From NCBI GenBank assembly GCA_030638825.1, contig DAOWDU010000031.1:4206-68205 (forward strand): DNA of 64,000 nt, read 5' to 3'. A program made the position numbers and the translations under genes. This document shows, in pieces, positions 1-64,000 of this stretch; the stretch's first letter is position 1, and every line of letters begins with the position of its first letter. Source of the DNA: a bacterium (GTDB lineage: Bacteria > Patescibacteriota > Minisyncoccia > JAHIHE01 > JAGLIN01). The notes beneath the pieces are model-generated. The model had not been told where the DNA came from, did not search any database, and was given only the letters and a program-made list of their open reading frames with translations.

Positions 1-1
1 T

Positions 2-1069
2 TCAGCGCCAAATCCAGGAGAGGCAGACACAGGACAAAGCGTGGAAGTAAATCAATTAAGTTCAGGAACGATTTATCATTTTGCGATGAAAGTGTCAGAT
101 GAAGTTCCAAATGAATCTGGAATTTCAAATGTTGTTTCAGCGACTACTAAAACTCCTCAAAATACTGGCGGCGGCGGAGGTGGAAGTTACACTCCCCCTT
201 CAAGCCAAACGGCTAATAATGTTCCCTTAAAAATCTCATCCTCTCAAAAAGGAACTCTAAACCAAAACCTAAACAAGAAAAATAAAGTAAAACTAGAAGT
301 TCCAAAAGGCAGTATAAAATCTACAACAACTTTTACGGCGAGCGAGGGAAGTTTAGAAGAGGAAAATATTCCAAAAGATAAGATAGGCGCGTTCTTGTTT
401 AATGGATTAGTTTTTAATGTTGAAGCGGTTGATTCAAGCAACAAAGCAGTGAGAGAATTCTCAGAAGATTTGACGATTACTTTAACTGTTCCAGATCTGC
501 CAGATGATACAACAGATTTAGAACTCTATTATTATGACGATGAAAAAGAAGAATGGATAATAATTACAGATATTGAATTTGGCGATGGCACGATTTCGTT
601 CAAAGTAAATCACCTCACGCAGTTTGCGGTTTTTGCAACGAAGACAGGAGAAGTTAAAGGTGAAACTAATGTAAATATTCTTGACGGCGACATTATCCAA
701 TGCAAATCTTCAGAAAACCCATTCGCTGTTTATATTGTTAAAGAAGTCGGCGAGACAAAATATATCAGACATATCGTCAGTTTAGAAATCTTTAACTATT
801 ACGGACATCTCAAATGGGAAAATTTGAAACAAGTTGATTCTCTAGATGGCTATTCTCTCTCTAGCTGGGTAAGAGTGAACACCGGACCAAACGGAACAGC
901 TGGACCAACCGACAAAGTTTATGAAATCAATGGCGATCAAACAAAGCACTGGATCAATATGACCGCGGAAGATTTTCTTTCCCACGGTGGATCTGAACTA
1001 GCGATTTATAGCGTTAATCAGGGAGAATTGGATTTGTATAAAACGGGGGCGGATGTGATGATGCTGTAA
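2..1069 (+). CDS. 3' fragment of a cell-surface protein. It has an Fn3-like terminal domain and a Gly-rich linker.
   Basis: The reading frame is open from the window edge, so the N-terminus is missing. The motif LSSGTIYHFAMKVSDEVPNESG resembles the C-terminal strand pattern of fibronectin type III domains. A poly-Gly linker follows. Confidence 0.45.
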   Translation, partial: SAPNPGEADTGQSVEVNQLSSGTIYHFAMKVSDEVPNESGISNVVSATTKTPQNTGGGGGGSYTPPSSQTANNVPLKISSSQKGTLNQNLNKKNKVKLEVPKGSIKSTTTFTASEGSLEEENIPKDKIGAFLFNGLVFNVEAVDSSNKAVREFSEDLTITLTVPDLPDDTTDLELYYYDDEKEEWIIITDIEFGDGTISFKVNHLTQFAVFATKTGEVKGETNVNILDGDIIQCKSSENPFAVYIVKEVGETKYIRHIVSLEIFNYYGHLKWENLKQVDSLDGYSLSSWVRVNTGPNGTAGPTDKVYEINGDQTKHWINMTAEDFLSHGGSELAIYSVNQGELDLYKTGADVMML

Positions 1070-1141
1070 AATATTAAAATTTTAATTCCTGAAATCTAAA
1101 AATCTGCCATAACCAAAACAGATTTTAAGAGCGAAATAAAA

Positions 1142-1179
1142 AACAGCGGTATGCTTTAAAAAAATACTGCTGTTTTTTA
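1142..1179. terminator. Putative bidirectional rho-independent terminator
   Basis: An imperfect hairpin (aacagcggtat ... atactgctgtt) is flanked by an A-run and a T-run. It lies between convergent genes, the surface protein on + and galT on -. Confidence 0.4.
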
Positions 1180-1191
1180 TTATGAAGAAAT

Positions 1192-2205
1192 TTATTCTCT
1201 CAACATCTCTGCCCCTCTCTCTGGAATTACAGAACAAACTTCTATCCCCGTACTAAGCTCAAGACCAGCCCATATATTTGTCTTTGGAAATATTTCAAAA
1301 TGCCAGTGGTAATGATCATAAGCCTGTCCATTGCAGGGCGCCGTGTGTAAAAATAGATTATAAGCTGGATCATTTAAATTCTTCTTCAATTTTGACAAGC
1401 AAAATTTCATCGCTTCCGCTAATTTTATTTTTTGTTCATCCGTAATCCTTTCAAAATATGACAAATGCCTTTTCGGATAAATTCTCATCTCAAAAGGAAC
1501 TCTAGAAACAAAGGGACAAACAGCGACAAATTCTTCATTTTCAAATATTATTCTTTTACCGCTTTCTTTTTCCCATTCAATCATCACGCAATGCACGCAT
1601 TCCAAATGAGATTTATAATAATTTTCGCTTCCGCTTAAACTCCTAAAAACATCGGGGTCTATTACAGGCATTGCCATTATCTGACTGTGTGGATGCTTAA
1701 GAGAAGCTCCTGCCTCGCATCCGTAATTTTTAAAGATAGAAATATATTTGATATGCCTCTTATTCATTAACGCTAAATACCGATCTTGATAAGCGTCTAT
1801 TACTTCGGCGACGCGCTCAATTTCCATTTCGGGAATATCTTTCTGGTGATCCTCGGTAACCAAAACTTCGTGATGTCCAACTCCGTCTATTACCTCAAAA
1901 GGTCCGTGCTCTCTATTGTTTATATTTTTATAATTCGCGCAAAGCGCTGGAAATTTATTTGGAAAAACTTTTAAGCTCCAATCTTTGTTCTTTTTTAAAT
2001 ATACCAAAAGATCTTTTTCCTGATCCAAAATATTCTCTTTACAAAATGGGCATTTTTTCAAATCTTCTGCGCTTTCTTTTTTTGCTGCTTTTTCCTTCGA
2101 AAAATCAGGTCTCTTTTTTCTTTCCGTTGAATAAATAACCCAAGTCCCGCTCACCAAATCTTTTCTAAGCTGAGAAAATATCTTTTCTTTTTTATTGTTA
2201 CTCAT
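1192..2205 (-). CDS. galT: Galactose-1-phosphate uridylyltransferase-like protein of the HIT superfamily
   Basis: A CPFC zinc motif, an HPHSQ motif (HxHxQ) and a second half-domain motif HYHWHFEIFP are present. The length is about 337 aa. Confidence 0.6.
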   Translation of the reverse strand: MSNNKKEKIFSQLRKDLVSGTWVIYSTERKKRPDFSKEKAAKKESAEDLKKCPFCKENILDQEKDLLVYLKKNKDWSLKVFPNKFPALCANYKNINNREHGPFEVIDGVGHHEVLVTEDHQKDIPEMEIERVAEVIDAYQDRYLALMNKRHIKYISIFKNYGCEAGASLKHPHSQIMAMPVIDPDVFRSLSGSENYYKSHLECVHCVMIEWEKESGKRIIFENEEFVAVCPFVSRVPFEMRIYPKRHLSYFERITDEQKIKLAEAMKFCLSKLKKNLNDPAYNLFLHTAPCNGQAYDHYHWHFEIFPKTNIWAGLELSTGIEVCSVIPERGAEMLRE

Positions 2206-2249
2206 ACATTTTATTTAGAAAATAGCTTAACTATATTTTATCACAATGA

Positions 2250-2355
2250 GCTAAATTTGTCATAGTGAGCAATGTCATCCTGAGTTTATCGAAGGATTGT
2301 CGAATTATGATAAATTTAGCGTGTTTGCCACCCTTCGACAAGCTCAGGGTGACAG
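2250..2355. repeat. Palindromic repeat, family C (gtcatcctgag...tcgaagg...cttcgacaagctcagggtgaca)
   Basis: An inverted-repeat structure is visible. Related copies occur at 8631-8702 and a partial copy at 36648-36705. Confidence 0.6.
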
Positions 2356-2356
2356 A

Positions 2357-2761
2357 TTACTTTTTATTAAGATAATCCTGCAAAATAATCCTCGCCGCCT
2401 CCTGATCTATAATTTTTTTTATCTGTTCACTTTTCACTCCCGCTTTTCTTAAATTTTCTTCAGCCATTTTGGAGGTAAAAATTTCGTTTATTTCTATAAT
2501 CGGTATCTCAATATTATCGCTTAGTTTAGCGGAAAATCCTTTTATATTCTGAGTTTGCGCGCTTTCGCCTTTAAATCCAATTGGAATGCCAAGAATTATT
2601 TTTGAGATATTTTTTTCTAAAATAATCTTTTTTATTTCTTTTATTAAATTATCCGAAGATTTATTTTTAACTGTCAAAAAACGGCTGGCTAATTTTTCGT
2701 TTTTGTCTGAAATAGCCAAGCCTGTTTTTTTGTCACCGTGATCAATGCTTAGTATTTTCAT
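2357..2761 (-). CDS. ruvX: Holliday junction resolvase-like protein RuvX/YqgF
   Basis: The N-terminus MKILSIDHGDKKTGLAISD is typical of YqgF RNase H-like proteins. The length is 134 aa. Confidence 0.75.
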   Translation of the reverse strand: MKILSIDHGDKKTGLAISDKNEKLASRFLTVKNKSSDNLIKEIKKIILEKNISKIILGIPIGFKGESAQTQNIKGFSAKLSDNIEIPIIEINEIFTSKMAEENLRKAGVKSEQIKKIIDQEAARIILQDYLNKK

Positions 2762-2771
2762 AAATTTAATT

Positions 2772-3554
2772 TTACCTCGTCAAAATCTCACATCCATCTT
2801 CCATCACCGCTACCGTGTGTTCAAAATGCGCCGATAATTTCCCGTCAGTTGTTCTGATTGTCCAGCCATCTTGATCGCATTTAATATCATAACTGCCTTC
2901 ATTCAACATCGGCTCTATCGCAAAAGTCATTCCTGGACATAATTTTAAACCAGTTCTTTTCTTACCAAAATTCGGCACTTCTGGCGGTTCGTGAATTGAT
3001 CGTCCGACGCCATGTCCGATTAGATTCCTAACAACAGAGAAATTATTTTCTTCAGCATATTTCTGCACAGCAAATCCAATATCGCCTATTTTATTTCCTG
3101 GCTTTACTTGCTCTATCCCTTTAAATAAAGATTCTCTCGTAACATCAATCAACTTCTGCGCTTTCTCGCTTATTTTCCCAGCGCCAATTGTCACAGCGCT
3201 GTCGCTGTGAAATCCTTTATATTTTACACCCATATCAATGCTCACAAGATCGCCCTCTTTTATTATTTTCTTAAACGGAAAACCATGCACAATTTCATCA
3301 TTTATAGAAAGACAGATTATAGACGGAAACGGAATTATACTGCTACATATTTTGTAATTTTTAAAAGATGGAATTACTCTATATCTCTGAACTTCTTTCT
3401 CCGCAATTTTTTCTAACTCATCTCCCGAAATTCCTGGTTTTATTTTAGAAGATAACAACTCCAAAATCCCCGCGAGTATTTTCCCGCTTTCTCTCATTGT
3501 TTTTATTTCGGATTTGGATTTTAGGTTTATTTTTCGTTTCATTATTTTATTCAT
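2772..3554 (-). CDS. map: Methionine aminopeptidase type I
   Basis: The motif HGVGRSIHEPPEVPNFG and other metal-ligand region motifs are present. The ORF start was trimmed to MNKIMKRK because the upstream 27 codons run into a family-A repeat. Confidence 0.85.
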   Translation of the reverse strand: MNKIMKRKINLKSKSEIKTMRESGKILAGILELLSSKIKPGISGDELEKIAEKEVQRYRVIPSFKNYKICSSIIPFPSIICLSINDEIVHGFPFKKIIKEGDLVSIDMGVKYKGFHSDSAVTIGAGKISEKAQKLIDVTRESLFKGIEQVKPGNKIGDIGFAVQKYAEENNFSVVRNLIGHGVGRSIHEPPEVPNFGKKRTGLKLCPGMTFAIEPMLNEGSYDIKCDQDGWTIRTTDGKLSAHFEHTVAVMEDGCEILTR

Positions 3555-3566
3555 TGTATTATAAAC

Positions 3567-3735
3567 TGTCATTGCGAGGAGCCCGAATGAACGCAGTGAG
3601 TGAAATGGCGACGAAGCAATCCCGTAACTATGCACAGAGAACTACCGACGGTGCCATAGTCTCCGCAGAGCTGTGGCACCGCATCTGCAAATCTTGCATT
3701 CTGGGTTCCACAGCCCTACGGGACTATGGAACCCT
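3567..3735. repeat. A truncated family-A element (left half) fused to a second repeat type (ggttccatagtctccgcagagctgtgg...)
   Basis: It opens with ctgtcattgcgaggagcc...gacgaagcaatcccgtaactatgcac. The second part is shared with 36440-36560. Confidence 0.55.
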
Positions 3736-3740
3736 CGGCT

Positions 3741-4400
3741 TTACTTCACATAACCAACAATCTCCCCAAACACATCCTCTACTCCCTGCTCCCCATCAAT
3801 CTTTATCAACATATTTTTCCCCTCATAATATTCCAGCACTGGACTAAGCAATTTTTTACTCCACTCCAAACGCTTCAAAATCTTCTCTGGCGTGTCGTCT
3901 TCCCTCCGATAAACTTCACTCCCGCAAATTGGACATTTTGTATCTTCTTCACCTAAATCTTTTCCGATAATTAAGGGATGTCCATTTTTTTTGCATAATT
4001 TCCGAACAGAAAGTCTTTTCACCGATTCTTCTTTAGATATATCCACATAAAAAATATAATTAATTTTTCTATTCACTTCTTTCAATTTCTTCTCCCAAAA
4101 TTCCGCTTCTTCCAAAATCCGCGGTGTGCCGTCAAATATGATTCCCTTATTTTCATCAAGCTCACTTAATTTTTGTCCCAATATTTTCTCCTTCATAAAA
4201 TCCCAAGGAACAATATTTCCTTTGACATTAATAATCTCATTTATCTTCCTGCCAATTTCCGTATCTTGCTTAGCGATATTCCTCAAAACATCCCCCGTCT
4301 CAAAAATCTGCAAATCAAATTTTTTTGCCAACATTCTTGCTTGCGTTCCTTTTCCCGAACCTTGCGGTCCCATTATTATGATGTTGATATTTTGTTTCAT
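3741..4400 (-). CDS. adk: Adenylate kinase with a zinc-binding lid
   Basis: A GPQGSGKGTQ P-loop and a CxxC...CxxC lid (CKKNGHPL...CPICGSE) are present. Confidence 0.9.
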   Translation of the reverse strand: MKQNINIIIMGPQGSGKGTQARMLAKKFDLQIFETGDVLRNIAKQDTEIGRKINEIINVKGNIVPWDFMKEKILGQKLSELDENKGIIFDGTPRILEEAEFWEKKLKEVNRKINYIFYVDISKEESVKRLSVRKLCKKNGHPLIIGKDLGEEDTKCPICGSEVYRREDDTPEKILKRLEWSKKLLSPVLEYYEGKNMLIKIDGEQGVEDVFGEIVGYVK

Positions 4401-4408
4401 TTTGGTTT

Positions 4409-4981
4409 TTAATAATTATTACATTCTTTTAAAATAATCCCTTTTACCTCTTCCACCGCTTCTCCTAATTTCCCTTCATAATTAACAACTTCATAATCAT
4501 AAATATCTTTATGCTTCAACCACTCTTTCGTGTAAATCATTCTTTCCTTAACAAATTCCTCACTCGCCCCGCGGTTTAGAATTCTTTGTTTTAATATTTC
4601 AAGCGTTGGCGTCATTATAAAAATAGCGACAACTTCAGGCATTAATTTTTTGACTGTTATCACGCCTTTATATTCAATCTTCCAAATTCCTATTTTACCG
4701 CTCTTAATAACTCTTTTAATTTCCTTATTAGTCACGCCATAAAACTGATTATTATATTCCCGCGCATATTCAAAAAATCTATTCTCCGCAATTCCCTTTT
4801 TAAATTCTTCCTTAGAAATAAAATAATAAGGATCCTCCCCAAAAACATCCGACCGCTTTTCTCTCGTCGTTGTTGTCACCACTCTCTCAATCGGCAAAAA
4901 CTTTTTCAGCCCCTCAATAATACTATCCTCGCCTGCGCCAGATGGTCCAGAGATTATGAATAGGTTGTTTTTAGTTGGCAT
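4409..4981 (-). CDS. gmk: Guanylate kinase
   Basis: The motifs ISGPSGAG, TTTREKR, and FEYAREYNNQFYGV align to Gmk. Confidence 0.8.
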   Translation of the reverse strand: MPTKNNLFIISGPSGAGEDSIIEGLKKFLPIERVVTTTTREKRSDVFGEDPYYFISKEEFKKGIAENRFFEYAREYNNQFYGVTNKEIKRVIKSGKIGIWKIEYKGVITVKKLMPEVVAIFIMTPTLEILKQRILNRGASEEFVKERMIYTKEWLKHKDIYDYEVVNYEGKLGEAVEEVKGIILKECNNY

Positions 4982-5071
4982 TGTTTATTTATGAAAAAGT
5001 AAATTCAATTCGTCATTCCTGCGGAGGCAGGAATCCATTTTATCTCAATGACTGATATTTTTCGCAATTTT

Positions 5072-5980
5072 TTATTCAATCAGATTTTGCGGACATCCCT
5101 TTATCCACGCTTCAATATTATCAATAACCATTTCATTTCCATTAAAAATAGAACTATCAGCGCTCCACGCAATATGCGGAGTTACAAGAACTTTTTTATG
5201 TTTTAATAATTTTTGATAATAATTATTATAAATATCTCCCACTATTTCACTTGCGCAATCGTCAGCAACTCCGCTTAAGATATTTTTATCTAAAGTTTCT
5301 ATCATTGCATCGGAATTATAGATTTCTTTTTTTGTAAAAGTTATAAAATAAGAATTCTTTTTTAAAGAAAAAAAGAAATTTTTATTTAGCAAATTAACCG
5401 TGCCTTCGTTTGGACTCAAACAATTAATTACTACATCCGCACTTTTAATCTTTTTTAACAAATTATCTCCTCTGTCAAAAAATACAACATTCATTCCAAA
5501 AGCTTCGCATAATTTACCCACTCTTGACCCAATATTTCCTTTTCCTAAAATAGTTACATTTTTGTTTTTAATACTCTGTGTTATTTCTGGCATCTCGCCT
5601 TTTGGTAAATTATTATTTTTGATAAACTGCGAGAATTTTCTAAATAAATTTAAAATCATAGACATAACCCATTCTGACACAGCGTCTTTATTACAACCAG
5701 GGCTGTTTGCCAATGTAATATTATTTTTTTTCAATTGTTCAATATCAATACTATCAAGAGCAACAAACGGATATGTTATAAAAACATTCTTTAATTTATT
5801 TAAATTATCTTTTAAACCAAATTCTTCGCTACAAATAATGTCTGCGTCTTTTGCCCTGCTTAACCATTCCTCTTCAGTTGCAGGAGAATCATCATAAAAT
5901 TTAACATCGCCTAATTTTTTTAAGCGTTTTGTTTGCTCTGATGTAAAACCAAAATTTTGTGTTATTATTATTTTTTTCAT
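5072..5980 (-). CDS. D-isomer-specific 2-hydroxyacid dehydrogenase family protein
   Basis: An NAD-binding motif GKGNIGSRVG is present and the length is 302 aa. It sits between secY and gmk. Confidence 0.65.
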   Translation of the reverse strand: MKKIIITQNFGFTSEQTKRLKKLGDVKFYDDSPATEEEWLSRAKDADIICSEEFGLKDNLNKLKNVFITYPFVALDSIDIEQLKKNNITLANSPGCNKDAVSEWVMSMILNLFRKFSQFIKNNNLPKGEMPEITQSIKNKNVTILGKGNIGSRVGKLCEAFGMNVVFFDRGDNLLKKIKSADVVINCLSPNEGTVNLLNKNFFFSLKKNSYFITFTKKEIYNSDAMIETLDKNILSGVADDCASEIVGDIYNNYYQKLLKHKKVLVTPHIAWSADSSIFNGNEMVIDNIEAWIKGCPQNLIE

Positions 5981-6126
5981 AGTGTTTGTTAAAAATATTA
6001 TTTCTGCATAGCATTGTTCTTAGATTTCTCGCCTTAAAGGGTTCGAAATGACACAAAATAAGGAATGACAATTTATAAAAACAAAACCCGAAATAAATTC
6101 AGGTCGTCAGCAAAGATGCGCAAAAA

Positions 6127-6206
6127 CTGGAGTTCACACTTTAGTGTGTAAATTTTAATTTAAATGAAATAAATTCTTACAGGTTAAAACCTGAACTCCA
6201 GAATTT
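6127..6206. repeat. Palindromic repeat family E (ctggagttcacactttagtgtgtaaa...tacaggttaaaacctgaactccag)
   Basis: Terminal inverted repeats ctggagttca/tgaactccag. A near-identical copy lies at 38035-38115 inside prmC. Confidence 0.7.
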
Positions 6207-6211
6207 AATTT

Positions 6212-7483
6212 TTACAATTCATCATAATCCCTCATCGTCAACTGCGAATCAATTTGCCTGATAGAATCAAGAACAACTCCCACAACAATCAAAACAGCTG
6301 CGCCCCCGATAGCCATTGTGGTAACATTCGTCATCGCCTGACCGATAAATGGAAGAACGGCAATTAAACCAAGAAAAACCGCGCCGAGGAAAGTTATTCT
6401 GTTTAAAACCCTTCCTAAAAATTCTGCAGTATTGCCGCCAGGTCTAATCCCTGGCACAAACCCACCATGTTTTTGTAAATTTTCTGCGACATTTTTTGGA
6501 TCAAAAACGATAGAAGTATAAAAATAAGTGAAGAAGAAAACTGTTAAGAAATATAAAATCCCGTAGAATAATTGATCCTGAAAAAGATTATTAATAAAAA
6601 TTGCCACGCCAGCAATAGTCTCATTTGGATTTTCCACAAAAAACGAAGCGACAATTCCTGGAAAAAGCATAATTGACATTGCGAAAATAAGTGGAATCAT
6701 TCCCGCAGAATTCACTTTGAGAGGCAAGAAAGTAGAAACTCCTCCCGAAGTTTTTCCTCCTCTAACTCGCCTCGCGTAAGAAACTGGAATATTTCTCTGC
6801 GCCTCCGCGATAGCGACTACCGCTAAAACTACAATTAGAGACATAATTAACAAGCCAATAATAGAAGGGACTTTATCGGGAGTCATTGTTGAGATAGTTT
6901 GTTGCGCTCCCATCGGCAACCCAGCTACAATTCCCGCGAAAATAATTAGAGAAATTCCGTTGCCGATTTTCTTTTCGGAGATAAGTTCTCCAAGCCACAT
7001 CAGAAATACAGTTCCAGCTGTAATCAATGAAATAGCGACCGCTATATCAAAATTATCAACATTACCAATAATTCCCTGATTTCGCAAAAGAGTAATCATC
7101 GCGAAACTTTGCAAAATAGCAAGTGGCACTGTCGCCATTCTCGTGAACTGATTAAATTTCTGCCGTCCCTGCTCTCCAGATTCCTGATACATTTCCTTGA
7201 TCTGCGGAAAAATCATCGTCAATAATTGCATTATAATTGAAGCGGTAATATACGGTCCAACTCCAAGCAAAACTAAGGAGAATTTTTCCATTCCCCCGCC
7301 AGTGAACATACTCAACATTCCGAGCAACTGATTGCTATGAAAAAAATCACTAAGTCTCTCAGAATCAACAATCGGGATAGGAATATGCGCCGCAATTCTA
7401 AAAACAATCAGCATTGCGCCGACAAAAAATATTTTATTTCGAAGTTCACGATCTTTAAAAACTCGGATTAGTTTTTTGAACAT
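6212..7483 (-). CDS. secY: Preprotein translocase subunit SecY
   Basis: It is a 423-aa polytopic membrane protein located after rplO, in the conserved spc position. Confidence 0.9.
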   Translation of the reverse strand: MFKKLIRVFKDRELRNKIFFVGAMLIVFRIAAHIPIPIVDSERLSDFFHSNQLLGMLSMFTGGGMEKFSLVLLGVGPYITASIIMQLLTMIFPQIKEMYQESGEQGRQKFNQFTRMATVPLAILQSFAMITLLRNQGIIGNVDNFDIAVAISLITAGTVFLMWLGELISEKKIGNGISLIIFAGIVAGLPMGAQQTISTMTPDKVPSIIGLLIMSLIVVLAVVAIAEAQRNIPVSYARRVRGGKTSGGVSTFLPLKVNSAGMIPLIFAMSIMLFPGIVASFFVENPNETIAGVAIFINNLFQDQLFYGILYFLTVFFFTYFYTSIVFDPKNVAENLQKHGGFVPGIRPGGNTAEFLGRVLNRITFLGAVFLGLIAVLPFIGQAMTNVTTMAIGGAAVLIVVGVVLDSIRQIDSQLTMRDYDEL

Positions 7484-7487
7484 AAAA

Positions 7488-7916
7488 TTATGTTAATATT
7501 TTTCCGCCCGTCTTCTTAATCTTCTCCTCCGCACTCTTAGAAACTATACAGCCCTCAATAATAAACTTTTTACTCAACTCCCCATTCCCAAGGATTTTAA
7601 CTCTTGGTTTTATCTTGCTGATCAATCCTTTTTTCAATAATATTCCTGGATTGATAATATCTCCACTCTCAAAACTCGCTTCTAATGAAGAAACATTTGT
7701 GATATTATTTTTGGCGTATAAACTTTTAAACCCTCTCAACTTCGGAGTTCTTCTAAATAAAGGAGTCTTATCTCCCGCAAAACTTCTTCCTTTCCCACCC
7801 CCAGATCTTGATTTCTGCCCTTTCATTCCCCGCGTAGAATAAGTCCCATGAGTCCCGCCACGACCGACTACCTTCTTCCTCTTTTTCTTTGTTGGTTTCA
7901 AATTATGTAATTGCAT
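7488..7916 (-). CDS. rplO: 50S ribosomal protein L15
   Basis: The Gly/Lys/Arg-rich N-terminus and the rpsE-rplO-secY order support the call. Confidence 0.9.
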   Translation of the reverse strand: MQLHNLKPTKKKRKKVVGRGGTHGTYSTRGMKGQKSRSGGGKGRSFAGDKTPLFRRTPKLRGFKSLYAKNNITNVSSLEASFESGDIINPGILLKKGLISKIKPRVKILGNGELSKKFIIEGCIVSKSAEEKIKKTGGKILT

Positions 7917-7985
7917 AAAATCATTTTAATATTAAAACATTTAAACAAAATCTAGACTTAATATTTAATATCCAATATTTAATAT

Positions 7986-8576
7986 TTATTTTTCTTTCTT
8001 AACTTCCTCTTTAACATCCTTCTTCACATCTTTTTTAACCTCATCCTTCTTAACACCCTCTTTTAACTTCTTAATCTCAAACTGTTCCAGAAGTTTAATC
8101 GTTGCTCTGGCGTTATTTAATTTACTTTTAGATCCAAGCATTTTTCCTGAAATATCGCTAATTCCAGCCAAACTAACAACTGTTCTAACTGCGCCTCCAG
8201 CTACAATTCCGTTTCCTTTTCGGGCTGGTTTTAGAAGAATTTTTGCGCTACCAAGTTTTCCGTGAACTTCGTAAGGAATGGTATTGCCAGTAAAACTCAA
8301 CTCAATCATATTTTTCTTAGCGTCAGCGTATGATTTTTCCGTAGAAATTTTCATATCTTTTCCTTTGGACACGCCCACTCCTACCTTGCCTCTTTTGTTT
8401 CCAATCACAACAACAGTCCGAAAGCTAAATCTTTTTCCACCTTTAACAACACGCGTCACGCGCGCAATGTCAATCACCTTTTGCTCATATTCTTTCTTCT
8501 CTCTTTCTCTCCGCTTCTTCTTAAAAGGCTTTTTCTTAAATGTCTGCTTTTGATCCGAATTTTCTTGTTTAAACAT
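7986..8576 (-). CDS. rpsE: 30S ribosomal protein S5 with Lys/Glu-rich N- and C-terminal extensions
   Basis: The S5 dsRBD/S5 core (VTRVVKGGKRFSFR...GIVAGGAVR) is present. Confidence 0.9.
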   Translation of the reverse strand: MFKQENSDQKQTFKKKPFKKKRREREKKEYEQKVIDIARVTRVVKGGKRFSFRTVVVIGNKRGKVGVGVSKGKDMKISTEKSYADAKKNMIELSFTGNTIPYEVHGKLGSAKILLKPARKGNGIVAGGAVRTVVSLAGISDISGKMLGSKSKLNNARATIKLLEQFEIKKLKEGVKKDEVKKDVKKDVKEEVKKEK

Positions 8577-8630
8577 AAATTTAAATTGTTATATAATCAT
8601 ATCCTCTTTAAATTGCAATTAGCTAAATTT

Positions 8631-8702
8631 GTCACCCTGAGCTTGTCGAAGGGTGATAAATTTAGCGAGCCTGCCCATCCTTCGACAAGCTCAGGATGAC
8701 AA
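8631..8702. repeat. Palindromic repeat family C copy
   Basis: The sequence gtcaccctgagcttgtcgaagggtg ... ccttcgacaagctcaggatgac forms an inverted repeat. Confidence 0.6.
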
Positions 8703-8796
8703 TGCTGTTATATTTCTTAATTCAAAATAGTTTATTCTAAATAAAATGCTTTTAAAAAGAAAAGAGTAAAGTGAAATAAAATTAAACATCACTACT

Positions 8797-8979
8797 TTAC
8801 TCAATTTTAGAGATTTTAATTCTTACTATTTTTTCTTCTGGATAATCTCCAAATTCATGATGAAGATTACCCTCAGAGTAAAAGGTTAGGGATCCTATTC
8901 CATTTACTCCCAGTAAATACCCTTTTTCTATTTTATCCCAATCTCCCTTTGAAATTATAGCTTCTATTTCCTTGCTCAT
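8797..8979 (-). CDS. Hypothetical 60-aa protein inserted between rplR and rpsE
   Basis: Only the ORF supports it; there is no recognisable domain. Confidence 0.3.
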   Translation of the reverse strand: MSKEIEAIISKGDWDKIEKGYLLGVNGIGSLTFYSEGNLHHEFGDYPEEKIVRIKISKIE

Positions 8980-9052
8980 TATTGCCTGCCTCCTTTATTT
9001 ATATTGAAGAAATTTTCCTTCTAAAAACATTTTATTATTAAAGAACAATAAT

Positions 9053-9409
9053 TTAGAATTTCAATCCTCCCTCTCTCGCCCCATCAGCCACCGCTTTAAT
9101 TCTTCCGTGATATTTACATCCGCCTCTGTCAAAAACAACTTCAGTTATTTTCTTCTCTTCAGCTTTCTTCGCAATCAACTTCCCCGCTTCCGTTGCTTTT
9201 TCTGTTTTAGTCTTTCCTGATTTAACTTCCTGATCATTGATACTCGCCAAAGTAACGCCAGTTTGATCATCAATTAACTGGATAAATAAACCCTTGTTGC
9301 TTCTATAAACATTCAACCGTGGAATTTTCGCGCTCCCAAAAATCTTAGAGCGAACCTTATTATGTCTCCTTGCTTTATTCTCTTTTTTTATCTTCTCTAG
9401 ATTTTTCAT
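9053..9409 (-). CDS. rplR: 50S ribosomal protein L18
   Basis: The L18 core and its position after rplF support the call. Confidence 0.9.
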
Positions 9410-9436
9410 ATCTATTCTTAAATTTTAATTTATATA

Positions 9437-9577
9437 CTGTCATTGCGAGGAATGAAGTTGAGCGATAGCGAAACGGAATGACGAAGCAATCCCGTAACTA
9501 TGCACGATGAATTTAATCACGAGATTGCTTCGTCGCCATCTCTTCACTACGCTCAATCGGGCTTCTCGCAATGACAG
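9437..9577. mobile_element. Family-A TIR element (about 130-140 bp), MITE-like
   Basis: Termini ctgtcattgcgagga / tc(t/c)cgcaatgacag enclose an internal palindrome gacgaagcaatcccg...cgggattgcttcgtc. Confidence 0.75.
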
Positions 9578-9585
9578 GTAATATT

Positions 9586-10137
9586 TTATTCAGTTGTTCC
9601 CGCCACCTTCTTCCCCACTTTTCTTCTCACCTGTTCCCCAACATATCTAATCCCCTTTCCTTTATACGGCTCTGGTTTCTTCTTGCTTCTAATATCCGCG
9701 GCGATTTGTCCAACTAATTGCTTATCTATACCTGAAATGGTAATCACATTTTTTTCAACTTTTAATTCTATTCCTTCTGGCGCTTCAAAAACAACGGGAT
9801 GGGAAAAACCAAGATTTAAAGTTATATTCTTTCCAGTTTGAGTCGCTTTATGTCCAACTCCGTGAAGTTCCAATTGCTTTTCATATCCTTTCTCAACTCC
9901 TAAAACCATATTAGCAATCAAAGCTCTTGAAAGTCCCCAAAGAGCAAGACTTTTTTTCGTTTCTTTTTTAACAGATAAAATAATTTGATTGTCTCTAATT
10001 TCAACCTGCACATTAAAATCAACCTCAAAATAAAGTTCTCCCTTTGAACCCTTAACAGAAATTCCATTCTTCTTCTCATCAAAAGAAACCGTAATCCCCG
10101 TTGGTATTTCAATTGGTTTTTTTCCTATTTTACTCAT
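9586..10137 (-). CDS. rplF: 50S ribosomal protein L6
   Basis: L6 two-domain sequence and conserved position. Confidence 0.9.
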   Translation of the reverse strand: MSKIGKKPIEIPTGITVSFDEKKNGISVKGSKGELYFEVDFNVQVEIRDNQIILSVKKETKKSLALWGLSRALIANMVLGVEKGYEKQLELHGVGHKATQTGKNITLNLGFSHPVVFEAPEGIELKVEKNVITISGIDKQLVGQIAADIRSKKKPEPYKGKGIRYVGEQVRRKVGKKVAGTTE

Positions 10138-10232
10138 AGATCATTTAAACATATAAGCATTTAAACATTTAAACAAAGTTTTGAAATCTCAACTTGTTTA
10201 TATGTTTATATGCTTAAATGCTTATATGCTAA

Positions 10233-10622
10233 TTACCATACCTCGCAAATAACTTCTCCGCCAACTCCGATTTTCTTCGCTTCTATATTCGTCATCACTC
10301 CTTTTGGCGTTGAAATAATCGCAATTCCGTAACTATTTAAAACTCTTGGGATTTTATCTTTGCCGACATAACTTCTTTGTCCTGGCTTGCTGACTCTTTG
10401 AATTTCAGAAATAGCGTAATGATTATCAACTTTTCTCAAGATAATTTCCAAAGTTATTTTCACACCTTTCTTATGCTGAAGGACATCACCAATATAACCC
10501 TCTTTTTTAAGGATCTTCGCCAGCGCCAATTTAAATTTTGACGACGGCATTTCCACGCTCAAATGATTAGCTCTCTGAGCATTTCTTATTCTCGTTAACA
10601 TATCTGCGATTGGATCTGTCAT
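10233..10622 (-). CDS. rpsH: 30S ribosomal protein S8
   Basis: MTDPIADMLTRIRNA is the canonical S8 N-terminus. Confidence 0.9.
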   Translation of the reverse strand: MTDPIADMLTRIRNAQRANHLSVEMPSSKFKLALAKILKKEGYIGDVLQHKKGVKITLEIILRKVDNHYAISEIQRVSKPGQRSYVGKDKIPRVLNSYGIAIISTPKGVMTNIEAKKIGVGGEVICEVW

Positions 10623-10736
10623 AAGCTACGAAGTTAAAAGTTTATAAAGTTATGAAGTTCTAAAGTTTATAAAGTTCTAAAGTTGAAAGTAAAGGACCTT
10701 ATGAACTTTCTACTTTATAAACTTTAGAACTTCGTC

Positions 10737-10922
10737 TTACCAGCTACTCTTCTTAATCCCTGGCAACTCGCCATTACTCGCTAGTTCTCGAAAACAAATA
10801 CGACATAAATCAAACTTTCTCATATACCCATGCTTTCTTCCGCACTTCCAACACCTTCTCACAATCCGAGTTGAGAATTTTGGTTTTTTAAGAGATTTTG
10901 CTATGAGGGCTGTTCTTGCCAT
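10737..10922 (-). CDS. rpsZ: 30S ribosomal protein S14 type Z (zinc-binding)
   Basis: It is 61 aa with a C4 motif [23 protein letters not shown]. Confidence 0.9.
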
Positions 10923-10942
10923 ATGGTTGTTTAATATGTTTA

Positions 10943-11497
10943 TTATTCTATTTTATCCACTATCGGAAATCCTAAAAGTTTTAATAATTTATATCCTTCT
11001 TCGTCCGTCTTCGCCGTTGTTGTGATATTAACTTCAAATCCGATAATATTTTTTATTGTTTCTCTGTTCACTTCTGAAAAAATGAGATGCTCTTTGATGC
11101 CAATATTAAAATTTCCATTTCTGTCAAACGCTTTCTTGCTTAATCCTCTGAAATCTCTAACCTGCGGCAAAGCGATATTAATTAATCTGTCTATAAATTC
11201 ATACATTTTCGCTCCTCTCAAAATCGCTGTCAATCCAACTGGCATTCCTTCTCTGATCTTAAATCCAGCAATCGCTTTTTTCGCTTTTGTGACAACTGGT
11301 TTCTGCCCTAAAATATTTGCCATATCTTCCTCTATTTTCTTGAAATCATCTTTGCTATCTCTCAAAATATTTCCCAAGCCAGCGTTGACAACAACTTTAG
11401 TTATCGCAGGAACAGCCATATTATTTTTATAGCCAAATTCCTTCCTCATCTCAGGAACAACTTCTTTTTTATATTTTTCTTTTAAGCGTGTTGTCAT
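10943..11497 (-). CDS. rplE: 50S ribosomal protein L5
   Basis: L5 core and operon position. Confidence 0.9.
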
Positions 11498-11520
11498 TTT
11501 AAGGTTTTAATATTATTTTA

Positions 11521-11644
11521 CTGTCATTGCGAGGAGCTCCGCAGAGCGACGAAGCAATCCCGCAACTATGTCCAATGAATTTAATCACGGGATTGCTTCG
11601 TCGCCATCTCTTCGCTACGCTCAATCGGGCTTCTCGCAATGACA
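11521..11644. mobile_element. Family-A TIR element copy
   Basis: It starts with ctgtcattgcgaggagc, contains gacgaagcaatcccgcaact...cgggattgcttcgtc, and ends with tctcgcaatgacat. Confidence 0.75.
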
Positions 11645-11670
11645 TTTCGCAATCCTAAATTATATGTCAT

Positions 11671-11997
11671 CTATTTCTCCACCTGCACATCAATATTCTC
11701 TTTGCACTTCCGACAAATCCTGTGCTTTTCTTTATTTTCCAATATCAAATATCCAACTCTTGTCTGCTTCGTGCATTTTGGACAAATCAAGGCAACATTA
11801 GAAATATTAATCGGCGCGGGAACGGTTATCTTCTGTCCTTTCTCTCCTTGCTTTCTCGCTTTAATATGCTTTTTTATAAAATTCGCGCCCTCAACAACAA
11901 CCCTGTTTTTCTCAGAAATTACTTTGATAACCTTGCCTTTTTTGCCTTTATCTTTCCCAGCAGTTATTATTACTTTGTCGTTAGTTTTGATTTTCAT
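11671..11997 (-). CDS. rplX: 50S ribosomal protein L24 with an embedded C4 zinc-ribbon
   Basis: The KOW motif KVIITAGKDKGKKGKV is present. The start was trimmed to MKIKTNDKV. The motif CPKC...x19...CRKC replaces the usual C-terminal region. Confidence 0.85.
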   Translation of the reverse strand: MKIKTNDKVIITAGKDKGKKGKVIKVISEKNRVVVEGANFIKKHIKARKQGEKGQKITVPAPINISNVALICPKCTKQTRVGYLILENKEKHRICRKCKENIDVQVEK

Positions 11998-12011
11998 AAA
12001 TGTTTTTATTT

Positions 12012-12081
12012 GGAGCAAGGGCTTTAGCCCGAAAGTGTATTAAATTAATCTATCTGACTATCGGGCTAAAGCCCTCGCTCC
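12012..12081. repeat. Family-B hairpin element (ggagcaagggctttagcccgaaag...cgggctaaagccctcgctcc)
   Basis: It is a near-perfect 25-bp inverted repeat. Other copies are at 29337-29399 and 61198-61267. Confidence 0.75.
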
Positions 12082-12083
12082 GT

Positions 12084-12458
12084 CTATAAAACCTCCGGAG
12101 CCAGCGAAACTATCTTCATAAATCCCTTATCTCTCAACTCTCTTCCAACAGGTCCGAAAATTCGAGTTGCTTTTGGCGTTATTCTGTCTTTGCTTTCAAC
12201 TACAACAGCGGCGTTATCATCAAAACGAATATACGATCCGTCTTTTCTTCTCAACGCTTTTCTTTGTCGGACAATTACTGCCTTAATAACTTCTTTCTTC
12301 TTAACCTGCCCTCTCGGTTCTGATAATTTCACAGAAGCGACAATTACATCTCCAATATAAGCATAGCGCCTTCTCGTTCCGCCAAGAACTTTAATGCACT
12401 TTATCAATTTCGCCCCCGAATTGTCCGCAATCATAAGTTTGCTTCCTTGTTGAATCAT
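12084..12458 (-). CDS. rplN: 50S ribosomal protein L14
   Basis: [17 protein letters not shown] is the canonical L14 N-terminus. Confidence 0.9.
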
Positions 12459-12540
12459 GATTTTTTAAATTTGAATTTAGTGTTTTTTATAAATAACTAT
12501 AAATTAACGACTCTTTTATTTTCTAAAATGAAATTTCTAT

Positions 12541-12813
12541 CTATTTCTCAATACTTTTCGCCACCCACTTCTTATCTTTACTAATCGGCTTAGTTTCCAT
12601 AATCATCACCTTATCCCCAATCTTAAATTCATTCCCCTCATCATGCGCTTTGTATTTCTTGCTTACTTTATACTTCTTCTTATATTTAGCATGCATCTTC
12701 AACCGATCAATTTTAACAACAACCGTCTTATCCATTTTATCACTCACAACAATGCCAACCTTGCCTTTTTTGGCGCTCTTTTTTTCTTTATTTTTTTCGT
12801 TGTCTTTATTCAT
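12541..12813 (-). CDS. rpsQ: 30S ribosomal protein S17
   Basis: The S17 OB-fold core ([16 protein letters not shown]...HDE.NE..IGD.V.I.E.KP.SK.K.W) is present. Confidence 0.85.
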
Positions 12814-12840
12814 AAATAATCTTATAGATATTGAAATAAC

Positions 12841-13041
12841 TTATTTCTTTTCCTTTAAATACCTTTCCCTTAAAATCGTCTTCGCAACCGCAATTATTTT
12901 CTTCGCTTTCTTAATCTCATTATAATCCTTCAACTGCTTATTAGTCAAAGCAAACCTAAACTCTCTCAGCTTTTCTTTATTTTCCTTAATCAAACTTTGC
13001 AATTGATTATCAGATTGTTCTCTATATTCTTTTGCCTGCAT
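12841..13041 (-). CDS. rpmC: 50S ribosomal protein L29
   Basis: It is a 66-aa helical protein beginning LREFRFAL, located between rplP and rpsQ. Confidence 0.85.
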   Translation of the reverse strand: MQAKEYREQSDNQLQSLIKENKEKLREFRFALTNKQLKDYNEIKKAKKIIAVAKTILRERYLKEKK

Positions 13042-13050
13042 ATAATTAAA

Positions 13051-13458
13051 TTATTCTTTAACAATAAACCTCGTCTTAATCGGCAACTTATGACTCGCCA
13101 GACGCATTGCCTCTTTCGCCACATCTTCTTCAATCCCTTCCATTTCAAATATAATCCTGCCTGGTTTTACAACTGCTGAGAAATGATCCAAACTTCCTTT
13201 TCCACTACCCATCGGAACTTCTGCCGCTTTTTTCGTAATTGGTTTATCAGGAAAAATTCTAATCCAGATCTTGCCGCCTCTTTGCACATATCTCGTCATC
13301 GCCCGCCTCGCCGCTTCAATTTGCCTGCTCGTAATCAAAGAAGTCGCCATCGCTTTCAAACCAAAAGACCCAAAAGCAATTTTATTGCCGCGCTGCGCCT
13401 TCCCACGCATTCTTCCCTTCATCATCTTCCTGTGTTTTACTTTTTTGGGCATCAACAT
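13051..13458 (-). CDS. rplP: 50S ribosomal protein L16
   Basis: [11 protein letters not shown]...GRMRG is the canonical L16 N-terminus. Confidence 0.9.
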
Positions 13459-13504
13459 AATCGTGCATTAAAATTAAAGCGAATTATAGATAATAATTAT
13501 TGAA

Positions 13505-13670
13505 ATATTTAAACCAACCTATTTTTTAAAGCTGTAATTTTCAATTTCTAATTTCTAATTTTTATTGAATTTCTAATTCTTTAATTTCTAATCTTAAAAC
13601 TTCAAAATTGAAAATTAATTATTGAAAATTTAATAGAAATTAGAAATTAGAAATTAGAAATTTTTTACAG
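13505..13670. repeat. AT-rich palindromic array (agaaatt / aatttct units) in the rpsC-rplP intergenic region
   Basis: Inverted arrays of aatttctaatttctaat are mirrored by attagaaattagaaatt. A similar block lies at 37501-37655. Confidence 0.6.
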
Positions 13671-14315
13671 CTATTTCTTCTCCTCAAATACCTCTCCCTT
13701 ATAAATCCAAACCTTTATCCCCACAACTCCATAAGTAGTATTAGCAACATATTTCGCAAAACTAATATCGGCTCGGATTGTTTGCAAAGGAATTTTTCCT
13801 TCGCTCAACCATTCTGTTCTTGCCATTTCTGCGCCGTCTAATCTTCCCGCTACTTCAACTTTAATCCCTTTCGCTTGTTTATTTTGCATTGTTCTTTCAA
13901 TCGCTTGTTTCAAAGTTCTTCTGAATGGAAATCTTTTTTCTAACTGTTCCGCAATTGTTTGGGCAACGAGTTTTGCGCTCAATTCGTAATTCCTGATTTC
14001 AATAATATTTATTTTAATATCCAACTTTTCATTGACCATTTTCGTCACTTCCGCTTTCAATTCTTCCACGCCAGTTCCGCCTCTGCCTATTATTATTCCC
14101 GGCCGCGCGGAATGAATATTGACCGTCAAACTATTAGACGATCTTTCAATAATAATATCTTCCACTGAAGCGCTTCTTAATTTCTTTTCCAAAAAAGTTC
14201 GCAGTTCTATGTCATTCCTTAAATACTGTTTATATTTATCCGCGTTAAACCATCTTGACTTCCAGTCATTTATAATTCCCAGTCTATGTAAAAATGGATT
14301 CACTTTTCGCGCCAT
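13671..14315 (-). CDS. rpsC: 30S ribosomal protein S3
   Basis: The KH domain and the S3 C-terminal domain are present. Confidence 0.9.
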   Translation of the reverse strand: MARKVNPFLHRLGIINDWKSRWFNADKYKQYLRNDIELRTFLEKKLRSASVEDIIIERSSNSLTVNIHSARPGIIIGRGGTGVEELKAEVTKMVNEKLDIKINIIEIRNYELSAKLVAQTIAEQLEKRFPFRRTLKQAIERTMQNKQAKGIKVEVAGRLDGAEMARTEWLSEGKIPLQTIRADISFAKYVANTTYGVVGIKVWIYKGEVFEEKK

Positions 14316-14327
14316 GTGTTTTTTAAA

Positions 14328-14660
14328 TTATTTCTTATCTAAAATTATCGTCACATTACTCGTCCTTTTATTTATCCTCGCTGATCTTCCCATTGCTCTC
14401 GGTCGCCACCTTTTCATAATTTTCCCGTCATTAACTACTATTTTTGAAATATATAAATTTTTCTCATCTAAATTAAAATTATTCTTAGCATTAGCGACAG
14501 CGGAATTTAACAACTTCAATAATAATTCTGACGATTTTTTATTAATGAATTTCAACTGCGTTTGCGCTTCTTTAATTTCCATCTTCCTAATCAAATCAAC
14601 AACCAACCTCACTTTTCGTGAAGAAACTCTCAAATGATTTAAATGTGCCTTAATTTCCAT
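14328..14660 (-). CDS. rplV: 50S ribosomal protein L22
   Basis: The L22 core and operon position support the call. Confidence 0.9.
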   Translation of the reverse strand: MEIKAHLNHLRVSSRKVRLVVDLIRKMEIKEAQTQLKFINKKSSELLLKLLNSAVANAKNNFNLDEKNLYISKIVVNDGKIMKRWRPRAMGRSARINKRTSNVTIILDKK

Positions 14661-14688
14661 GGTTGTTGTTTAAATTATTTTCTACTAC

Positions 14689-14830
14689 CTGTCATTGCGA
14701 GGAGCCCGATTGAGCATAGCGAAGAGATGGCGACGAAGCAATCCCGTGATTAAATTCATCTTGCATAGTCACGGGATTGCTTCGTCGACATTTCTCTCAC
14801 TTCGTTCGTTCAGCCTCCTCGCAATGACAG
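14689..14830. mobile_element. Family-A TIR element copy, between rpsS and rplV
   Basis: It runs from ctgtcattgcgaggagcc to cctcctcgcaatgacag and includes the internal gacgaagcaatcccgtg...acgggattgcttcgtcg palindrome. Confidence 0.75.
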
Positions 14831-15124
14831 CTACTTCTCTCCCGCTTTCTTTTCCTGATCTTTCTGCATCTTTCCGCCGTGTTTAATAAATTTCTTCGTT
14901 GGAGAAAATTCTCCCAGTTTATGTCCGACCATATCTTCTGATATAAAAACTTCAATATGTTTTTTGCCGTTGTGAACTCCAAAAGTAAAACCAACCATCT
15001 CCGGAGAAATCGTAGAATTTCTCGCCCAAGTCTTGATAACGGATTTATCTCCCGCTTTCAGCTTCTTGATTTTCTCTAATAATTTTTCGTCCACATAAGG
15101 ACCTTTTTTGAGTGATCTAGACAT
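14831..15124 (-). CDS. rpsS: 30S ribosomal protein S19
   Basis: [16 protein letters not shown] and GHKLGEF are the S19 signature. Confidence 0.9.
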
Positions 15125-15133
15125 AAATTAATT

Positions 15134-15427
15134 TTAAATGGTAGCAGAATTTGCTATTAAAAATATTAAAACAAAAATAAAACCTTGAATCAAAGACACA
15201 ACTCCTATAAATTTCATAATACGCGGTGCTTTTTTTTCGTCGTAAATATATTCAATTGTTTTAGTTTCAAGAAAATTAATTTTTTTATTATTATACTTAA
15301 GACTAAAAATAGATTTTCCCATTTTACAAAAATTTATTCCGATAAATCTATTAAAAATAATTAACAAAACACCTATTAGAATAAAGTAGCAACCTACAAA
15401 AAATAGATTATATATTATTTCATTCAT
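15134..15427 (-). CDS. Hypothetical small membrane protein (2 predicted TM helices) inserted between rplB and rpsS
   Basis: There are two hydrophobic stretches and no ribosomal homology. Confidence 0.4.
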   Translation of the reverse strand: MNEIIYNLFFVGCYFILIGVLLIIFNRFIGINFCKMGKSIFSLKYNNKKINFLETKTIEYIYDEKKAPRIMKFIGVVSLIQGFIFVLIFLIANSATI

Positions 15428-15457
15428 TAGACTATTGAAACTTATAAATAATAAATT

Positions 15458-16291
15458 TTATTCCTCATCTTTCTTCTTAATCCTAAACCTCGTCTTCGGC
15501 TTATTCTTCTTTCTTGTTTTAAATCCAAGCGCTGGTTTTCCCCATGGGGTTTTCGGATGTTTCAGTCCAATCGGCTGTCTTCCTTCTCCTCCTCCGTGCG
15601 GATGATCTACTGGATTCATCGCGCTTCCTCTAACTTGCGGTCGTTTGCCCATCCATCTTGATCTACCCGCTTTTCCGATGACGATTTTATTATGATCAAT
15701 ATTGCTAATCTGTCCGATCGTCGCAAAAGCGTCTTCAGGAATTAGTTCAACTTTTTTGGATGAAAAACTGACATAAGCAAACCCGCTTTCCAAAGCCATC
15801 ATTTTAGCGGAAGATCCAGCAGATCTTGCGATTTGGCTTCCTTTACCGGGAGTTAATTCAACATTACAGATCATCGTCCCTGCAGGGATTTTTTTCAAAG
15901 GCATTCTGTTACCAACTTTTACGGGCGCATTTTCAGAAACAATAATTTTGTCATTCTTCTTCAATCCTTCCTGCGCGACAATATATCTTTTTTCTCCATC
16001 AGCATAAGCAAGTAAAGCGATAAACGCGGTTCTATTCGGATCATATTCAATCGCCTGAACTTTTGCTGGAACATCAAGCTTGTTCATCTTAAAATCAATC
16101 AGCCTAAATCTTTTCTTCGCTCCTCCGCCTCTATGTCTGGTCGTAATTTTCCCAGCGCTCCCTCGCCCGCTTCCTCTTTTTTTCCCTTCCAGCAAACTTT
16201 TTTCTGGTTTCTTTTTATCAAGCATAGAAAAATCAGTTCCGATCATTCCTCTTCTCCCTGGCGATGTTGGTTTATATTTTTTTACTGGCAT
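15458..16291 (-). CDS. rplB: 50S ribosomal protein L2
   Basis: The motif GRNxxGxITxRHRGGG and other L2 motifs are present. Confidence 0.9.
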   Translation of the reverse strand: MPVKKYKPTSPGRRGMIGTDFSMLDKKKPEKSLLEGKKRGSGRGSAGKITTRHRGGGAKKRFRLIDFKMNKLDVPAKVQAIEYDPNRTAFIALLAYADGEKRYIVAQEGLKKNDKIIVSENAPVKVGNRMPLKKIPAGTMICNVELTPGKGSQIARSAGSSAKMMALESGFAYVSFSSKKVELIPEDAFATIGQISNIDHNKIVIGKAGRSRWMGKRPQVRGSAMNPVDHPHGGGEGRQPIGLKHPKTPWGKPALGFKTRKKNKPKTRFRIKKKDEE

Positions 16292-16301
16292 AATATTAAA
16301 T

Positions 16302-16781
16302 TTATTTCTTCTCCTTCATCACATCAATTTTATTCCCTTTCGCCAAAGTAACAATTGCTTTCTTATATCCGCTTTTCATTCCGGGCACTCCTTTGAATTT
16401 TTTTGGCTTGGAAGGAACCTTTGTAATATTGACACTTTTGACAACTACTCCGTATAAACTGGCAACCGCTTTTTTCACTTCTGATTTATTCGCTGTTGAT
16501 GAAATTACAAAAACATATTTATCCTCATTATTAAATCGCAGAGCCTTTTCTGAAATATGCGGTTTTTTTATCAACTCAAAATAATGAACAGGCATTTTCT
16601 CCCTACTAACCTTTTTCGCCTTCCCACTTTTTCCAGATGATTTGCCTTTCTTTTTCTTATCTGCTTCCTTCGCTTCTTTCTCTACTTTCTTTTCTTCTTT
16701 AACTTCTTTCTTGTCTCTCTGATCTTCTTTAACATCCTCCTTATCATCTTTCTTTTTTCTAATTTTATCTAAAATACTCAT
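16302..16781 (-). CDS. rplW: 50S ribosomal protein L23 with a roughly 60-aa Lys/Glu-rich N-terminal extension
   Basis: The C-terminal 95 aa match the L23 core (HYFELIKKPHISEKA...). Confidence 0.85.
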   Translation of the reverse strand: MSILDKIRKKKDDKEDVKEDQRDKKEVKEEKKVEKEAKEADKKKKGKSSGKSGKAKKVSREKMPVHYFELIKKPHISEKALRFNNEDKYVFVISSTANKSEVKKAVASLYGVVVKSVNITKVPSKPKKFKGVPGMKSGYKKAIVTLAKGNKIDVMKEKK

Positions 16782-16800
16782 CTTCTTTAATATTATTCTA

Positions 16801-16985
16801 CGGCACTTTAGTGCACGGTCGGTGAGGTTTTAACCTCACGCAATTTAGCTCAACACATTTCGGAACTTGGTTCTGGGTACCCAGAACCAAGTTCCGAAAT
16901 GTTGTGATATTTTAAAATTGCTTCTTTTCTCGGGAGGTTAAAACCTCACGGACCCTCGGCTAAAGCCGGGTAGAAATCATCCGAC
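16801..16985. mobile_element. Family-D TIR element (gaggttttaacctc core; ...ggctaaagccgggtagaaat terminus)
   Basis: Inverted termini enclose an internal palindrome. A larger copy lies at 29708-30068. Confidence 0.65.
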
Positions 16986-16990
16986 TAAAC

Positions 16991-17617
16991 TTACTTATAA
17001 ATCTCCCCTATCATCTCAACCCCTTTCTTATTAATAACCAAGAATTTATTCTTCAACAAATCCACCACATTCAACGAATCACTTGCCAATACCGAAACAC
17101 TAGGAATATTCTTAACTGAGTTTAAAATATTTTCATTATTCTTATCTAAAGATAATAACACTTTTCCTTTAATTGGCAAGCTCTTGAAAATATCTTTCAT
17201 TACTTTCGTAGAAGTTTTATTTATTTTTAAATCATCTACAACTATTATTTCTTCATCTTTCAGCTTTCCTGACAAAACCATAAACAACGCTTTCGTCTTC
17301 ATTTTCTTATTTACTCTCTTGCTAAAATTCCGATCAGTAGTCGGTCCAAATGTCACCCCCCCGCCTTTCCAAATCGGAGATCTGCTTGACCCATGCCTCG
17401 CTCTCCCCGTCCCTTTCTGCTTCCAAGGTTTTCTTCCCCCGCCTCTCACCTCACCCTTATCTTTCGTATCCGCCAAAACCTGCCTCGCATTCGCCATCTG
17501 CGCCACAACAACCTGATGCACCAAATCATCATTTAATTCCACACCAAAAACACTCTCCAGCAATTCCATCTCGCCACTTTCTTTCCCTTCTTGATTGTAG
17601 ATTTTAGTTTTTAGCAT
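16991..17617 (-). CDS. rplD: 50S ribosomal protein L4
   Basis: The L4 core with the GTGRAR motif (KGTGRARHGS) is present. Confidence 0.9.
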   Translation of the reverse strand: MLKTKIYNQEGKESGEMELLESVFGVELNDDLVHQVVVAQMANARQVLADTKDKGEVRGGGRKPWKQKGTGRARHGSSRSPIWKGGGVTFGPTTDRNFSKRVNKKMKTKALFMVLSGKLKDEEIIVVDDLKINKTSTKVMKDIFKSLPIKGKVLLSLDKNNENILNSVKNIPSVSVLASDSLNVVDLLKNKFLVINKKGVEMIGEIYK

Positions 17618-17654
17618 AATATTTATGAAATATTTTTACTGATTTACTTTTTTA

Positions 17655-18098
17655 CTAAATTGCATTCCATATTTCCCAACATGGAGCAAGATAGAATTCG
17701 TCTCCTATAAATAAGGGAGTATAAGCAAAAATAAAGGCAGACAAGAATACAACAAGAGTAGCAATTTTTAAATACTTCCAATCATTAGGAGAAAATAAAA
17801 TTATTTTTGATTTTACTAACACAAGTTTTACAAAAACAATTGCTAATGATATTATTATAGCTATAAATGACCAAGTAGTAAGTTTTTTGTGAACTAAATT
17901 TTCTTCAGTCGGAATCTGGACATTTTGACAAGCTTCTTTTAATTTCATACTATCGTTACCAGCATTACTGAGAAGAGTTTTATTATATTTGTTATATGTA
18001 TTCTGATAATTTACTACAAAAACTGAATTTACTATATTTAAAAATAAAGTGAAAACTACGAATAACAGAATTAAAATTTTTGTTATTTTAATTATCAT
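17655..18098 (-). CDS. Hypothetical integral membrane protein (about 4 TM)
   Basis: Hydrophobic segments. It is inserted between rplC and rplD. Confidence 0.4.
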   Translation of the reverse strand: MIIKITKILILLFVVFTLFLNIVNSVFVVNYQNTYNKYNKTLLSNAGNDSMKLKEACQNVQIPTEENLVHKKLTTWSFIAIIISLAIVFVKLVLVKSKIILFSPNDWKYLKIATLVVFLSAFIFAYTPLFIGDEFYLAPCWEIWNAI

Positions 18099-18198
18099 AA
18101 AAACAAATTGATTTAATTTGGAATGTTTAGTTTAAATATAAAAATTATGAAAAAATTGCGGAGCTTTAGCTATTCTATTAACCAAAGCCCCTATTGTC

Positions 18199-18531
18199 TT
18201 ATTTGCGAAGCCAGTTGTCATGGTCTATGTATATATCATTTTTATAATTAAAATTATACACACAATAGACATACCTCTTCGGAATCAACACTGCTGATTT
18301 ACCATTATGCGGAACCCAAAGCCAATTTTGTGGGTTCGCATCAGGATCCCCAGGAATGAAAAACAGGAAATTTAAAGGTCCTCCTGTTCCCCTTACTTCG
18401 GGATGCCAATCTGGATTATAGTCTGCGTTAAACGCTAAAGCAAAATGATCCCTATCGTCATGGAACATAAAACCATATTCTGCATATCTTGCATCGCGTG
18501 CCGATGCTGGCGCTATCATTACGCAAAACAC
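18199..18531 (-). CDS. Hypothetical protein that may be secreted; the 5' end is uncertain
   Basis: The ORF follows a signal-peptide-like stretch that an in-frame TGA interrupts; see the findings. Confidence 0.3.
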   Translation of the reverse strand: MFCVMIAPASARDARYAEYGFMFHDDRDHFALAFNADYNPDWHPEVRGTGGPLNFLFFIPGDPDANPQNWLWVPHNGKSAVLIPKRYVYCVYNFNYKNDIYIDHDNWLRK

Positions 18532-18764
18532 AGCAATCAGTAGTGTTGCTACTGCTATTGTCCTAAATCTTATTTTCTCACCTCTTTTTGTTCTTATGTC
18601 CCCAAGTCATCAAGAATAAAGCATTGTTTCATTCTTATTCTCTCTTCAGAAACAGTGAAAATTTTCTAAACTAAAATTTAAAAAACTCAACACTGTCTCT
18701 AAAAAAGTTCAAGAAGCGTATTTTTTGTTTTTTAAAAGAACATTTTTTATTTCCTTAAGATTAT

Positions 18765-19268
18765 TTAAACTCCCGATAGACAATCTCCCATCATTATCAT
18801 TCCAAACGGTTTTCCAAGAAGATCATACTGCTTACTCATTATCATAATATTTTTGTCTCTAAAAAGAGTAAAGACATTAATATTACCAAAACCAGTTTCC
18901 TCAATCAAATAAACAGTTGATCCATTGTCAATTTTTATCAAAGAGACTTCATCGCCTAAATTACCTACTATAGAAGGAACATCAGTGTCAATATCTACAA
19001 AAGTGAGCGTTGTAGATTTTTCATCAATATTAATCTCACCGCTAATATGATCTTTTTCAAAATCTGTCGTCGCTGATATTTTTAATGTGCATACAACACT
19101 ATCAGAATATGGCAACCTTGACTCTTTCCAATTTTCATTAAGAGAAATTGTCTTTTTATTATTACTAACAGGAAAATTATTTGTATGTCTATCCAAAAAT
19201 ATAACTGTGAATAAAAATGTAACTGCAATGACTACAAAAATAATTACTATTAAAAATATTTTTTTCAT
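18765..19268 (-). CDS. Hypothetical membrane-anchored protein (N-terminal TM plus an extracytoplasmic domain)
   Basis: N-terminus is MKKIFLIVIIFVVIAVTFLFTVIFL. It is inserted between rplC and rplD. Confidence 0.4.
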   Translation of the reverse strand: MKKIFLIVIIFVVIAVTFLFTVIFLDRHTNNFPVSNNKKTISLNENWKESRLPYSDSVVCTLKISATTDFEKDHISGEINIDEKSTTLTFVDIDTDVPSIVGNLGDEVSLIKIDNGSTVYLIEETGFGNINVFTLFRDKNIMIMSKQYDLLGKPFGMIMMGDCLSGV

Positions 19269-19305
19269 ATTTATAGAACTAACAAATAATATTTAATATT
19301 CACTC

Positions 19306-19944
19306 CTATTTCCCAACCACTCTAACCAACACCCCATTATTCCCTGGCACTGCCCCTTTAATTATCAACAAATTTTTCTCTTTGTCAACCTCCACAACTT
19401 CCAATCCCAACTGAGTAGACTGAACTCCGCCCATTCTGCCTGCCATCTTTCTTCCTTTGATGACATGCTCGGGATAAGCGCTCCCAATTGAGCCTGGTTT
19501 TCTGTTGCTGTGTTTTTGTCCATGCGATGCTTGCCCGCATTTGAAACCATGTCTTTTCATCACACCCTGAAATCCTTTCGCTTTTGAAACGCCTGAAATT
19601 TTTATTTTATCACCCGTCTCAAAAACAGAAGCATCTATTTTATCGCCTATTTTATATTCTACTTTTTCTTCTTTATCTTTTCCAACGCCATTTTTGTCTA
19701 ATCTAAATTCTCTCAAATGTCTAAACTTGCCAAGTTCTTTCAAATGTCCAGCTAATGGCTTATTAATTTTCTTCTTTTCTAAAAATCCAATTTGCACCGC
19801 TTTGTAGCCGTCTTTTTTTTCTGCTCTAACTTGGGTCACAACGCACGGTCCAACTTCAATCAAAGTAACAGGCACAACTTTTTTGGCGTCTTCGTTGTCA
19901 ATAAACACTTGACTCATTCCAATTTTCTTCCCAAGAATAAATTT
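19306..19944 (-). CDS. rplC: 50S ribosomal protein L3
   Basis: MKFILGKKIGMSQVF matches the L3 N-terminus, so the start was trimmed. The FQGVMKRHGF region is also present. Confidence 0.9.
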   Translation of the reverse strand, partial: KFILGKKIGMSQVFIDNEDAKKVVPVTLIEVGPCVVTQVRAEKKDGYKAVQIGFLEKKKINKPLAGHLKELGKFRHLREFRLDKNGVGKDKEEKVEYKIGDKIDASVFETGDKIKISGVSKAKGFQGVMKRHGFKCGQASHGQKHSNRKPGSIGSAYPEHVIKGRKMAGRMGGVQSTQLGLEVVEVDKEKNLLIIKGAVPGNNGVLVRVVGK

Positions 19945-20106
19945 CATTTTTTTGATTTTACAAACAAAAAACCGGACATTCAACCAATCACAACCGTTTT
20001 TATCCGATTTATAAATTGGCTAATTCAGTATACTTATTAGCATTTATTACTAGAAATTCTTGTTTTAGAAACCCAGTAATAAGCACTTAAATTAGCGTGA
20101 ATTTTC

Positions 20107-20247
20107 CTGTCATTGCGAGAAGCCCGAATGAGCGTAGCGAAGAGATGGCGACGAAGCAATCCCGTGACTATGCACAAATGGCTTAGTCACAGGATTGCTT
20201 CGTCGGCATTTCTCTCACTTCGTTCGTTTAGCCTCCTCGCAATGACA
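20107..20247. mobile_element. Family-A TIR element copy, between rpsJ and rplC
   Basis: It starts with ctgtcattgcgagaagcc and ends with cctcctcgcaatgaca. Confidence 0.75.
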
Positions 20248-20254
20248 ATTTAAT

Positions 20255-20596
20255 TTACATTTTAATCTCAACAAACACCCCAGCTGGCAGATTCAGATTT
20301 GACATGGCGTCAATTATTTTTGGATTTGGTTCAAGGATATCAATCAATCTCTTATGAACTCTCATTTCATACTGGTCCCGAGAATCTTTATGAACAAAAG
20401 TTGATTTATTGACTGTAAATTTGCTAATCTCTGTCGGCAATGGGACTGGTCCTCTAACTTCAGCGCCACTCCGAAGAGCAGTCTCTACTATTTGCTTAGC
20501 AGACTGGTCAATCACCTTATGATCATACGCCTTAATTTTTATCCGAATCTTCGGTTTAGATTCGTTTTCTTCTTCCTGCTTCTTTACTTCAGTCAT
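20255..20596 (-). CDS. rpsJ: 30S ribosomal protein S10
   Basis: The S10 core [18 protein letters not shown] follows a short acidic N-terminal extension. Confidence 0.9.
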
Positions 20597-20631
20597 TTAA
20601 GTTTGTATTTGAAATTAAAATTTTATTGTTA

Positions 20632-21171
20632 TTACATCTTCTTAAGACCCTTTAAACTTACTAATCTTACCGAACCTTCAAAATCGACAGAAGCCATATC
20701 ACCAGACACAGTACTGATTTCTCCTCTACCATGTGCAAAACCAGCTAATTTTTCTCCCAGTTCTTCCATTTTTTCATCAGTTAATTCTACACTATCGCCC
20801 TTTGCAAATTCTTCCTTTATATTTTCTACTTTATCAGATGCAAGTTCTATCTCAACTTCCTCATCAATTTCTCTAGTCGGCCAAAACCCCCCTACAATTT
20901 CTTTATTATCCTTAACTATTTCATCAAATATTTGCTTTGTTTTTATTCCCTGCGTATATAAAACTAACAAAGATCGATCTGGACTCTTTTTATAATTATA
21001 AATTTCATATACTATATCATTCTTTTTCAAATAATCCTCATAAATAGTTAGGTCATCTTTTCCAATTTGCACCATATTTCTACCTTCTAATTCTTTTCCT
21101 GTTATCATATTTTCTCTTTCTTGTTGTTCTTCTACATTATTTAATTTCTCAGGTTGTTCTCCGATTTTCAT
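20632..21171 (-). CDS. Hypothetical acidic protein between tuf and rpsJ
   Basis: Only the ORF supports it. It is 179 aa with no recognised domain. Confidence 0.35.
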   Translation of the reverse strand: MKIGEQPEKLNNVEEQQERENMITGKELEGRNMVQIGKDDLTIYEDYLKKNDIVYEIYNYKKSPDRSLLVLYTQGIKTKQIFDEIVKDNKEIVGGFWPTREIDEEVEIELASDKVENIKEEFAKGDSVELTDEKMEELGEKLAGFAHGRGEISTVSGDMASVDFEGSVRLVSLKGLKKM

Positions 21172-21221
21172 AATTTTTTCTTAAGCAATTTAAAACAAAA
21201 AATAAGAAGAAATAAATCTCC

Positions 21222-22421
21222 TTATTTTATGATCTTCGTCACAACTCCCGCTCCTACTGTTCTGCCGCCTTCTCGGATCGCGAATTTCATACCATCTTCC
21301 ATCGCCACTGACGAAATTAATTTAATTGTTAGTTTTACAGTATCTCCAGGCATAACCATTTCTGTTCCCTCTGGCAAAGCCGCTTCACCAGTTACATCGG
21401 TTGTTCTGATATAAAATTGCGGTTTATAACCTGTGAAAAATGGAGTGTGTCGTCCGCCTTCTTCTTTGGTTAGGATATAAACTTCACCTTCAAATTCGGA
21501 ATGAGGAGTGATAGATCCAGTCGCTGCCAAAACTTGCCCTCTTTCTATTTCTTCTTTTTTAATACCTCTCAACAAAACTCCCGCATTATCTCCCGCTTGC
21601 CCTCTGTCTAACTGTTTGTTGAACATTTCAATTCCAGTGATAACCACTTTTCTAGTATCTTTAATTCCAACTAATTCCACCTCATCATTAAGATTGATAA
21701 TTCCTCTTTCAATTCTTCCAGTCACAACAGTTCCTCTTCCTTCAATTGAAAAAATATCTTCAAGAGGCATCAAAAATGGTTTGTCTACATCTCTCTTCGG
21801 CTCTGGAATTTTTTCATCTAATTTTTTCACTATTTCTAAAACTGGTTTACAAGTTTCACACTCTTCTTTTCCACAACCGCATTCTACAGCCTTAAGAGCA
21901 GAACCTCTCACAATAGCAGTGTTTGCTCCGTCAAATTCGTATTTTGTTAATAGTTCTCTAATTTCCTCCTCAACAAGATCAATTAATTCAGGATCGTCAA
22001 CTTGATCAATTTTATTTATGAAAACAACAATTTCAGGAACACCAACTTGTCTCGCCAATAAAATATGTTCTCTTGTTTGAGGCATAGGACCATCTGTTGC
22101 CGCAACAACTAAAATAGCGCCGTCCATCTGAGCCGCGCCCGTAATCATATTTTTAATATAATCAGCATGTCCAGGACAATCAACATGAGCGTAATGTCTG
22201 TTGTCTGATTCATATTCCTGATGGGAAGTAGCGATTGTAATTCCTCGCTCTTTTTCTTCGGGAGCGTTATCAATATCAGCAACTCCTTTTTTAGAAGCCG
22301 CTTTTCCTGATGCTGCCAAGCACGCCAAAATCGCTGCGGTTAAAGTTGTTTTTCCATGATCAACATGTCCAATTGTTCCGACATTGACATGCGGTTTTGA
22401 TCTGTCAAATAGTTCTGCCAT
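21222..22421 (-). CDS. tuf: Elongation factor Tu
   Basis: The motifs [14 protein letters not shown], and NKID are present. A Cys4 cluster insertion is unusual. Confidence 0.95.
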
Positions 22422-22541
22422 TTTATTTTTCTCCTTTTTTATTAGAACATATAAATTTATTGCTCTAAATAAAATTAATTTTTTAAATTATATACTCAAA
22501 TTTCATTATAATACACTATCATCATTCTTGTCAAATAATTT

Positions 22542-22886
22542 TTACAATTTCTCTATCACTATCTCATCGTCATCAATAGTATCGTCACTATCTTTATCTT
22601 CTAAATCATTCTCTTCTCTAAATTTATTCTCAACCTCAAACTGTCTCACCATTCTCTCGCCCTGTTTATTTTTCCAAACATTAATATCTTTATTCACTCC
22701 CTCTACTCTTGCGGGCAATTCTTTTTTGCTGGGATTATTAATAGTCTTATCTTTCGCATCTTCAAAATCAAGATACTCATCAACATTAATAATTACCATC
22801 GTTGGCTTTCCGTCTTCCACAATAATAACTTTGCCTCCAACGATTTTTATTAATTTCTTAATCTTATCAAAACTGTTTTCTGTCAT
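22542..22886 (-). CDS. Hypothetical acidic protein. Its N-terminus weakly resembles the Phd/YefM antitoxin fold.
   Basis: GGKVIIVEDGKPTMVIINVDEY resembles antitoxin beta-strands, but the support is weak. Confidence 0.3.
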   Translation of the reverse strand: MTENSFDKIKKLIKIVGGKVIIVEDGKPTMVIINVDEYLDFEDAKDKTINNPSKKELPARVEGVNKDINVWKNKQGERMVRQFEVENKFREENDLEDKDSDDTIDDDEIVIEKL

Positions 22887-23062
22887 AGGAATTATTATTT
22901 ATACTATTTTATTTATGTGTGTAGATTAGCATAGATATTTTTTTTGTCAAATAAAAGAGTTGAAACTTATTGAAACTCGTAGAAATTAGTAGAAATTTAT
23001 TGTAGTAATTTACAATTAATTTCCACAAATTTCGCATAGCGAGTTTCCATTAATTTCCTTTT

Positions 23063-23488
23063 TTACAATTTACCCGTACTTCCAAATCCCCCATCCTCTC
23101 GTTCTGTTTTGTTTAAATCTTCCACTTCTTCAATTTCAACTCGTTCTATTTTCTGAATTAAGATCTGCGCTATTTTGGTATTTTTTTCAACTAAATAATC
23201 TTCGTCTCCCAAATTGATTAGAACAATAATTATTTCTCCCCTATAACTTGAGTCAATAACACCAGCCATCGTTTTCATTCCGTGTTTAGTTGCCAAACCG
23301 CTTTTATCCCAGATAAGCCCGACATAACCGCTTGGAATTTCCATTTTTATACCAGTTAAAAATCCTTTTCGTTCTCCTGATTTCAAATTATAACCTTCCT
23401 CCGCTGAATAAATATCAAGTCCTGCGTCGCCTTCGTGCGCATAATTCGGAGTTTTTACTTCTTTAATTTTCTGGATTTTTATTTTCAT
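23063..23488 (-). CDS. dut: dUTP diphosphatase
   Basis: The dUTPase motifs AGLDIY, IPSGYVGLIWDKSGLA, and GVIDSSYRGEI are present. Confidence 0.85.
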   Translation of the reverse strand: MKIKIQKIKEVKTPNYAHEGDAGLDIYSAEEGYNLKSGERKGFLTGIKMEIPSGYVGLIWDKSGLATKHGMKTMAGVIDSSYRGEIIIVLINLGDEDYLVEKNTKIAQILIQKIERVEIEEVEDLNKTEREDGGFGSTGKL

Positions 23489-23498
23489 ACATATAAAT

Positions 23499-23638
23499 TG
23501 TCATTGCGAGGAATGAAGTTGAGCGATAGCGAAACGGAATGACGAAGCAATCCCGTAACTATGTCTAGTGAATTTAATCACGGGATTGCTTCGTCGCCTT
23601 CTCTTCGCTACGCTCATTCGGGCTCCTCGCAATGACAG
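23499..23638. mobile_element. Family-A TIR element copy, between fusA and dut
   Basis: It runs from ttgtcattgcgaggaatgaagttgagcg to ggctcctcgcaatgacag. Confidence 0.75.
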
Positions 23639-23645
23639 TAATAAT

Positions 23646-25721
23646 TTATTTCTTCTCCCTCTCTCCAATAATCCCTTCCGCCACATTCTTTGGAATTTCC
23701 TGATAGTGATCAAATTCCATTGAATAATTTCCACGACCTTGAGTCATAGATCTTAATTGTGTTGCGTAACCGAACATAGAAGAGAGAGGCACTAAAGCGC
23801 TCACGACTTTTGCTTGTCCGCGTTCGCTCATATTTTCAATCTGACCGCGTTTAGAGCTTAGATCACCGACGACATCTCCCATAAATTGTTCAGGGGTTAT
23901 GGTCTCCACTTTCATAATCGGTTCCAGTAAAACAGGCTCTGATTTTTTGAAAGCGTCTTGAAAAGCGAGCGATCCCGCAATCTTGAAAGCGGATTCTGAG
24001 GAGTCAACATCGTGATACGAACCATCATAAAGCGTGACTTTAACATCAACAACGGGATAGCCAGCGATGACGCCTTTCGCCATTGCTTCTTCAACTCCTT
24101 TTTGGGTAGGCTTGATATATTCCTGAGGAACAGCGCCGCCTTTGATTTCGTTCACAAATTCAAATTCGCTTCCGCGTTCCTGCGGTTCAATTCTCAACCA
24201 AACATGCCCATATTGTCCGCGTCCTCCCGATTGGCGGATATATTTTCCTTCCGCCTGCGCCGAGTCTTTGATTGTTTCTCGATACGCTACTCTCGGTTTT
24301 CCAATATTCGCTTCCACTTTCATTTCGCGAACCATTCTGTCTATTAAAACTTCCAAGTGAAGTTCTCCCATTCCTGAAATAATTGTCTGTCCTGTTTCTT
24401 CGTCTGTTCTAATTTGGAAAGTCGGATCTTCGTCAGAAAGTTTTTTGAGAGCCATTCCCATTTTTTCCTGATCCGCTTTTGTCTTTGGTTCAATAGCGAT
24501 AGAAATAACTGGCTCCGGAAAAGTAATCTGCTCTAAAATAATCGGATGTTTTTCATCGCACAAAGTATTTCCTGTTGTTGTATTTTTCAATCCAACCGTT
24601 GCTGCGATATCGCCAGCATAAATCACATCAACATCCTCGCGATGATTAGCATGCATTCTTAAAATCCTCCCAATTCTTTCTTTCTTGCCTGTAATGGAAT
24701 TAAGAACGTAAGAACCAGCTTTTAATGTTCCAGAATAAACTCTAAAAAACGCTAACTGTCCAACAAAAGGATCAGCGGCGATTTTAAAAGCCAAAACCGC
24801 TAACGGTTCTTCGTCATCTGTTTTTCTCGTTACTTCCTCTTCGGTATTTGGATTAATTCCGACAATTGACGGAACATCTAATGGTGAAGGAAGATAATCT
24901 ATCACCGCGTCTAAAACTATTTGGACGCCTTTATTTTTCAAAGCTGTTCCCGTCATTACGGGAAAAATTTTATTCTCCGCAGTCGCTTTTCTAATTCCCT
25001 CTTTTAATTCTTCTTGAGTTATTTCCTCGCTCGCTAAATATTTTTCCATCAACTCGTCATCATTCTCCACAATTTTTTCCACCATTTCGCTTCTCCATTC
25101 TTCAACTTTTTCTTTCATCTCTTCGGGAACATCTTTTTCAACAACCTTCTCTCCATGTTCGCCTTCAAAATAATACGCTTTCTTGCTAACGAGATTTATC
25201 ACTCCTTCAAAATTTTCTTCCGCGCCGATTGGCAACTGAATTGCCACAGCGTTTTTATTGAGACGATCAATAATAGATCGGAAGCTTTTATAAAAATCAG
25301 CGCCCATTCGGTCCATCTTATTGATAAAACAAATTCGCGGCACTTTATATTTATCCGCCTGATGCCAAACAGTTTCGCTCTGTGATTCCACTCCAGCGAC
25401 GCCGTCAAAAACAACAACGCCTCCGTCTAAAACTCGCAAACTTCTTTCCACTTCCGCGGTAAAATCAACATGTCCAGGGGTGTCAATTATATTAATCTGA
25501 TAATCTTTCCAAATACAAGTCGTCGCAGCGGAGGTAATTGTAATCCCTCTTTCCTGTTCCTGTTCCATCCAATCCATCGTCGCTTCACCGTCATGAACTT
25601 CGCCGATTTTATGGCTAATTCCCGTATAAAACAAAATTCGCTCGGTGACTGTTGTCTTCCCGGCGTCTATATGCGCAATAATTCCAATATTGCGGATCTT
25701 TTCTATGGGGTATTTTCTCAT
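23646..25721 (-). CDS. fusA: Elongation factor G
   Basis: The GTPase motifs AHIDAGKTT and DTPGHVDF are present and the length is 691 aa. Confidence 0.95.
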
Positions 25722-25812
25722 AAGAGTTCGTTATAGTTAAAAGTTTGTAAAGTTATAAAGTTATTTTATTTTTGGAGTTCAGGTTTTAACCTGCAAGAAA
25801 TTTCTTTCACTT

Positions 25813-25843
25813 CCCTTATACTAATACAAATCAAAAAAATGTC
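25813..25843 (-). promoter_or_regulatory. Putative sigma70-like promoter for fusA (TTGACA-19-TATAAG on the minus strand)
   Basis: Seen by eye in the reverse complement. The 19-nt spacing is slightly long. Confidence 0.3.
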
Positions 25844-25865
25844 AATCAATTATTCCCGCAAATAA

Positions 25866-25900
25866 TTGACAAGAATGAATTTGTTATTTAGGATGAAAAA
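25866..25900 (+). promoter_or_regulatory. Putative promoter for the small Cys-rich ORF (TTGACA-17-TAGGAT)
   Basis: The -35 hexamer TTGACA lies at 25866-25871, followed by a 17-nt spacer and a TANNNT -10 hexamer. Confidence 0.4.
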
Positions 25901-25930
25901 GCTTTTAAAATTAAAAGTAGGTGTTTATTA

Positions 25931-26107
25931 GTGAAAAATATAAAAGAAGCAGAAGCGATTGGATGCAATGATACCGAGTTGTGCATAAAAGGAAAAGGAT
26001 ATCCAGGAATGGAATCAAAAGGAGAAAATAATATCGGGGAATGGTGCCATAAGGGGAAAAGAAGCTGCGGTTTCTTAGTCTGGAAACGAAATACTTCTAA
26101 AAGATAA
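25931..26107 (+). CDS. Small basic Cys-containing protein (58 aa; GTG start); function unknown
   Basis: An AGGTG RBS lies 7 nt upstream of the GTG. Four Cys fall in two C-x5-C pairs. A terminator hairpin follows. The ORF is below the size cutoff of the ORF track. Confidence 0.4.
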   Translation: MKNIKEAEAIGCNDTELCIKGKGYPGMESKGENNIGEWCHKGKRSCGFLVWKRNTSKR

Positions 26108-26118
26108 ACAAACAGTAT

Positions 26119-26147
26119 GTCAGCTAAACAGAGCTGACTCTTTTTTT
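26119..26147 (+). terminator. Rho-independent terminator (gtcagct-aaacag-agctgac followed by a T-run)
   Basis: A perfect 7-bp stem is followed by TCTTTTTTT. Confidence 0.6.
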
Positions 26148-28440
26148 ATTCCAAAACCGCCTTAATCCTTCTTACACCAGAACTTGAAGACTGCTCTTTT
26201 TTAATTCTAAACTTCCCCAGTTCAGAAGTATTCTTGATATGCGGACCCCCGCAAATTTCTTTACTGAAAATATTATCGCCTTTTCCAATTGTATAAACTT
26301 TCACTTTCTCCCCATATTTATTTTCAAAAACCCCCATCGCGTTTATTTTCTTCGCTTCTTTTAGGCTCATCTCCTCGCAATTTACTGCGAGCTTTTTTTG
26401 AATTTGTTTATTAACTAAATCTTCAACTTTTTGTTTTTCTTCATCCGTCAATTTTTCCGAATGCGAAAAATCAAACCTCAATCTTTCGGCATTGATATTA
26501 CTCCCTTTTTGAAAAATATGATCGCCCAAAACTCGCCGTAAAGATTCTAATAATAGATGCGCTACAGTGTGTAATTTAACTGTCTCTTCTCCTGTATCCG
26601 CTAATCCTCCTTTGAATTTTCCAGCGGAAGCGGTGCGAGAGAGTTGTTGGTGTTTTTTAAGTTCTTCATTAAATCCTTCTTCATCAACGGACCATCCTTT
26701 TTCTTTAGTTAATTCTTCTATCATTTCAATTGGAAAACCATAGCTTTGATATAAATTAAAAACGGTTTTTCCATTTACTGTAATACTCTTTAATGCCATC
26801 TTTGATTTACTTTTAATAAAATCAACAAATTTATCGTCTGTTTTTATTTCTGAATGATCTTGTTTATTTATTGGCACTATTGGACTAATTTTTGATTTTA
26901 AATTTATATCGTAATATTTAAAAATTTCCTTAAGAGAATCTGTAATTACTAAATACTGCTCTATAGAATATCTAAATTCTAATAAATGCATATTTTCTTT
27001 AGATGGGTTTCTCAATAAAAATTCTATATTTTTAATATCTTCTTCAATATCATTAAATATTTTTAGTCCTCTTTTTAATGCTTTAACAAATCTTTCTTCT
27101 TCTTTTACCATCTCTTCTTGAATTAATTCGTTATTCTCTTTTAGTGTAGGATATCTATCTTTATAAATATCTATTATTTCTTTCGCAATTAAAAAAGTAA
27201 AATGAGATTCTTTTATTTTAATCATTTTAGCATAGCGAATCGCCCGCCTAATTAAACGCCTTAGAACATAACCTCTTTCAAGATTAGACGGTATTACTCC
27301 ATCAGAAATCATAAACACAGATGTTCTTATATGATCGGCTATTATCCTAAAAGCTTTTGGATTATTTTCGTAATTAGTCCCGCTATTTAAAAATTCTTCT
27401 TCTGTTTCGGAAGGCTTTAGTGTTAATCTTTCAATTTTTTCTATAATCGGCGCCAACACATCCGTTTCATAAACATTATCAAACCCATTCAAAACTGCTA
27501 AGGTCCTCTCCAGCCCCATCCCCGTATCAACATTCTTGTTTGGTAAACTTTCTAATATTTTTATATTATTACCTAAAAATTCATATTTTTCCCTCTCTTC
27601 GTCCTCAAAAAAATCGTATTCTCTTTTTGGCAACTCTATAATTTTTCCTGTTGATTTTTCTTTCAACTCTACAATTCTTAATCCTTTCTTATCCATAAAA
27701 ACATTGTTCCAAATTTCAACATATCTTCCACAACTACATCCTGGTTTACAATTACTATTACTTGGACATTTTTCAAAATTTACTGGCTTTTCTAAATCAA
27801 TAAAAATTTCCGTATCTGATCCACAAGCTCCTTCATCTCCTGCAGGACCCCACCAATTATCTTTTTTCGGCAAAGGAAAAATTCTCGCGGTTTCATTATT
27901 CTTTTTTTGTTTATCATAAACTTCAACAGAAATTCCTGATTTTTCAAAACACTTTTGCCAAACTTTAATTGACTCTTTATCTCTTGGCGCGTCATTATCT
28001 CCCTCAAAAACCGTCACTTTTATTTTTTCCGGATCAATCCCTAGCCATTTTTTATCCGTCAAAAACTCCCAGCTCCATTTAATTGAATCTTCTTTGAAAT
28101 AATCTCCCAGCGACCAATTGCCCAGCATTTCAAAAAAAGTATTATGCGTGCTATCGCCGACATCGTCTATATCTCCTGTCCTCACGCATTTTTGAATATT
28201 AACAATTCGTTTCCCCGCTGGATGATTTTCGCCCATTAAATATGGCACCAACGGATGCATTCCCGCAGTCGTAAAAAGAACAGTTGAATCATTCTCTGGC
28301 ACCAACGAAGCCGAAGGAATTTCTTTGTGTCCTTTTGATTTAAAAAACTCTATATATTTTTCGCGTAGTTCTTTAGAAATCATAAATTGGATTATTTTCT
28401 CATAAAAAGACATTATAGCAAATTCTTTGAATTTAATCAA
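26146..28440 (-). CDS. alaS: Alanyl-tRNA synthetase (short form lacking the C-Ala domain)
   Basis: The class II AlaRS motifs FTTAGMHPLVPY and the editing-domain region are present. The length is 764 aa. Confidence 0.9.
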   Translation of the reverse strand: MIKFKEFAIMSFYEKIIQFMISKELREKYIEFFKSKGHKEIPSASLVPENDSTVLFTTAGMHPLVPYLMGENHPAGKRIVNIQKCVRTGDIDDVGDSTHNTFFEMLGNWSLGDYFKEDSIKWSWEFLTDKKWLGIDPEKIKVTVFEGDNDAPRDKESIKVWQKCFEKSGISVEVYDKQKKNNETARIFPLPKKDNWWGPAGDEGACGSDTEIFIDLEKPVNFEKCPSNSNCKPGCSCGRYVEIWNNVFMDKKGLRIVELKEKSTGKIIELPKREYDFFEDEEREKYEFLGNNIKILESLPNKNVDTGMGLERTLAVLNGFDNVYETDVLAPIIEKIERLTLKPSETEEEFLNSGTNYENNPKAFRIIADHIRTSVFMISDGVIPSNLERGYVLRRLIRRAIRYAKMIKIKESHFTFLIAKEIIDIYKDRYPTLKENNELIQEEMVKEEERFVKALKRGLKIFNDIEEDIKNIEFLLRNPSKENMHLLEFRYSIEQYLVITDSLKEIFKYYDINLKSKISPIVPINKQDHSEIKTDDKFVDFIKSKSKMALKSITVNGKTVFNLYQSYGFPIEMIEELTKEKGWSVDEEGFNEELKKHQQLSRTASAGKFKGGLADTGEETVKLHTVAHLLLESLRRVLGDHIFQKGSNINAERLRFDFSHSEKLTDEEKQKVEDLVNKQIQKKLAVNCEEMSLKEAKKINAMGVFENKYGEKVKVYTIGKGDNIFSKEICGGPHIKNTSELGKFRIKKEQSSSSGVRRIKAVLE

Positions 28441-28499
28441 AATTTATTTTAAAATTTGTTTAAATGTTTATATGTTTTAATGGTTAAATGAAACTCCTC

Positions 28500-28528
28500 T
28501 TGACATTTTTAAAATAATAGCATAGAAT
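28500..28528 (+). promoter_or_regulatory. Putative sigma70 promoter of the atp operon (TTGACA-17-TAGAAT)
   Basis: There is a perfect -35 hexamer, a 17-nt spacer and a good -10 hexamer, about 55 nt upstream of atpB. Confidence 0.55.
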
Positions 28529-28585
28529 TGCGTTGTTGAAGGAGGATTAACAATAAGAGGCTAATCTCAGTTTTATTTTACGCTA

Positions 28586-29326
28586 ATGCATGTTTCAATA
28601 AGTCCCGAAATTATTACGACCGTTTTTGGAATTCCAATTACAAATACACTCATAACTTCAGTAATAGCAACCGCGGTTTTGTTGATAATCGCCTATTTTG
28701 CGACAAAAAGAATGAGAGAAGTTCCAAGCGGATTGCAAAATTTATTTGAAGCGATTATTGAAGCGCTTTTCAAAATGATAGATGGCGTTACGAGAGACAG
28801 AAAACAAACTTACCAATTTTTTCCTCTTGTCACAACAATTTTTATTTTCATAATTCTTTCCAATTGGCTCGGACTCGTCCCTGGATTCGGCTCAATTGGT
28901 TTTTTTGAAACAGCGCGCGAGGGCGGACATTCTTCATTTGTTCCTTTACTCAGATCTGCGAATAGCGATTTAAATACAACTTTAGCATTGGCAATTGTTT
29001 CAGTTTTTGCCACCCAAGTTTTTGGAATTGCCGCCCTGGGAATTTGGAAATATGGAAAGAAATTTATAAATTTCAGTTCGCCGATAACTTTTTTTGTCGG
29101 CATACTGGAACTTGTAAGCGAGGTCGCAAAAATGATTTCTTTCTCGTTCAGGCTTTTTGGAAATGTTTTCGCGGGAGAAGTTTTACTCATTGTAATAATG
29201 ACGCTTGTGCCATTTATCGCTCCCCTGCCATTCTTTGCTTTAGAATTATTTGTTGGGTTTGTGCAAGCATTAGTATTTGCAATGCTGACAACAGTCTTTT
29301 TAAAAATGGCAGTCACGGCGCATTAG
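28586..29326 (+). CDS. atpB: F0F1 ATP synthase subunit a
   Basis: The conserved Arg helix motif FRLFGNVFAGE is present. Confidence 0.9.
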   Translation: MHVSISPEIITTVFGIPITNTLITSVIATAVLLIIAYFATKRMREVPSGLQNLFEAIIEALFKMIDGVTRDRKQTYQFFPLVTTIFIFIILSNWLGLVPGFGSIGFFETAREGGHSSFVPLLRSANSDLNTTLALAIVSVFATQVFGIAALGIWKYGKKFINFSSPITFFVGILELVSEVAKMISFSFRLFGNVFAGEVLLIVIMTLVPFIAPLPFFALELFVGFVQALVFAMLTTVFLKMAVTAH

Positions 29327-29336
29327 CATGTGTTTT

Positions 29337-29399
29337 GGAGCGAGGGCTTCAGCCCGATAGTTTAAAATTTTTAGACTTTCGGGCTGAAGCCCTTGCTCC
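29337..29399. repeat. Family-B hairpin element copy (ggagcgagggcttcagcccgatag...cgggctgaagcccttgctcc)
   Basis: It is an inverted repeat lying between atpB and atpE. Confidence 0.75.
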
Positions 29400-29435
29400 A
29401 AAAAACATATAACTTTTAATTTCTAACAAAAAACT

Positions 29436-29669
29436 ATGCTCCTAGAAAAAGATTCAGTCCAGCTTCTTGCCGCAGCGTTAGCTATTGGAGTTGGTTCTAT
29501 CGGACCAGCGATCGCGATTGGAATGCTTGGCGGAAAAGCAATGGAAGCTATCGGGAGAAATCCTGAAGCAGCCAGCAAAATCCAAAGCGCGATGATCCTG
29601 GCAATCGCCTTCGCCGAAGCAATCGCGATTTACGCATTGGTAGTTGCTTTGATTATTAAATTTGTGTAA
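29436..29669 (+). CDS. atpE: F0F1 ATP synthase subunit c
   Basis: It is a 77-aa hairpin proteolipid containing the acidic residue motif AFAEA. Confidence 0.9.
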
Positions 29670-29707
29670 GTAAAATTTAAGGGGAGATTTTTGTCTCCCC
29701 TTTTTGA

Positions 29708-30068
29708 AAATTTCTACCCAGTTTTAGCTGAGGGTCAGTGAAGTTTTAACCTCACGAGAAAAAGTTTGTTCTTTAAAATTGGAAATTAAGTTCTGGAAAA
29801 AGCCAGAAGGAGGTGATATAAATGGGAGAAAACCCCGAAAATAAATCCAATTTTCTGTGCCAACCGATTAGAAGAGAAGTTTAATTTTTAACTTCCTTTC
29901 CAAAACTTAGTTTCTAAATTTCTACCCGGCTTTAGCCGAGGGTTCAGGTGGCTTTAGCCACGCGAAACTTAGCTCACTAAAATTAATTTCTAAATTGAAG
30001 CATATCAACCTCCACTTTTCTCGCGAGGTTAAAACCTCTACGACCCTCAGCTAAAGCTGGGTAGAAAT
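29708..30068. mobile_element. Family-D MITE-like element, about 360 bp with roughly 50-bp TIRs
   Basis: The left terminus atttctacccagttttagctgagggtcagtgaagttttaacctcacgag is the inverse of the right terminus ctcgcgaggttaaaacctctacgaccctcagctaaagctgggtagaaat. Confidence 0.7.
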
Positions 30069-30103
30069 ATTCAAAAAACTTTATAACTTTTAACTCCACC
30101 TCT

Positions 30104-30598
30104 ATGCCAGAAATATTTTCAAAATTAGGATTAGATTATAAACTAATCATCGCGCAAATAGTAAATTTTGTTTTGCTTTTAATAATTTTACAGCGACTTG
30201 CCTATAAGCCAGTTTTAAAAATGCTTAAAAACAGAACTGACAAAATTGACAAAAGCTTAAAGCAAGCAAAAAAAATTGAAGAAGAACTGAAAAATACAGA
30301 AGAAACAAAACTCGCAGAAATTAAAAAAGCGAAATTAGAAGCGCAGGAGATAATCAAAGAAGCTTATGATACTTCAGAGAAAAAGTCACAGGAGTCTTTA
30401 GAAAAAACTAGATCCAAAACGCAGGAAATTGTAGAAAAAGCGAAGCAAGAAATCAAAGCAGAAAAAGAAAATTCCGTTCAGGAAGCCAAAAAAGAAATAG
30501 CCGATATTTCAATTTTAATCGCCAAAAAGATTATCGGAAAAAATATTGACGAGAATAAAGAGAAGGATTTGGTGGATGATGTTTTGAGGAAAGTTTAA
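30104..30598 (+). CDS. atpF: F0F1 ATP synthase subunit b
   Basis: An N-terminal TM is followed by a long charged helix. Confidence 0.85.
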   Translation: MPEIFSKLGLDYKLIIAQIVNFVLLLIILQRLAYKPVLKMLKNRTDKIDKSLKQAKKIEEELKNTEETKLAEIKKAKLEAQEIIKEAYDTSEKKSQESLEKTRSKTQEIVEKAKQEIKAEKENSVQEAKKEIADISILIAKKIIGKNIDENKEKDLVDDVLRKV

Positions 30599-30607
30599 TT
30601 TAACAAT

Positions 30608-30994
30608 ATGAAAATAACCCCTAAACAATACGCAATCAGCCTTTATGAAACAACAAAAAATGTTGACGAATTTAAAATGGAAAAAAGAATAAAAAACTTT
30701 GTGAGTATTTTAAAAAAGAATAATGATTTGTCGCTGGCGGACAAAATAAAGGATGAATATAATAAACATCACAGAAATCAAAAGAATATTTCCAAGATTG
30801 AAATTATTAGCAGTAATAAATTAGACTCTGAAATATTAAATAGAATTATCCAAAAATTTGAAAATCAAATTGAAGTTGAAGAAAAAATTGATGAATCTTT
30901 GATTAACGGAATAGTGATTAAGATTAATGATGATGTTTTGATTGATGGGAGTGTGAAAAGGAAGTTGGAGGATTTGAGAAAAGAGTTGGTGTAG
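30608..30994 (+). CDS. atpH: F0F1 ATP synthase subunit delta (short, 128 aa)
   Basis: It lies between atpF and atpA. The OSCP-like N-terminus is weakly recognisable. Confidence 0.6.
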   Translation: MKITPKQYAISLYETTKNVDEFKMEKRIKNFVSILKKNNDLSLADKIKDEYNKHHRNQKNISKIEIISSNKLDSEILNRIIQKFENQIEVEEKIDESLINGIVIKINDDVLIDGSVKRKLEDLRKELV

Positions 30995-31000
30995 AATTTA

Positions 31001-31140
31001 CTGTCATTTTTCACTGTCATTGCGAGGAAGCCTGAGCGAGCGTAGCGAGCGAGATGGCGACGAAGCAATCCCAGTATTAAATTCCTCGTGCATAGTTACG
31101 GGATTGCTTCGTCGCTCTGCGGAGCTCCTCGCAATGACAT
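31001..31140. mobile_element. Family-A TIR element copy, between atpH and atpA
   Basis: It runs from ctgtcatttttcactgtcattgcgaggaagcc to gagctcctcgcaatgacat. Confidence 0.75.
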
Positions 31141-31162
31141 TTAACAATATAACAATATATTT

Positions 31163-32656
31163 ATGAACAGCCATATAATCGAAACACTAAAACAACAAAT
31201 CACCCAAGCTAAAATTGAGACGGAAGTTGAGAAAGTGGGACAGGTCGTCAAAATCGCCGATGGAGTCGCGACTCTGAGCGGGCTGACGAATGTCATGAGC
31301 GGAGAATTGATAGAATTTCCAAACCAAATTTTTGGCGTCGCGCTTAATCTTGAAGAAGACAGCATTGGCGCGATGATTTTGGGAGATTATCTGCAAATCA
31401 AAGAAGGCGATACCGTAAAAAGTTCTGGGAAAATTTTAGAAGTTCCCGTCGGCGAAGAGATGGTTGGACGAGTTGTCAATACTTTAGGACATCCAATAGA
31501 CGGCAAGGGCGAAATTAAAACCGACAAGTTTTATCCTGTGGAAAAAATCGCGCCAGGCGTGATTACCAGAAAATCAGTAAACAGTCCCCTTCAAACAGGA
31601 ATTAAAGCGATTGATTCAATGATTCCAATCGGACGCGGACAAAGAGAATTAATTATTGGAGACAGACAGACAGGAAAAACCGCCATTGCTATTGATACAA
31701 TTATTAACCAAAAAGACAAAGATGTTATTTGCATTTATGTCGCAATCGGACAGAAAGAATCCAAAGTCGCCAGAATTGTCGCCAAGCTGGAAGAAAGCGG
31801 CGCGATGGAACACACAATTGTCGTCCTTGCTGGCGCTTCTGATCCGGCTTCTATGTCCTACATTGCTCCCTACGCTGGTTGCGCAATGGGAGAATATTTT
31901 ATGGATCAAGGCAAAGACGCTTTAATTATTTACGATGACTTAAGCAAACACGCCTGGGCGTATCGGCAAGTTTCTTTGATTTTAAGACGACCACCAGGAA
32001 GAGAAGCTTATCCGGGAGATATTTTTTATTTACATTCTAGATTATTAGAAAGAGCGGCAAAGCTGAGTAAAAAATACGGTAGCGGATCTTTGACCGCCTT
32101 GCCAATTATTGAAACGCAAGCAGGCGATGTCTCGGCTTACATTCCGACTAATGTTATTTCTATTACAGACGGACAGATATTTTTGGAAACTGATTTATTT
32201 TATCAAGGAATTAGACCAGCGGTAAATCCGGGTATTTCCGTTTCCCGTGTCGGCTCTTCCGCTCAAACAAAAGCAATGAAAAAAGTCGCTGGAAAGTTAA
32301 GATTAGAACTGGCCCAATTCAGAGAACTCGCCGCTTTCGCGCAATTCAGTTCTGATTTGGATAAAGAAACAAAGCAACGAATTGAACGAGGAAAAAGATT
32401 AACAGAAGTTTTAAAGCAAGATCAATATGTCCCAATGTCAACCGAATCGCAAGTAACAATAATCTTCGCCACAGTTAATGGATTTTTGGATGATATTGAA
32501 ATTGAAAAAGTAAAGGATTTTGAAAAAGGGTTATTAGAATATATGGAAGAAAAACATAAGGATGTTTTAGATGGGATTAGGGAAGATGGGGATATTTCGG
32601 ACGAGGGGAAATTGAAAGAGATTGTTGAGAAGTTTAAGAAGAGGTTTGTGAACTAA
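31163..32656 (+). CDS. atpA: F0F1 ATP synthase subunit alpha
   Basis: [10 protein letters not shown]-loop is present and the length is 497 aa. Confidence 0.95.
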
Positions 32657-32875
32657 TCAAAAAACCCTGCTTTACACAGAGTTTCTTGATGTAATTCTGA
32701 TTGCTATCCAAAGTTGACTATTACCAGTATAGCAGATTTAAAGATCCTATCAATAGCACTAATATTTTTCTGCTCGTTGAAATTTAATTTCCCTTTTTTC
32801 ATTTCACAATATTGTTGTGAAGTGAAAAAAAAGAAAAAAGAGAGAAAAAATTGTGCGGTCTGTGGTCTTTGTTTT

Positions 32876-33397
32876 CTACTCCAACTTAAACATGGCAGTA
32901 GAATTAACAAACTTCACGAAAGTTAAAGTTTGTCCAGACGAAAGCGTGATACTCTCATTCTTTTGAAGATCAGCAGTCCATCTAATAAAGATGGAATTCC
33001 TTTTCAAATCTTTATAAGAAACATAAAAATCTGTTCCTGGAATCTCGACTGCCGGTTCTCTCAGCACCACAAACTCCTCATGATGGCAAGCCCTGTCAAT
33101 AGACAGATTAATCTCTCCTGAATCGGAGAAATTAAGGAACTTTATTACAGTTCCCTTGTCTGTTATATAAGACTCGCCCAGTCTTATAAGATGAGGACCA
33201 TGGCTGATCCTCACTGAGTCCACTTTACCAAAATTTTCAAAGTAATCTTCAGTTCTTATCTGAAGAATATATCCTTCGGGCAACTCATCCTCTGTGATGA
33301 ATTCGGTCTCAGTGGCCTTCTCGTAATATGTCGTGGCAAGCACGAACGCTATTATGAAAAACATAGCGGTAAAAAATATTGCATTGTACTTGTTCAT
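32876..33397 (-). CDS. Hypothetical membrane-anchored protein (N-terminal TM), antisense-oriented inside the atp operon
   Basis: It is 173 aa. An AGGTGA RBS sits 7 nt upstream. Its flanks are duplicated around 36733-36909. Confidence 0.5.
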   Translation of the reverse strand: MNKYNAIFFTAMFFIIAFVLATTYYEKATETEFITEDELPEGYILQIRTEDYFENFGKVDSVRISHGPHLIRLGESYITDKGTVIKFLNFSDSGEINLSIDRACHHEEFVVLREPAVEIPGTDFYVSYKDLKRNSIFIRWTADLQKNESITLSSGQTLTFVKFVNSTAMFKLE

Positions 33398-33651
33398 AAA
33401 TAATCACCTATCTATATTCCTAATCAGAAGTTCGGCTAAGCCATTGAATCTTCTTCATTTTTAGGACAGTAAGCTAATCGTAATTTTATTATAATCAACT
33501 TACTGCCCTGAAGAATAATTTTTCTCTCTTTTTTCAAAGAACTCGGCGTTAATTCTATCCCTTATAATAAACAACAGAATTAAACGCACTGATTACGCTA
33601 TGTTTAGCATAACGGGAAATTGTATCATAAATTCATAAACCTGTCAAGACT

Positions 33652-34569
33652 ATGCAATCCACCCAGCAAATTAGAAGACAAATCCAGTCAACAAAAAATA
33701 CCTCCCAAATTACAAAGGCAATGGAGATGGTTTCGGCTGCGAAGATGAGAAAAAGTCAGGAGGCCGCTTTGATGGCGAGACCTTACGCCGAAGGAGCGTT
33801 GCATATTTTGGAAAATGTGAGTGAGTCAATTGAACCGAGGAAGCATATTTTGTTGGAAAGAAGAGAAACGAAAAATGTCTGCCTTTTTGTTGTTACTTCT
33901 GACAAAGGATTGTGTGGCGGACTAAACAGCGGCGTTATTAAAGAAGCATCAAAGATAATCAAAGAAAATGAAGCGAGAAATATAAAAGTAAGCATCGTCG
34001 CCATCGGCAAAAAAGCGGAAAGTTATTTTAAGAAAACAAAAAATGATGTCATCGCAATTTTCAACGGCATTGGCGATTCAGTGGAACTGAAAGAAACTTT
34101 GCCCATTTCAAAATTACTGATAACCGATTTTAGAGATAAAAAATTTGACAAAGTGATGGCGATTTACACTAATTTCGTTTCCACTTTAAAGCAGGACACA
34201 AGAGTCAAAACTATTCTGCCAATTACAAGAAGAAGCTTGGAAGAAACGATAGAAGAAATAGAAGATATTATTCCGAAAGACAGTAAAGACGGAAATGGCA
34301 ATAATAATTTAGAATACAAATTTGAACCATCTTCCAGCGAGGTTTTATGCAAACTGCTCCCAAACCTAATTGAAATCCAGTCTTATCACATTATCTTAGA
34401 ATCCAACGCCTCCGAACATAGCGCCAGAATGGTCGCAATGAAAACTGCCACAGACAGCGCGCGGGATATGCTGGAAGATTTGAATTTGTCGTATAATTAT
34501 ATTAGACAACAGAAGATCACACAGGAGATTAGCGAGATTTCAGCGGGGGTAGCGGCGCAGGAGGGATAG
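33652..34569 (+). CDS. atpG: F0F1 ATP synthase subunit gamma
   Basis: The conserved gamma C-terminus ITQEISEI..GA.A is present. Confidence 0.9.
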   Translation: MQSTQQIRRQIQSTKNTSQITKAMEMVSAAKMRKSQEAALMARPYAEGALHILENVSESIEPRKHILLERRETKNVCLFVVTSDKGLCGGLNSGVIKEASKIIKENEARNIKVSIVAIGKKAESYFKKTKNDVIAIFNGIGDSVELKETLPISKLLITDFRDKKFDKVMAIYTNFVSTLKQDTRVKTILPITRRSLEETIEEIEDIIPKDSKDGNGNNNLEYKFEPSSSEVLCKLLPNLIEIQSYHIILESNASEHSARMVAMKTATDSARDMLEDLNLSYNYIRQQKITQEISEISAGVAAQEG

Positions 34570-34731
34570 TTAAAAGTTCATAAAGTTATAAAGTTCATAA
34601 AGTTGACGAATTAATTACTTTTTACTTTATAAACTTTATAACTTTCTACTAATCCTGTACTTTGAAAATCTAAAAATTGAGTTTTGGAAAAGCATTTGAA
34701 ATGCTTTAAAAAAACATAAGGAGGGTATTAA

Positions 34732-34977
34732 TTGAGAATAAAAAATAATGCAGAAAGAATAATAGAAAGAATGGGACTAACACTAATAGGCAATATTAGT
34801 ATTAAAGGAATAGAAATAACAGAAAAAGAAATAGGGTCTTTAATATTCAAATATGGTAACTATTCTTTTTTTATGGATTCAAGCACATATATGGTTTATG
34901 GAATTAGACCAGGAAAAATGAAAAGAATAGGAAAGCTTGTTGTTTCGGAAAGCAATCATCTAGGAATAGAAAGATAA
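34732..34977 (+). CDS. Hypothetical 81-aa protein (TTG start) inserted between atpG and atpD
   Basis: GGAGGG lies 7 nt upstream of TTG. There is no recognised domain. Confidence 0.35.
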   Translation: MRIKNNAERIIERMGLTLIGNISIKGIEITEKEIGSLIFKYGNYSFFMDSSTYMVYGIRPGKMKRIGKLVVSESNHLGIER

Positions 34978-35042
34978 AAATTTCTATTTCTTATTTTTCC
35001 AAACCCCAATTTTAAAAACTTGTTAAAATGTTTAAATGTTAA

Positions 35043-36434
<1,392 letters not shown>

Positions 36435-36732
36435 AAACAACGAGGGTTCCATAGTCTCCGCAGAGCTGTGGAACCCAGAATGCAAGGATTGCAAATGCGG
36501 TGCCACAGCCTAACTCCGCTACGGCTCCGTTTCGGACTACGGCACCGTCATTCCGTCACCTCACCTCAAACCAACAAAAAACAGCTCTTTTAAAAAAACT
36601 GTTCTTCTGAACTTTGAAATTTAATTTCCCTTTTTTCATTTCACAATTCTGTCATCTTGAGCAATGTCGTCCTAAACCTGTCGAAGAATTGTCAAAGGAT
36701 TGTGGAGTGAAAAAAAGAAAAAAGAAAAAAAT

Positions 36733-36909
36733 TTACTTAAGATCTGGCATGCTCATAATGCAATAAGCACATCCGCATTTAGAGCAATTGCCACCCCATG
36801 TTTGTTCTCCATTTAGGATGGATTCGTATATTCTCACTTCAAACATCTCGCTTGCCTCGCAATAAGGACAAGTAGTCTTTGCATCAATAATAACTGGCAT
36901 AAAATCCAT
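36733..36909 (-). CDS. Small zinc-ribbon protein (58 aa; CPYC ... CSKCGCAYC), antisense-oriented inside the atp operon
   Basis: A GGAGGTGA RBS lies 5 nt upstream of the ATG. The track ORF was trimmed because its alternative start falls inside the SD. Flanks are shared with 32876-33397. Confidence 0.5.
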   Translation of the reverse strand: MDFMPVIIDAKTTCPYCEASEMFEVRIYESILNGEQTWGGNCSKCGCAYCIMSMPDLK

Positions 36910-37077
36910 TTTATTCACCTCCTACTAATATAAATTATTACGATTAACATAAAAAGTAATTCTTTTCCTTTTTTCAAAGAACCCCGCAATCAATCTTATT
37001 TCTTTTTTAAATAAAACCAATCACATCGTTTACGCTATTTTTAGCATAACACCGCATTCTATCATAACTTTAAACTT

Positions 37078-37500
37078 ATGTCAACCCCAAAAATAAACCT
37101 CCAAATAATCACCCCTGAAAAAATCGCTTATAAAGATAAAGCGGATCAGATTACTTTGCCGACGGGAGATGGGGAGATAACCATTATGGCAAATCATATC
37201 CCGCTGATTAGCACGATGAAGCACGGGGAATTAGTTATTAAAAACGACGGGAAAGAAATTCCAATGGCAGTTTGCAATGGGTTTATTGAAGTGAAAAGAA
37301 ACTGCATAATTATTATGACCGATATCGCCGAACGAGTGGAAGAAATTGATGAGCAAAAAGCGGAAGAAGCAAAGAAAAAAGCGAAAGATTTATTAAAAGA
37401 AAAAGACAGAATATCTGATGTTGCGTTTGCGGATGCGACAGCGTTGTTGGAAAAATCGCTGGCGAGGATTAGAGTGGCGAGGAGAAGGAAACGAAGGTAA
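37078..37500 (+). CDS. atpC: F0F1 ATP synthase subunit epsilon
   Basis: An N-terminal beta-sandwich is followed by C-terminal helices, in the atpC position. Confidence 0.85.
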   Translation: MSTPKINLQIITPEKIAYKDKADQITLPTGDGEITIMANHIPLISTMKHGELVIKNDGKEIPMAVCNGFIEVKRNCIIIMTDIAERVEEIDEQKAEEAKKKAKDLLKEKDRISDVAFADATALLEKSLARIRVARRRKRR

Positions 37501-37655
37501 ACAAATTTCTAATTTTCAATTTCTAATTTCTATTGAATTTCTAATTCTTTAATTTCTAAATTTTTTATTATTTAAAATGTTGTTTGAAAATTTAGTTATT
37601 GAAAATTTAGTTATTGAAAATTTAATAGAAATTGAAAATTAGAAATTAGAAATTA
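37501..37655. repeat. AT-rich palindromic array (aatttctaat / attagaaatt) after atpC
   Basis: It mirrors the block at 13505-13670. Confidence 0.6.
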
Positions 37656-37658
37656 ATT

Positions 37659-38672
37659 ATGAATGTTCAACAAGCTCTCAAAGCTTCCGCTAATAAATTG
37701 AAATTACAAAACATCTCCTCTTTCGTTCTTGATGTAGAAGTTTTATTGTTGGAAGCGTTGAATAGAAATAACAACGCCCCTCACCCCAGCCCTCTCCCGC
37801 GGGGAGAGGGAGCTAAAAATAAAAGTTGGTTGTATTTGAATAATGAATATATTTTAAATAAAAAAGAAGAAGAATTATTTAATGATTTTATAAAGCAGAG
37901 GTTAGAAAATAAACCAGTTGCTTATATCATCAATAAAAAAGAATTTTACGGGTATGACTTTTATGTTGATAAAAATGTTTTAATCCCCCGCCCCGAAACG
38001 GAATTAATGATTGAAGAAGTTTTGAAAATTTTATCTGGAGTTCACACTTTAGTGTGTAAAAATTCAGACACAAATAAAATAAATTCCTACAGGTTAAAAC
38101 CTGAACTCCAGAATTTTAATTTAATAGACATCGGCACAGGATCAGGATGTATCATTATAAGTATTTTAAATGAATTAACAAAAAATAAAATTAATAAAAT
38201 TATTTACAACGCTTACGCAAACGATATTTCTTTAGAAGCGATTAATGTAGCAAAAATAAATGCGAAAAAATATAATCTAAATAAAAAAATAAGATTTATT
38301 AAAGATGATTTTGAAAAGTTTTTAGATAAAGAAGATATTTATACTTCTGATAAAATTATTATCACCGCCAATTTGCCCTACATAAAAAATGGCGACTATA
38401 AAAATCTTTCTGAAAATGTAAGAAAATACGAACCTAAAATCGCGCTCACAGCGGGAAAAAACGGCTTAGATTATATAGGAAAATTAATTAATTTAATATC
38501 TAAAAAACAACTAAAATCAAATCAGAAAATATACTTATTTCTTGAAGCCGATCCAGATCAGATGAGTGAAATAACGGCTATTTTAAGGGAAAGGTTAGCT
38601 AATGTAGATGTTGAAATTATTAGAGATTTGAGTGGTAAAGAAAGGATTGTTAAATTATTATTTGGAAATTAA
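37659..38672 (+). CDS. prmC: HemK/PrmC-family protein-(glutamine-N5) methyltransferase, carrying two in-frame palindromic-repeat insertions
   Basis: The motifs IDIGTGSG (motif I) and NLPY (an NPPY variant) are present. Inserts lie at 37779-37812 and 38035-38115. Confidence 0.7.
   Translation: MNVQQALKASANKLKLQNISSFVLDVEVLLLEALNRNNNAPHPSPLPRGEGAKNKSWLYLNNEYILNKKEEELFNDFIKQRLENKPVAYIINKKEFYGYDFYVDKNVLIPRPETELMIEEVLKILSGVHTLVCKNSDTNKINSYRLKPELQNFNLIDIGTGSGCIIISILNELTKNKINKIIYNAYANDISLEAINVAKINAKKYNLNKKIRFIKDDFEKFLDKEDIYTSDKIIITANLPYIKNGDYKNLSENVRKYEPKIALTAGKNGLDYIGKLINLISKKQLKSNQKIYLFLEADPDQMSEITAILRERLANVDVEIIRDLSGKERIVKLLFGN
38035..38115. repeat. Family-E palindromic element inserted in-frame within prmC
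   Basis: It is near-identical to 6127-6206 and encodes SGVHTLVCKNSDTNKINSYRLKPELQNFN. Confidence 0.7.
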
Positions 38673-38829
38673 TTGAAACTCGTAGAAATTTGTTGAAATT
38701 AATTGTTGTTTAAAAAATACAATTGAATTTCTATAAATTTCTACGAGTTTCTACAAATTTCTATATGCGCAGCAATTTAGACAAATCTAAAACACGGCTA
38801 TCATAAACCGTGCTTAGATTTGCAAAAAA

Positions 38830-39069
38830 TTATTTTCTTTTTTTAACAGTTTTTCTTTTGGCTGGTTTTCTTTTAGCTGGTTTCTTCGCAACTTTTTTCT
38901 TCGCTGGTTTTCTTTTAGCAGTTTTTTTAACAACTCTTTTCTTCGCTGGTTTTTTCACAACTTTTCTTTTAGCTGGTTTCTTCGCAACTTTTTTCTTCGC
39001 TGGTTTTCTTTTTGTAACCACAGCGCTCACCTCCTTTCTTTTTAAATGTTTTTCGAAAATAAATCCCAA
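38830..39069 (-). CDS. Histone H1-like Lys/Ala/Pro-rich tandem-repeat DNA-binding protein
   Basis: There are 7 repeats of a KKPAKRKVV-type unit, encoded by a 27-nt tandem repeat. The antisense ORF 38810-39082 is a shadow. Confidence 0.55.
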   Translation of the reverse strand: MGFIFEKHLKRKEVSAVVTKRKPAKKKVAKKPAKRKVVKKPAKKRVVKKTAKRKPAKKKVAKKPAKRKPAKRKTVKKRK

Positions 39070-39208
39070 AAAATATTTTTAAAATTACTTTTTATTTTTT
39101 TCTAACTTAATTATAACAATAAAAAAATATTTAGCAATAGCAGTTTAAATAAAATGGAAAATTTTAATAACTTAATCTAAAATAAGAAAGGGGGTGGATA
39201 AAAAATAA

Positions 39209-39886
39209 ATGGAAAGTGAAATTGAAACAACAGACTTTAATAAAAAAGGATGGATTGGAAAAATAAAAGACTGGAGCTATGAAAATTGGCAAACAATATT
39301 AGTTGTCTTGATCGTCTTGATTGTTGGAATGAGCGCGTATAATTATAACCAGCAAAATAATCTTTCTGGCAAAAATTCTAGTTCTGTAGCTATAGTAGAT
39401 AATGATGAAACAGAAGTTGAAAATATTGACGAAGAAAAAACAAGTGAAGAAAATAATATAGATCAGGAAAAAATAGCAGAAGCTGATATTGAAAGTAAGG
39501 ATCAAGCAGAAGCCGCTAAAGAAGACAATGAAATGGAAACAAACGCAAATGAGGAAAAAAATACAGAAGAAGAAAATAACCCAGTGATTTCCACTTCAAA
39601 TGATTCTGGAAAAATCTACACGGTTTACGCAAATCGCGGAGAAGGAATAACTCACTTAGCAAGACGGGCTCTAAATGAATATTTGCAAGAAATTGGAGAA
39701 GAATCTGAATTAACCAAAGAACATAAAATTTATATAGAAGATTATCTTCAAAACAGAACAGGAACCGAAAGCATAGAAGTAAGCTATCAAGGAACTTTTT
39801 CAGAAAATTTGATAGAGGAAGCGGTTTCAAGCGCAAAACAATTGACACCGAATTCAATAAATAATCTTAGCAAATATATTAAATAA
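39209..39886 (+). CDS. Hypothetical membrane-anchored acidic protein
   Basis: An N-terminal TM (ILVVLIVLIVGMSAY) is followed by an Glu/Asn-rich region. Confidence 0.4.
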   Translation: MESEIETTDFNKKGWIGKIKDWSYENWQTILVVLIVLIVGMSAYNYNQQNNLSGKNSSSVAIVDNDETEVENIDEEKTSEENNIDQEKIAEADIESKDQAEAAKEDNEMETNANEEKNTEEENNPVISTSNDSGKIYTVYANRGEGITHLARRALNEYLQEIGEESELTKEHKIYIEDYLQNRTGTESIEVSYQGTFSENLIEEAVSSAKQLTPNSINNLSKYIK

Positions 39887-39991
39887 AATAAAAAATTTAT
39901 AACGCTCTAAATATATAAACGCTTTTAAATTCAAATAAAAAAACTTGGATGAATTATCCAAGTTTTTTTGATATTTATTTTTTCAAATTTT

Positions 39992-40405
39992 CTAATCCGC
40001 TTTCTTAAGTTTATTTTCAATAAATTCTGTTATTTTTTCAGCAATTTCTATACAACCTCTCGCCTCGTTTTTGGAAAAAACTTTTATGTGACTCTCGGCA
40101 GGATAACGAGCAGGAATATATGATTGAGTTAACATTCTCAATTCTTTTTCAAATTGTGATAGATCAAGAAAGGATTTAGCTTTGTTAGCTAAAATATTAA
40201 GATTATGGATTTTATCTTTTTTGCTAAGTTTTCCCTTACTCGCTAATATCGTCGCCTTTATATATTTTTCAACCGCCTGTTGACACAAACAACAAATTTG
40301 ACTATAAAATTCTGTTTCTTTAAAAGAGGCTTTTGCAAACAACAAATCGTCTTTTCCTTTATATATCCAAGCACCTACTAATTCTTCATTTATATTTCTT
40401 TTCAT
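39992..40405 (-). CDS. HEPN-domain protein (toxin-like component)
   Basis: It has an alpha-helical HEPN profile with ARYP. It overlaps the upstream nucleotidyltransferase gene by 20 nt. Confidence 0.6.
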   Translation of the reverse strand: MKRNINEELVGAWIYKGKDDLLFAKASFKETEFYSQICCLCQQAVEKYIKATILASKGKLSKKDKIHNLNILANKAKSFLDLSQFEKELRMLTQSYIPARYPAESHIKVFSKNEARGCIEIAEKITEFIENKLKKAD

Positions 40406-40715
40406 AAATTAATTTTCCTTTATTATTTATCTCCTTAAAAAAGTAATATTTTTTTTTCAGCCCGCTTTCCCATTCTTTTGGCGTGTAAACTAAAATATCT
40501 GTTCCCATTTCCGAACTAATAACTTTAGCAACATCGAAAAGGCGAGAGCCAAATCTTCTTCTAGTTTTTTTAATTACCAATAAATCTACATCACTAGATA
40601 AATTGGGTTTTCCATAAGCATAACTACCAAAAAGAATAATTCTTTCTGGTTCGTAATTTTCAACAATCTGTTTGGTGATTTTTTTTATCTCTTGATTGGC
40701 TCTTGTTTTAGTCAT
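40386..40715 (-). CDS. Minimal nucleotidyltransferase (MNT) domain protein
   Basis: The motif LFGSYAYGKPNLSSDVDLLV (GS...DxD) is present. Confidence 0.7.
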   Translation of the reverse strand: MTKTRANQEIKKITKQIVENYEPERIILFGSYAYGKPNLSSDVDLLVIKKTRRRFGSRLFDVAKVISSEMGTDILVYTPKEWESGLKKKYYFFKEINNKGKLIYEKKYK

Positions 40716-40720
40716 AAGAT

Positions 40721-42070
40721 TTATTTAAGTTCTTCGACATATAAACTTGTGTAAAGCATAACTTTGTCTGGATAGAATAAAAATCGTTGCCAGTTGCTTC
40801 CCGCAAAATACATTCCCGCCGCTTTATATTCAGCATTATAATCCCCTTGTGTCACTCCTGGAACTTTAGCAAGTTTCACGGCCATAGACGCAATGGCATC
40901 TGTTAAATCCCACGGATCAGGAGGGTGGTTGCCTGTAACTTCCGAAACTTGCACTTTATATGCCATCCAAGTTTTCGGCATCATTTGTGCTGGTCCCATC
41001 GCCCCACCCCAGCCAGGATATTTTGATGGTTTTCTGCTTACGGGCATTGCGTTGGGATCATATCCAAGTTCCGCTGTAATCGCTTCAAAAGTAGCCCGAT
41101 TGCTCGGACGCATATCAACTAAATAAGTTCCGCCTCCAACATTTGTTCCTAAACTTGATTCAACTCTCAATATTCCCAATAAAAACTCTGGGCGAACTCC
41201 CGTTAATGAAGAAATATATTTAGCAGCTGAAAAAGCATCAGTAAATTCTATCTTTTGTCCTAAACTTTGTAAATCATGCAACTGAGCTCTAAGCGATGGT
41301 AAAATATTTTTATTCTCCTCCAATAATTTCTGAAATTTATTTTCTTCTCCCTCCGTGATTTCTAAAAGTTCATTTTTCTGATTTTTTAAATCGTCCAAAG
41401 AATTATTTTGATCAATTCGCAATTGAACTAACTGATGGCGTTCTTCATTTTGTTTTTCAAGTTCTTCTTTCTGTAATTTTGCTTCCTCTTTTTCATTTTT
41501 AAGATTAATTATTGTTTCAAATATCTCATCTTTCACAGATTCTACGGCGTCAACTTCGTTAAAAAAAGCAGAAAAGCTTTTTCTAGTTACTAATATTTCA
41601 AACCTGGAATCTTGTTCATAAGAATAAAGAAGCTGAACAAAATCTTTTAGAAGCGCTCTGTCTTTTTCAATTCTTATTCCGCTTTCATCTATTTTATTCT
41701 CGGTCTCTTCTATCTCAAACTCTGTTTCTTCAGTTATTAATTTTGTTTCCTTAACTTCTAATTCGTTTTTGTAGATTCTGCTTTTATAGATAGAAACTTC
41801 ACTTTTTAGCGTCCTCGTTTCTTTCTGTTTAGCTTTTATTTCTAAAACTTGCTGATCAACTTCGCTTTCCAATTTCCTAATTTTTTCTCTTAATTCATCC
41901 ATTTTTTTCTGATTTTCTTCCGCCTCTTCTGCGCTAATCTCTTTATTATCATTTTCTGAAGATATTATTTTATTCAGAGGAAACGCGAAAAATAAAATAA
42001 CCAAAAACAAACCGCTCAACAAAATTGCTTTGCGGTTGTTTAAGAAAATATTGTTATATATTTGTCGCAT
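40721..42070 (-). CDS. Secreted coiled-coil protein with a C-terminal MltB-like lytic transglycosylase domain
   Basis: An N-terminal TM or signal is followed by a long coiled coil. The C-terminal GAMGPAQMMPKTW matches the SLT_2/MltB motif. Confidence 0.6.
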   Translation of the reverse strand: MRQIYNNIFLNNRKAILLSGLFLVILFFAFPLNKIISSENDNKEISAEEAEENQKKMDELREKIRKLESEVDQQVLEIKAKQKETRTLKSEVSIYKSRIYKNELEVKETKLITEETEFEIEETENKIDESGIRIEKDRALLKDFVQLLYSYEQDSRFEILVTRKSFSAFFNEVDAVESVKDEIFETIINLKNEKEEAKLQKEELEKQNEERHQLVQLRIDQNNSLDDLKNQKNELLEITEGEENKFQKLLEENKNILPSLRAQLHDLQSLGQKIEFTDAFSAAKYISSLTGVRPEFLLGILRVESSLGTNVGGGTYLVDMRPSNRATFEAITAELGYDPNAMPVSRKPSKYPGWGGAMGPAQMMPKTWMAYKVQVSEVTGNHPPDPWDLTDAIASMAVKLAKVPGVTQGDYNAEYKAAGMYFAGSNWQRFLFYPDKVMLYTSLYVEELK

Positions 42071-42085
42071 AAATAATGTAACAAT

Positions 42086-42817
42086 TTATTTTTTATTTTT
42101 CTTATCTTCTTTCTTATTTTCTTTTTTATCTCCCTCTTTAATTTCTTCTTTCTTGTCTCCTTCCTCAGAAGATTCTTCATCTTCTTTCTTCTCTTTCGCG
42201 CTTTCTACTCCTTCAACTTTTTCTTCAACTCTTTCTTCAAGTTCTTTCATTTCTTTTTCAGTCCTTGGAGGAGTAACATTTACAACCGCTTCTTCCACAT
42301 CCGCCACAATTTCTATCTCATCAGAAATTTTTAAATCTTTAATTCTTATAATATCATCTATATGTTCTAAAACGGAAAGATCGACTTCAATGTCATGAAT
42401 GAGATTCTTTGGCAAACACTTAATTTCAAGCATATCGTGACTTTTTACAAGAATTCCACTTTCGTTTTTAATCGCTGGAGATTCTCCGGTAAATTTGATA
42501 GAAACTTTGGTTGTGATTTTTTTATCCATTCTCACCTGATATAAATCAAAATGAATTATATTATCGTTCACAGGATCAGTTTGATAATTGTTGATAATCA
42601 CTTTTCCTATTTCCTTGTCGTCAATTTTAAGATCAATTAGAGTGCTCTCTCCAGCCTTGCTAAATACATCTTTAAAATCTTTTTCATTGATTTTTATTGA
42701 CACATTTTTACTTTTTGGCCCATAAACAATCCCAGGAACACAACCTTCTTTCCTAAGTTTGTTTGTTTTTCTCCCTGTCAATTTTCTCGTTTGCGTGGAT
42801 ATTGATAGTGCTTCCAT
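42086..42817 (-). CDS. rplY: 50S ribosomal protein L25/Ctc with a Lys/Glu-rich C-terminal tail
   Basis: The L25 N-domain motif LRKEGCVPGIVYG and related sequence are present. Confidence 0.75.
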   Translation of the reverse strand: MEALSISTQTRKLTGRKTNKLRKEGCVPGIVYGPKSKNVSIKINEKDFKDVFSKAGESTLIDLKIDDKEIGKVIINNYQTDPVNDNIIHFDLYQVRMDKKITTKVSIKFTGESPAIKNESGILVKSHDMLEIKCLPKNLIHDIEVDLSVLEHIDDIIRIKDLKISDEIEIVADVEEAVVNVTPPRTEKEMKELEERVEEKVEGVESAKEKKEDEESSEEGDKKEEIKEGDKKENKKEDKKNKK

Positions 42818-42849
42818 AGTTATTATTTTAAATTATAAAATCAAATCAT

Positions 42850-43149
42850 CTATCTTCTCTCTAAAAATTGATGCATTTCTAAAACATCATCGTATTCAAT
42901 ATAACTACTTTTTATATTTTTCAAATCACTTTCTGTAATGTCGGTCATCATGCTGACAGAAGTTATTCCTAGAATTCCAGTCATAATTACCATCATCATA
43001 GAACTCCTACATTTCTGACAGCTAAGATAAACGGTTATCATCCCGTCTTTTTTATCAATCATTTTTACATTCTTTTTGTCATATTTGAAATCACACATTG
43101 GACAATTTGTTATTATCTGCAAACTGGCCATTGAATTTGATTTTTTCAT
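42850..43149 (-). CDS. Hypothetical zinc-ribbon protein with a hydrophobic segment
   Basis: The motif CPMC...CQKC is present. Confidence 0.35.
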   Translation of the reverse strand: MKKSNSMASLQIITNCPMCDFKYDKKNVKMIDKKDGMITVYLSCQKCRSSMMMVIMTGILGITSVSMMTDITESDLKNIKSSYIEYDDVLEMHQFLERR

Positions 43150-43250
43150 AATTTTTATTTTTAGGTTATTTTAATCTAAATTTTGCCGTCTTTTTCTACT
43201 TTTCAAAATACCGCCAATATAGCTAATACTAATACAGAACAGAGGCAATG

Positions 43251-44549
43251 TCAAGATAAATTTCGTTGTTTAATCGCTTTTCTCGCAACTTCCCGATCAT
43301 CCCAAGGAACCTTCTTCTCGCCGCAAATTATAAACTGCTCCGCGCCTTTTCCAGTTATCATAACCAAATCATCTTTTTCAGCTATCTTAACCGCTTTTTC
43401 TATTGCCTCTTTTCTGTCTAATATTCTGAATAAATTTTTATCTAAATCTTTATTTTTAATTCCCGACATAACCTGATCCATAATTTTTTCTGGATTTTCA
43501 CTATAAGGATCTTCATTTGTTACAATTACAATATCAGCAAACTCATCAGCAATAGCGCCCGCTTTTGATCTGTAAGTCTTATCTCTGTCTCCCGTTCCTC
43601 CCAAAACCGCAATCATTTTATTTTTTAGATGCGGCTTAACCGCTTCATAAACTTTTTTCAAAGAATCTGGCGAATGAGCATAATCAACGATAACTTCAAA
43701 ATCTTGTCCCTCATCAATTTTTTCTAACCTGCCTGGGATATTCCTTATAAATTCTAACGCTTTTTTAATTTTAACTGGCTTTATATTTTCCGCTAAGCCG
43801 ACTGCTGTTGCCGCTAGAGAGTTATAAATATTAAATTCGCCAATCAGCGACAATTTTACAGCCACTTGTCCTTTGTCAGTTTTAATATTAAATTCTGTTT
43901 CTTTTTCTTTTAAAGTTATGTCTGTCGCTTTAATTAATTTTACATTATTTACTTCTTTATATCCCTTTAAGCTAAAAGCGTATTTGTCTACTTTTTCAAA
44001 ATTTAAGAAACTTTTTAAATCTTCATCATCATAATTTATGATTAAATTTTCCAAGTTTTTCGTAAGCAAAGCGTTATGAGAATTTTTGTAATTCGCGTAA
44101 GTCTTGTGATAATCAAGATGGTCGCTCATCATATTCGTCAAAACAACTGTTTTATATGGAACCCCCCAATGCCGATATTGAACAAGTCCGTGCGAAGAAA
44201 TTTCCACAATGACATAATCACATTTTTCTTTTACTGCTTTCGCCAAAAACTTTTGAAAATAAAATGGCGAGGTTGTTGTCAGCTTCACATCATTAAGCCA
44301 TTTTTTCCCGCCGATCTGAAAATTAGCGGTAGAAAGCATTGCGACTTTATATCCCCCTTCTTCCAAAATCTTTGCGATCATATTAACAGTTGTCGTTTTC
44401 CCTTTTGTTCCCGCAACGCCGATCGCCCTTATTTTCTTTCCAGGAAAACCATAAACAATTACCGCCAAAATCGCTCTCATTTTGTGGGTAAATAAAATAA
44501 ATTTATAAGGAATTATTTTTCTTAGGATTTGTTTTAATTTGTATAACAT
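43251..44549 (-). CDS. murE: Mur ligase family protein, MurE-like
   Basis: A GVAGTKGKTTT P-loop and DYAHSPDSL are present. Confidence 0.6.
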   Translation of the reverse strand: MLYKLKQILRKIIPYKFILFTHKMRAILAVIVYGFPGKKIRAIGVAGTKGKTTTVNMIAKILEEGGYKVAMLSTANFQIGGKKWLNDVKLTTTSPFYFQKFLAKAVKEKCDYVIVEISSHGLVQYRHWGVPYKTVVLTNMMSDHLDYHKTYANYKNSHNALLTKNLENLIINYDDEDLKSFLNFEKVDKYAFSLKGYKEVNNVKLIKATDITLKEKETEFNIKTDKGQVAVKLSLIGEFNIYNSLAATAVGLAENIKPVKIKKALEFIRNIPGRLEKIDEGQDFEVIVDYAHSPDSLKKVYEAVKPHLKNKMIAVLGGTGDRDKTYRSKAGAIADEFADIVIVTNEDPYSENPEKIMDQVMSGIKNKDLDKNLFRILDRKEAIEKAVKIAEKDDLVMITGKGAEQFIICGEKKVPWDDREVARKAIKQRNLS

Positions 44550-44581
44550 CTAAATAGTTTAAGCAAATTTAGTAAAGTATA

Positions 44582-45376
44582 TCAGATTAACGCGCTTTTA
44601 TCAAATTTTGCAATTGCTTTATGAATACCGCTTCCGTATTGAAGCGCTTTTTTATTTTGCGTTAATATTTCTTCTGGCAAATAATTTTTGAACGCTTCAC
44701 GCAAAATGTATTTATTGATGCTATTTTTTATTTTCAATTCTGGACTGATTTTGATCGCCAATTCCACAACTTCTTTTTCCAAAAAAGGACAAACTATATT
44801 AACACCAAAATAATTAAAAACTTGTTCATTATACTTCAAATTCGTTTCAGCTATATTTTTTATATCTTGAAATAAATCCTCTTCCAAATTGTTCGTTTTT
44901 TTATATCTATTATAACCAGCAAAAAGTTCGTCAGCGCCTTGTCCTAAAATAATATTTGTATAATTTCTTTTTTGCAGTTCCTCGGAAAGAATTACAAAAG
45001 GCGTATTTAAATCAAGCACCATTCTATTCTTTGTTTCCAAAATATCAATTGTCTTTTTTAAATACTTTTTCAAATCAAGTTCGTCAAAATAAATAATATT
45101 TAATTTCAAATTTAAAAGTCCAGCATTTTTTTTAGCATTTTTAACATCATAAGAATTCTTAAAACCAAAACAAAACAAAACTGGTCTATTATATTTAGAA
45201 ACTAAATAAGTTAAGACAGAAGAATCAATCCCGCCTGAAAAAGCGACAGGGATTTCTTGATAGCCTTTAACTAATTTTTTTACTGAATCATCCAAAACCT
45301 CAAAGAGCCGATATTTTATATTTTCATCATAAAATAAACTTTTTGGTTTTTGAAGTTTTTTGAAATTTACGAGCAT
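44582..45376 (-). CDS. Asparagine synthase-like PP-loop ATP pyrophosphatase; it has no glutaminase domain
   Basis: The SGGIDSS PP-loop and DELFAGYNRY are present. Confidence 0.6.
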   Translation of the reverse strand: MLVNFKKLQKPKSLFYDENIKYRLFEVLDDSVKKLVKGYQEIPVAFSGGIDSSVLTYLVSKYNRPVLFCFGFKNSYDVKNAKKNAGLLNLKLNIIYFDELDLKKYLKKTIDILETKNRMVLDLNTPFVILSEELQKRNYTNIILGQGADELFAGYNRYKKTNNLEEDLFQDIKNIAETNLKYNEQVFNYFGVNIVCPFLEKEVVELAIKISPELKIKNSINKYILREAFKNYLPEEILTQNKKALQYGSGIHKAIAKFDKSALI

Positions 45377-45454
45377 AATTTTATTAAAATAGATTTTATA
45401 AAATTCACTATAGTTCCATACCCTAGGGTATGGAACTATAGCAAATAAATAGAT

Positions 45455-45922
45455 TTATTTACCTCTCCCAATCCAATAAGCGACAATCCCGAAAGCAACT
45501 GAAACATTCAATGATTCTTTTTGCCCGCGCATTGGGATGTCAATAATTTTGTCCGATCTGTTTAATAAAGATTTTCTGATACCGCTGCTTTCGTTTCCGA
45601 TAATTAAAGCAAGGGGAAATTTTGGCTTAAAATCAGTATAATTTACACTTTTTGAAGTTTGTTCTAGAGACACGATCTGATACCCTTCTTTTTTTAATCT
45701 TTCAACTAATCGCCAAGATTGTTTTGCATATTCCCATTCAACATATTTCTGCGCGCCAAGAGCTACTTTAGAAATTTTTCTTTCCGCTTTTTCAGTGTCA
45801 GGTTTTCCTGTGATTCCGCATAAATACACCTTTTCAATTCCAACTCCATCCGCCGTTCTAAAAACGGAGCCTACATTAAACAGGCTCCTTAGACTATCAC
45901 AAATTACTACAAAGTTTTTCAT
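45455..45922 (-). CDS. SpoU/TrmH-family RNA 2'-O-methyltransferase (TrmL-like)
   Basis: The 155-aa SPOUT fold signature (GNESSGI ... Q) is present. Confidence 0.65.
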   Translation of the reverse strand: MKNFVVICDSLRSLFNVGSVFRTADGVGIEKVYLCGITGKPDTEKAERKISKVALGAQKYVEWEYAKQSWRLVERLKKEGYQIVSLEQTSKSVNYTDFKPKFPLALIIGNESSGIRKSLLNRSDKIIDIPMRGQKESLNVSVAFGIVAYWIGRGK

Positions 45923-45969
45923 TTAATAAAATTCAGGTTATAAGTTATTCGTTATCAGTTGTCGGTTAA

Positions 45970-46302
45970 TTACATTCCCATCATTTTCCTCGCTAATTCT
46001 TCGTATTCTTTTCTTTCCTGCGAAGACATTTTTCTTAATCTTTCCATCATTTCCAACTGGCTTGGATTTTCTTTTCCGCCCATTAATTTTTTCATCTTCT
46101 CCGCCATTTCCTGCTGTTCGTCATAGCTCATATTTTGCATATTCTCCATCGCTTTCATCGCCATCTCTTTTTGCGCGCCCTCTGGCATATCTTTTAATTG
46201 CTTCTCCATTGCTTTGTCCATCACTTTTTTCCCTACTTTAGTTTTGGCAAATTTCATCGCGCCCTTGCCAACGACTTTTTTGATTGAGTCTTTGATTCCC
46301 AT
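45970..46302 (-). CDS. Hypothetical methionine-rich charged protein
   Basis: About 20% of residues are Met, in MxxM/MM patterns. Confidence 0.4.
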   Translation of the reverse strand: MGIKDSIKKVVGKGAMKFAKTKVGKKVMDKAMEKQLKDMPEGAQKEMAMKAMENMQNMSYDEQQEMAEKMKKLMGGKENPSQLEMMERLRKMSSQERKEYEELARKMMGM

Positions 46303-46336
46303 AGTTTTAATTTAGTGGATTAATTAATATTTACTC

Positions 46337-46876
46337 TTATTTACATTTTAACATAAACAGACAAAACGCTGACAGTGTATCAAGATCTTTTATTTTTCCT
46401 GATTTGATTAATTTCTTAACTTCTGAAATTTTAAGCTTTTTTCTCTTTATTCCACCCGCCTTTTCTATCTCGTCAGGTTTTTGTTCGCCAAGCTTTAAAT
46501 CTTCTGCCAAAAAAACATGCGCTTTTTGATTAGAACATCCATAATTAGCGTAAAACCAGCCCAGCTTTCTAAATTTTTTTGCTGTTATTCCCGCTTCTTC
46601 TTTTAATTCTTTTTTTGCAGCCTGCAATAATGTTTCTTTTTTCTCTACTGCTCCCGCGACAACTTGAAGTAACTTTGATTTAGTTGTATATCTATACTGT
46701 TCTATTAAATAAAAACAGTCACCCTCTTTTGCAATTACAACAACATAATAATCACTTCTCTTTAAAATATAATATTTATGTTTTTTTCCATCTGATGTTA
46801 TAAAATCTTCGTCAAGAATTTTCAAATACTTGCATTTATAAGCAACTTTTGATTTTATTGTTTTCCAGTTTTTCAT
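46337..46876 (-). CDS. Nudix hydrolase
   Basis: The Nudix box GAVEKKETLLQAAKKELKEEAGI is present. Confidence 0.7.
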   Translation of the reverse strand: MKNWKTIKSKVAYKCKYLKILDEDFITSDGKKHKYYILKRSDYYVVVIAKEGDCFYLIEQYRYTTKSKLLQVVAGAVEKKETLLQAAKKELKEEAGITAKKFRKLGWFYANYGCSNQKAHVFLAEDLKLGEQKPDEIEKAGGIKRKKLKISEVKKLIKSGKIKDLDTLSAFCLFMLKCK

Positions 46877-46882
46877 AAATTA

Positions 46883-48016
46883 CTATGAGTTACTTAATTT
46901 CTTCCCCTCTCCAACGCCAACATTCTCCCCATCAATCTGATCAATTATTTTACTTAACTGCCTCGTCCTTACCCCAGATACTTTATCATACTGCAAAGAT
47001 AAAGATTTCAGTTTATTTCCAAGATGATCAAACTCATTGTTATACTTATTAAATTCCTCTTTAAACTTGCCAATTAAATTCACGACCCGATGCAAGTCTT
47101 CTTGGATTTTGAAATTATCATACGACTGATGAATTATTCTCAAGAAAGTGATAAAAGAAACAGGACCGACAATCGCTACTTTTTTGTTATTCGCTTCTTC
47201 AACGACATCATATAATTTATCGTTAATAACGCTGAAAATCATTTCGTTGGGAACAAATAAAATCACAAAGTCCAAAGTTTTTTCTTCAGGATTAATATAG
47301 TCTCTATTTGTAATCTGCTTGATTTTTTGCTTGACATCCGTTTTGAATTTCGCAAAATATTCTCTTTTTTCTTTCTCACTTTCTACTTCCTGATATTTCT
47401 GCAAATTGCTGTACGGAAATTTAACATCAATATTTACTTTAGTTTTGTCAGGCAAATAAATCGTAAAATCAGGACGATTAGCGTTTGTTTCCTGACTGAG
47501 ATTGCTGTCGTAATTTATACCTTTCACAAACCCAGCAATTTTTAATAAATTCTCCGCCACTTCTTCGCCATATTTTCCACGAAGCTGATTGTTAGATAAA
47601 ATATTTTTCAAATTCTCTGTTGAATCTTTCAACTTCCCCGTGATCATTTTATGTTCCGCGATGACCGTTTTTAAATTTGAAAATTCACTGATTCTCGCTT
47701 TCTCTGTATTTTCTATTTTCCTCTGACTATTGCTTAATCCACGATCTATTTTTTCAATCAACTCTTTAATCGCGTCTTTCTTACTATTAAAATACTGCTC
47801 GTTCCTTTTCATCTTCTCGTCACTCAATTCTTTAAATCTTTCCCTCTCTTCTTTTAATGTTTCCTTATTTCTTTCTTCCAACATTTTCAAATTCCTCTCC
47901 GCCATTTTCTCGCTAAAATTAGCTAAGTAGTTAACAATTGGTTTTTTGAATAACAAAAATAGAACAGCTAAAACTGTGACTAATGCTATAATTGTTATTA
48001 ATATTTGTTCAAGCAT
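46883..48016 (-). CDS. rmuC: DNA recombination protein RmuC
   Basis: An N-terminal TM is followed by a coiled coil and the RmuC C-terminal core (DFVILFVPNE). Confidence 0.7.
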   Translation of the reverse strand: MLEQILITIIALVTVLAVLFLLFKKPIVNYLANFSEKMAERNLKMLEERNKETLKEERERFKELSDEKMKRNEQYFNSKKDAIKELIEKIDRGLSNSQRKIENTEKARISEFSNLKTVIAEHKMITGKLKDSTENLKNILSNNQLRGKYGEEVAENLLKIAGFVKGINYDSNLSQETNANRPDFTIYLPDKTKVNIDVKFPYSNLQKYQEVESEKEKREYFAKFKTDVKQKIKQITNRDYINPEEKTLDFVILFVPNEMIFSVINDKLYDVVEEANNKKVAIVGPVSFITFLRIIHQSYDNFKIQEDLHRVVNLIGKFKEEFNKYNNEFDHLGNKLKSLSLQYDKVSGVRTRQLSKIIDQIDGENVGVGEGKKLSNS

Positions 48017-48095
48017 AGTTTATTTTTAACTTCTTCATTCTATCATAAGTTTCAACTTATATCAAAAAAAATAATCAGTCTCATTCTGAAACTGA

Positions 48096-49577
48096 TTAAT
48101 GTTTATTTTTTCTCCTCACGGCAATTGCTATTATTAATGTAGCGATTGCCGCCAAACCAAATCCCATTCCTGGTGTTTCGGGAGTGGGGATTATTTGACT
48201 TTCGGGAAGATAAAAACATGTTGGAGCGCAAGTTGGCTGCGCTTTTGGCGGTATTGACACCAATGTTGATGTCGGTGCTGGCGTGCTAATTGTTATAGCC
48301 TCTTCTATAACATTCACCACAATAACATCCTTATCAGAAAGACTTTCTGAATCTTCTGAAAATCCAGTATCAATAACAGTCAGTTCAATCTCATGTAGTC
48401 CAGTCCTGTTAAACATCACATTAAAAGTCGGACTATTTGAACTTCCTAGATATTCACCATAAGTTAGATCGTACCACAAATAACTGCTTATTACCTCCCT
48501 TAAAATATTACCATCAGGATCCCATGATCTACTACCGTCTAAAGTAAACTCCTTGCCATAGATAGCAATTTTTTCAGTAGCAGAAGCATCAGCAATTGGC
48601 GGATCAGGTTCAACTTCTTTGGCATGAAAGTTTTGCCAAGCTATTCCTTTTTCCCCAAAACGATCCGTAACTTCAAGAGAGACATTATATAACTCCCCAG
48701 AATTCTCAACAGTAAAGGATATATATTTCCTTGAGGAGGTAGTTATTTCTTCTTCTCCCCGATTAGTTATCTTACTTATCTTCCAATTCCAGCTAACAAT
48801 TTCATCATCTTCTTCATCGCCTCTTTGTCCTGTTGTTGAACCAGATTTAATCTGAAATCTTTTCCCCTCATAAATTTGAACGGGTAAAATTATTTCAGAC
48901 TTTGGAGGTGAATTAGAACTGGACGATTTTATCTTTACTTCAATTTCTTTGCGATTACTTTCGTCACCACATAAATTTGAAGCAATAACACCTATCTCGT
49001 GATTACTTTTCGCTTTAGAAGAAATAACTTTGAAAGTTATTTTTCCTTTATCTCCAGTTTTCCGAAATATTTCGGAATCATAATCCCAATTGTAGGTTAT
49101 CGTCCCATAGTCCTTATCACTTAAAATAACTTCCACTGAGATCTTATCTCCTATAACGAGATAATCATAATTACTATTTGTTCTATTCTTCAATTTTTCT
49201 ATGTACGGGACAGGATTGTTCTTAACATAAAATACAACCTCCTCCGTATCACTCATCCCACCATTATCAATTATTTTTAAAGTAATTTTATAAGTATCAG
49301 GATTTGTGATAAACGGTTTTCCTAAAGTAGCTCTAATACCTTCAGCTACAAGTTGATCGCCATAATACCATTCATATTTTACAACCTGACCATCTGGATC
49401 ATAAGATCCAGAAGCATCAAGTGTTATGCTTTGACATTCACAAGCAAAGCACAAATTAGGATTAACACTCGCTTTAGCAACAGGCTGATCATTAACTGCC
49501 ATCGCAGTTGGCAAAAACAGTAATAATAATAGCACTGACAGTGTCAACTTCATACTTAATTTCCTCTTCATTTTCAC
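48096..49577 (-). CDS. Secreted PKD-like repeat protein with a C-terminal TM and basic tail
   Basis: A signal peptide and repeated Ig-like (PKD) segments are present. The C-terminus is PETPGMGFGLAAIATLIIAIAVRRKNKH. Confidence 0.5.
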   Translation of the reverse strand: MKMKRKLSMKLTLSVLLLLLFLPTAMAVNDQPVAKASVNPNLCFACECQSITLDASGSYDPDGQVVKYEWYYGDQLVAEGIRATLGKPFITNPDTYKITLKIIDNGGMSDTEEVVFYVKNNPVPYIEKLKNRTNSNYDYLVIGDKISVEVILSDKDYGTITYNWDYDSEIFRKTGDKGKITFKVISSKAKSNHEIGVIASNLCGDESNRKEIEVKIKSSSSNSPPKSEIILPVQIYEGKRFQIKSGSTTGQRGDEEDDEIVSWNWKISKITNRGEEEITTSSRKYISFTVENSGELYNVSLEVTDRFGEKGIAWQNFHAKEVEPDPPIADASATEKIAIYGKEFTLDGSRSWDPDGNILREVISSYLWYDLTYGEYLGSSNSPTFNVMFNRTGLHEIELTVIDTGFSEDSESLSDKDVIVVNVIEEAITISTPAPTSTLVSIPPKAQPTCAPTCFYLPESQIIPTPETPGMGFGLAAIATLIIAIAVRRKNKH

Positions 49578-49807
49578 TAAAAACCACTTCCTTTTGTTTT
49601 ATTCAATTATATAAAGACCATCATCTTTTATTTCAAAGACTTTTCATTATAACTCAAATCTCATATTTGTCAATGGTTGCGCATTAAAAATATCAAAAAA
49701 AACCGACTCAATAAAAGCCAGCGTTTTTATAATTAAATCCATACACTTTCAAACCATCCAATCGCCATGCCATGCATAACAATTTAATAATACAACAATC
49801 TAACAAT

Positions 49808-51352
49808 TTATTTTCTCTTTCTCTTCATAATCCTAAAAACTCCATAAACATCAATCAAAATAGCGCCGGCAAAAATAGCGACGAACTTCCAGTAATTTTT
49901 TTCCGATTCATCAAGATCTTTGATTGGACGATCAACAATATTTTTTGACCGAATAGACGCCAAGTTCGCGGAATTAGAAACGGAGTCAATAAGATTGACA
50001 AAGAAAATTTCATTGTCAGGAACTTGTCTGATGAAAGTTGAGGAGACAAAATCAGAATCACCAAGGACAAATAATGTACCGCTTTCTGAATCTTCGTTTT
50101 TAGATTGAGAAACGGCAGCAACTGTTTTTTTAGATCCACTAACAAAAGACAAGTAACTATCTGGGAGAAGATTATAATTTTCTGACACTGTTTCGCCTTG
50201 GTTAGTTGAACTTAAAATAGGTCTGGCAAAATAATCATTATTTTCAGAAAGGGTCAGTGATGACGACCAAGGAAACATTATTGACTGGATATTTGACAGC
50301 GCTGGATGATCGCCGAAATTTTCACTTACTAATTTTAGCCAGAAAGGATACGGCTTGCTTACTGAGAAAAATCCTTGCTGATAAGTTATATTAAAATTTG
50401 ATTTGTCATAAACCAAGTTATCATTAATTTCAATCCCGTATTTTTTTGTTAGTTCGTTTAAATTATTTTTCACAGGCTGGGCTTCCAAATTGCCTTGCAA
50501 ATTCGGACTTATTGTTTCTGTCAAAACAATTAAGTTCCCACCGTTTTTTATAAAATCATCAAGAACAGAAATCTCTTCAGCTGTTATTTCCATCATCGGT
50601 CCAGCAATGATTAAAGTTATCGGTTCAATAAATTCTTTTATTTCTTCTTCCGCATCTTCTGCGCTGCTCATAGTTTTTTCAACATAAAATCCTTTTTGTT
50701 CTTCTGCGCTTTCTATTTTAACTTCCAAAACATCATACGATTTTACTAAATCTGGAATTTGCAAAATCTTCTCGCCATGTCCTTGTAAAAAAGCAACTAA
50801 TTCTTTTTTCTCTTGAGAAACAGAAAAAACAGCGGAGATAAAATCATACTCCCAACTATCAATAGACTGAATCATCGGAATCGCTTCCCTTTTTGTTCCC
50901 TCTTCATTTTCGGAAATTATCTCTACGCCAAAGAAACCCTGTTTTACTTCATATTTATCTTTCTCAATAACATTGAACTGAATCTGCGGAATTCCCTTTT
51001 CAGCAAGCTCTCTTACTTTCTCTGTTGTATTTTCTGGCTCATAATAAGAAACTTTCAATTTTGATCCTGCGATATCCTGATACTGATTCATAAAATCTAT
51101 CAGCTGTGTTTTGACACCAGCTACATCTTGCGGCAGATCTTTTGAAATATAAAAATTAACTTCAACTTCTTCCTCTAAATTTTTCAAAATATCTCTTGTC
51201 GCCTCTGAGGTCGTGTAAATTTTTTCTTCCGTTAGGTCAAAATAAAATGATTTTTGAGATGCTAAAAAATTGATAGCGATAAGGAACGCTAAAAAGATTA
51301 AGACGGAACTTAGGGAAGAATTTAATAGGTTTTTGATTTTTGGTAGTTTCAT
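49808..51352 (-). CDS. GldG-like ABC-transporter auxiliary component
   Basis: N- and C-terminal TM segments flank a large periplasmic-type domain. It is adjacent to an ABC-2 permease and ATPase. Confidence 0.5.
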   Translation of the reverse strand: MKLPKIKNLLNSSLSSVLIFLAFLIAINFLASQKSFYFDLTEEKIYTTSEATRDILKNLEEEVEVNFYISKDLPQDVAGVKTQLIDFMNQYQDIAGSKLKVSYYEPENTTEKVRELAEKGIPQIQFNVIEKDKYEVKQGFFGVEIISENEEGTKREAIPMIQSIDSWEYDFISAVFSVSQEKKELVAFLQGHGEKILQIPDLVKSYDVLEVKIESAEEQKGFYVEKTMSSAEDAEEEIKEFIEPITLIIAGPMMEITAEEISVLDDFIKNGGNLIVLTETISPNLQGNLEAQPVKNNLNELTKKYGIEINDNLVYDKSNFNITYQQGFFSVSKPYPFWLKLVSENFGDHPALSNIQSIMFPWSSSLTLSENNDYFARPILSSTNQGETVSENYNLLPDSYLSFVSGSKKTVAAVSQSKNEDSESGTLFVLGDSDFVSSTFIRQVPDNEIFFVNLIDSVSNSANLASIRSKNIVDRPIKDLDESEKNYWKFVAIFAGAILIDVYGVFRIMKRKRK

Positions 51353-51512
51353 TTTGATTATTGTGAAATAAATTTATATCGCTATTCTTATTCTATCTGT
51401 GTTCTTCTGTGCCTTTAGTCAGTGTTTATCAGTGTCCTATTTTAAAGCATTCTAATAGCACACAGAAGAACACTGACCTTTCGGGCACTGACAAACACAG
51501 ATACGCACTACG

Positions 51513-52229
51513 CTATTTCCACTTCTTCATCCCCACCACTCTCGCATTCAAAAATAAAAAAAATATAACTATTGATAAATAATAAACAATATCAGATAAA
51601 GAAATGACTCCTCTTAAAATTGAATTGAAGTGAGTTGAAAAGCTTAGAAATTTACCGATAAAGGCGATTGAATTTGGCAGTTGATCAAGAATAAGCGAAT
51701 TGCCGATGATGTAAAATATAAAAATAATCGTCACTGTCAAAACAAAAGAAATAATTTGATTTTTCGTAATAGAAGAAATCCAGAGGCCGATGGCGATATA
51801 AGATGAGCCAAGAAGCAAAGCGCCAACATAACCAGCAATGATGATGCCCCGATCAGGATTGCCTATTTCTGTAACCATAATCGGAATAGTGATTGTCAGC
51901 AAAAGCATTATCGCTAAGAAAACAAAACTGGAAAGAAATTTGGCAAGAACAACTTCCGCTGTCTTCACTGGAAAAGTCATTAGAACTTCAACTGTGCCAC
52001 TGCGTTTTTCTTCCGCCCAGGAAAACATTGTAATCGCCGGCAAAATAAACATAAAAATAATCGGCAGGAAATTAAAAAGGGATCTCGCAGACGCTTGTCC
52101 AACGATAAAAAACGACTGCATAAAAATCCACCCGCTCATCAGCAAAAAAACAGACACAACAATATAGCCCAGTGGGGAATTGAAATGGGAGTTTAGCTCT
52201 TTTTTTGTGATGGTGAGGATTTTGTTCAT
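51513..52229 (-). CDS. ABC-2 family transporter permease
   Basis: It has 6 TM segments and is located between the GldG-like gene and the ATPase. Confidence 0.65.
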   Translation of the reverse strand: MNKILTITKKELNSHFNSPLGYIVVSVFLLMSGWIFMQSFFIVGQASARSLFNFLPIIFMFILPAITMFSWAEEKRSGTVEVLMTFPVKTAEVVLAKFLSSFVFLAIMLLLTITIPIMVTEIGNPDRGIIIAGYVGALLLGSSYIAIGLWISSITKNQIISFVLTVTIIFIFYIIGNSLILDQLPNSIAFIGKFLSFSTHFNSILRGVISLSDIVYYLSIVIFFLFLNARVVGMKKWK

Positions 52230-52238
52230 TTGGTTTTA

Positions 52239-53156
52239 TTACTTCGTCAATTCTATAAACACATCTTCCAAATTCGCCTGCTGCCTTGTCAGTTCCAAAA
52301 GCCCGCTGTTTTCTTCAACAATAATTTTGGCAATATCTTTTCTAAGATCAAATTCCAAAGTAGTAGTAATTGTAATTCTATTGCCGTTGATTTCAACTTC
52401 TCTAATCCCTTCAATTAATTTTAATCTTGGAACTATATTAGTTCCCAACTCATCAACTTCAGCATTAATCATTGCTTGACTTCTATTTTTATTCTCCAAT
52501 CTTTCTGGCGTATCGTCCGCGACAATCTTGCCTCTGTTAATAATCAAAATTCTTGAACAAGTTGCCTGCACTTCGGACAAAACATGGCTAGATAAAATAA
52601 CCGTCTTTGATTTGCCAATTTCTTTAATCAAGTCCCTGATTTCAATTCTTTGATTCGGATCAAGTCCCGTTGTCGGCTCGTCTAAAATTACAATTCTAGG
52701 ATCGTGGATAAGCGCCTGCGCGATTCCCACTCTCTGCCGATAGCCTTTTGACAAAATTGAAATTTCCGTATTTTGCTTATCTTCTAGTCCACACTTTTTT
52801 AAAACATTTAATATTTTTTCATTCAAATTATCTTTCTTAATTCCCTGCATTTTACCGACAAAACTTAAATACTCCCAAACGGTCATATCTTCATACAAAG
52901 GAGCGTTCTCCGGCAGATAGCCGATTTTGCTTTTAATCTCCTGCTGATAAAGCGGATTGCCAAGATCAAGTCCATCAATTTCAACTTTTCCCGAGGTTGG
53001 CTCAAGAAACATAACTAATATCCTAAGGAGCGTTGTCTTTCCCGCTCCATTCGGACCTAACACGCCGATTACCTCACCTTCCTGCATTTCAAAAGACACC
53101 CCGTCCAACGCGATAAGCTCCCCATATTTTTTTGTCAGATTCTCAACCTTTATCAT
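52239..53156 (-). CDS. ABC transporter ATP-binding protein
   Basis: A Walker A motif (GPNGAGKTT), the LSKGYRQR signature and a Walker B motif (ILDEPT) are present. Confidence 0.9.
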   Translation of the reverse strand: MIKVENLTKKYGELIALDGVSFEMQEGEVIGVLGPNGAGKTTLLRILVMFLEPTSGKVEIDGLDLGNPLYQQEIKSKIGYLPENAPLYEDMTVWEYLSFVGKMQGIKKDNLNEKILNVLKKCGLEDKQNTEISILSKGYRQRVGIAQALIHDPRIVILDEPTTGLDPNQRIEIRDLIKEIGKSKTVILSSHVLSEVQATCSRILIINRGKIVADDTPERLENKNRSQAMINAEVDELGTNIVPRLKLIEGIREVEINGNRITITTTLEFDLRKDIAKIIVEENSGLLELTRQQANLEDVFIELTK

Positions 53157-53224
53157 TTTAGATAATATTTATTTTTTTCAATAATTTTATTCTATAACAA
53201 AATTTTAGATAATGCAAGGAAAAT

Positions 53225-53752
53225 CTAGTTTTTTCGTTTTTTATTTCTCCTAATAATAAAATGCGTTATAAATCCAAATCCGAGCGCGACAACAATTAAA
53301 ATCGCATAAAACAGTCTGGGAGAAATTACTTTATTGGATTCGTTTTCTATTATAGTAGGTTCCATAGAAATAGACAATGGGATTTTTACTCCTGCATTTG
53401 CCTGCAATCGCGTTTCTATAAGCGGCTTACTAACTACGGAAAGATTGGTCTTTAAAATTTGAGAAGTATTTTCTATACTAGCAGGATAAGCTGTAACGGT
53501 TACCCTCTTTCTCCCTCCTGCCTCCAAGGTAAAACTAGCAGGATTTGCTTTTATAGTTTCTATAAATTCATCTAGATATACTTCAAAAATCTGAACATCA
53601 GCAGTTGGATTAACAACGATCAATTCTTGAGACACAGATTTATTTGCTTCTATTACGAAATCTATTTTAGAAGGACTGACTTGAATGCCAGCTGCTTGCG
53701 ATAAGGTTGGGAATGAGATAAAGATAAAGATAAGAATAAGAAAATTTTTCAT
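53225..53752 (-). CDS. Hypothetical secreted protein with a C-terminal TM anchor
   Basis: A signal peptide and a C-terminal hydrophobic segment plus RRNKKRKN are present. Confidence 0.4.
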   Translation of the reverse strand: MKNFLILIFIFISFPTLSQAAGIQVSPSKIDFVIEANKSVSQELIVVNPTADVQIFEVYLDEFIETIKANPASFTLEAGGRKRVTVTAYPASIENTSQILKTNLSVVSKPLIETRLQANAGVKIPLSISMEPTIIENESNKVISPRLFYAILIVVALGFGFITHFIIRRNKKRKN

Positions 53753-53771
53753 AAATAGAAGATTATTTTAT

Positions 53772-55574
53772 TTATTGCGCTATTGCCCAAAAAGTCAATT
53801 GCGCCGATTTTGCGCCATTTCCATCTGAGTAGCCAGCGGGAATAGAAAGTTCTACGGCTACATTTTGATTGCCATCTTGAGCAATATCAGTTTCAAAATT
53901 TTTCCAGGACACGCTATTCAAATCTAAATTTTCGGTAAAGAGGGAATCTCCGCTAACTAAAGCCTCTATGTGTATATCAGAAGTTCCATTGTTATTAAGC
54001 GTAATATTTTTGGTAGCAGAAGATCCAGAATTTAAATTACCAAAATCAAGATTGCTTGTATCAACAACAAAAGAAATTGTATCTTCGTTAGTGCTATCTC
54101 CTTCAACATCTCCATTTTCTATAGTTACGGTCAAATCAACGGAAGAACTTGCCCCCTGCCCAACTTTTAATAAAATAGAATTACTTCTAACATATCCTTC
54201 TTTTTGCGCGTGAATTTTATAAAATCCGTCCTGCAAAGAAATGCCCACTTGTCCGTTAGTATTAGTAGTAATCGTATCCACGCCAAAATAAACAGAAGCG
54301 CCAACAAGAGGAGACCAAGAATTATCACTGAAAAATTCCACCGTAGCTGTAACGGATTGATTGGCATCTGCTTGCTCAGCTGATAAAACTAATCTTGTCG
54401 GCTGCCAGTCAAAACCGCCGTAATACCATAAAACAGAATCGCCAGTTTGCATTTCATAATCCGCCGCTCCCACAAAAAGAGATATATTATTAATTAAATA
54501 CAGCCAACCTAATTCTCCTTTTGCTTCGTCGTTATTAATTCTTTTTAGGTAAGGACCCCAGTCAGTATCTTTAACTTCATAAGTAAAATCGCAAATACTT
54601 TTTGCGTTTTTGACAATATCCAAAGCAGTTGGTCCAGTTACTTCACCTAAACAAATTGTTTCCTCTAATCCCTCAATACGAAAAGGAAATTTTTGGGCAA
54701 GGGCATCATTTTCCACAATATTAAGAGGAAGTTTTTTACCCTGTAGAGCGATAACCGCGTAAGCCGTGGTCATTGCCGAAAAAGAATCTTCTCCAGAGGA
54801 ACTATTTTGATATTTAAAAAAGCCTTGCTCACTTTGATTTAATTCAAGATATGAAATGGGAGTGTTGTCGGATTTGATCAAACCGCTTGGATCAATATCC
54901 AAAGCGTTAAGCGCCCAAATTACCCATGCCGTGGATGAAGAATCGGAATTAGAATCGGAATAATAAGGAAAACCGCCATCGTTATTTTGTGATGTTTGCA
55001 AAAAAGATAGGGCGTTTTGAATGCGAGAATCAGAGTTGTCAATTCCAGCAGATACAAGCGCTAAAATAGCGGCCGCAGTCATATTCGTATCAGAATTAGC
55101 TGTTACAGAAAAACCCCATCCGCCATCATCGTTTTGATGAGAAAAAATAAAGTTTTTTGAATCAACAATAATCACATCATCAAGAGATTCACCAGCGGAG
55201 ATAAGAGCCAAAATTCCAAAACAGTCATCATTAAGCATCGTAATATCTCCTATCTGATTTTCAGTATAATAGCTTTTAAGCGCGGCGACATAATCAGTTG
55301 ACGAAAAAACACGCGGATTTTCTCCTATAGCCGTTATCGCTAGAATTGGCGCGGCGTGATCAATGGCGTTTGTTCCATTGATAGAAATAAGATGATCTAT
55401 GGGAATAGAAGAATTTCCAAGCGCAGACAAAGCCATTGTGCTCCACGGATTAGCGCTATTTGCGGTTAAATAGTCCTGCGCGCTATTTGTGTTATAGGTT
55501 GCGTTTATTTCTGAAGAAGGAAACATGGAAAACAACAACACAACAATTAACATTACGGATAATAACTTTTTCAT
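53772..55574 (-). CDS. Secreted protein with prenyltransferase/terpenoid-cyclase-like repeats and a carboxypeptidase-regulatory-like domain
   Basis: It has a signal peptide. The repeats QNDDGGW and NDGGFPY are present. Confidence 0.45.
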   Translation of the reverse strand: MKKLLSVMLIVVLLFSMFPSSEINATYNTNSAQDYLTANSANPWSTMALSALGNSSIPIDHLISINGTNAIDHAAPILAITAIGENPRVFSSTDYVAALKSYYTENQIGDITMLNDDCFGILALISAGESLDDVIIVDSKNFIFSHQNDDGGWGFSVTANSDTNMTAAAILALVSAGIDNSDSRIQNALSFLQTSQNNDGGFPYYSDSNSDSSSTAWVIWALNALDIDPSGLIKSDNTPISYLELNQSEQGFFKYQNSSSGEDSFSAMTTAYAVIALQGKKLPLNIVENDALAQKFPFRIEGLEETICLGEVTGPTALDIVKNAKSICDFTYEVKDTDWGPYLKRINNDEAKGELGWLYLINNISLFVGAADYEMQTGDSVLWYYGGFDWQPTRLVLSAEQADANQSVTATVEFFSDNSWSPLVGASVYFGVDTITTNTNGQVGISLQDGFYKIHAQKEGYVRSNSILLKVGQGASSSVDLTVTIENGDVEGDSTNEDTISFVVDTSNLDFGNLNSGSSATKNITLNNNGTSDIHIEALVSGDSLFTENLDLNSVSWKNFETDIAQDGNQNVAVELSIPAGYSDGNGAKSAQLTFWAIAQ

Positions 55575-55869
55575 AATTTTCTTTCTAGATAAAATAAAAA
55601 CATCTCCGCCTCAGAGAAGATGTTCATTTTATCACAACAAAAACAAAACGAAGCCCCTCTTTAGCTCGAAGATAGGATCTTATCTTTTTATAAGTAGTTG
55701 GTTAGCATTCTGGCTTACTTCATCTTTCTGCAGAAGACAAAGATCACAGTTGCGGCACAGCACCAGATTTTTTCCAAATTACGGAAATCACTGGATTTTC
55801 CTAACCGACCTCTTTATATATTTAAAGAGGAACTATCTTATTAATTAATTTGTTAAAAGTAAAATAATT

Positions 55870-56835
55870 CTAACTCTTGCTTTTAATTCTGTCAAATTTT
55901 TTAGTTTCTATTTCAATAATCCTTCTCGCCTCCCTAAAATCATACTTCTCAAAAACCTCGTCTAACTTCTGCCTAACAACCTTTTTCCTCTCCAAAGAAG
56001 CGTGAATTAAATGGACACTTTTATTTTTTTCCACAATTCCAACATGCTTATGCTCATTTGATTTTTTAATCAAAAATATTAAATCGCCTGTTTCTACATT
56101 TTTTAGATTTATTTTCTTACCCGCCTCTTTCTGATCCCAGGAATGCTTTGGCAGAATTATATTAAAAGCGTTTTTATAAACCACCTGCGTCAAACCCGAA
56201 CAATCAATTCCTTTTTTAGATTTCCCTCCTAAAAGGTACGGAACATCAAAGTATTTCTCCGCTTCTTTAATAGTCTTATCTTTATCAATATTCATCATAC
56301 CCACTGTTGTAATTTCATCTTTAATTCCATACCCTAGGGTATGGAATTGTTGTATCCATTCTCCGTATAAATCTTTGTATAAACTCTCTCTTTTCAAAAT
56401 TATTTCCTTTCTATTCACCCAGCCCAAGGTTAAATCGTTTTGCTGAACTAATAATTGATCGTCTTTTTTAAATAAGACTCGCAATACTTCGCCTTGAAAA
56501 GCCTGCGAACATCTAATTCTTTTTAAGATTTTATTATTTAAGATTTTATTAGAAATAAATCTTGATTTTAAATCTGCTATTTTTATCTTTACAATCGCCC
56601 AGCCGATTTCATTTCTTTCGCTCGCATCACTTAGAATTTTCAGATTTACTTTTTTTATTTTTATTCTCTTTTTTTTAAAAACATTTAAAATACCATCTCT
56701 TTGACTTTCCGTTAAAACCTCTCCGCTTATTTTAATTCCTCCTTTTAAATTTTTTACCTCAACATCAAAAACAGCAACTCCATATTTTTGCTGGTATGTT
56801 TTTTCTAAGTTTTTTAAAATATTTTCTGCTAACAT
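55870..56835 (-). CDS. NlpC/P60 family peptidoglycan peptidase
   Basis: The C-terminal motifs GIDCSGL ... HVGIV are present. Confidence 0.7.
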   Translation of the reverse strand: MLAENILKNLEKTYQQKYGVAVFDVEVKNLKGGIKISGEVLTESQRDGILNVFKKKRIKIKKVNLKILSDASERNEIGWAIVKIKIADLKSRFISNKILNNKILKRIRCSQAFQGEVLRVLFKKDDQLLVQQNDLTLGWVNRKEIILKRESLYKDLYGEWIQQFHTLGYGIKDEITTVGMMNIDKDKTIKEAEKYFDVPYLLGGKSKKGIDCSGLTQVVYKNAFNIILPKHSWDQKEAGKKINLKNVETGDLIFLIKKSNEHKHVGIVEKNKSVHLIHASLERKKVVRQKLDEVFEKYDFREARRIIEIETKKFDRIKSKS

Positions 56836-58896
56836 TTATTGTATTTCAGAATTCTCTATAATAATTCCCTCTTCCGCTCCGATGCTATCATCATCAGGCA
56901 GTTCTGTCGTCAACTCGCTTTCAAGAGTCATAACTTCTTCATTTGTAAATTCATCAAACCCAACAGCTTCAACTTCATTCATAATTCTGATCGTTTTTCC
57001 AACATCTGAATCTTCTGGAGTAATGCTAACCTGATAAACAATTTCTTTTGACGGAGAAATTAGTCCAGTATTAGCGCTGAGTTCTGGCATCTCCCAAACA
57101 ATCTCTCTGGTAATGGTATTGTAATAAAATTTCTCTTCTGTTATTTGATATTCTTCCGCTTCAGATTCTGTTTCAGATTCTGAATCCTCCGAGGATTCGG
57201 AATCTTCGGAATCTTCCTCACTGGAATCTTCCTCAATTTCTGGCGTATAAGCTCCATTGTTTTCATCCCCCAAAGATATGTCTCCATTTGAATTGATATA
57301 ATTCCCTGTCCATTTTACATTATCAGGCAGAACAGAAGCGATTTTTACATTTTTAAGATCCCCAAGAAGATTATTTAAATTCCAGTGAATTGTATAAGTC
57401 GTCTCTTTCTCAACTTCAGGAGGAATGTCTCCGCTATTTTTAATCCTGCCGTCATCATTAAAATATCCTTTTGTTTTCATAAATAAAAACGCATTTATTT
57501 TTATAATCATTTCATTTGAAACAATTTTCTTTTCAATTTTTACCTCATCATTATTAAAATTGAAACTGCTTATTGTCACTTTATTTTTAATAACAAAATT
57601 TTTATCTTCTGGCGACTGAACCTCAAAATAGTCTATCGCTCTAATTTTAAAACTAACTTCGCCCTCATCTCCTGGCTTAAAAATCGCTAACTTAGGAACA
57701 TTAAAAGCGCTCCAAATTATTTTATTTGACTCTTTGTTATAAGAACCGTTAACCACTTCAATGGAATCTGGATTAACATTACCCGTCAGCTCGTTATTTA
57801 TTACCAGCCCCTTAAGTTCTCGATCGCCTATATTTTTAAATTTAATTCTATATTCTATTTCTTCTCCTTTATTAATAGCGATATTTTCCAATCCGTTGAC
57901 CGTTTGCTTTAAAAGTATCGGGGTATCCTGAACTTTTATAATCGCTTTCTTGCTAATATATTCCAGAGCGTCCTCTTCATCCCCAAAAATATCTATCGTG
58001 ATTTTTATTTCTTTTTCTTCGTTTTTCTCTCCCGCTAAACTTCCTTTTATAGCCAGCTCGCCTCTCGCTTTTGTTTTTATTTCCTTTATGCTCCAGCTTA
58101 AATTATTTCCTATTTCCTCATCAATCTCTGGTTCAGCAGAAATAAATGTAAACCCTTCAGGAAAATCAACCTTGATATTTATCTTTTTAAAATCATTATC
58201 ACTGGTATTTTCATACGCAATCAAACAATCGATTTCGTTTCCCGTAATTATTTCTTCTGGACACTTCAAAGAAAGCTCAAAGGAAACGGATGTTATTTTT
58301 ATTTTTACTTTGCTTAAGTTATCTGCTGATTGAAATTCATAATTGAAATTGCTCGGGACATAAGAAATTTTTGAATTAAATTCATGCTCGCTATCTTTAT
58401 TTCCCGTAATTCTCCCAAACAATTTTATCTTTCCATGCTCGCCAGCTGATAAATCGTCAAGATTCCAGTTTAATACCAGCCCTTCTTTGGTGTATTTTTT
58501 ATCACTTGAGATGAAAACAAATTTTTCCGGAGTAAATAAAATTATTTTTGGATTTTTCAATTTCACTCCTGTGTTATTTTTATATTCTATCGTGAAAGCT
58601 ATTTCTTCCCCGCTCGCTATTTCATCAGAAACTTTAATTTCAATTTTAACTTCTTTGCCATCAAAAGATTGTTGTCCCCTTAGATACATAAAATAAGCGG
58701 CCGCTGAAATAATCGCTATAACTAAAAACAAAACTGCCAAAATCAGTTTTTTGTTTTTCTTAGAATTATTCTTATTTTCATTACCGCCCAAAACATCGGA
58801 CCATTTATCATTTTCTTTCTTATTTTCCCCTTCATCTTCCGCCAGATAATTCCTAATATTCTCATCCGTATTTTCATTGATCATATTTTGAGACAT
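56836..58896 (-). CDS. Large membrane-anchored surface protein with repeat domains and an acidic Ser/Glu/Asp tract
   Basis: An N-terminal TM is followed by repeated beta-rich segments. Confidence 0.45.
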   Translation of the reverse strand: MSQNMINENTDENIRNYLAEDEGENKKENDKWSDVLGGNENKNNSKKNKKLILAVLFLVIAIISAAAYFMYLRGQQSFDGKEVKIEIKVSDEIASGEEIAFTIEYKNNTGVKLKNPKIILFTPEKFVFISSDKKYTKEGLVLNWNLDDLSAGEHGKIKLFGRITGNKDSEHEFNSKISYVPSNFNYEFQSADNLSKVKIKITSVSFELSLKCPEEIITGNEIDCLIAYENTSDNDFKKINIKVDFPEGFTFISAEPEIDEEIGNNLSWSIKEIKTKARGELAIKGSLAGEKNEEKEIKITIDIFGDEEDALEYISKKAIIKVQDTPILLKQTVNGLENIAINKGEEIEYRIKFKNIGDRELKGLVINNELTGNVNPDSIEVVNGSYNKESNKIIWSAFNVPKLAIFKPGDEGEVSFKIRAIDYFEVQSPEDKNFVIKNKVTISSFNFNNDEVKIEKKIVSNEMIIKINAFLFMKTKGYFNDDGRIKNSGDIPPEVEKETTYTIHWNLNNLLGDLKNVKIASVLPDNVKWTGNYINSNGDISLGDENNGAYTPEIEEDSSEEDSEDSESSEDSESETESEAEEYQITEEKFYYNTITREIVWEMPELSANTGLISPSKEIVYQVSITPEDSDVGKTIRIMNEVEAVGFDEFTNEEVMTLESELTTELPDDDSIGAEEGIIIENSEIQ

Positions 58897-59077
58897 ATTT
58901 TTAGTTTATGTTTTTATGCTTGTATTATATAATGGTTGTTGGTTTTGGTCAAAATTATTTTCTATCGAAACATCCTTGTTTGTTGTCATCCCAGAATTTT
59001 TTCTAAAAAGCTTTAGCTTTAGAAAAAAATGTCTGGGATCCAGTTAATATCACTTAATAGAATTATTACGATAATTA

Positions 59078-60328
59078 TTATCCATTGAGATTAACTGGAT
59101 TCCCGCCTCCGCGGGAATGACAGAAAACAAGCTTCTTTATTTTCTCTCTAAAAACATCCTCTGAAAACTTCTCCGCCTGTTTCTTAATTTTTTCAGCATC
59201 ATAGTTATTATAATTATTTTTCATTCTCCTCACGCCGTCCGCTAAGATTTCGGGGATTGGATCGTCAAAAAATTCTCCTGTTTTTCCTTCAATTACTGTT
59301 TCTAAAACGCCTCCTTTTCTATACGCCAAAACTGGTTTGCCAAAAGACATTGCTTCAATTGGCGTTATTCCAAAATCATCTTCTCCCGGAAAAATAAACG
59401 CGTAACAATTTTCATAATATTGCGCGAGTTTTTCTTCTGGTTGAAATCCAAGAAATTTAATGTTCTTATTCGCTATTTTCTCAAGTCTTTTTTTATCTTC
59501 GCCCTCCCCAATGATCACAAGCGGCAATTCCAGTTTATTAAACGCTTCAATCGCAATATCTATTTTTTTATAAGGACTAAGACGAGAGACTACCAGGAAA
59601 TAACTATTATTATCTGTCATTGCGAGAAAGCCCGATTGAGCGTAGCGAAGAGAAGGCGACGAAGCAATCCCATGATTAAATTCATCGCGCGTAGTTGCGG
59701 GATTGCTTCGTCGCTCTGCGGAGCTCCTCGCAATGACAGTGTTCGTCGGCGGATAAATCACTTCACTCTCTCTTCCATAAAACTTCTTAATCCTCTTCGC
59801 GGTATGCTCTGAATTGGCGATGAAATAATCAACTCGCTCTGAAGCTGATTTGTCCCACATTCTTAAATAATGTAAAAACGGCAAAATAATTATTTTTTTA
59901 ATTCCGTTGATTTTATTTTCCTCAAGATAATTATAATACCAATCCCAAAGAAATCTGGTCGGAGTGTGGCAATAGCAAATGTGAACCGCTTTTGGTTTGG
60001 TAATTACTCCTTTCACAAATGAACTTGAAATGGAAATAACAACATCAAAATCCCTCAAATCAAAAGTCTCCGCCGCAGTCGGCATAAATGGCAATAGATA
60101 CTTTTTTCGCTTTTTTATAAACTTAGGCAACCTATTTAAAAACGAACTTCTTATTTTCGCACCAGGAAAATACTTCTTCATTTTTTTCTCATCATACAAC
60201 AAAGTATAAATCGGCGCGTCTGGATATAATTTATGCAACGACATCAAAACCCTTTCGGCTCCACCGAAGTAAGTTAAAAAGTCGTGAACAATCGCTATTT
60301 TTGGTTTTTGGGATGAGGGGGTTGACAT
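59078..60328 (-). CDS. GT4-family glycosyltransferase with an in-frame family-A repeat insertion
   Basis: The GT4 N- and C-domain sequences (EX7E region, GEFFDDP) are present. The insert lies at 59614-59739 in the interdomain linker. Confidence 0.7.
   Translation of the reverse strand: MSTPSSQKPKIAIVHDFLTYFGGAERVLMSLHKLYPDAPIYTLLYDEKKMKKYFPGAKIRSSFLNRLPKFIKKRKKYLLPFMPTAAETFDLRDFDVVISISSSFVKGVITKPKAVHICYCHTPTRFLWDWYYNYLEENKINGIKKIIILPFLHYLRMWDKSASERVDYFIANSEHTAKRIKKFYGRESEVIYPPTNTVIARSSAERRSNPATTRDEFNHGIASSPSLRYAQSGFLAMTDNNSYFLVVSRLSPYKKIDIAIEAFNKLELPLVIIGEGEDKKRLEKIANKNIKFLGFQPEEKLAQYYENCYAFIFPGEDDFGITPIEAMSFGKPVLAYRKGGVLETVIEGKTGEFFDDPIPEILADGVRRMKNNYNNYDAEKIKKQAEKFSEDVFREKIKKLVFCHSRGGGNPVNLNG
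59614..59739. mobile_element. Family-A TIR element inserted in-frame in the GT4 gene
   Basis: It runs from ctgtcattgcgagaaagcc through gacgaagcaatcccatg...cgggattgcttcgtc to gagctcctcgcaatgacag. It encodes about 42 aa without a stop. Confidence 0.75.
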
Positions 60329-60641
60329 AGTTTAAATTTATACTAAACTGGTAATATTGTAGGCAGAAATATTAATTACAGGAGATGAGAATATTAGTGG
60401 TGGAGATACTAAGGAAGTAAAGATAGAAGTAGCAGGTGTTGTAAGTCCGCATAGATATGCAGATAAGATGAGGGCTTTTCATCAATTAGAGGCACAAATG
60501 CGAAAAGATCTGCAAAAAAAGAAATAATTTAGGCGTCAATTTTAACAGAAGTTGAGATTGCTCTGCCTATTTTTTTTATTTATTTTCTTTTTAGATTGAT
60601 GAAATTGTAGGGGCGGATCACGACCCGCCCCTGCAATTTCA

Positions 60642-61778
60642 TCAATTCAACAACACTCCCATCGTCTCCCGCGCGCACTTCTCCCAACTAAATCTCCCAA
60701 CATTCTCAAATCCCCTTTCAATCATTTTATTTCTCAAATCATCATCATTAAAAACTTTACTCATCGCCTCAGAAATTTCTTGAATATTATTTGGATCAAT
60801 TAATAAAGCAGCACCCCCTGCCACTTCTGGCAAAGATGAAGTATTAGAACAAACCACAGGAACGCCATAACTCATCGCTTCTAAAACTGGCAAACCAAAT
60901 CCTTCGTAAAAAGATGGTAAAATAAATAAATCAGCATTTTGATATAACTCTTCTTTTTCTGATTCGGAAATATAATCTTTTAAAATAATATCTTTTTTAA
61001 ACTGCGATTCCTGAATTGTAGTTTTTATTTCCTCAAAACCAAATCCAGCTTTTCCAACTAAAATCAATTGCGAAGGCGACATTCCGGAATGTCGCCTTCG
61101 CAATTGATTTTTAAACAATTCAAACGCTTTGACTAAATTTACAATATTCTTCCTCTTCTCTAACCTTCCTAAAAATAAAACATTAAATTCTATTTTTGGA
61201 GTAAGGGCTTCAGCCCGAATTTGTACTAAATTATTTTGTTTCACTTTCGGGCTGAAGCCCTTACTCCAATTACTGTTTACCCCATGATAAACAACATTTA
61301 TTTTCCCCTCCTCAACTCCATAAAACTTAATCAAATCTTTTTTAGTATTCTCCGATGGGACAATAATTTTGCTTGCTAATTTTATTGAAAGTTTAGTATT
61401 AATTTCTAAAATCATTCTCTCTTTAAGAGAATAGCATTCGGGAAAATATTTATATTCCAAACCGTGGATTGTTACGACAGTTTTGGACGGATGGACTTGA
61501 GGAACAGCGTAAGCTGGAACAAACAAAACATCTGGTTTATTTTTCATCATTTCAGACGCCAACCCAATCTGCGTCCAGAATTTATTTGGAGAAATAATTT
61601 TCAATTTAAAATTACTTGGTAAATCAAAATCTATGACCAGATTTTTTCTTGCATATAAAAAAATCTGATGGCTTTTTAAATCCATCATCGCTAAATTCTT
61701 AATCAACTGATAAGAATATTCTTCTATCCCAGTTTTTTCTTTTTCAAACGCTCGTGAAGCGTCAATACCGATGTTCAT
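60642..61778 (-). CDS. GT4-family glycosyltransferase with an in-frame family-B hairpin insertion
   Basis: GT4 motifs are present. The insert at 61198-61267 lies in the interdomain linker. Confidence 0.7.
   Translation of the reverse strand: MNIGIDASRAFEKEKTGIEEYSYQLIKNLAMMDLKSHQIFLYARKNLVIDFDLPSNFKLKIISPNKFWTQIGLASEMMKNKPDVLFVPAYAVPQVHPSKTVVTIHGLEYKYFPECYSLKERMILEINTKLSIKLASKIIVPSENTKKDLIKFYGVEEGKINVVYHGVNSNWSKGFSPKVKQNNLVQIRAEALTPKIEFNVLFLGRLEKRKNIVNLVKAFELFKNQLRRRHSGMSPSQLILVGKAGFGFEEIKTTIQESQFKKDIILKDYISESEKEELYQNADLFILPSFYEGFGLPVLEAMSYGVPVVCSNTSSLPEVAGGAALLIDPNNIQEISEAMSKVFNDDDLRNKMIERGFENVGRFSWEKCARETMGVLLN
61198..61267. repeat. Family-B hairpin element inserted in-frame in the GT4 gene
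   Basis: The sequence ggagtaagggcttcagcccgaat...ttcgggctgaagcccttactcc encodes SKGFSPKVKQNNLVQIRAEALTPK. Confidence 0.75.
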
Positions 61779-61796
61779 TTTAGTTGGAATTAAAGA

Positions 61797-61939
61797 TTGT
61801 CATTGCGAGGAGCCTGAGTGAGCGTAGCGAACGAGAAGGCGACGAAGCAATCCCGCAACTATGCACAACGAATTTAATCACGGGATTGCTTCGTCGCCAT
61901 TTCACTCACTGCGTTCGTTCAGGCTTCTCGCAATGACAG
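61797..61939. mobile_element. Family-A TIR element copy, between GT4 and mreB
   Basis: It runs from ttgtcattgcgaggagcc to gcttctcgcaatgacag. Confidence 0.75.
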
Positions 61940-61947
61940 TGAAATAC

Positions 61948-62955
61948 TCACTTTCCTGAAATAACGCTCCTCTTATACAAATCTAAATCATCCAAAACTT
62001 TACCGGTTCCTTTCGCAACACATAGCAATGGATCGTCCGCGACATAGCACGGAACACCCGTCGCTTGCGACAATAGTTTGTCTAAATTTTTCAAAAGCGC
62101 GCCGCCGCCGCTTAAAACCATTCCGCGATCAATAACATCCGAAGATAATTCTGGCGGTGTATTTTGCAGGACATTTTTTACGGCTTTGATTATTTCCTGA
62201 AGCTCATCTTGAATCGCCTCAGTGATTTCGTTTGCAGTTATCTTTATCGTCTTCGGCAATCCCGAAACCAAATCTCTCCCCCTTACTTCCATAAAATTAT
62301 CTTCATCTGAAATAATCGCGCTGCCAATTTTTATTTTTATTTCTTCCGCGTTTCTATCTCCGATAATTATTCCATGTTTTTTTCTAACAAATTCAGAAAT
62401 CGCTTTATCTAATTTATCTCCGCCAACTCTAACTGAAGAAAAAGACACAATTCCTCCCAAAGAAATAACAGCGACTTCTGAAGTTCCTCCTCCAATATCT
62501 ATAATCATATTGCCAAAAGGCGTATTTATCGGAATTCCAGCCCCAATCGCAGCCAAAATTGGCTCTTTGACAACATAGGCGTTTTTTGCGCCAGCTTGTA
62601 TGGTAGCGTCAATTACTGCCCTTCTTTCTGTTGAGGTAATTCCAGCAGGAACAGAAACTATAACTTCAGGTTTAAAGAATCGGATTTTTCCACTCACTTT
62701 GTTTATAAAATATCTCATCATTGCTTCCGTAACTTTATAATCAGCAATGACACCATCTTTCACGGGACGGCTCGCGGAGATGCTTTCTGGAGTTTTTCCC
62801 AACATTTCTTTTGCTTTATTTCCAACCGCCAAAATTTTATTATCTTCAATAGATACCGCAATAACAGATGGTTCATTTATGACAACACCTTTTTGGGGCA
62901 AAAAAACCAAGATATTAGCAGTTCCAAGATCTATTCCTATTTTTCTTACAAACAT
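61948..62955 (-). CDS. mreB: Rod shape-determining protein MreB
   Basis: An actin-fold ATPase with motifs GIDLGTANILVF and DIGGGTSE. Confidence 0.9.
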   Translation of the reverse strand: MFVRKIGIDLGTANILVFLPQKGVVINEPSVIAVSIEDNKILAVGNKAKEMLGKTPESISASRPVKDGVIADYKVTEAMMRYFINKVSGKIRFFKPEVIVSVPAGITSTERRAVIDATIQAGAKNAYVVKEPILAAIGAGIPINTPFGNMIIDIGGGTSEVAVISLGGIVSFSSVRVGGDKLDKAISEFVRKKHGIIIGDRNAEEIKIKIGSAIISDEDNFMEVRGRDLVSGLPKTIKITANEITEAIQDELQEIIKAVKNVLQNTPPELSSDVIDRGMVLSGGGALLKNLDKLLSQATGVPCYVADDPLLCVAKGTGKVLDDLDLYKRSVISGK

Positions 62956-63026
62956 AAATTTTGATTAATAACTTACTTTATTCTATCTTATTTGCATTAA
63001 TTGTCAATTTAAATTATGATGATTAT

Positions 63027-64000
63027 ATGATAAATAAAAAATTCAAAATCTATTTATATCTTTGCATAGCAATATTTTTTATTCTGCTCGTCGTTGTTTT
63101 ATTTTATAGTTTTGGCTATAGATATGATATAAAAGAAAGAGAGACAATCCAAACAGGAGCGATTGTAATAAAATCTACTCCAGAAGATGCTGATATTTAT
63201 CTTGACGATAATCTTTTTGAGAATAATAATACTTTAAATAATTTACTTACTGGTTATATTAAAATTGAAAATCTAAACAGCGGCGAATATAATATTAAAA
63301 TAAAAAAAGATGGACATTTTAACTGGGAAAAAAATATAACTGTCAACGGCGGATATATAACTGAACTTAAAAATATTGTTCTTTTAAAAAATGCCTACAA
63401 GAAAAATATTTTGCTGGATAATTTAATAACGGATTTAGATAAAAAAACTATTTGGGTTAGCAATGGGAAAAATAAAATTATTTATAAAGATGAAAATAAT
63501 CTAAATTTATTTGATATTAATTCAAAATCAAAAGATGACGAAATAAAAATAATCGCAAATTTTGACAATGCAATAAACGAGATTATCTGGTCAAATGATG
63601 ATCTAAAAATAATCGCGAAGATAAGCGAAAATAATGAGTTTAGCTGGTATCTAATTGACCTTGAAAATAAAAATAAAATATCTGAGATTAGTTTTATTTT
63701 TAATGAGATTTCAGAAGTTAAGAATAAATACAACTTTGATTTTAATAAATCTTTGTTTTATTTAAAAAACAACACGCTCTACGAATTTGATTACAAGAAA
63801 TTAGTTTCGAAAAGAGTGCTTCAGAATATGTCTAGCTTTTTAGTTCACGGGGATTATTTGTATTATTTTAAAAAAGATGATTCTATTTTATATGTTAGCG
63901 ATTTAGATAATTTATCAAAAGCAAAAACTGTTTCAACAATGCCAGACGATTTTGACACGCAGTCGCCAGCGAGAATAATAAAATCAAGTGACAACGCTTT
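63027..64000 (+). CDS. PEGA-domain membrane-anchored protein; 5' portion only, the ORF runs off the window
   Basis: An N-terminal TM is followed by a PEGA-like motif, STPEDADIYLDD. Confidence 0.45.
   Translation, partial: MINKKFKIYLYLCIAIFFILLVVVLFYSFGYRYDIKERETIQTGAIVIKSTPEDADIYLDDNLFENNNTLNNLLTGYIKIENLNSGEYNIKIKKDGHFNWEKNITVNGGYITELKNIVLLKNAYKKNILLDNLITDLDKKTIWVSNGKNKIIYKDENNLNLFDINSKSKDDEIKIIANFDNAINEIIWSNDDLKIIAKISENNEFSWYLIDLENKNKISEISFIFNEISEVKNKYNFDFNKSLFYLKNNTLYEFDYKKLVSKRVLQNMSSFLVHGDYLYYFKKDDSILYVSDLDNLSKAKTVSTMPDDFDTQSPARIIKSSDNA

Follow-up and report, generated by a model that had tools for sequence, protein, structure and literature searches.

Two adjacent GT4 glycosyltransferase genes of the cell envelope in a tiny, uncultured patescibacterium carry palindromic inserts that are probably hairpin-forming dispersed repeats translated in frame as floppy loops, in the manner of Rickettsia palindromic elements (RPEs). 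The genes lie in a 64-kb stretch of DNA, hereafter the window, from a genome of the Parcubacteria/Paceibacteria type (Patescibacteria) with a G+C content of approximately 35%, and the orthologs of both genes come from sources named Parcubacteria, Pacebacteria, or Patescibacteria. We infer translation of the inserts from the intact reading frames and the conserved enzyme residues. A preliminary description of the locus had already drawn the RPE comparison, which is apt as a description: most orthologs lack the inserts, the frames are open, and the loops are modelled with low confidence.

Gene 1 (59078-60328, minus strand) encodes 416 amino acids, with the Pfam domains Glyco_transf_4 at residues 22-197 and Glycos_transf_1 at residues 239-387. 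Gene 2 (60642-61778, minus strand) encodes 378 amino acids, and the same two domains span residues 17-169 and 188-357. Pfam E values for the two genes were 6e-32 and 5e-37, relatives in the PDB were found by sequence, and both proteins have the Glyco_transf_4 N-domain, Glycos_transf_1 C-domain, and two-Rossmann fold of the GT4 (GT-B) enzymes. The AlphaFold2 model of gene 1 (overall pLDDT 83.7) adopts a GT-B fold and was matched by Foldseek to the GT4 enzymes MshA, HepE, and BshA with E values down to 6e-17; the model of gene 2 has a pLDDT of 91.3. In an alignment of 85 orthologs, 67 of 67 invariant columns are retained in gene 1, and every residue invariant among 92 orthologs is retained in gene 2. 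Both are full-length, intact GT4 genes, as the preliminary description held, and neither is split into two open reading frames.

The insert in gene 1 is a family-A palindrome (59614-59739) in frame in the inter-domain linker, with a TGTCA...TGACA core of 124 nt (59615-59738). The earlier account of a 126-bp element with terminal inverted repeats agrees with the 13-nt perfect terminal inverted repeats and 16-nt inner stem of this copy and with its 94% identity (E = 2e-49) to an intergenic copy at 11521-11644. The element encodes VIARSSAERRSNPATTRDEFNHGIASSPSLRYAQSGFLAMT (residues 197-238) in a frame free of stop codons and falls precisely into the gap separating the Pfam domains. In the model, these residues form a low-confidence loop (pLDDT 37-66) between well-modelled Rossmann domains, and the RNA is predicted to fold into a hairpin of -62.2 kcal/mol (z = -7.5). 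The linker of gene 1 measures 47 residues compared with a median of 20 in 120 orthologs, and the net gain from the element is approximately 30-42 residues, depending on the ortholog compared.

The insert belongs to a family dispersed through the window. The family-A terminus TGTCATTGCGAG occurs 17 times against 0.02 expected, and all full copies end in 12-13 nt of perfect TGTCATTGCGAG and its complement CTCGCAATGACA. Family A comprises nine copies of 74-141 nt, eight intergenic and one in a gene. The intergenic copy closest to the in-gene element lies in the L5/L24 spacer (11522-11644); others are at 3567-3640, 9438-9576, 14690-14829, 20108-20247, 23499-23637, and 31015-31139, and a 141-nt copy (61798-61938; RNA hairpin -87.2 kcal/mol) separates gene 2 from mreB. 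The A hairpins are predicted to fold at -62 to -87 kcal/mol. The family-B core occurs six times against 0.00 expected, and two of the three B copies are intergenic, one after the ATP synthase A gene (29328-29408) and the other between the L24 and L14 genes (12003-12090). The spacers that hold A or B copies are in the ribosomal-protein operon, between EF-G and dUTPase, between map and adk, and in the ATP synthase operon. All three G+C-rich palindromic repeats within long open reading frames of the window fall in the two GT4 genes; two further hairpin clusters in open reading frames were set aside as apparent chance 10-mer matches.

In gene 2, the preliminary description had placed a 70-bp family-B hairpin at 61198-61267 and called its length a multiple of three. 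The hairpin is real, but the palindrome extends over 74 nt (61196-61269, arms 61196-61230 and 61235-61269, 86% complementary), and 70 nt is not divisible by three. It lies in frame in the inter-domain linker, encodes approximately NWSKGFSPKVKQNNLVQIRAEALTPK, and corresponds to an insert at residues ~171-194; the frame used is free of stop codons, as had been said of both inserts. Residues 172-193 have pLDDT values below 50 in the AlphaFold2 model, and the predicted RNA hairpin is at -46.2 kcal/mol (z = -11). At this site the orthologs have two 17-nt tandem repeats instead, and B is confined to the query and near-identical proteins among them. The net gain from B is 39 nt, or 13 residues, and not the 24 residues given previously. 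For both genes, the Pfam boundaries bear out the proposed placement of the inserts in the inter-Rossmann linker, and alignment to insert-free orthologs together with structure modelling puts the extra residues in low-pLDDT inter-domain loops.

Two intragenic repeats had been overlooked. Palindrome C (61060-61111) is a perfect palindrome of 52 nt, its arms 100% complementary, in the C-terminal Rossmann domain of gene 2. It encodes NQLRRRHSGMSPSQL (residues ~223-240) in a second loop that is hypervariable, and its RNA is predicted to form a hairpin of -36.4 kcal/mol (z = -10.7). The palindrome is shared with the ortholog in L006 and partly with that in L002; other orthologs have 7-nt tandem repeats or a PLxKGG-type hairpin there. 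YKLQATSYKL-like peptides at this second site were considered as diverse hairpins and rejected, the DNA showing 7-nt tandem repeats. Across orthologs, the linkers of both genes are hot spots for several repeat families.

The other overlooked repeat, a composite TGTCA...TGACA element of 139 nt (family E, 58984-59122), is evident from its sequence, the C-terminal alignment, and the comparison of a filled site in the window with empty sites in L002 and L004. Its units are TGTCATCCCAGA...TCTGGGATCC and GGATTCCCGCCTCCGCGGGAATGACA. This element was inserted ahead of the original stop codon of gene 1, and the C-terminal FCHSRGGGNPVNLNG and a new stop codon are drawn from it, so that the last 15 codons of the gene come from the repeat; this C-terminus has a pLDDT of 44. 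Families A and E fit one plan, TGTCA-hairpin-TCC ... GGA-hairpin-TGACA, and family B is a separate hairpin family.

Copies of the in-gene A element were found at the orthologous position in L002, L007, and L003. In these orthologs the segment is the repeat's own nucleotide sequence and not the diverged, non-repeat sequence that the preliminary description had said would refute its claim. All four copies are exactly 124 nt long, at gene nucleotides 590-714, and they are 88-90% identical, compared with 79-93% for the flanking gene. Relative to L002 and L007, the window copy has compensating -1/+1 indels, and L004 and L005 have in-frame internal deletions within the insert. These comparisons indicate a single ancestral insertion that was inherited vertically by at least four lineages and whose frame was kept through constant length, compensated indels, and in-frame deletions. 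Insertion of both A and B is judged from repeat-family membership and ortholog length because no clean before-and-after pair was found for either, the linker being unalignable outside the subclade. The gene 1 locus offers a clear evolutionary series in which the element is complete, flipped, or truncated in frame, its place is taken by other repeat families, or the ortholog has no insert.

The copy in L003 matches the others at 88-90% identity only as the reverse complement, and its flanks are 91-93% identical to those of L007. The open reading frame is intact in either orientation, and in each case the terminal repeats are read as VIAR...LAMT. The A copy next to mreB has counterparts at the corresponding locus of L002 and L005, and the window and L002 versions are 93.6% identical as reverse complements compared with 75.2% directly, consistent with a flip. 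Sequence comparison therefore indicates that the A element is able to flip in place. An error of short-read assembly is in principle conceivable as the source of such flips, although the inverted repeats, at 12-17 nt, fall below the k-mer lengths that assemblers usually use. No clean insert-free counterpart was found for the A copy in the mreB/GT4 spacer, as relatives that lack it have other sequence there.

The stems of the in-gene A element appear nearly invariant: 1 of 57 columns is variable, a smaller share than the 11% at codon positions 1+2 in the host gene (Fisher p = 0.02). Variability is 23% in the flanking gene as a whole (p = 1e-5), 47% at codon position 3 (p = 7e-13), and 31% in the rest of the element (p = 8e-6). 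None of the 37 stem pairs shows compensatory base changes. A purely neutral passenger would not give stem invariance above that of non-synonymous positions unless gene conversion were frequent.

We propose that the genome is peppered with short G+C-rich hairpin repeats, most copies of which lie in operon spacers, and that a few copies landed in, or spread into, protein sites that tolerate extra residues. The sites of this kind are the disordered inter-domain linkers of the two adjacent GT-B (GT4) enzymes, a variable C-terminal-domain loop, and the very end of the C-terminus. The repeats are G+C rich in an A+T-rich genome and therefore have one or two stop-free frames; copies that preserve the frame would simply be translated as a floppy loop, leaving the enzyme intact. 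The frame would be kept by selection on the enzyme, whereas the stems may be held invariant by concerted evolution with other copies or by selection on the element itself, and for the protein the inserts would be neutral or nearly neutral passengers. Spread probably occurred without target-site duplication, and candidate routes are a single-strand hairpin or HUH/RAYT-type enzyme, template switching, and gene conversion. No target-site duplication was found at the eight full A copies, the orthologous intergenic copies, or the E element, and no mobilizing enzyme, transposase, Y1_Tnp (RAYT), invertase, or recombinase was found among the 52 Pfam-annotated open reading frames of the 64-kb window.

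The hairpins could instead be selected nucleic-acid structures, with the peptide as a by-product: at a domain boundary, a highly stable mRNA hairpin or a DNA or RNA motif bound by protein could serve as a translation pause for folding of the N-terminal Rossmann domain, an internal attenuator, an RNase III site, or a binding site for a conserved factor. Such a role would suit stems that are more conserved than codon positions 1+2, a 25-nt core conserved in many phyla, hairpins of very high predicted stability (-62, -46, and -36 kcal/mol; z = -7.5 to -11), and the repeated occupation of both linkers by differing hairpin or repeat families among orthologs. We consider it unlikely, however: intergenic copies and unrelated genomes show the same stem conservation, so that it characterizes the element rather than its location in this gene; most orthologs, close ones included, have short, hairpin-free linkers; L004 and L005 retain in-frame truncated derivatives in which the palindrome is lost; and the stems show no compensatory changes (0/37 pairs). 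Decay of the genes, or repeat-made assembly chimeras, would be a scarcely credible source of the inserts, even though repeats are a classic cause of misassembly and a gene hit by a MITE is usually inactivated (PMC10969869). These readings were rejected on the intact reading frames with all invariant residues of the 85 and 92 orthologs, the confident models outside the inserts, the occurrence of inserts on the separate contigs P0004, P0164, and P0122 and in L002 and L007 from different metagenome samples, and the conserved 124-nt length with compensated indels.

It is very unlikely that the in-gene A element acts as an intragenic invertible segment that provides two alternative in-frame linkers, VIARSSAERRSNP... 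or VIARSLSERSERNGDEAIP.... The orientations differ only between metagenome lineages and never within one sample, and no invertase or recombinase gene was found nearby. The two versions differ by approximately 10% beyond the flip, so flipping would be rare on the timescale of divergence, and in a disordered linker the two orientations would not be expected to differ in phenotype. Consistent with such a segment are the two orientations at the same site in orthologs with an intact reading frame (L003 and L007, with their closely similar flanks), the likewise flipped mreB-spacer locus of close relatives, the shared VIAR...LAMT reading, and the documentation of intragenic invertons elsewhere (10.1101/2023.03.11.532203). 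Invertons of that kind resemble the A element in being inverted-repeat-bounded segments within genes that keep the frame in both orientations (Chanin et al., 10.1101/2023.03.11.532203), but the A orientations are found in different lineages, no invertase was found in the window, and the segment is a dispersed repeat.

As translated dispersed hairpin repeats, the A and B elements resemble RPEs in behavior. RPE-1 to RPE-10, also reported in Wolbachia, are interspersed palindromes of ~100-150 bp in intergenic and protein-coding DNA, including housekeeping genes unrelated to one another, where in-frame insertion adds a fold-compatible peptide; RPE-7 in PheT of all Rickettsia is an ancient inherited example (PMC1779305; PMC10969869). 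Family A likewise consists of palindromes of 74-141 nt in intergenic and in-gene positions, its in-frame insert occupies a permissive site in a conserved gene that stays intact, and the 124-nt insert appears to have been inherited by at least four lineages, with relatives in LeuRS, MnmA, RsmA, and other genes. In contrast to RPEs, the host is a patescibacterium and not one of the Rickettsiales or an intracellular alphaproteobacterium, the A core is shared by more than 15 phyla, and the likeness described here is one of behavior, the only lead toward kinship in sequence being the occurrence of the A core in Ca. Tisiphia and a Rickettsiales MAG. We know of no report of stem invariance or in-place flips for RPEs.

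REPs have a conserved 5' motif, GTAG, and the RAYT (Y1 transposase) gene is single copy and flanked by REPs. The conserved 5' motif of family A is TGTC(A), and REPs are extragenic by name, whereas the copies studied here lie inside translated reading frames. Family A does resemble REPINs, as defined previously (PMC3337134; PMC3116915), in that a ~40-50-nt unit (TGTCATTGCGAG...GACGAAGCAATCC) is repeated in inverted orientation across a spacer to form a long hairpin, and in having a unit that also occurs singly in other genomes. Its copies are mostly extragenic, lie within operons, show no target duplication, and persist at orthologous loci. REPIN-RAYT systems are, however, described as mostly inherited vertically within individual lineages, whereas the A core is shared across phyla, and no RAYT gene was found in the 64-kb window. 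Bacterial MITEs (ERIC, Coxiella QMITE1, Anabaena MITEs, Correia) are non-autonomous elements bounded by terminal inverted repeats, and some of their copies fuse in frame with host ORFs (PMC10969869). Family A is similarly small and has terminal inverted repeats; unlike MITEs, the A and E elements lack target-site duplications, no cognate insertion sequence or transposase was found among the Pfam-annotated ORFs of the window, and family A is palindromic throughout and not only at its ends.

The 25-nt core of family A was found in more than 15 phyla, including in Ca. Tisiphia (L015, L025, L093) and a Rickettsiales MAG (L069). In other genomes the A motif is present both as single units and as inverted doublets 63-250 nt long. 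In-frame A-type elements were found there in the genes for LeuRS, RsmA, MnmA, a PALP enzyme, RecG, and PurQ, and an in-frame family-B element was found in a Mur ligase gene (L135), where it encodes the same peptide as the gene 2 insert. The B core motif GGGCTTCAGCCC was dropped as specific to family B; it is also a variable bulge hairpin in A-type elements of other genomes. No Rfam family matched the repeats, sub-threshold matches to microRNA precursors apparently being generic hairpin matches, and the 141-nt A copy had no blastn match in 72,556 plasmids. An exhaustive search of representative proteins with the 44-residue insert peptide gave five weak matches, four of them short proteins. Literature searches with the repeat nucleotide strings returned only unrelated primer sequences, and a literature search found no description of palindromic elements or MITEs in CPR/Patescibacteria.

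In-frame palindromic repeats have so far been treated as a hallmark of Rickettsia, and similar MITE-mediated protein evolution in other prokaryotes was only suggested as possible in a 2024 review (PMC10969869); here, the same process is seen in the Candidate Phyla Radiation. Of note are the nucleotide-level conservation of stems inside a coding region and the presence of the same element core in essential genes of several phyla, with LeuRS, MnmA, RsmA, RecG, PurQ, and a Mur ligase as hosts. For annotation, the results are a warning that translated repeats can account for "extra" stretches and unusual N- or C-termini in CPR proteins; for structural biology, they provide a map of permissive sites in GT-B enzymes. 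The elements also offer a tractable system for the movement of hairpin elements and for the reason behind the wide conservation of the core. As a tentative extension, which we regard as possible but doubtful, the TGTCA-hairpin-TCC palindromes may form an actively maintained pan-bacterial superfamily, its 25-nt core kept invariant through recognition by conserved machinery, that, especially in Patescibacteria, routinely colonizes linkers and loops in frame, is inherited over long periods, and could flip in place with the frame preserved. If so, new loops and linkers, and gene fusions such as the TruB-cytidylyltransferase ORF in L039, would arise from this superfamily generally and to this day, and it would not be a Rickettsia curiosity.

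Two neighboring GT4 glycosyltransferase genes, gene 1 (59078–60328, minus strand, 416 amino acids) and gene 2 (60642–61778, minus strand, 378 amino acids), hold all three G+C-rich palindromic repeat copies found inside long ORFs of the window, which has a G+C content of approximately 35%. Two further hairpin clusters within ORFs look like chance 10-mer matches. Both products have a Glyco_transf_4 N-terminal domain and a Glycos_transf_1 C-terminal domain (Pfam), solved GT4 structures exist among relatives of both, and the gene 1 model matches GT-B enzymes, e.g. MshA, HepE, and BshA. The gene order mreB, GT4, small ORF, GT4, large DUF11/DUF7619 surface protein, NlpC/P60 protein is kept in relatives; the closest orthologs of the GT4 genes are from Parcubacteria, Pacebacteria, or Patescibacteria according to their source names. 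Both ORFs are intact, as the preliminary description held, and each protein retains every column that is invariant among its orthologs (85 for one, 92 for the other).

The palindromic TGTCA...TGACA repeat, family A, is represented by nine copies of 74–141 nt, delimited by 17 matches to the terminus TGTCATTGCGAG (0.02 expected in the window). The copy within gene 1 (59614–59739) is bounded by perfect terminal inverted repeats of 13 nt, contains a perfect inner stem of 16 nt, and is 94% identical to an intergenic copy at 11521–11644. A separate hairpin family, B, has three copies (12003–12090, 29328–29408, and 61196–61269), and its core occurs six times (0.00 expected). Intergenic positions account for eight of the nine A copies and two of the three B copies, in spacers that separate genes of the same orientation (L18/L6, L5/L24, L24/L14, L3/S10, dUTPase/EF-G, map/adk, and ATP synthase delta/alpha). 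The A and B spacer copies at 9438–9576, 11522–11644, 12003–12090, 14690–14829, 20108–20247, 23499–23637, 29328–29408, and 31015–31139 lie in the S10-spc ribosomal-protein operon, next to EF-G, or in the ATP synthase operon, and are probably co-transcribed with these highly expressed genes. EF-Tu and AlaRS are also encoded in the window, and a HEPN/minimal nucleotidyltransferase pair of the toxin-antitoxin type (39992–40715, minus strand) sits between housekeeping operons. A cobalamin riboswitch (55683–55852, minus strand; Rfam 33.2 bits against a gathering score of 31.5) lies upstream of an ORF (53772–55574) with prenyltransferase/terpene-cyclase-like toroid repeats and a DUF4430 domain.

No Rfam family matched the repeats. 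A truncated A copy (3567–3640) contains the GTG start listed for a methionine aminopeptidase ORF (2772–3635, minus strand); the Pfam match of this ORF does not start until residue 46, which makes a true start further downstream probable. A further palindromic element at 8629–8702, with the TGTCA-type ends TTGTCACCCTGAGCTTGTCGAAGGGTG ... CATCCTTCGACAAGCTCAGGATGACAA, follows the same TGTCA-hairpin plan as family A and the composite element E described below. Intergenic, A+T-rich arrays built from short AATTTCTAA-type repeats (13524–13663, 37504–37654, and 38660–38766) form long imperfect inverted repeats; related AAAGTTCATAAAGT repeats turn up in translated form, as KVHKVK, in the linkers of gene 1 and gene 2 orthologs.

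The family-A interval in gene 1 was described as 126 nt, a multiple of three, and this is correct; it is open in the frame used and reads NTVIARSS...FLAMTD. The family-B interval in gene 2 had been given as 70 nt, which is not a multiple of three as was claimed; the palindrome is 74 nt. Its net gain over orthologous DNA is 39 nt, or 13 residues rather than 24, as B stands in place of a linker of two 17-nt tandem repeats. The proposed location between the Rossmann domains was borne out for both inserts: the A peptide (residues 197–238) lies exactly between the two Pfam matches, and the B peptide (residues 172–193) coincides with a low-pLDDT segment. For gene 1, the AlphaFold2 model has a mean pLDDT of 83.7, with 37–66 over residues 197–238 and >90 in the flanking Rossmann domains; for gene 2 (mean 91.3), residues 172–193 are the sole segment below 50.

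Two more elements, absent from the preliminary description, contribute to these proteins. Palindrome C (61060–61111), perfect over 52 nt, encodes NQLRRRHSGMSPSQL at a second hypervariable loop of gene 2, with a pLDDT of approximately 84–90; at this site orthologs have this palindrome, (GCTACAA)n tandem repeats with a 7-nt unit, or an inserted hairpin of the PLxKGG type. Family E, a 139-nt composite TGTCA...TGACA element (58984–59122), supplies the last 15 codons of gene 1, FCHSRGGGNPVNLNG, a C-terminal tail with a pLDDT of 44. Its insertion point lies immediately ahead of the ancestral stop; the empty site is seen in two related contigs, L002 and L004, where a conserved promoter-like motif of the next gene, TTGACC-N17-TATAAT, overlaps the stop. 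Among other relatives, contig L007 has a different TGTCA...TGACA element of approximately 290 nt after the stop, and L001 has a 24-nt remnant encoding LSSLFQNDR, a C-terminus identical to that of the ortholog P0005 from L003. A hairpin with 32-nt arms and a GGGGCGG/CCGCCCC core (60588–60653) overlaps the gene 2 stop codon (60642–60644); it was rejected as a canonical terminator, with no U-run following it on either strand.

Comparison with orthologs, proposed in the preliminary description, showed that most gene 1 linkers (IYPP to YFLIVSRL) are shorter than the 47 residues of the query (median 20, range 14–73, 120 orthologs). The same A peptide is present in P0002 and P0003 (85%–86% identical), the element is reversed in P0005, in-frame truncations of the two orientations occur in P0006 and P0007, and a small CCCCCTTTGCGAAAGGGGG hairpin takes its place in P0009 and P0014. 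In further gene 1 orthologs, the linker holds peptides of a kind typical for other repeat families, e.g. CHSREGGNP..., WFHSPNGAERSEAVEP..., SPPPPLRKGE, and KLKVHKVKS. The gene 2 linker has a median of 17 residues and reaches at least 24 in 27 of 120 orthologs, including A-like (CHCEE...RND, VIANEVKQS...APRN) and E-like (CHSG...RFRGN) peptides; B is limited to the query and near-identical proteins on other contigs (P0122 and P0164). Because orthologs and separate contigs carry the inserts, they are not assembly artefacts, and because several repeat families occupy both linkers across orthologs, these are recurrent landing pads.

In the window, L002, L007, and L003, the A element is exactly 124 nt at gene nucleotides 590–714, with an orientation-corrected identity of 88%–90% (flanking gene, 79%–93%). 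The equal length and position, and an identity like that of the flanking gene, indicate a single ancestral insertion that was then inherited vertically. Relative to L002 and L007, the window copy has a −1 and a +1 indel that together restore the frame (PSLRYAQSGF versus PSRSLRSFGL), and this upkeep points to selection on the enzyme. The L003 element matches the others at 88%–90% as the reverse complement versus 60%–62% directly, with flanks 91%–93% identical to L007. Likewise, the mreB/GT4 spacer copies of the window and L002, both 141 nt with the same downstream flank, are 93.6% identical as reverse complements versus 75.2% directly. The palindromic ends let both orientations stay open and read VIAR...LAMT. 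These flips between lineages reflect either inversion in place, by way of the terminal repeats, or a new insertion at an identical point.

The repeat copies are dispersed, those within genes lie in frame in disordered linkers, and the A insert has been inherited with frame and length kept. We infer that the inserts are tolerated passengers of the enzyme: G+C-rich palindromes in an A+T-rich genome would carry few stop codons, and, because each copy has 0–2 open frames of six (usually 1 or 2), only a minority of insertions would persist, at sites with a loop that can be extended. The main alternative, an RNA or DNA structure under selection at the domain boundary, is supported by hairpin energies and stem conservation. 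Only 1 of 57 stem columns varies among the four lineages, compared with 23% of flanking columns, 11% at codon positions 1 and 2, 47% at position 3, and 31% in the rest of the element (Fisher p = 1e-5, 0.02, 7e-13, and 8e-6, respectively); no compensatory pair changes were seen in these stems. However, intergenic copies show the same stem conservation, in-frame truncated derivatives exist, and many orthologs are without the hairpin. The core is held constant, either through selection acting on the element or through gene conversion with its other copies. As for the spread of these elements, no target-site duplications were found at A copies, intergenic orthologous copies, or the E site, and no transposase among the ORFs of the 64-kb window; this makes a hairpin/single-strand (HUH/RAYT-like) or template-switching/gene-conversion route more plausible than a MITE mechanism of the DDE type.

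The family-A pattern TGTCATTGCGAG-N10-36-GACGAAGCAATCC was sought in GTDB contigs, with one genome per species, and found in at least 119 stretches (approximately 0.03 expected by chance, by our own estimate). Hosts among the matches listed include Alphaproteobacteria (Bradyrhizobium, Rhodopseudomonas, Ca. Tisiphia, and a Rickettsiales MAG), Gammaproteobacteria, Chloroflexota, Bacteroidota, Ignavibacteria, Verrucomicrobiota, Planctomycetia, Nitrospirota-type lineages, Desulfobacterota, Omnitrophica, Acidobacteriota, Melainabacteria, and several Patescibacteria classes. The layout is constant across genomes (outer stem, variable bulge hairpin, inner stem, variable loop), and the unit is single or in inverted doublets of 63–250 nt. 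Stop-free stretches reaching at least 60 codons on each side surround 21 of 132 elements. Pfam-supported hosts with an element between or inside domains are LeuRS, RsmA, MnmA, a PLP enzyme, RecG (Pseudomonadota MAG), PurQ (Anaerolineales MAG), and a TruB-cytidylyltransferase ORF. LeuRS of Parcubacteria GW2011_GWB1_42_6 (L037:1023–3800, minus strand) has three different in-frame palindrome-derived segments, CHCEESEGRRSNP...ARDDG, VIASSERAKQSR...APRNDD, and CHSRSASVIPAQAGIQ...RFHGDD. In the single ORF encoding TruB pseudouridine synthase and a cytidylyltransferase-like domain (L039:2528–3790, plus strand), a family-A-type element lies in frame between the two and may have fused two neighboring genes. 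A metagenome scan for family B gave four B-type copies, one in frame in a Mur ligase with the same peptide, NWSKGFSPKVK...IRAEALAP. The A core pattern also occurs in ten IMG/VR predicted viral contigs (L136–L145); possibly viruses are a vehicle for cross-phylum spread, or these contigs are host-derived regions.

Rickettsia palindromic elements (RPEs) are 100- to 150-bp repeats of intergenic and coding regions that include ancient in-frame inserts, such as RPE-7 in PheT (PMC1779305, PMC10969869). The RPE-like character proposed in the preliminary description agrees with the in-frame insertion seen here, a match of behavior rather than of compared sequence: the window repeats likewise have intergenic and coding copies and an inherited in-frame insert, but their host range differs. 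They share the inverted doublet layout of REPINs (PMC3337134, PMC3116915), but no RAYT was found in the window and the copies studied are not extragenic. Membership in the RPE or REPIN families is therefore not established, and assignment to MITEs fails on the absence of target duplications. In the literature searched, nothing was found that describes such inserts in CPR/Patescibacteria; aspects that could be novel are the core shared across phyla, the invariant stems within a gene, and the in-frame flips. Open repeat frames are also an annotation hazard, as at the methionine aminopeptidase start.
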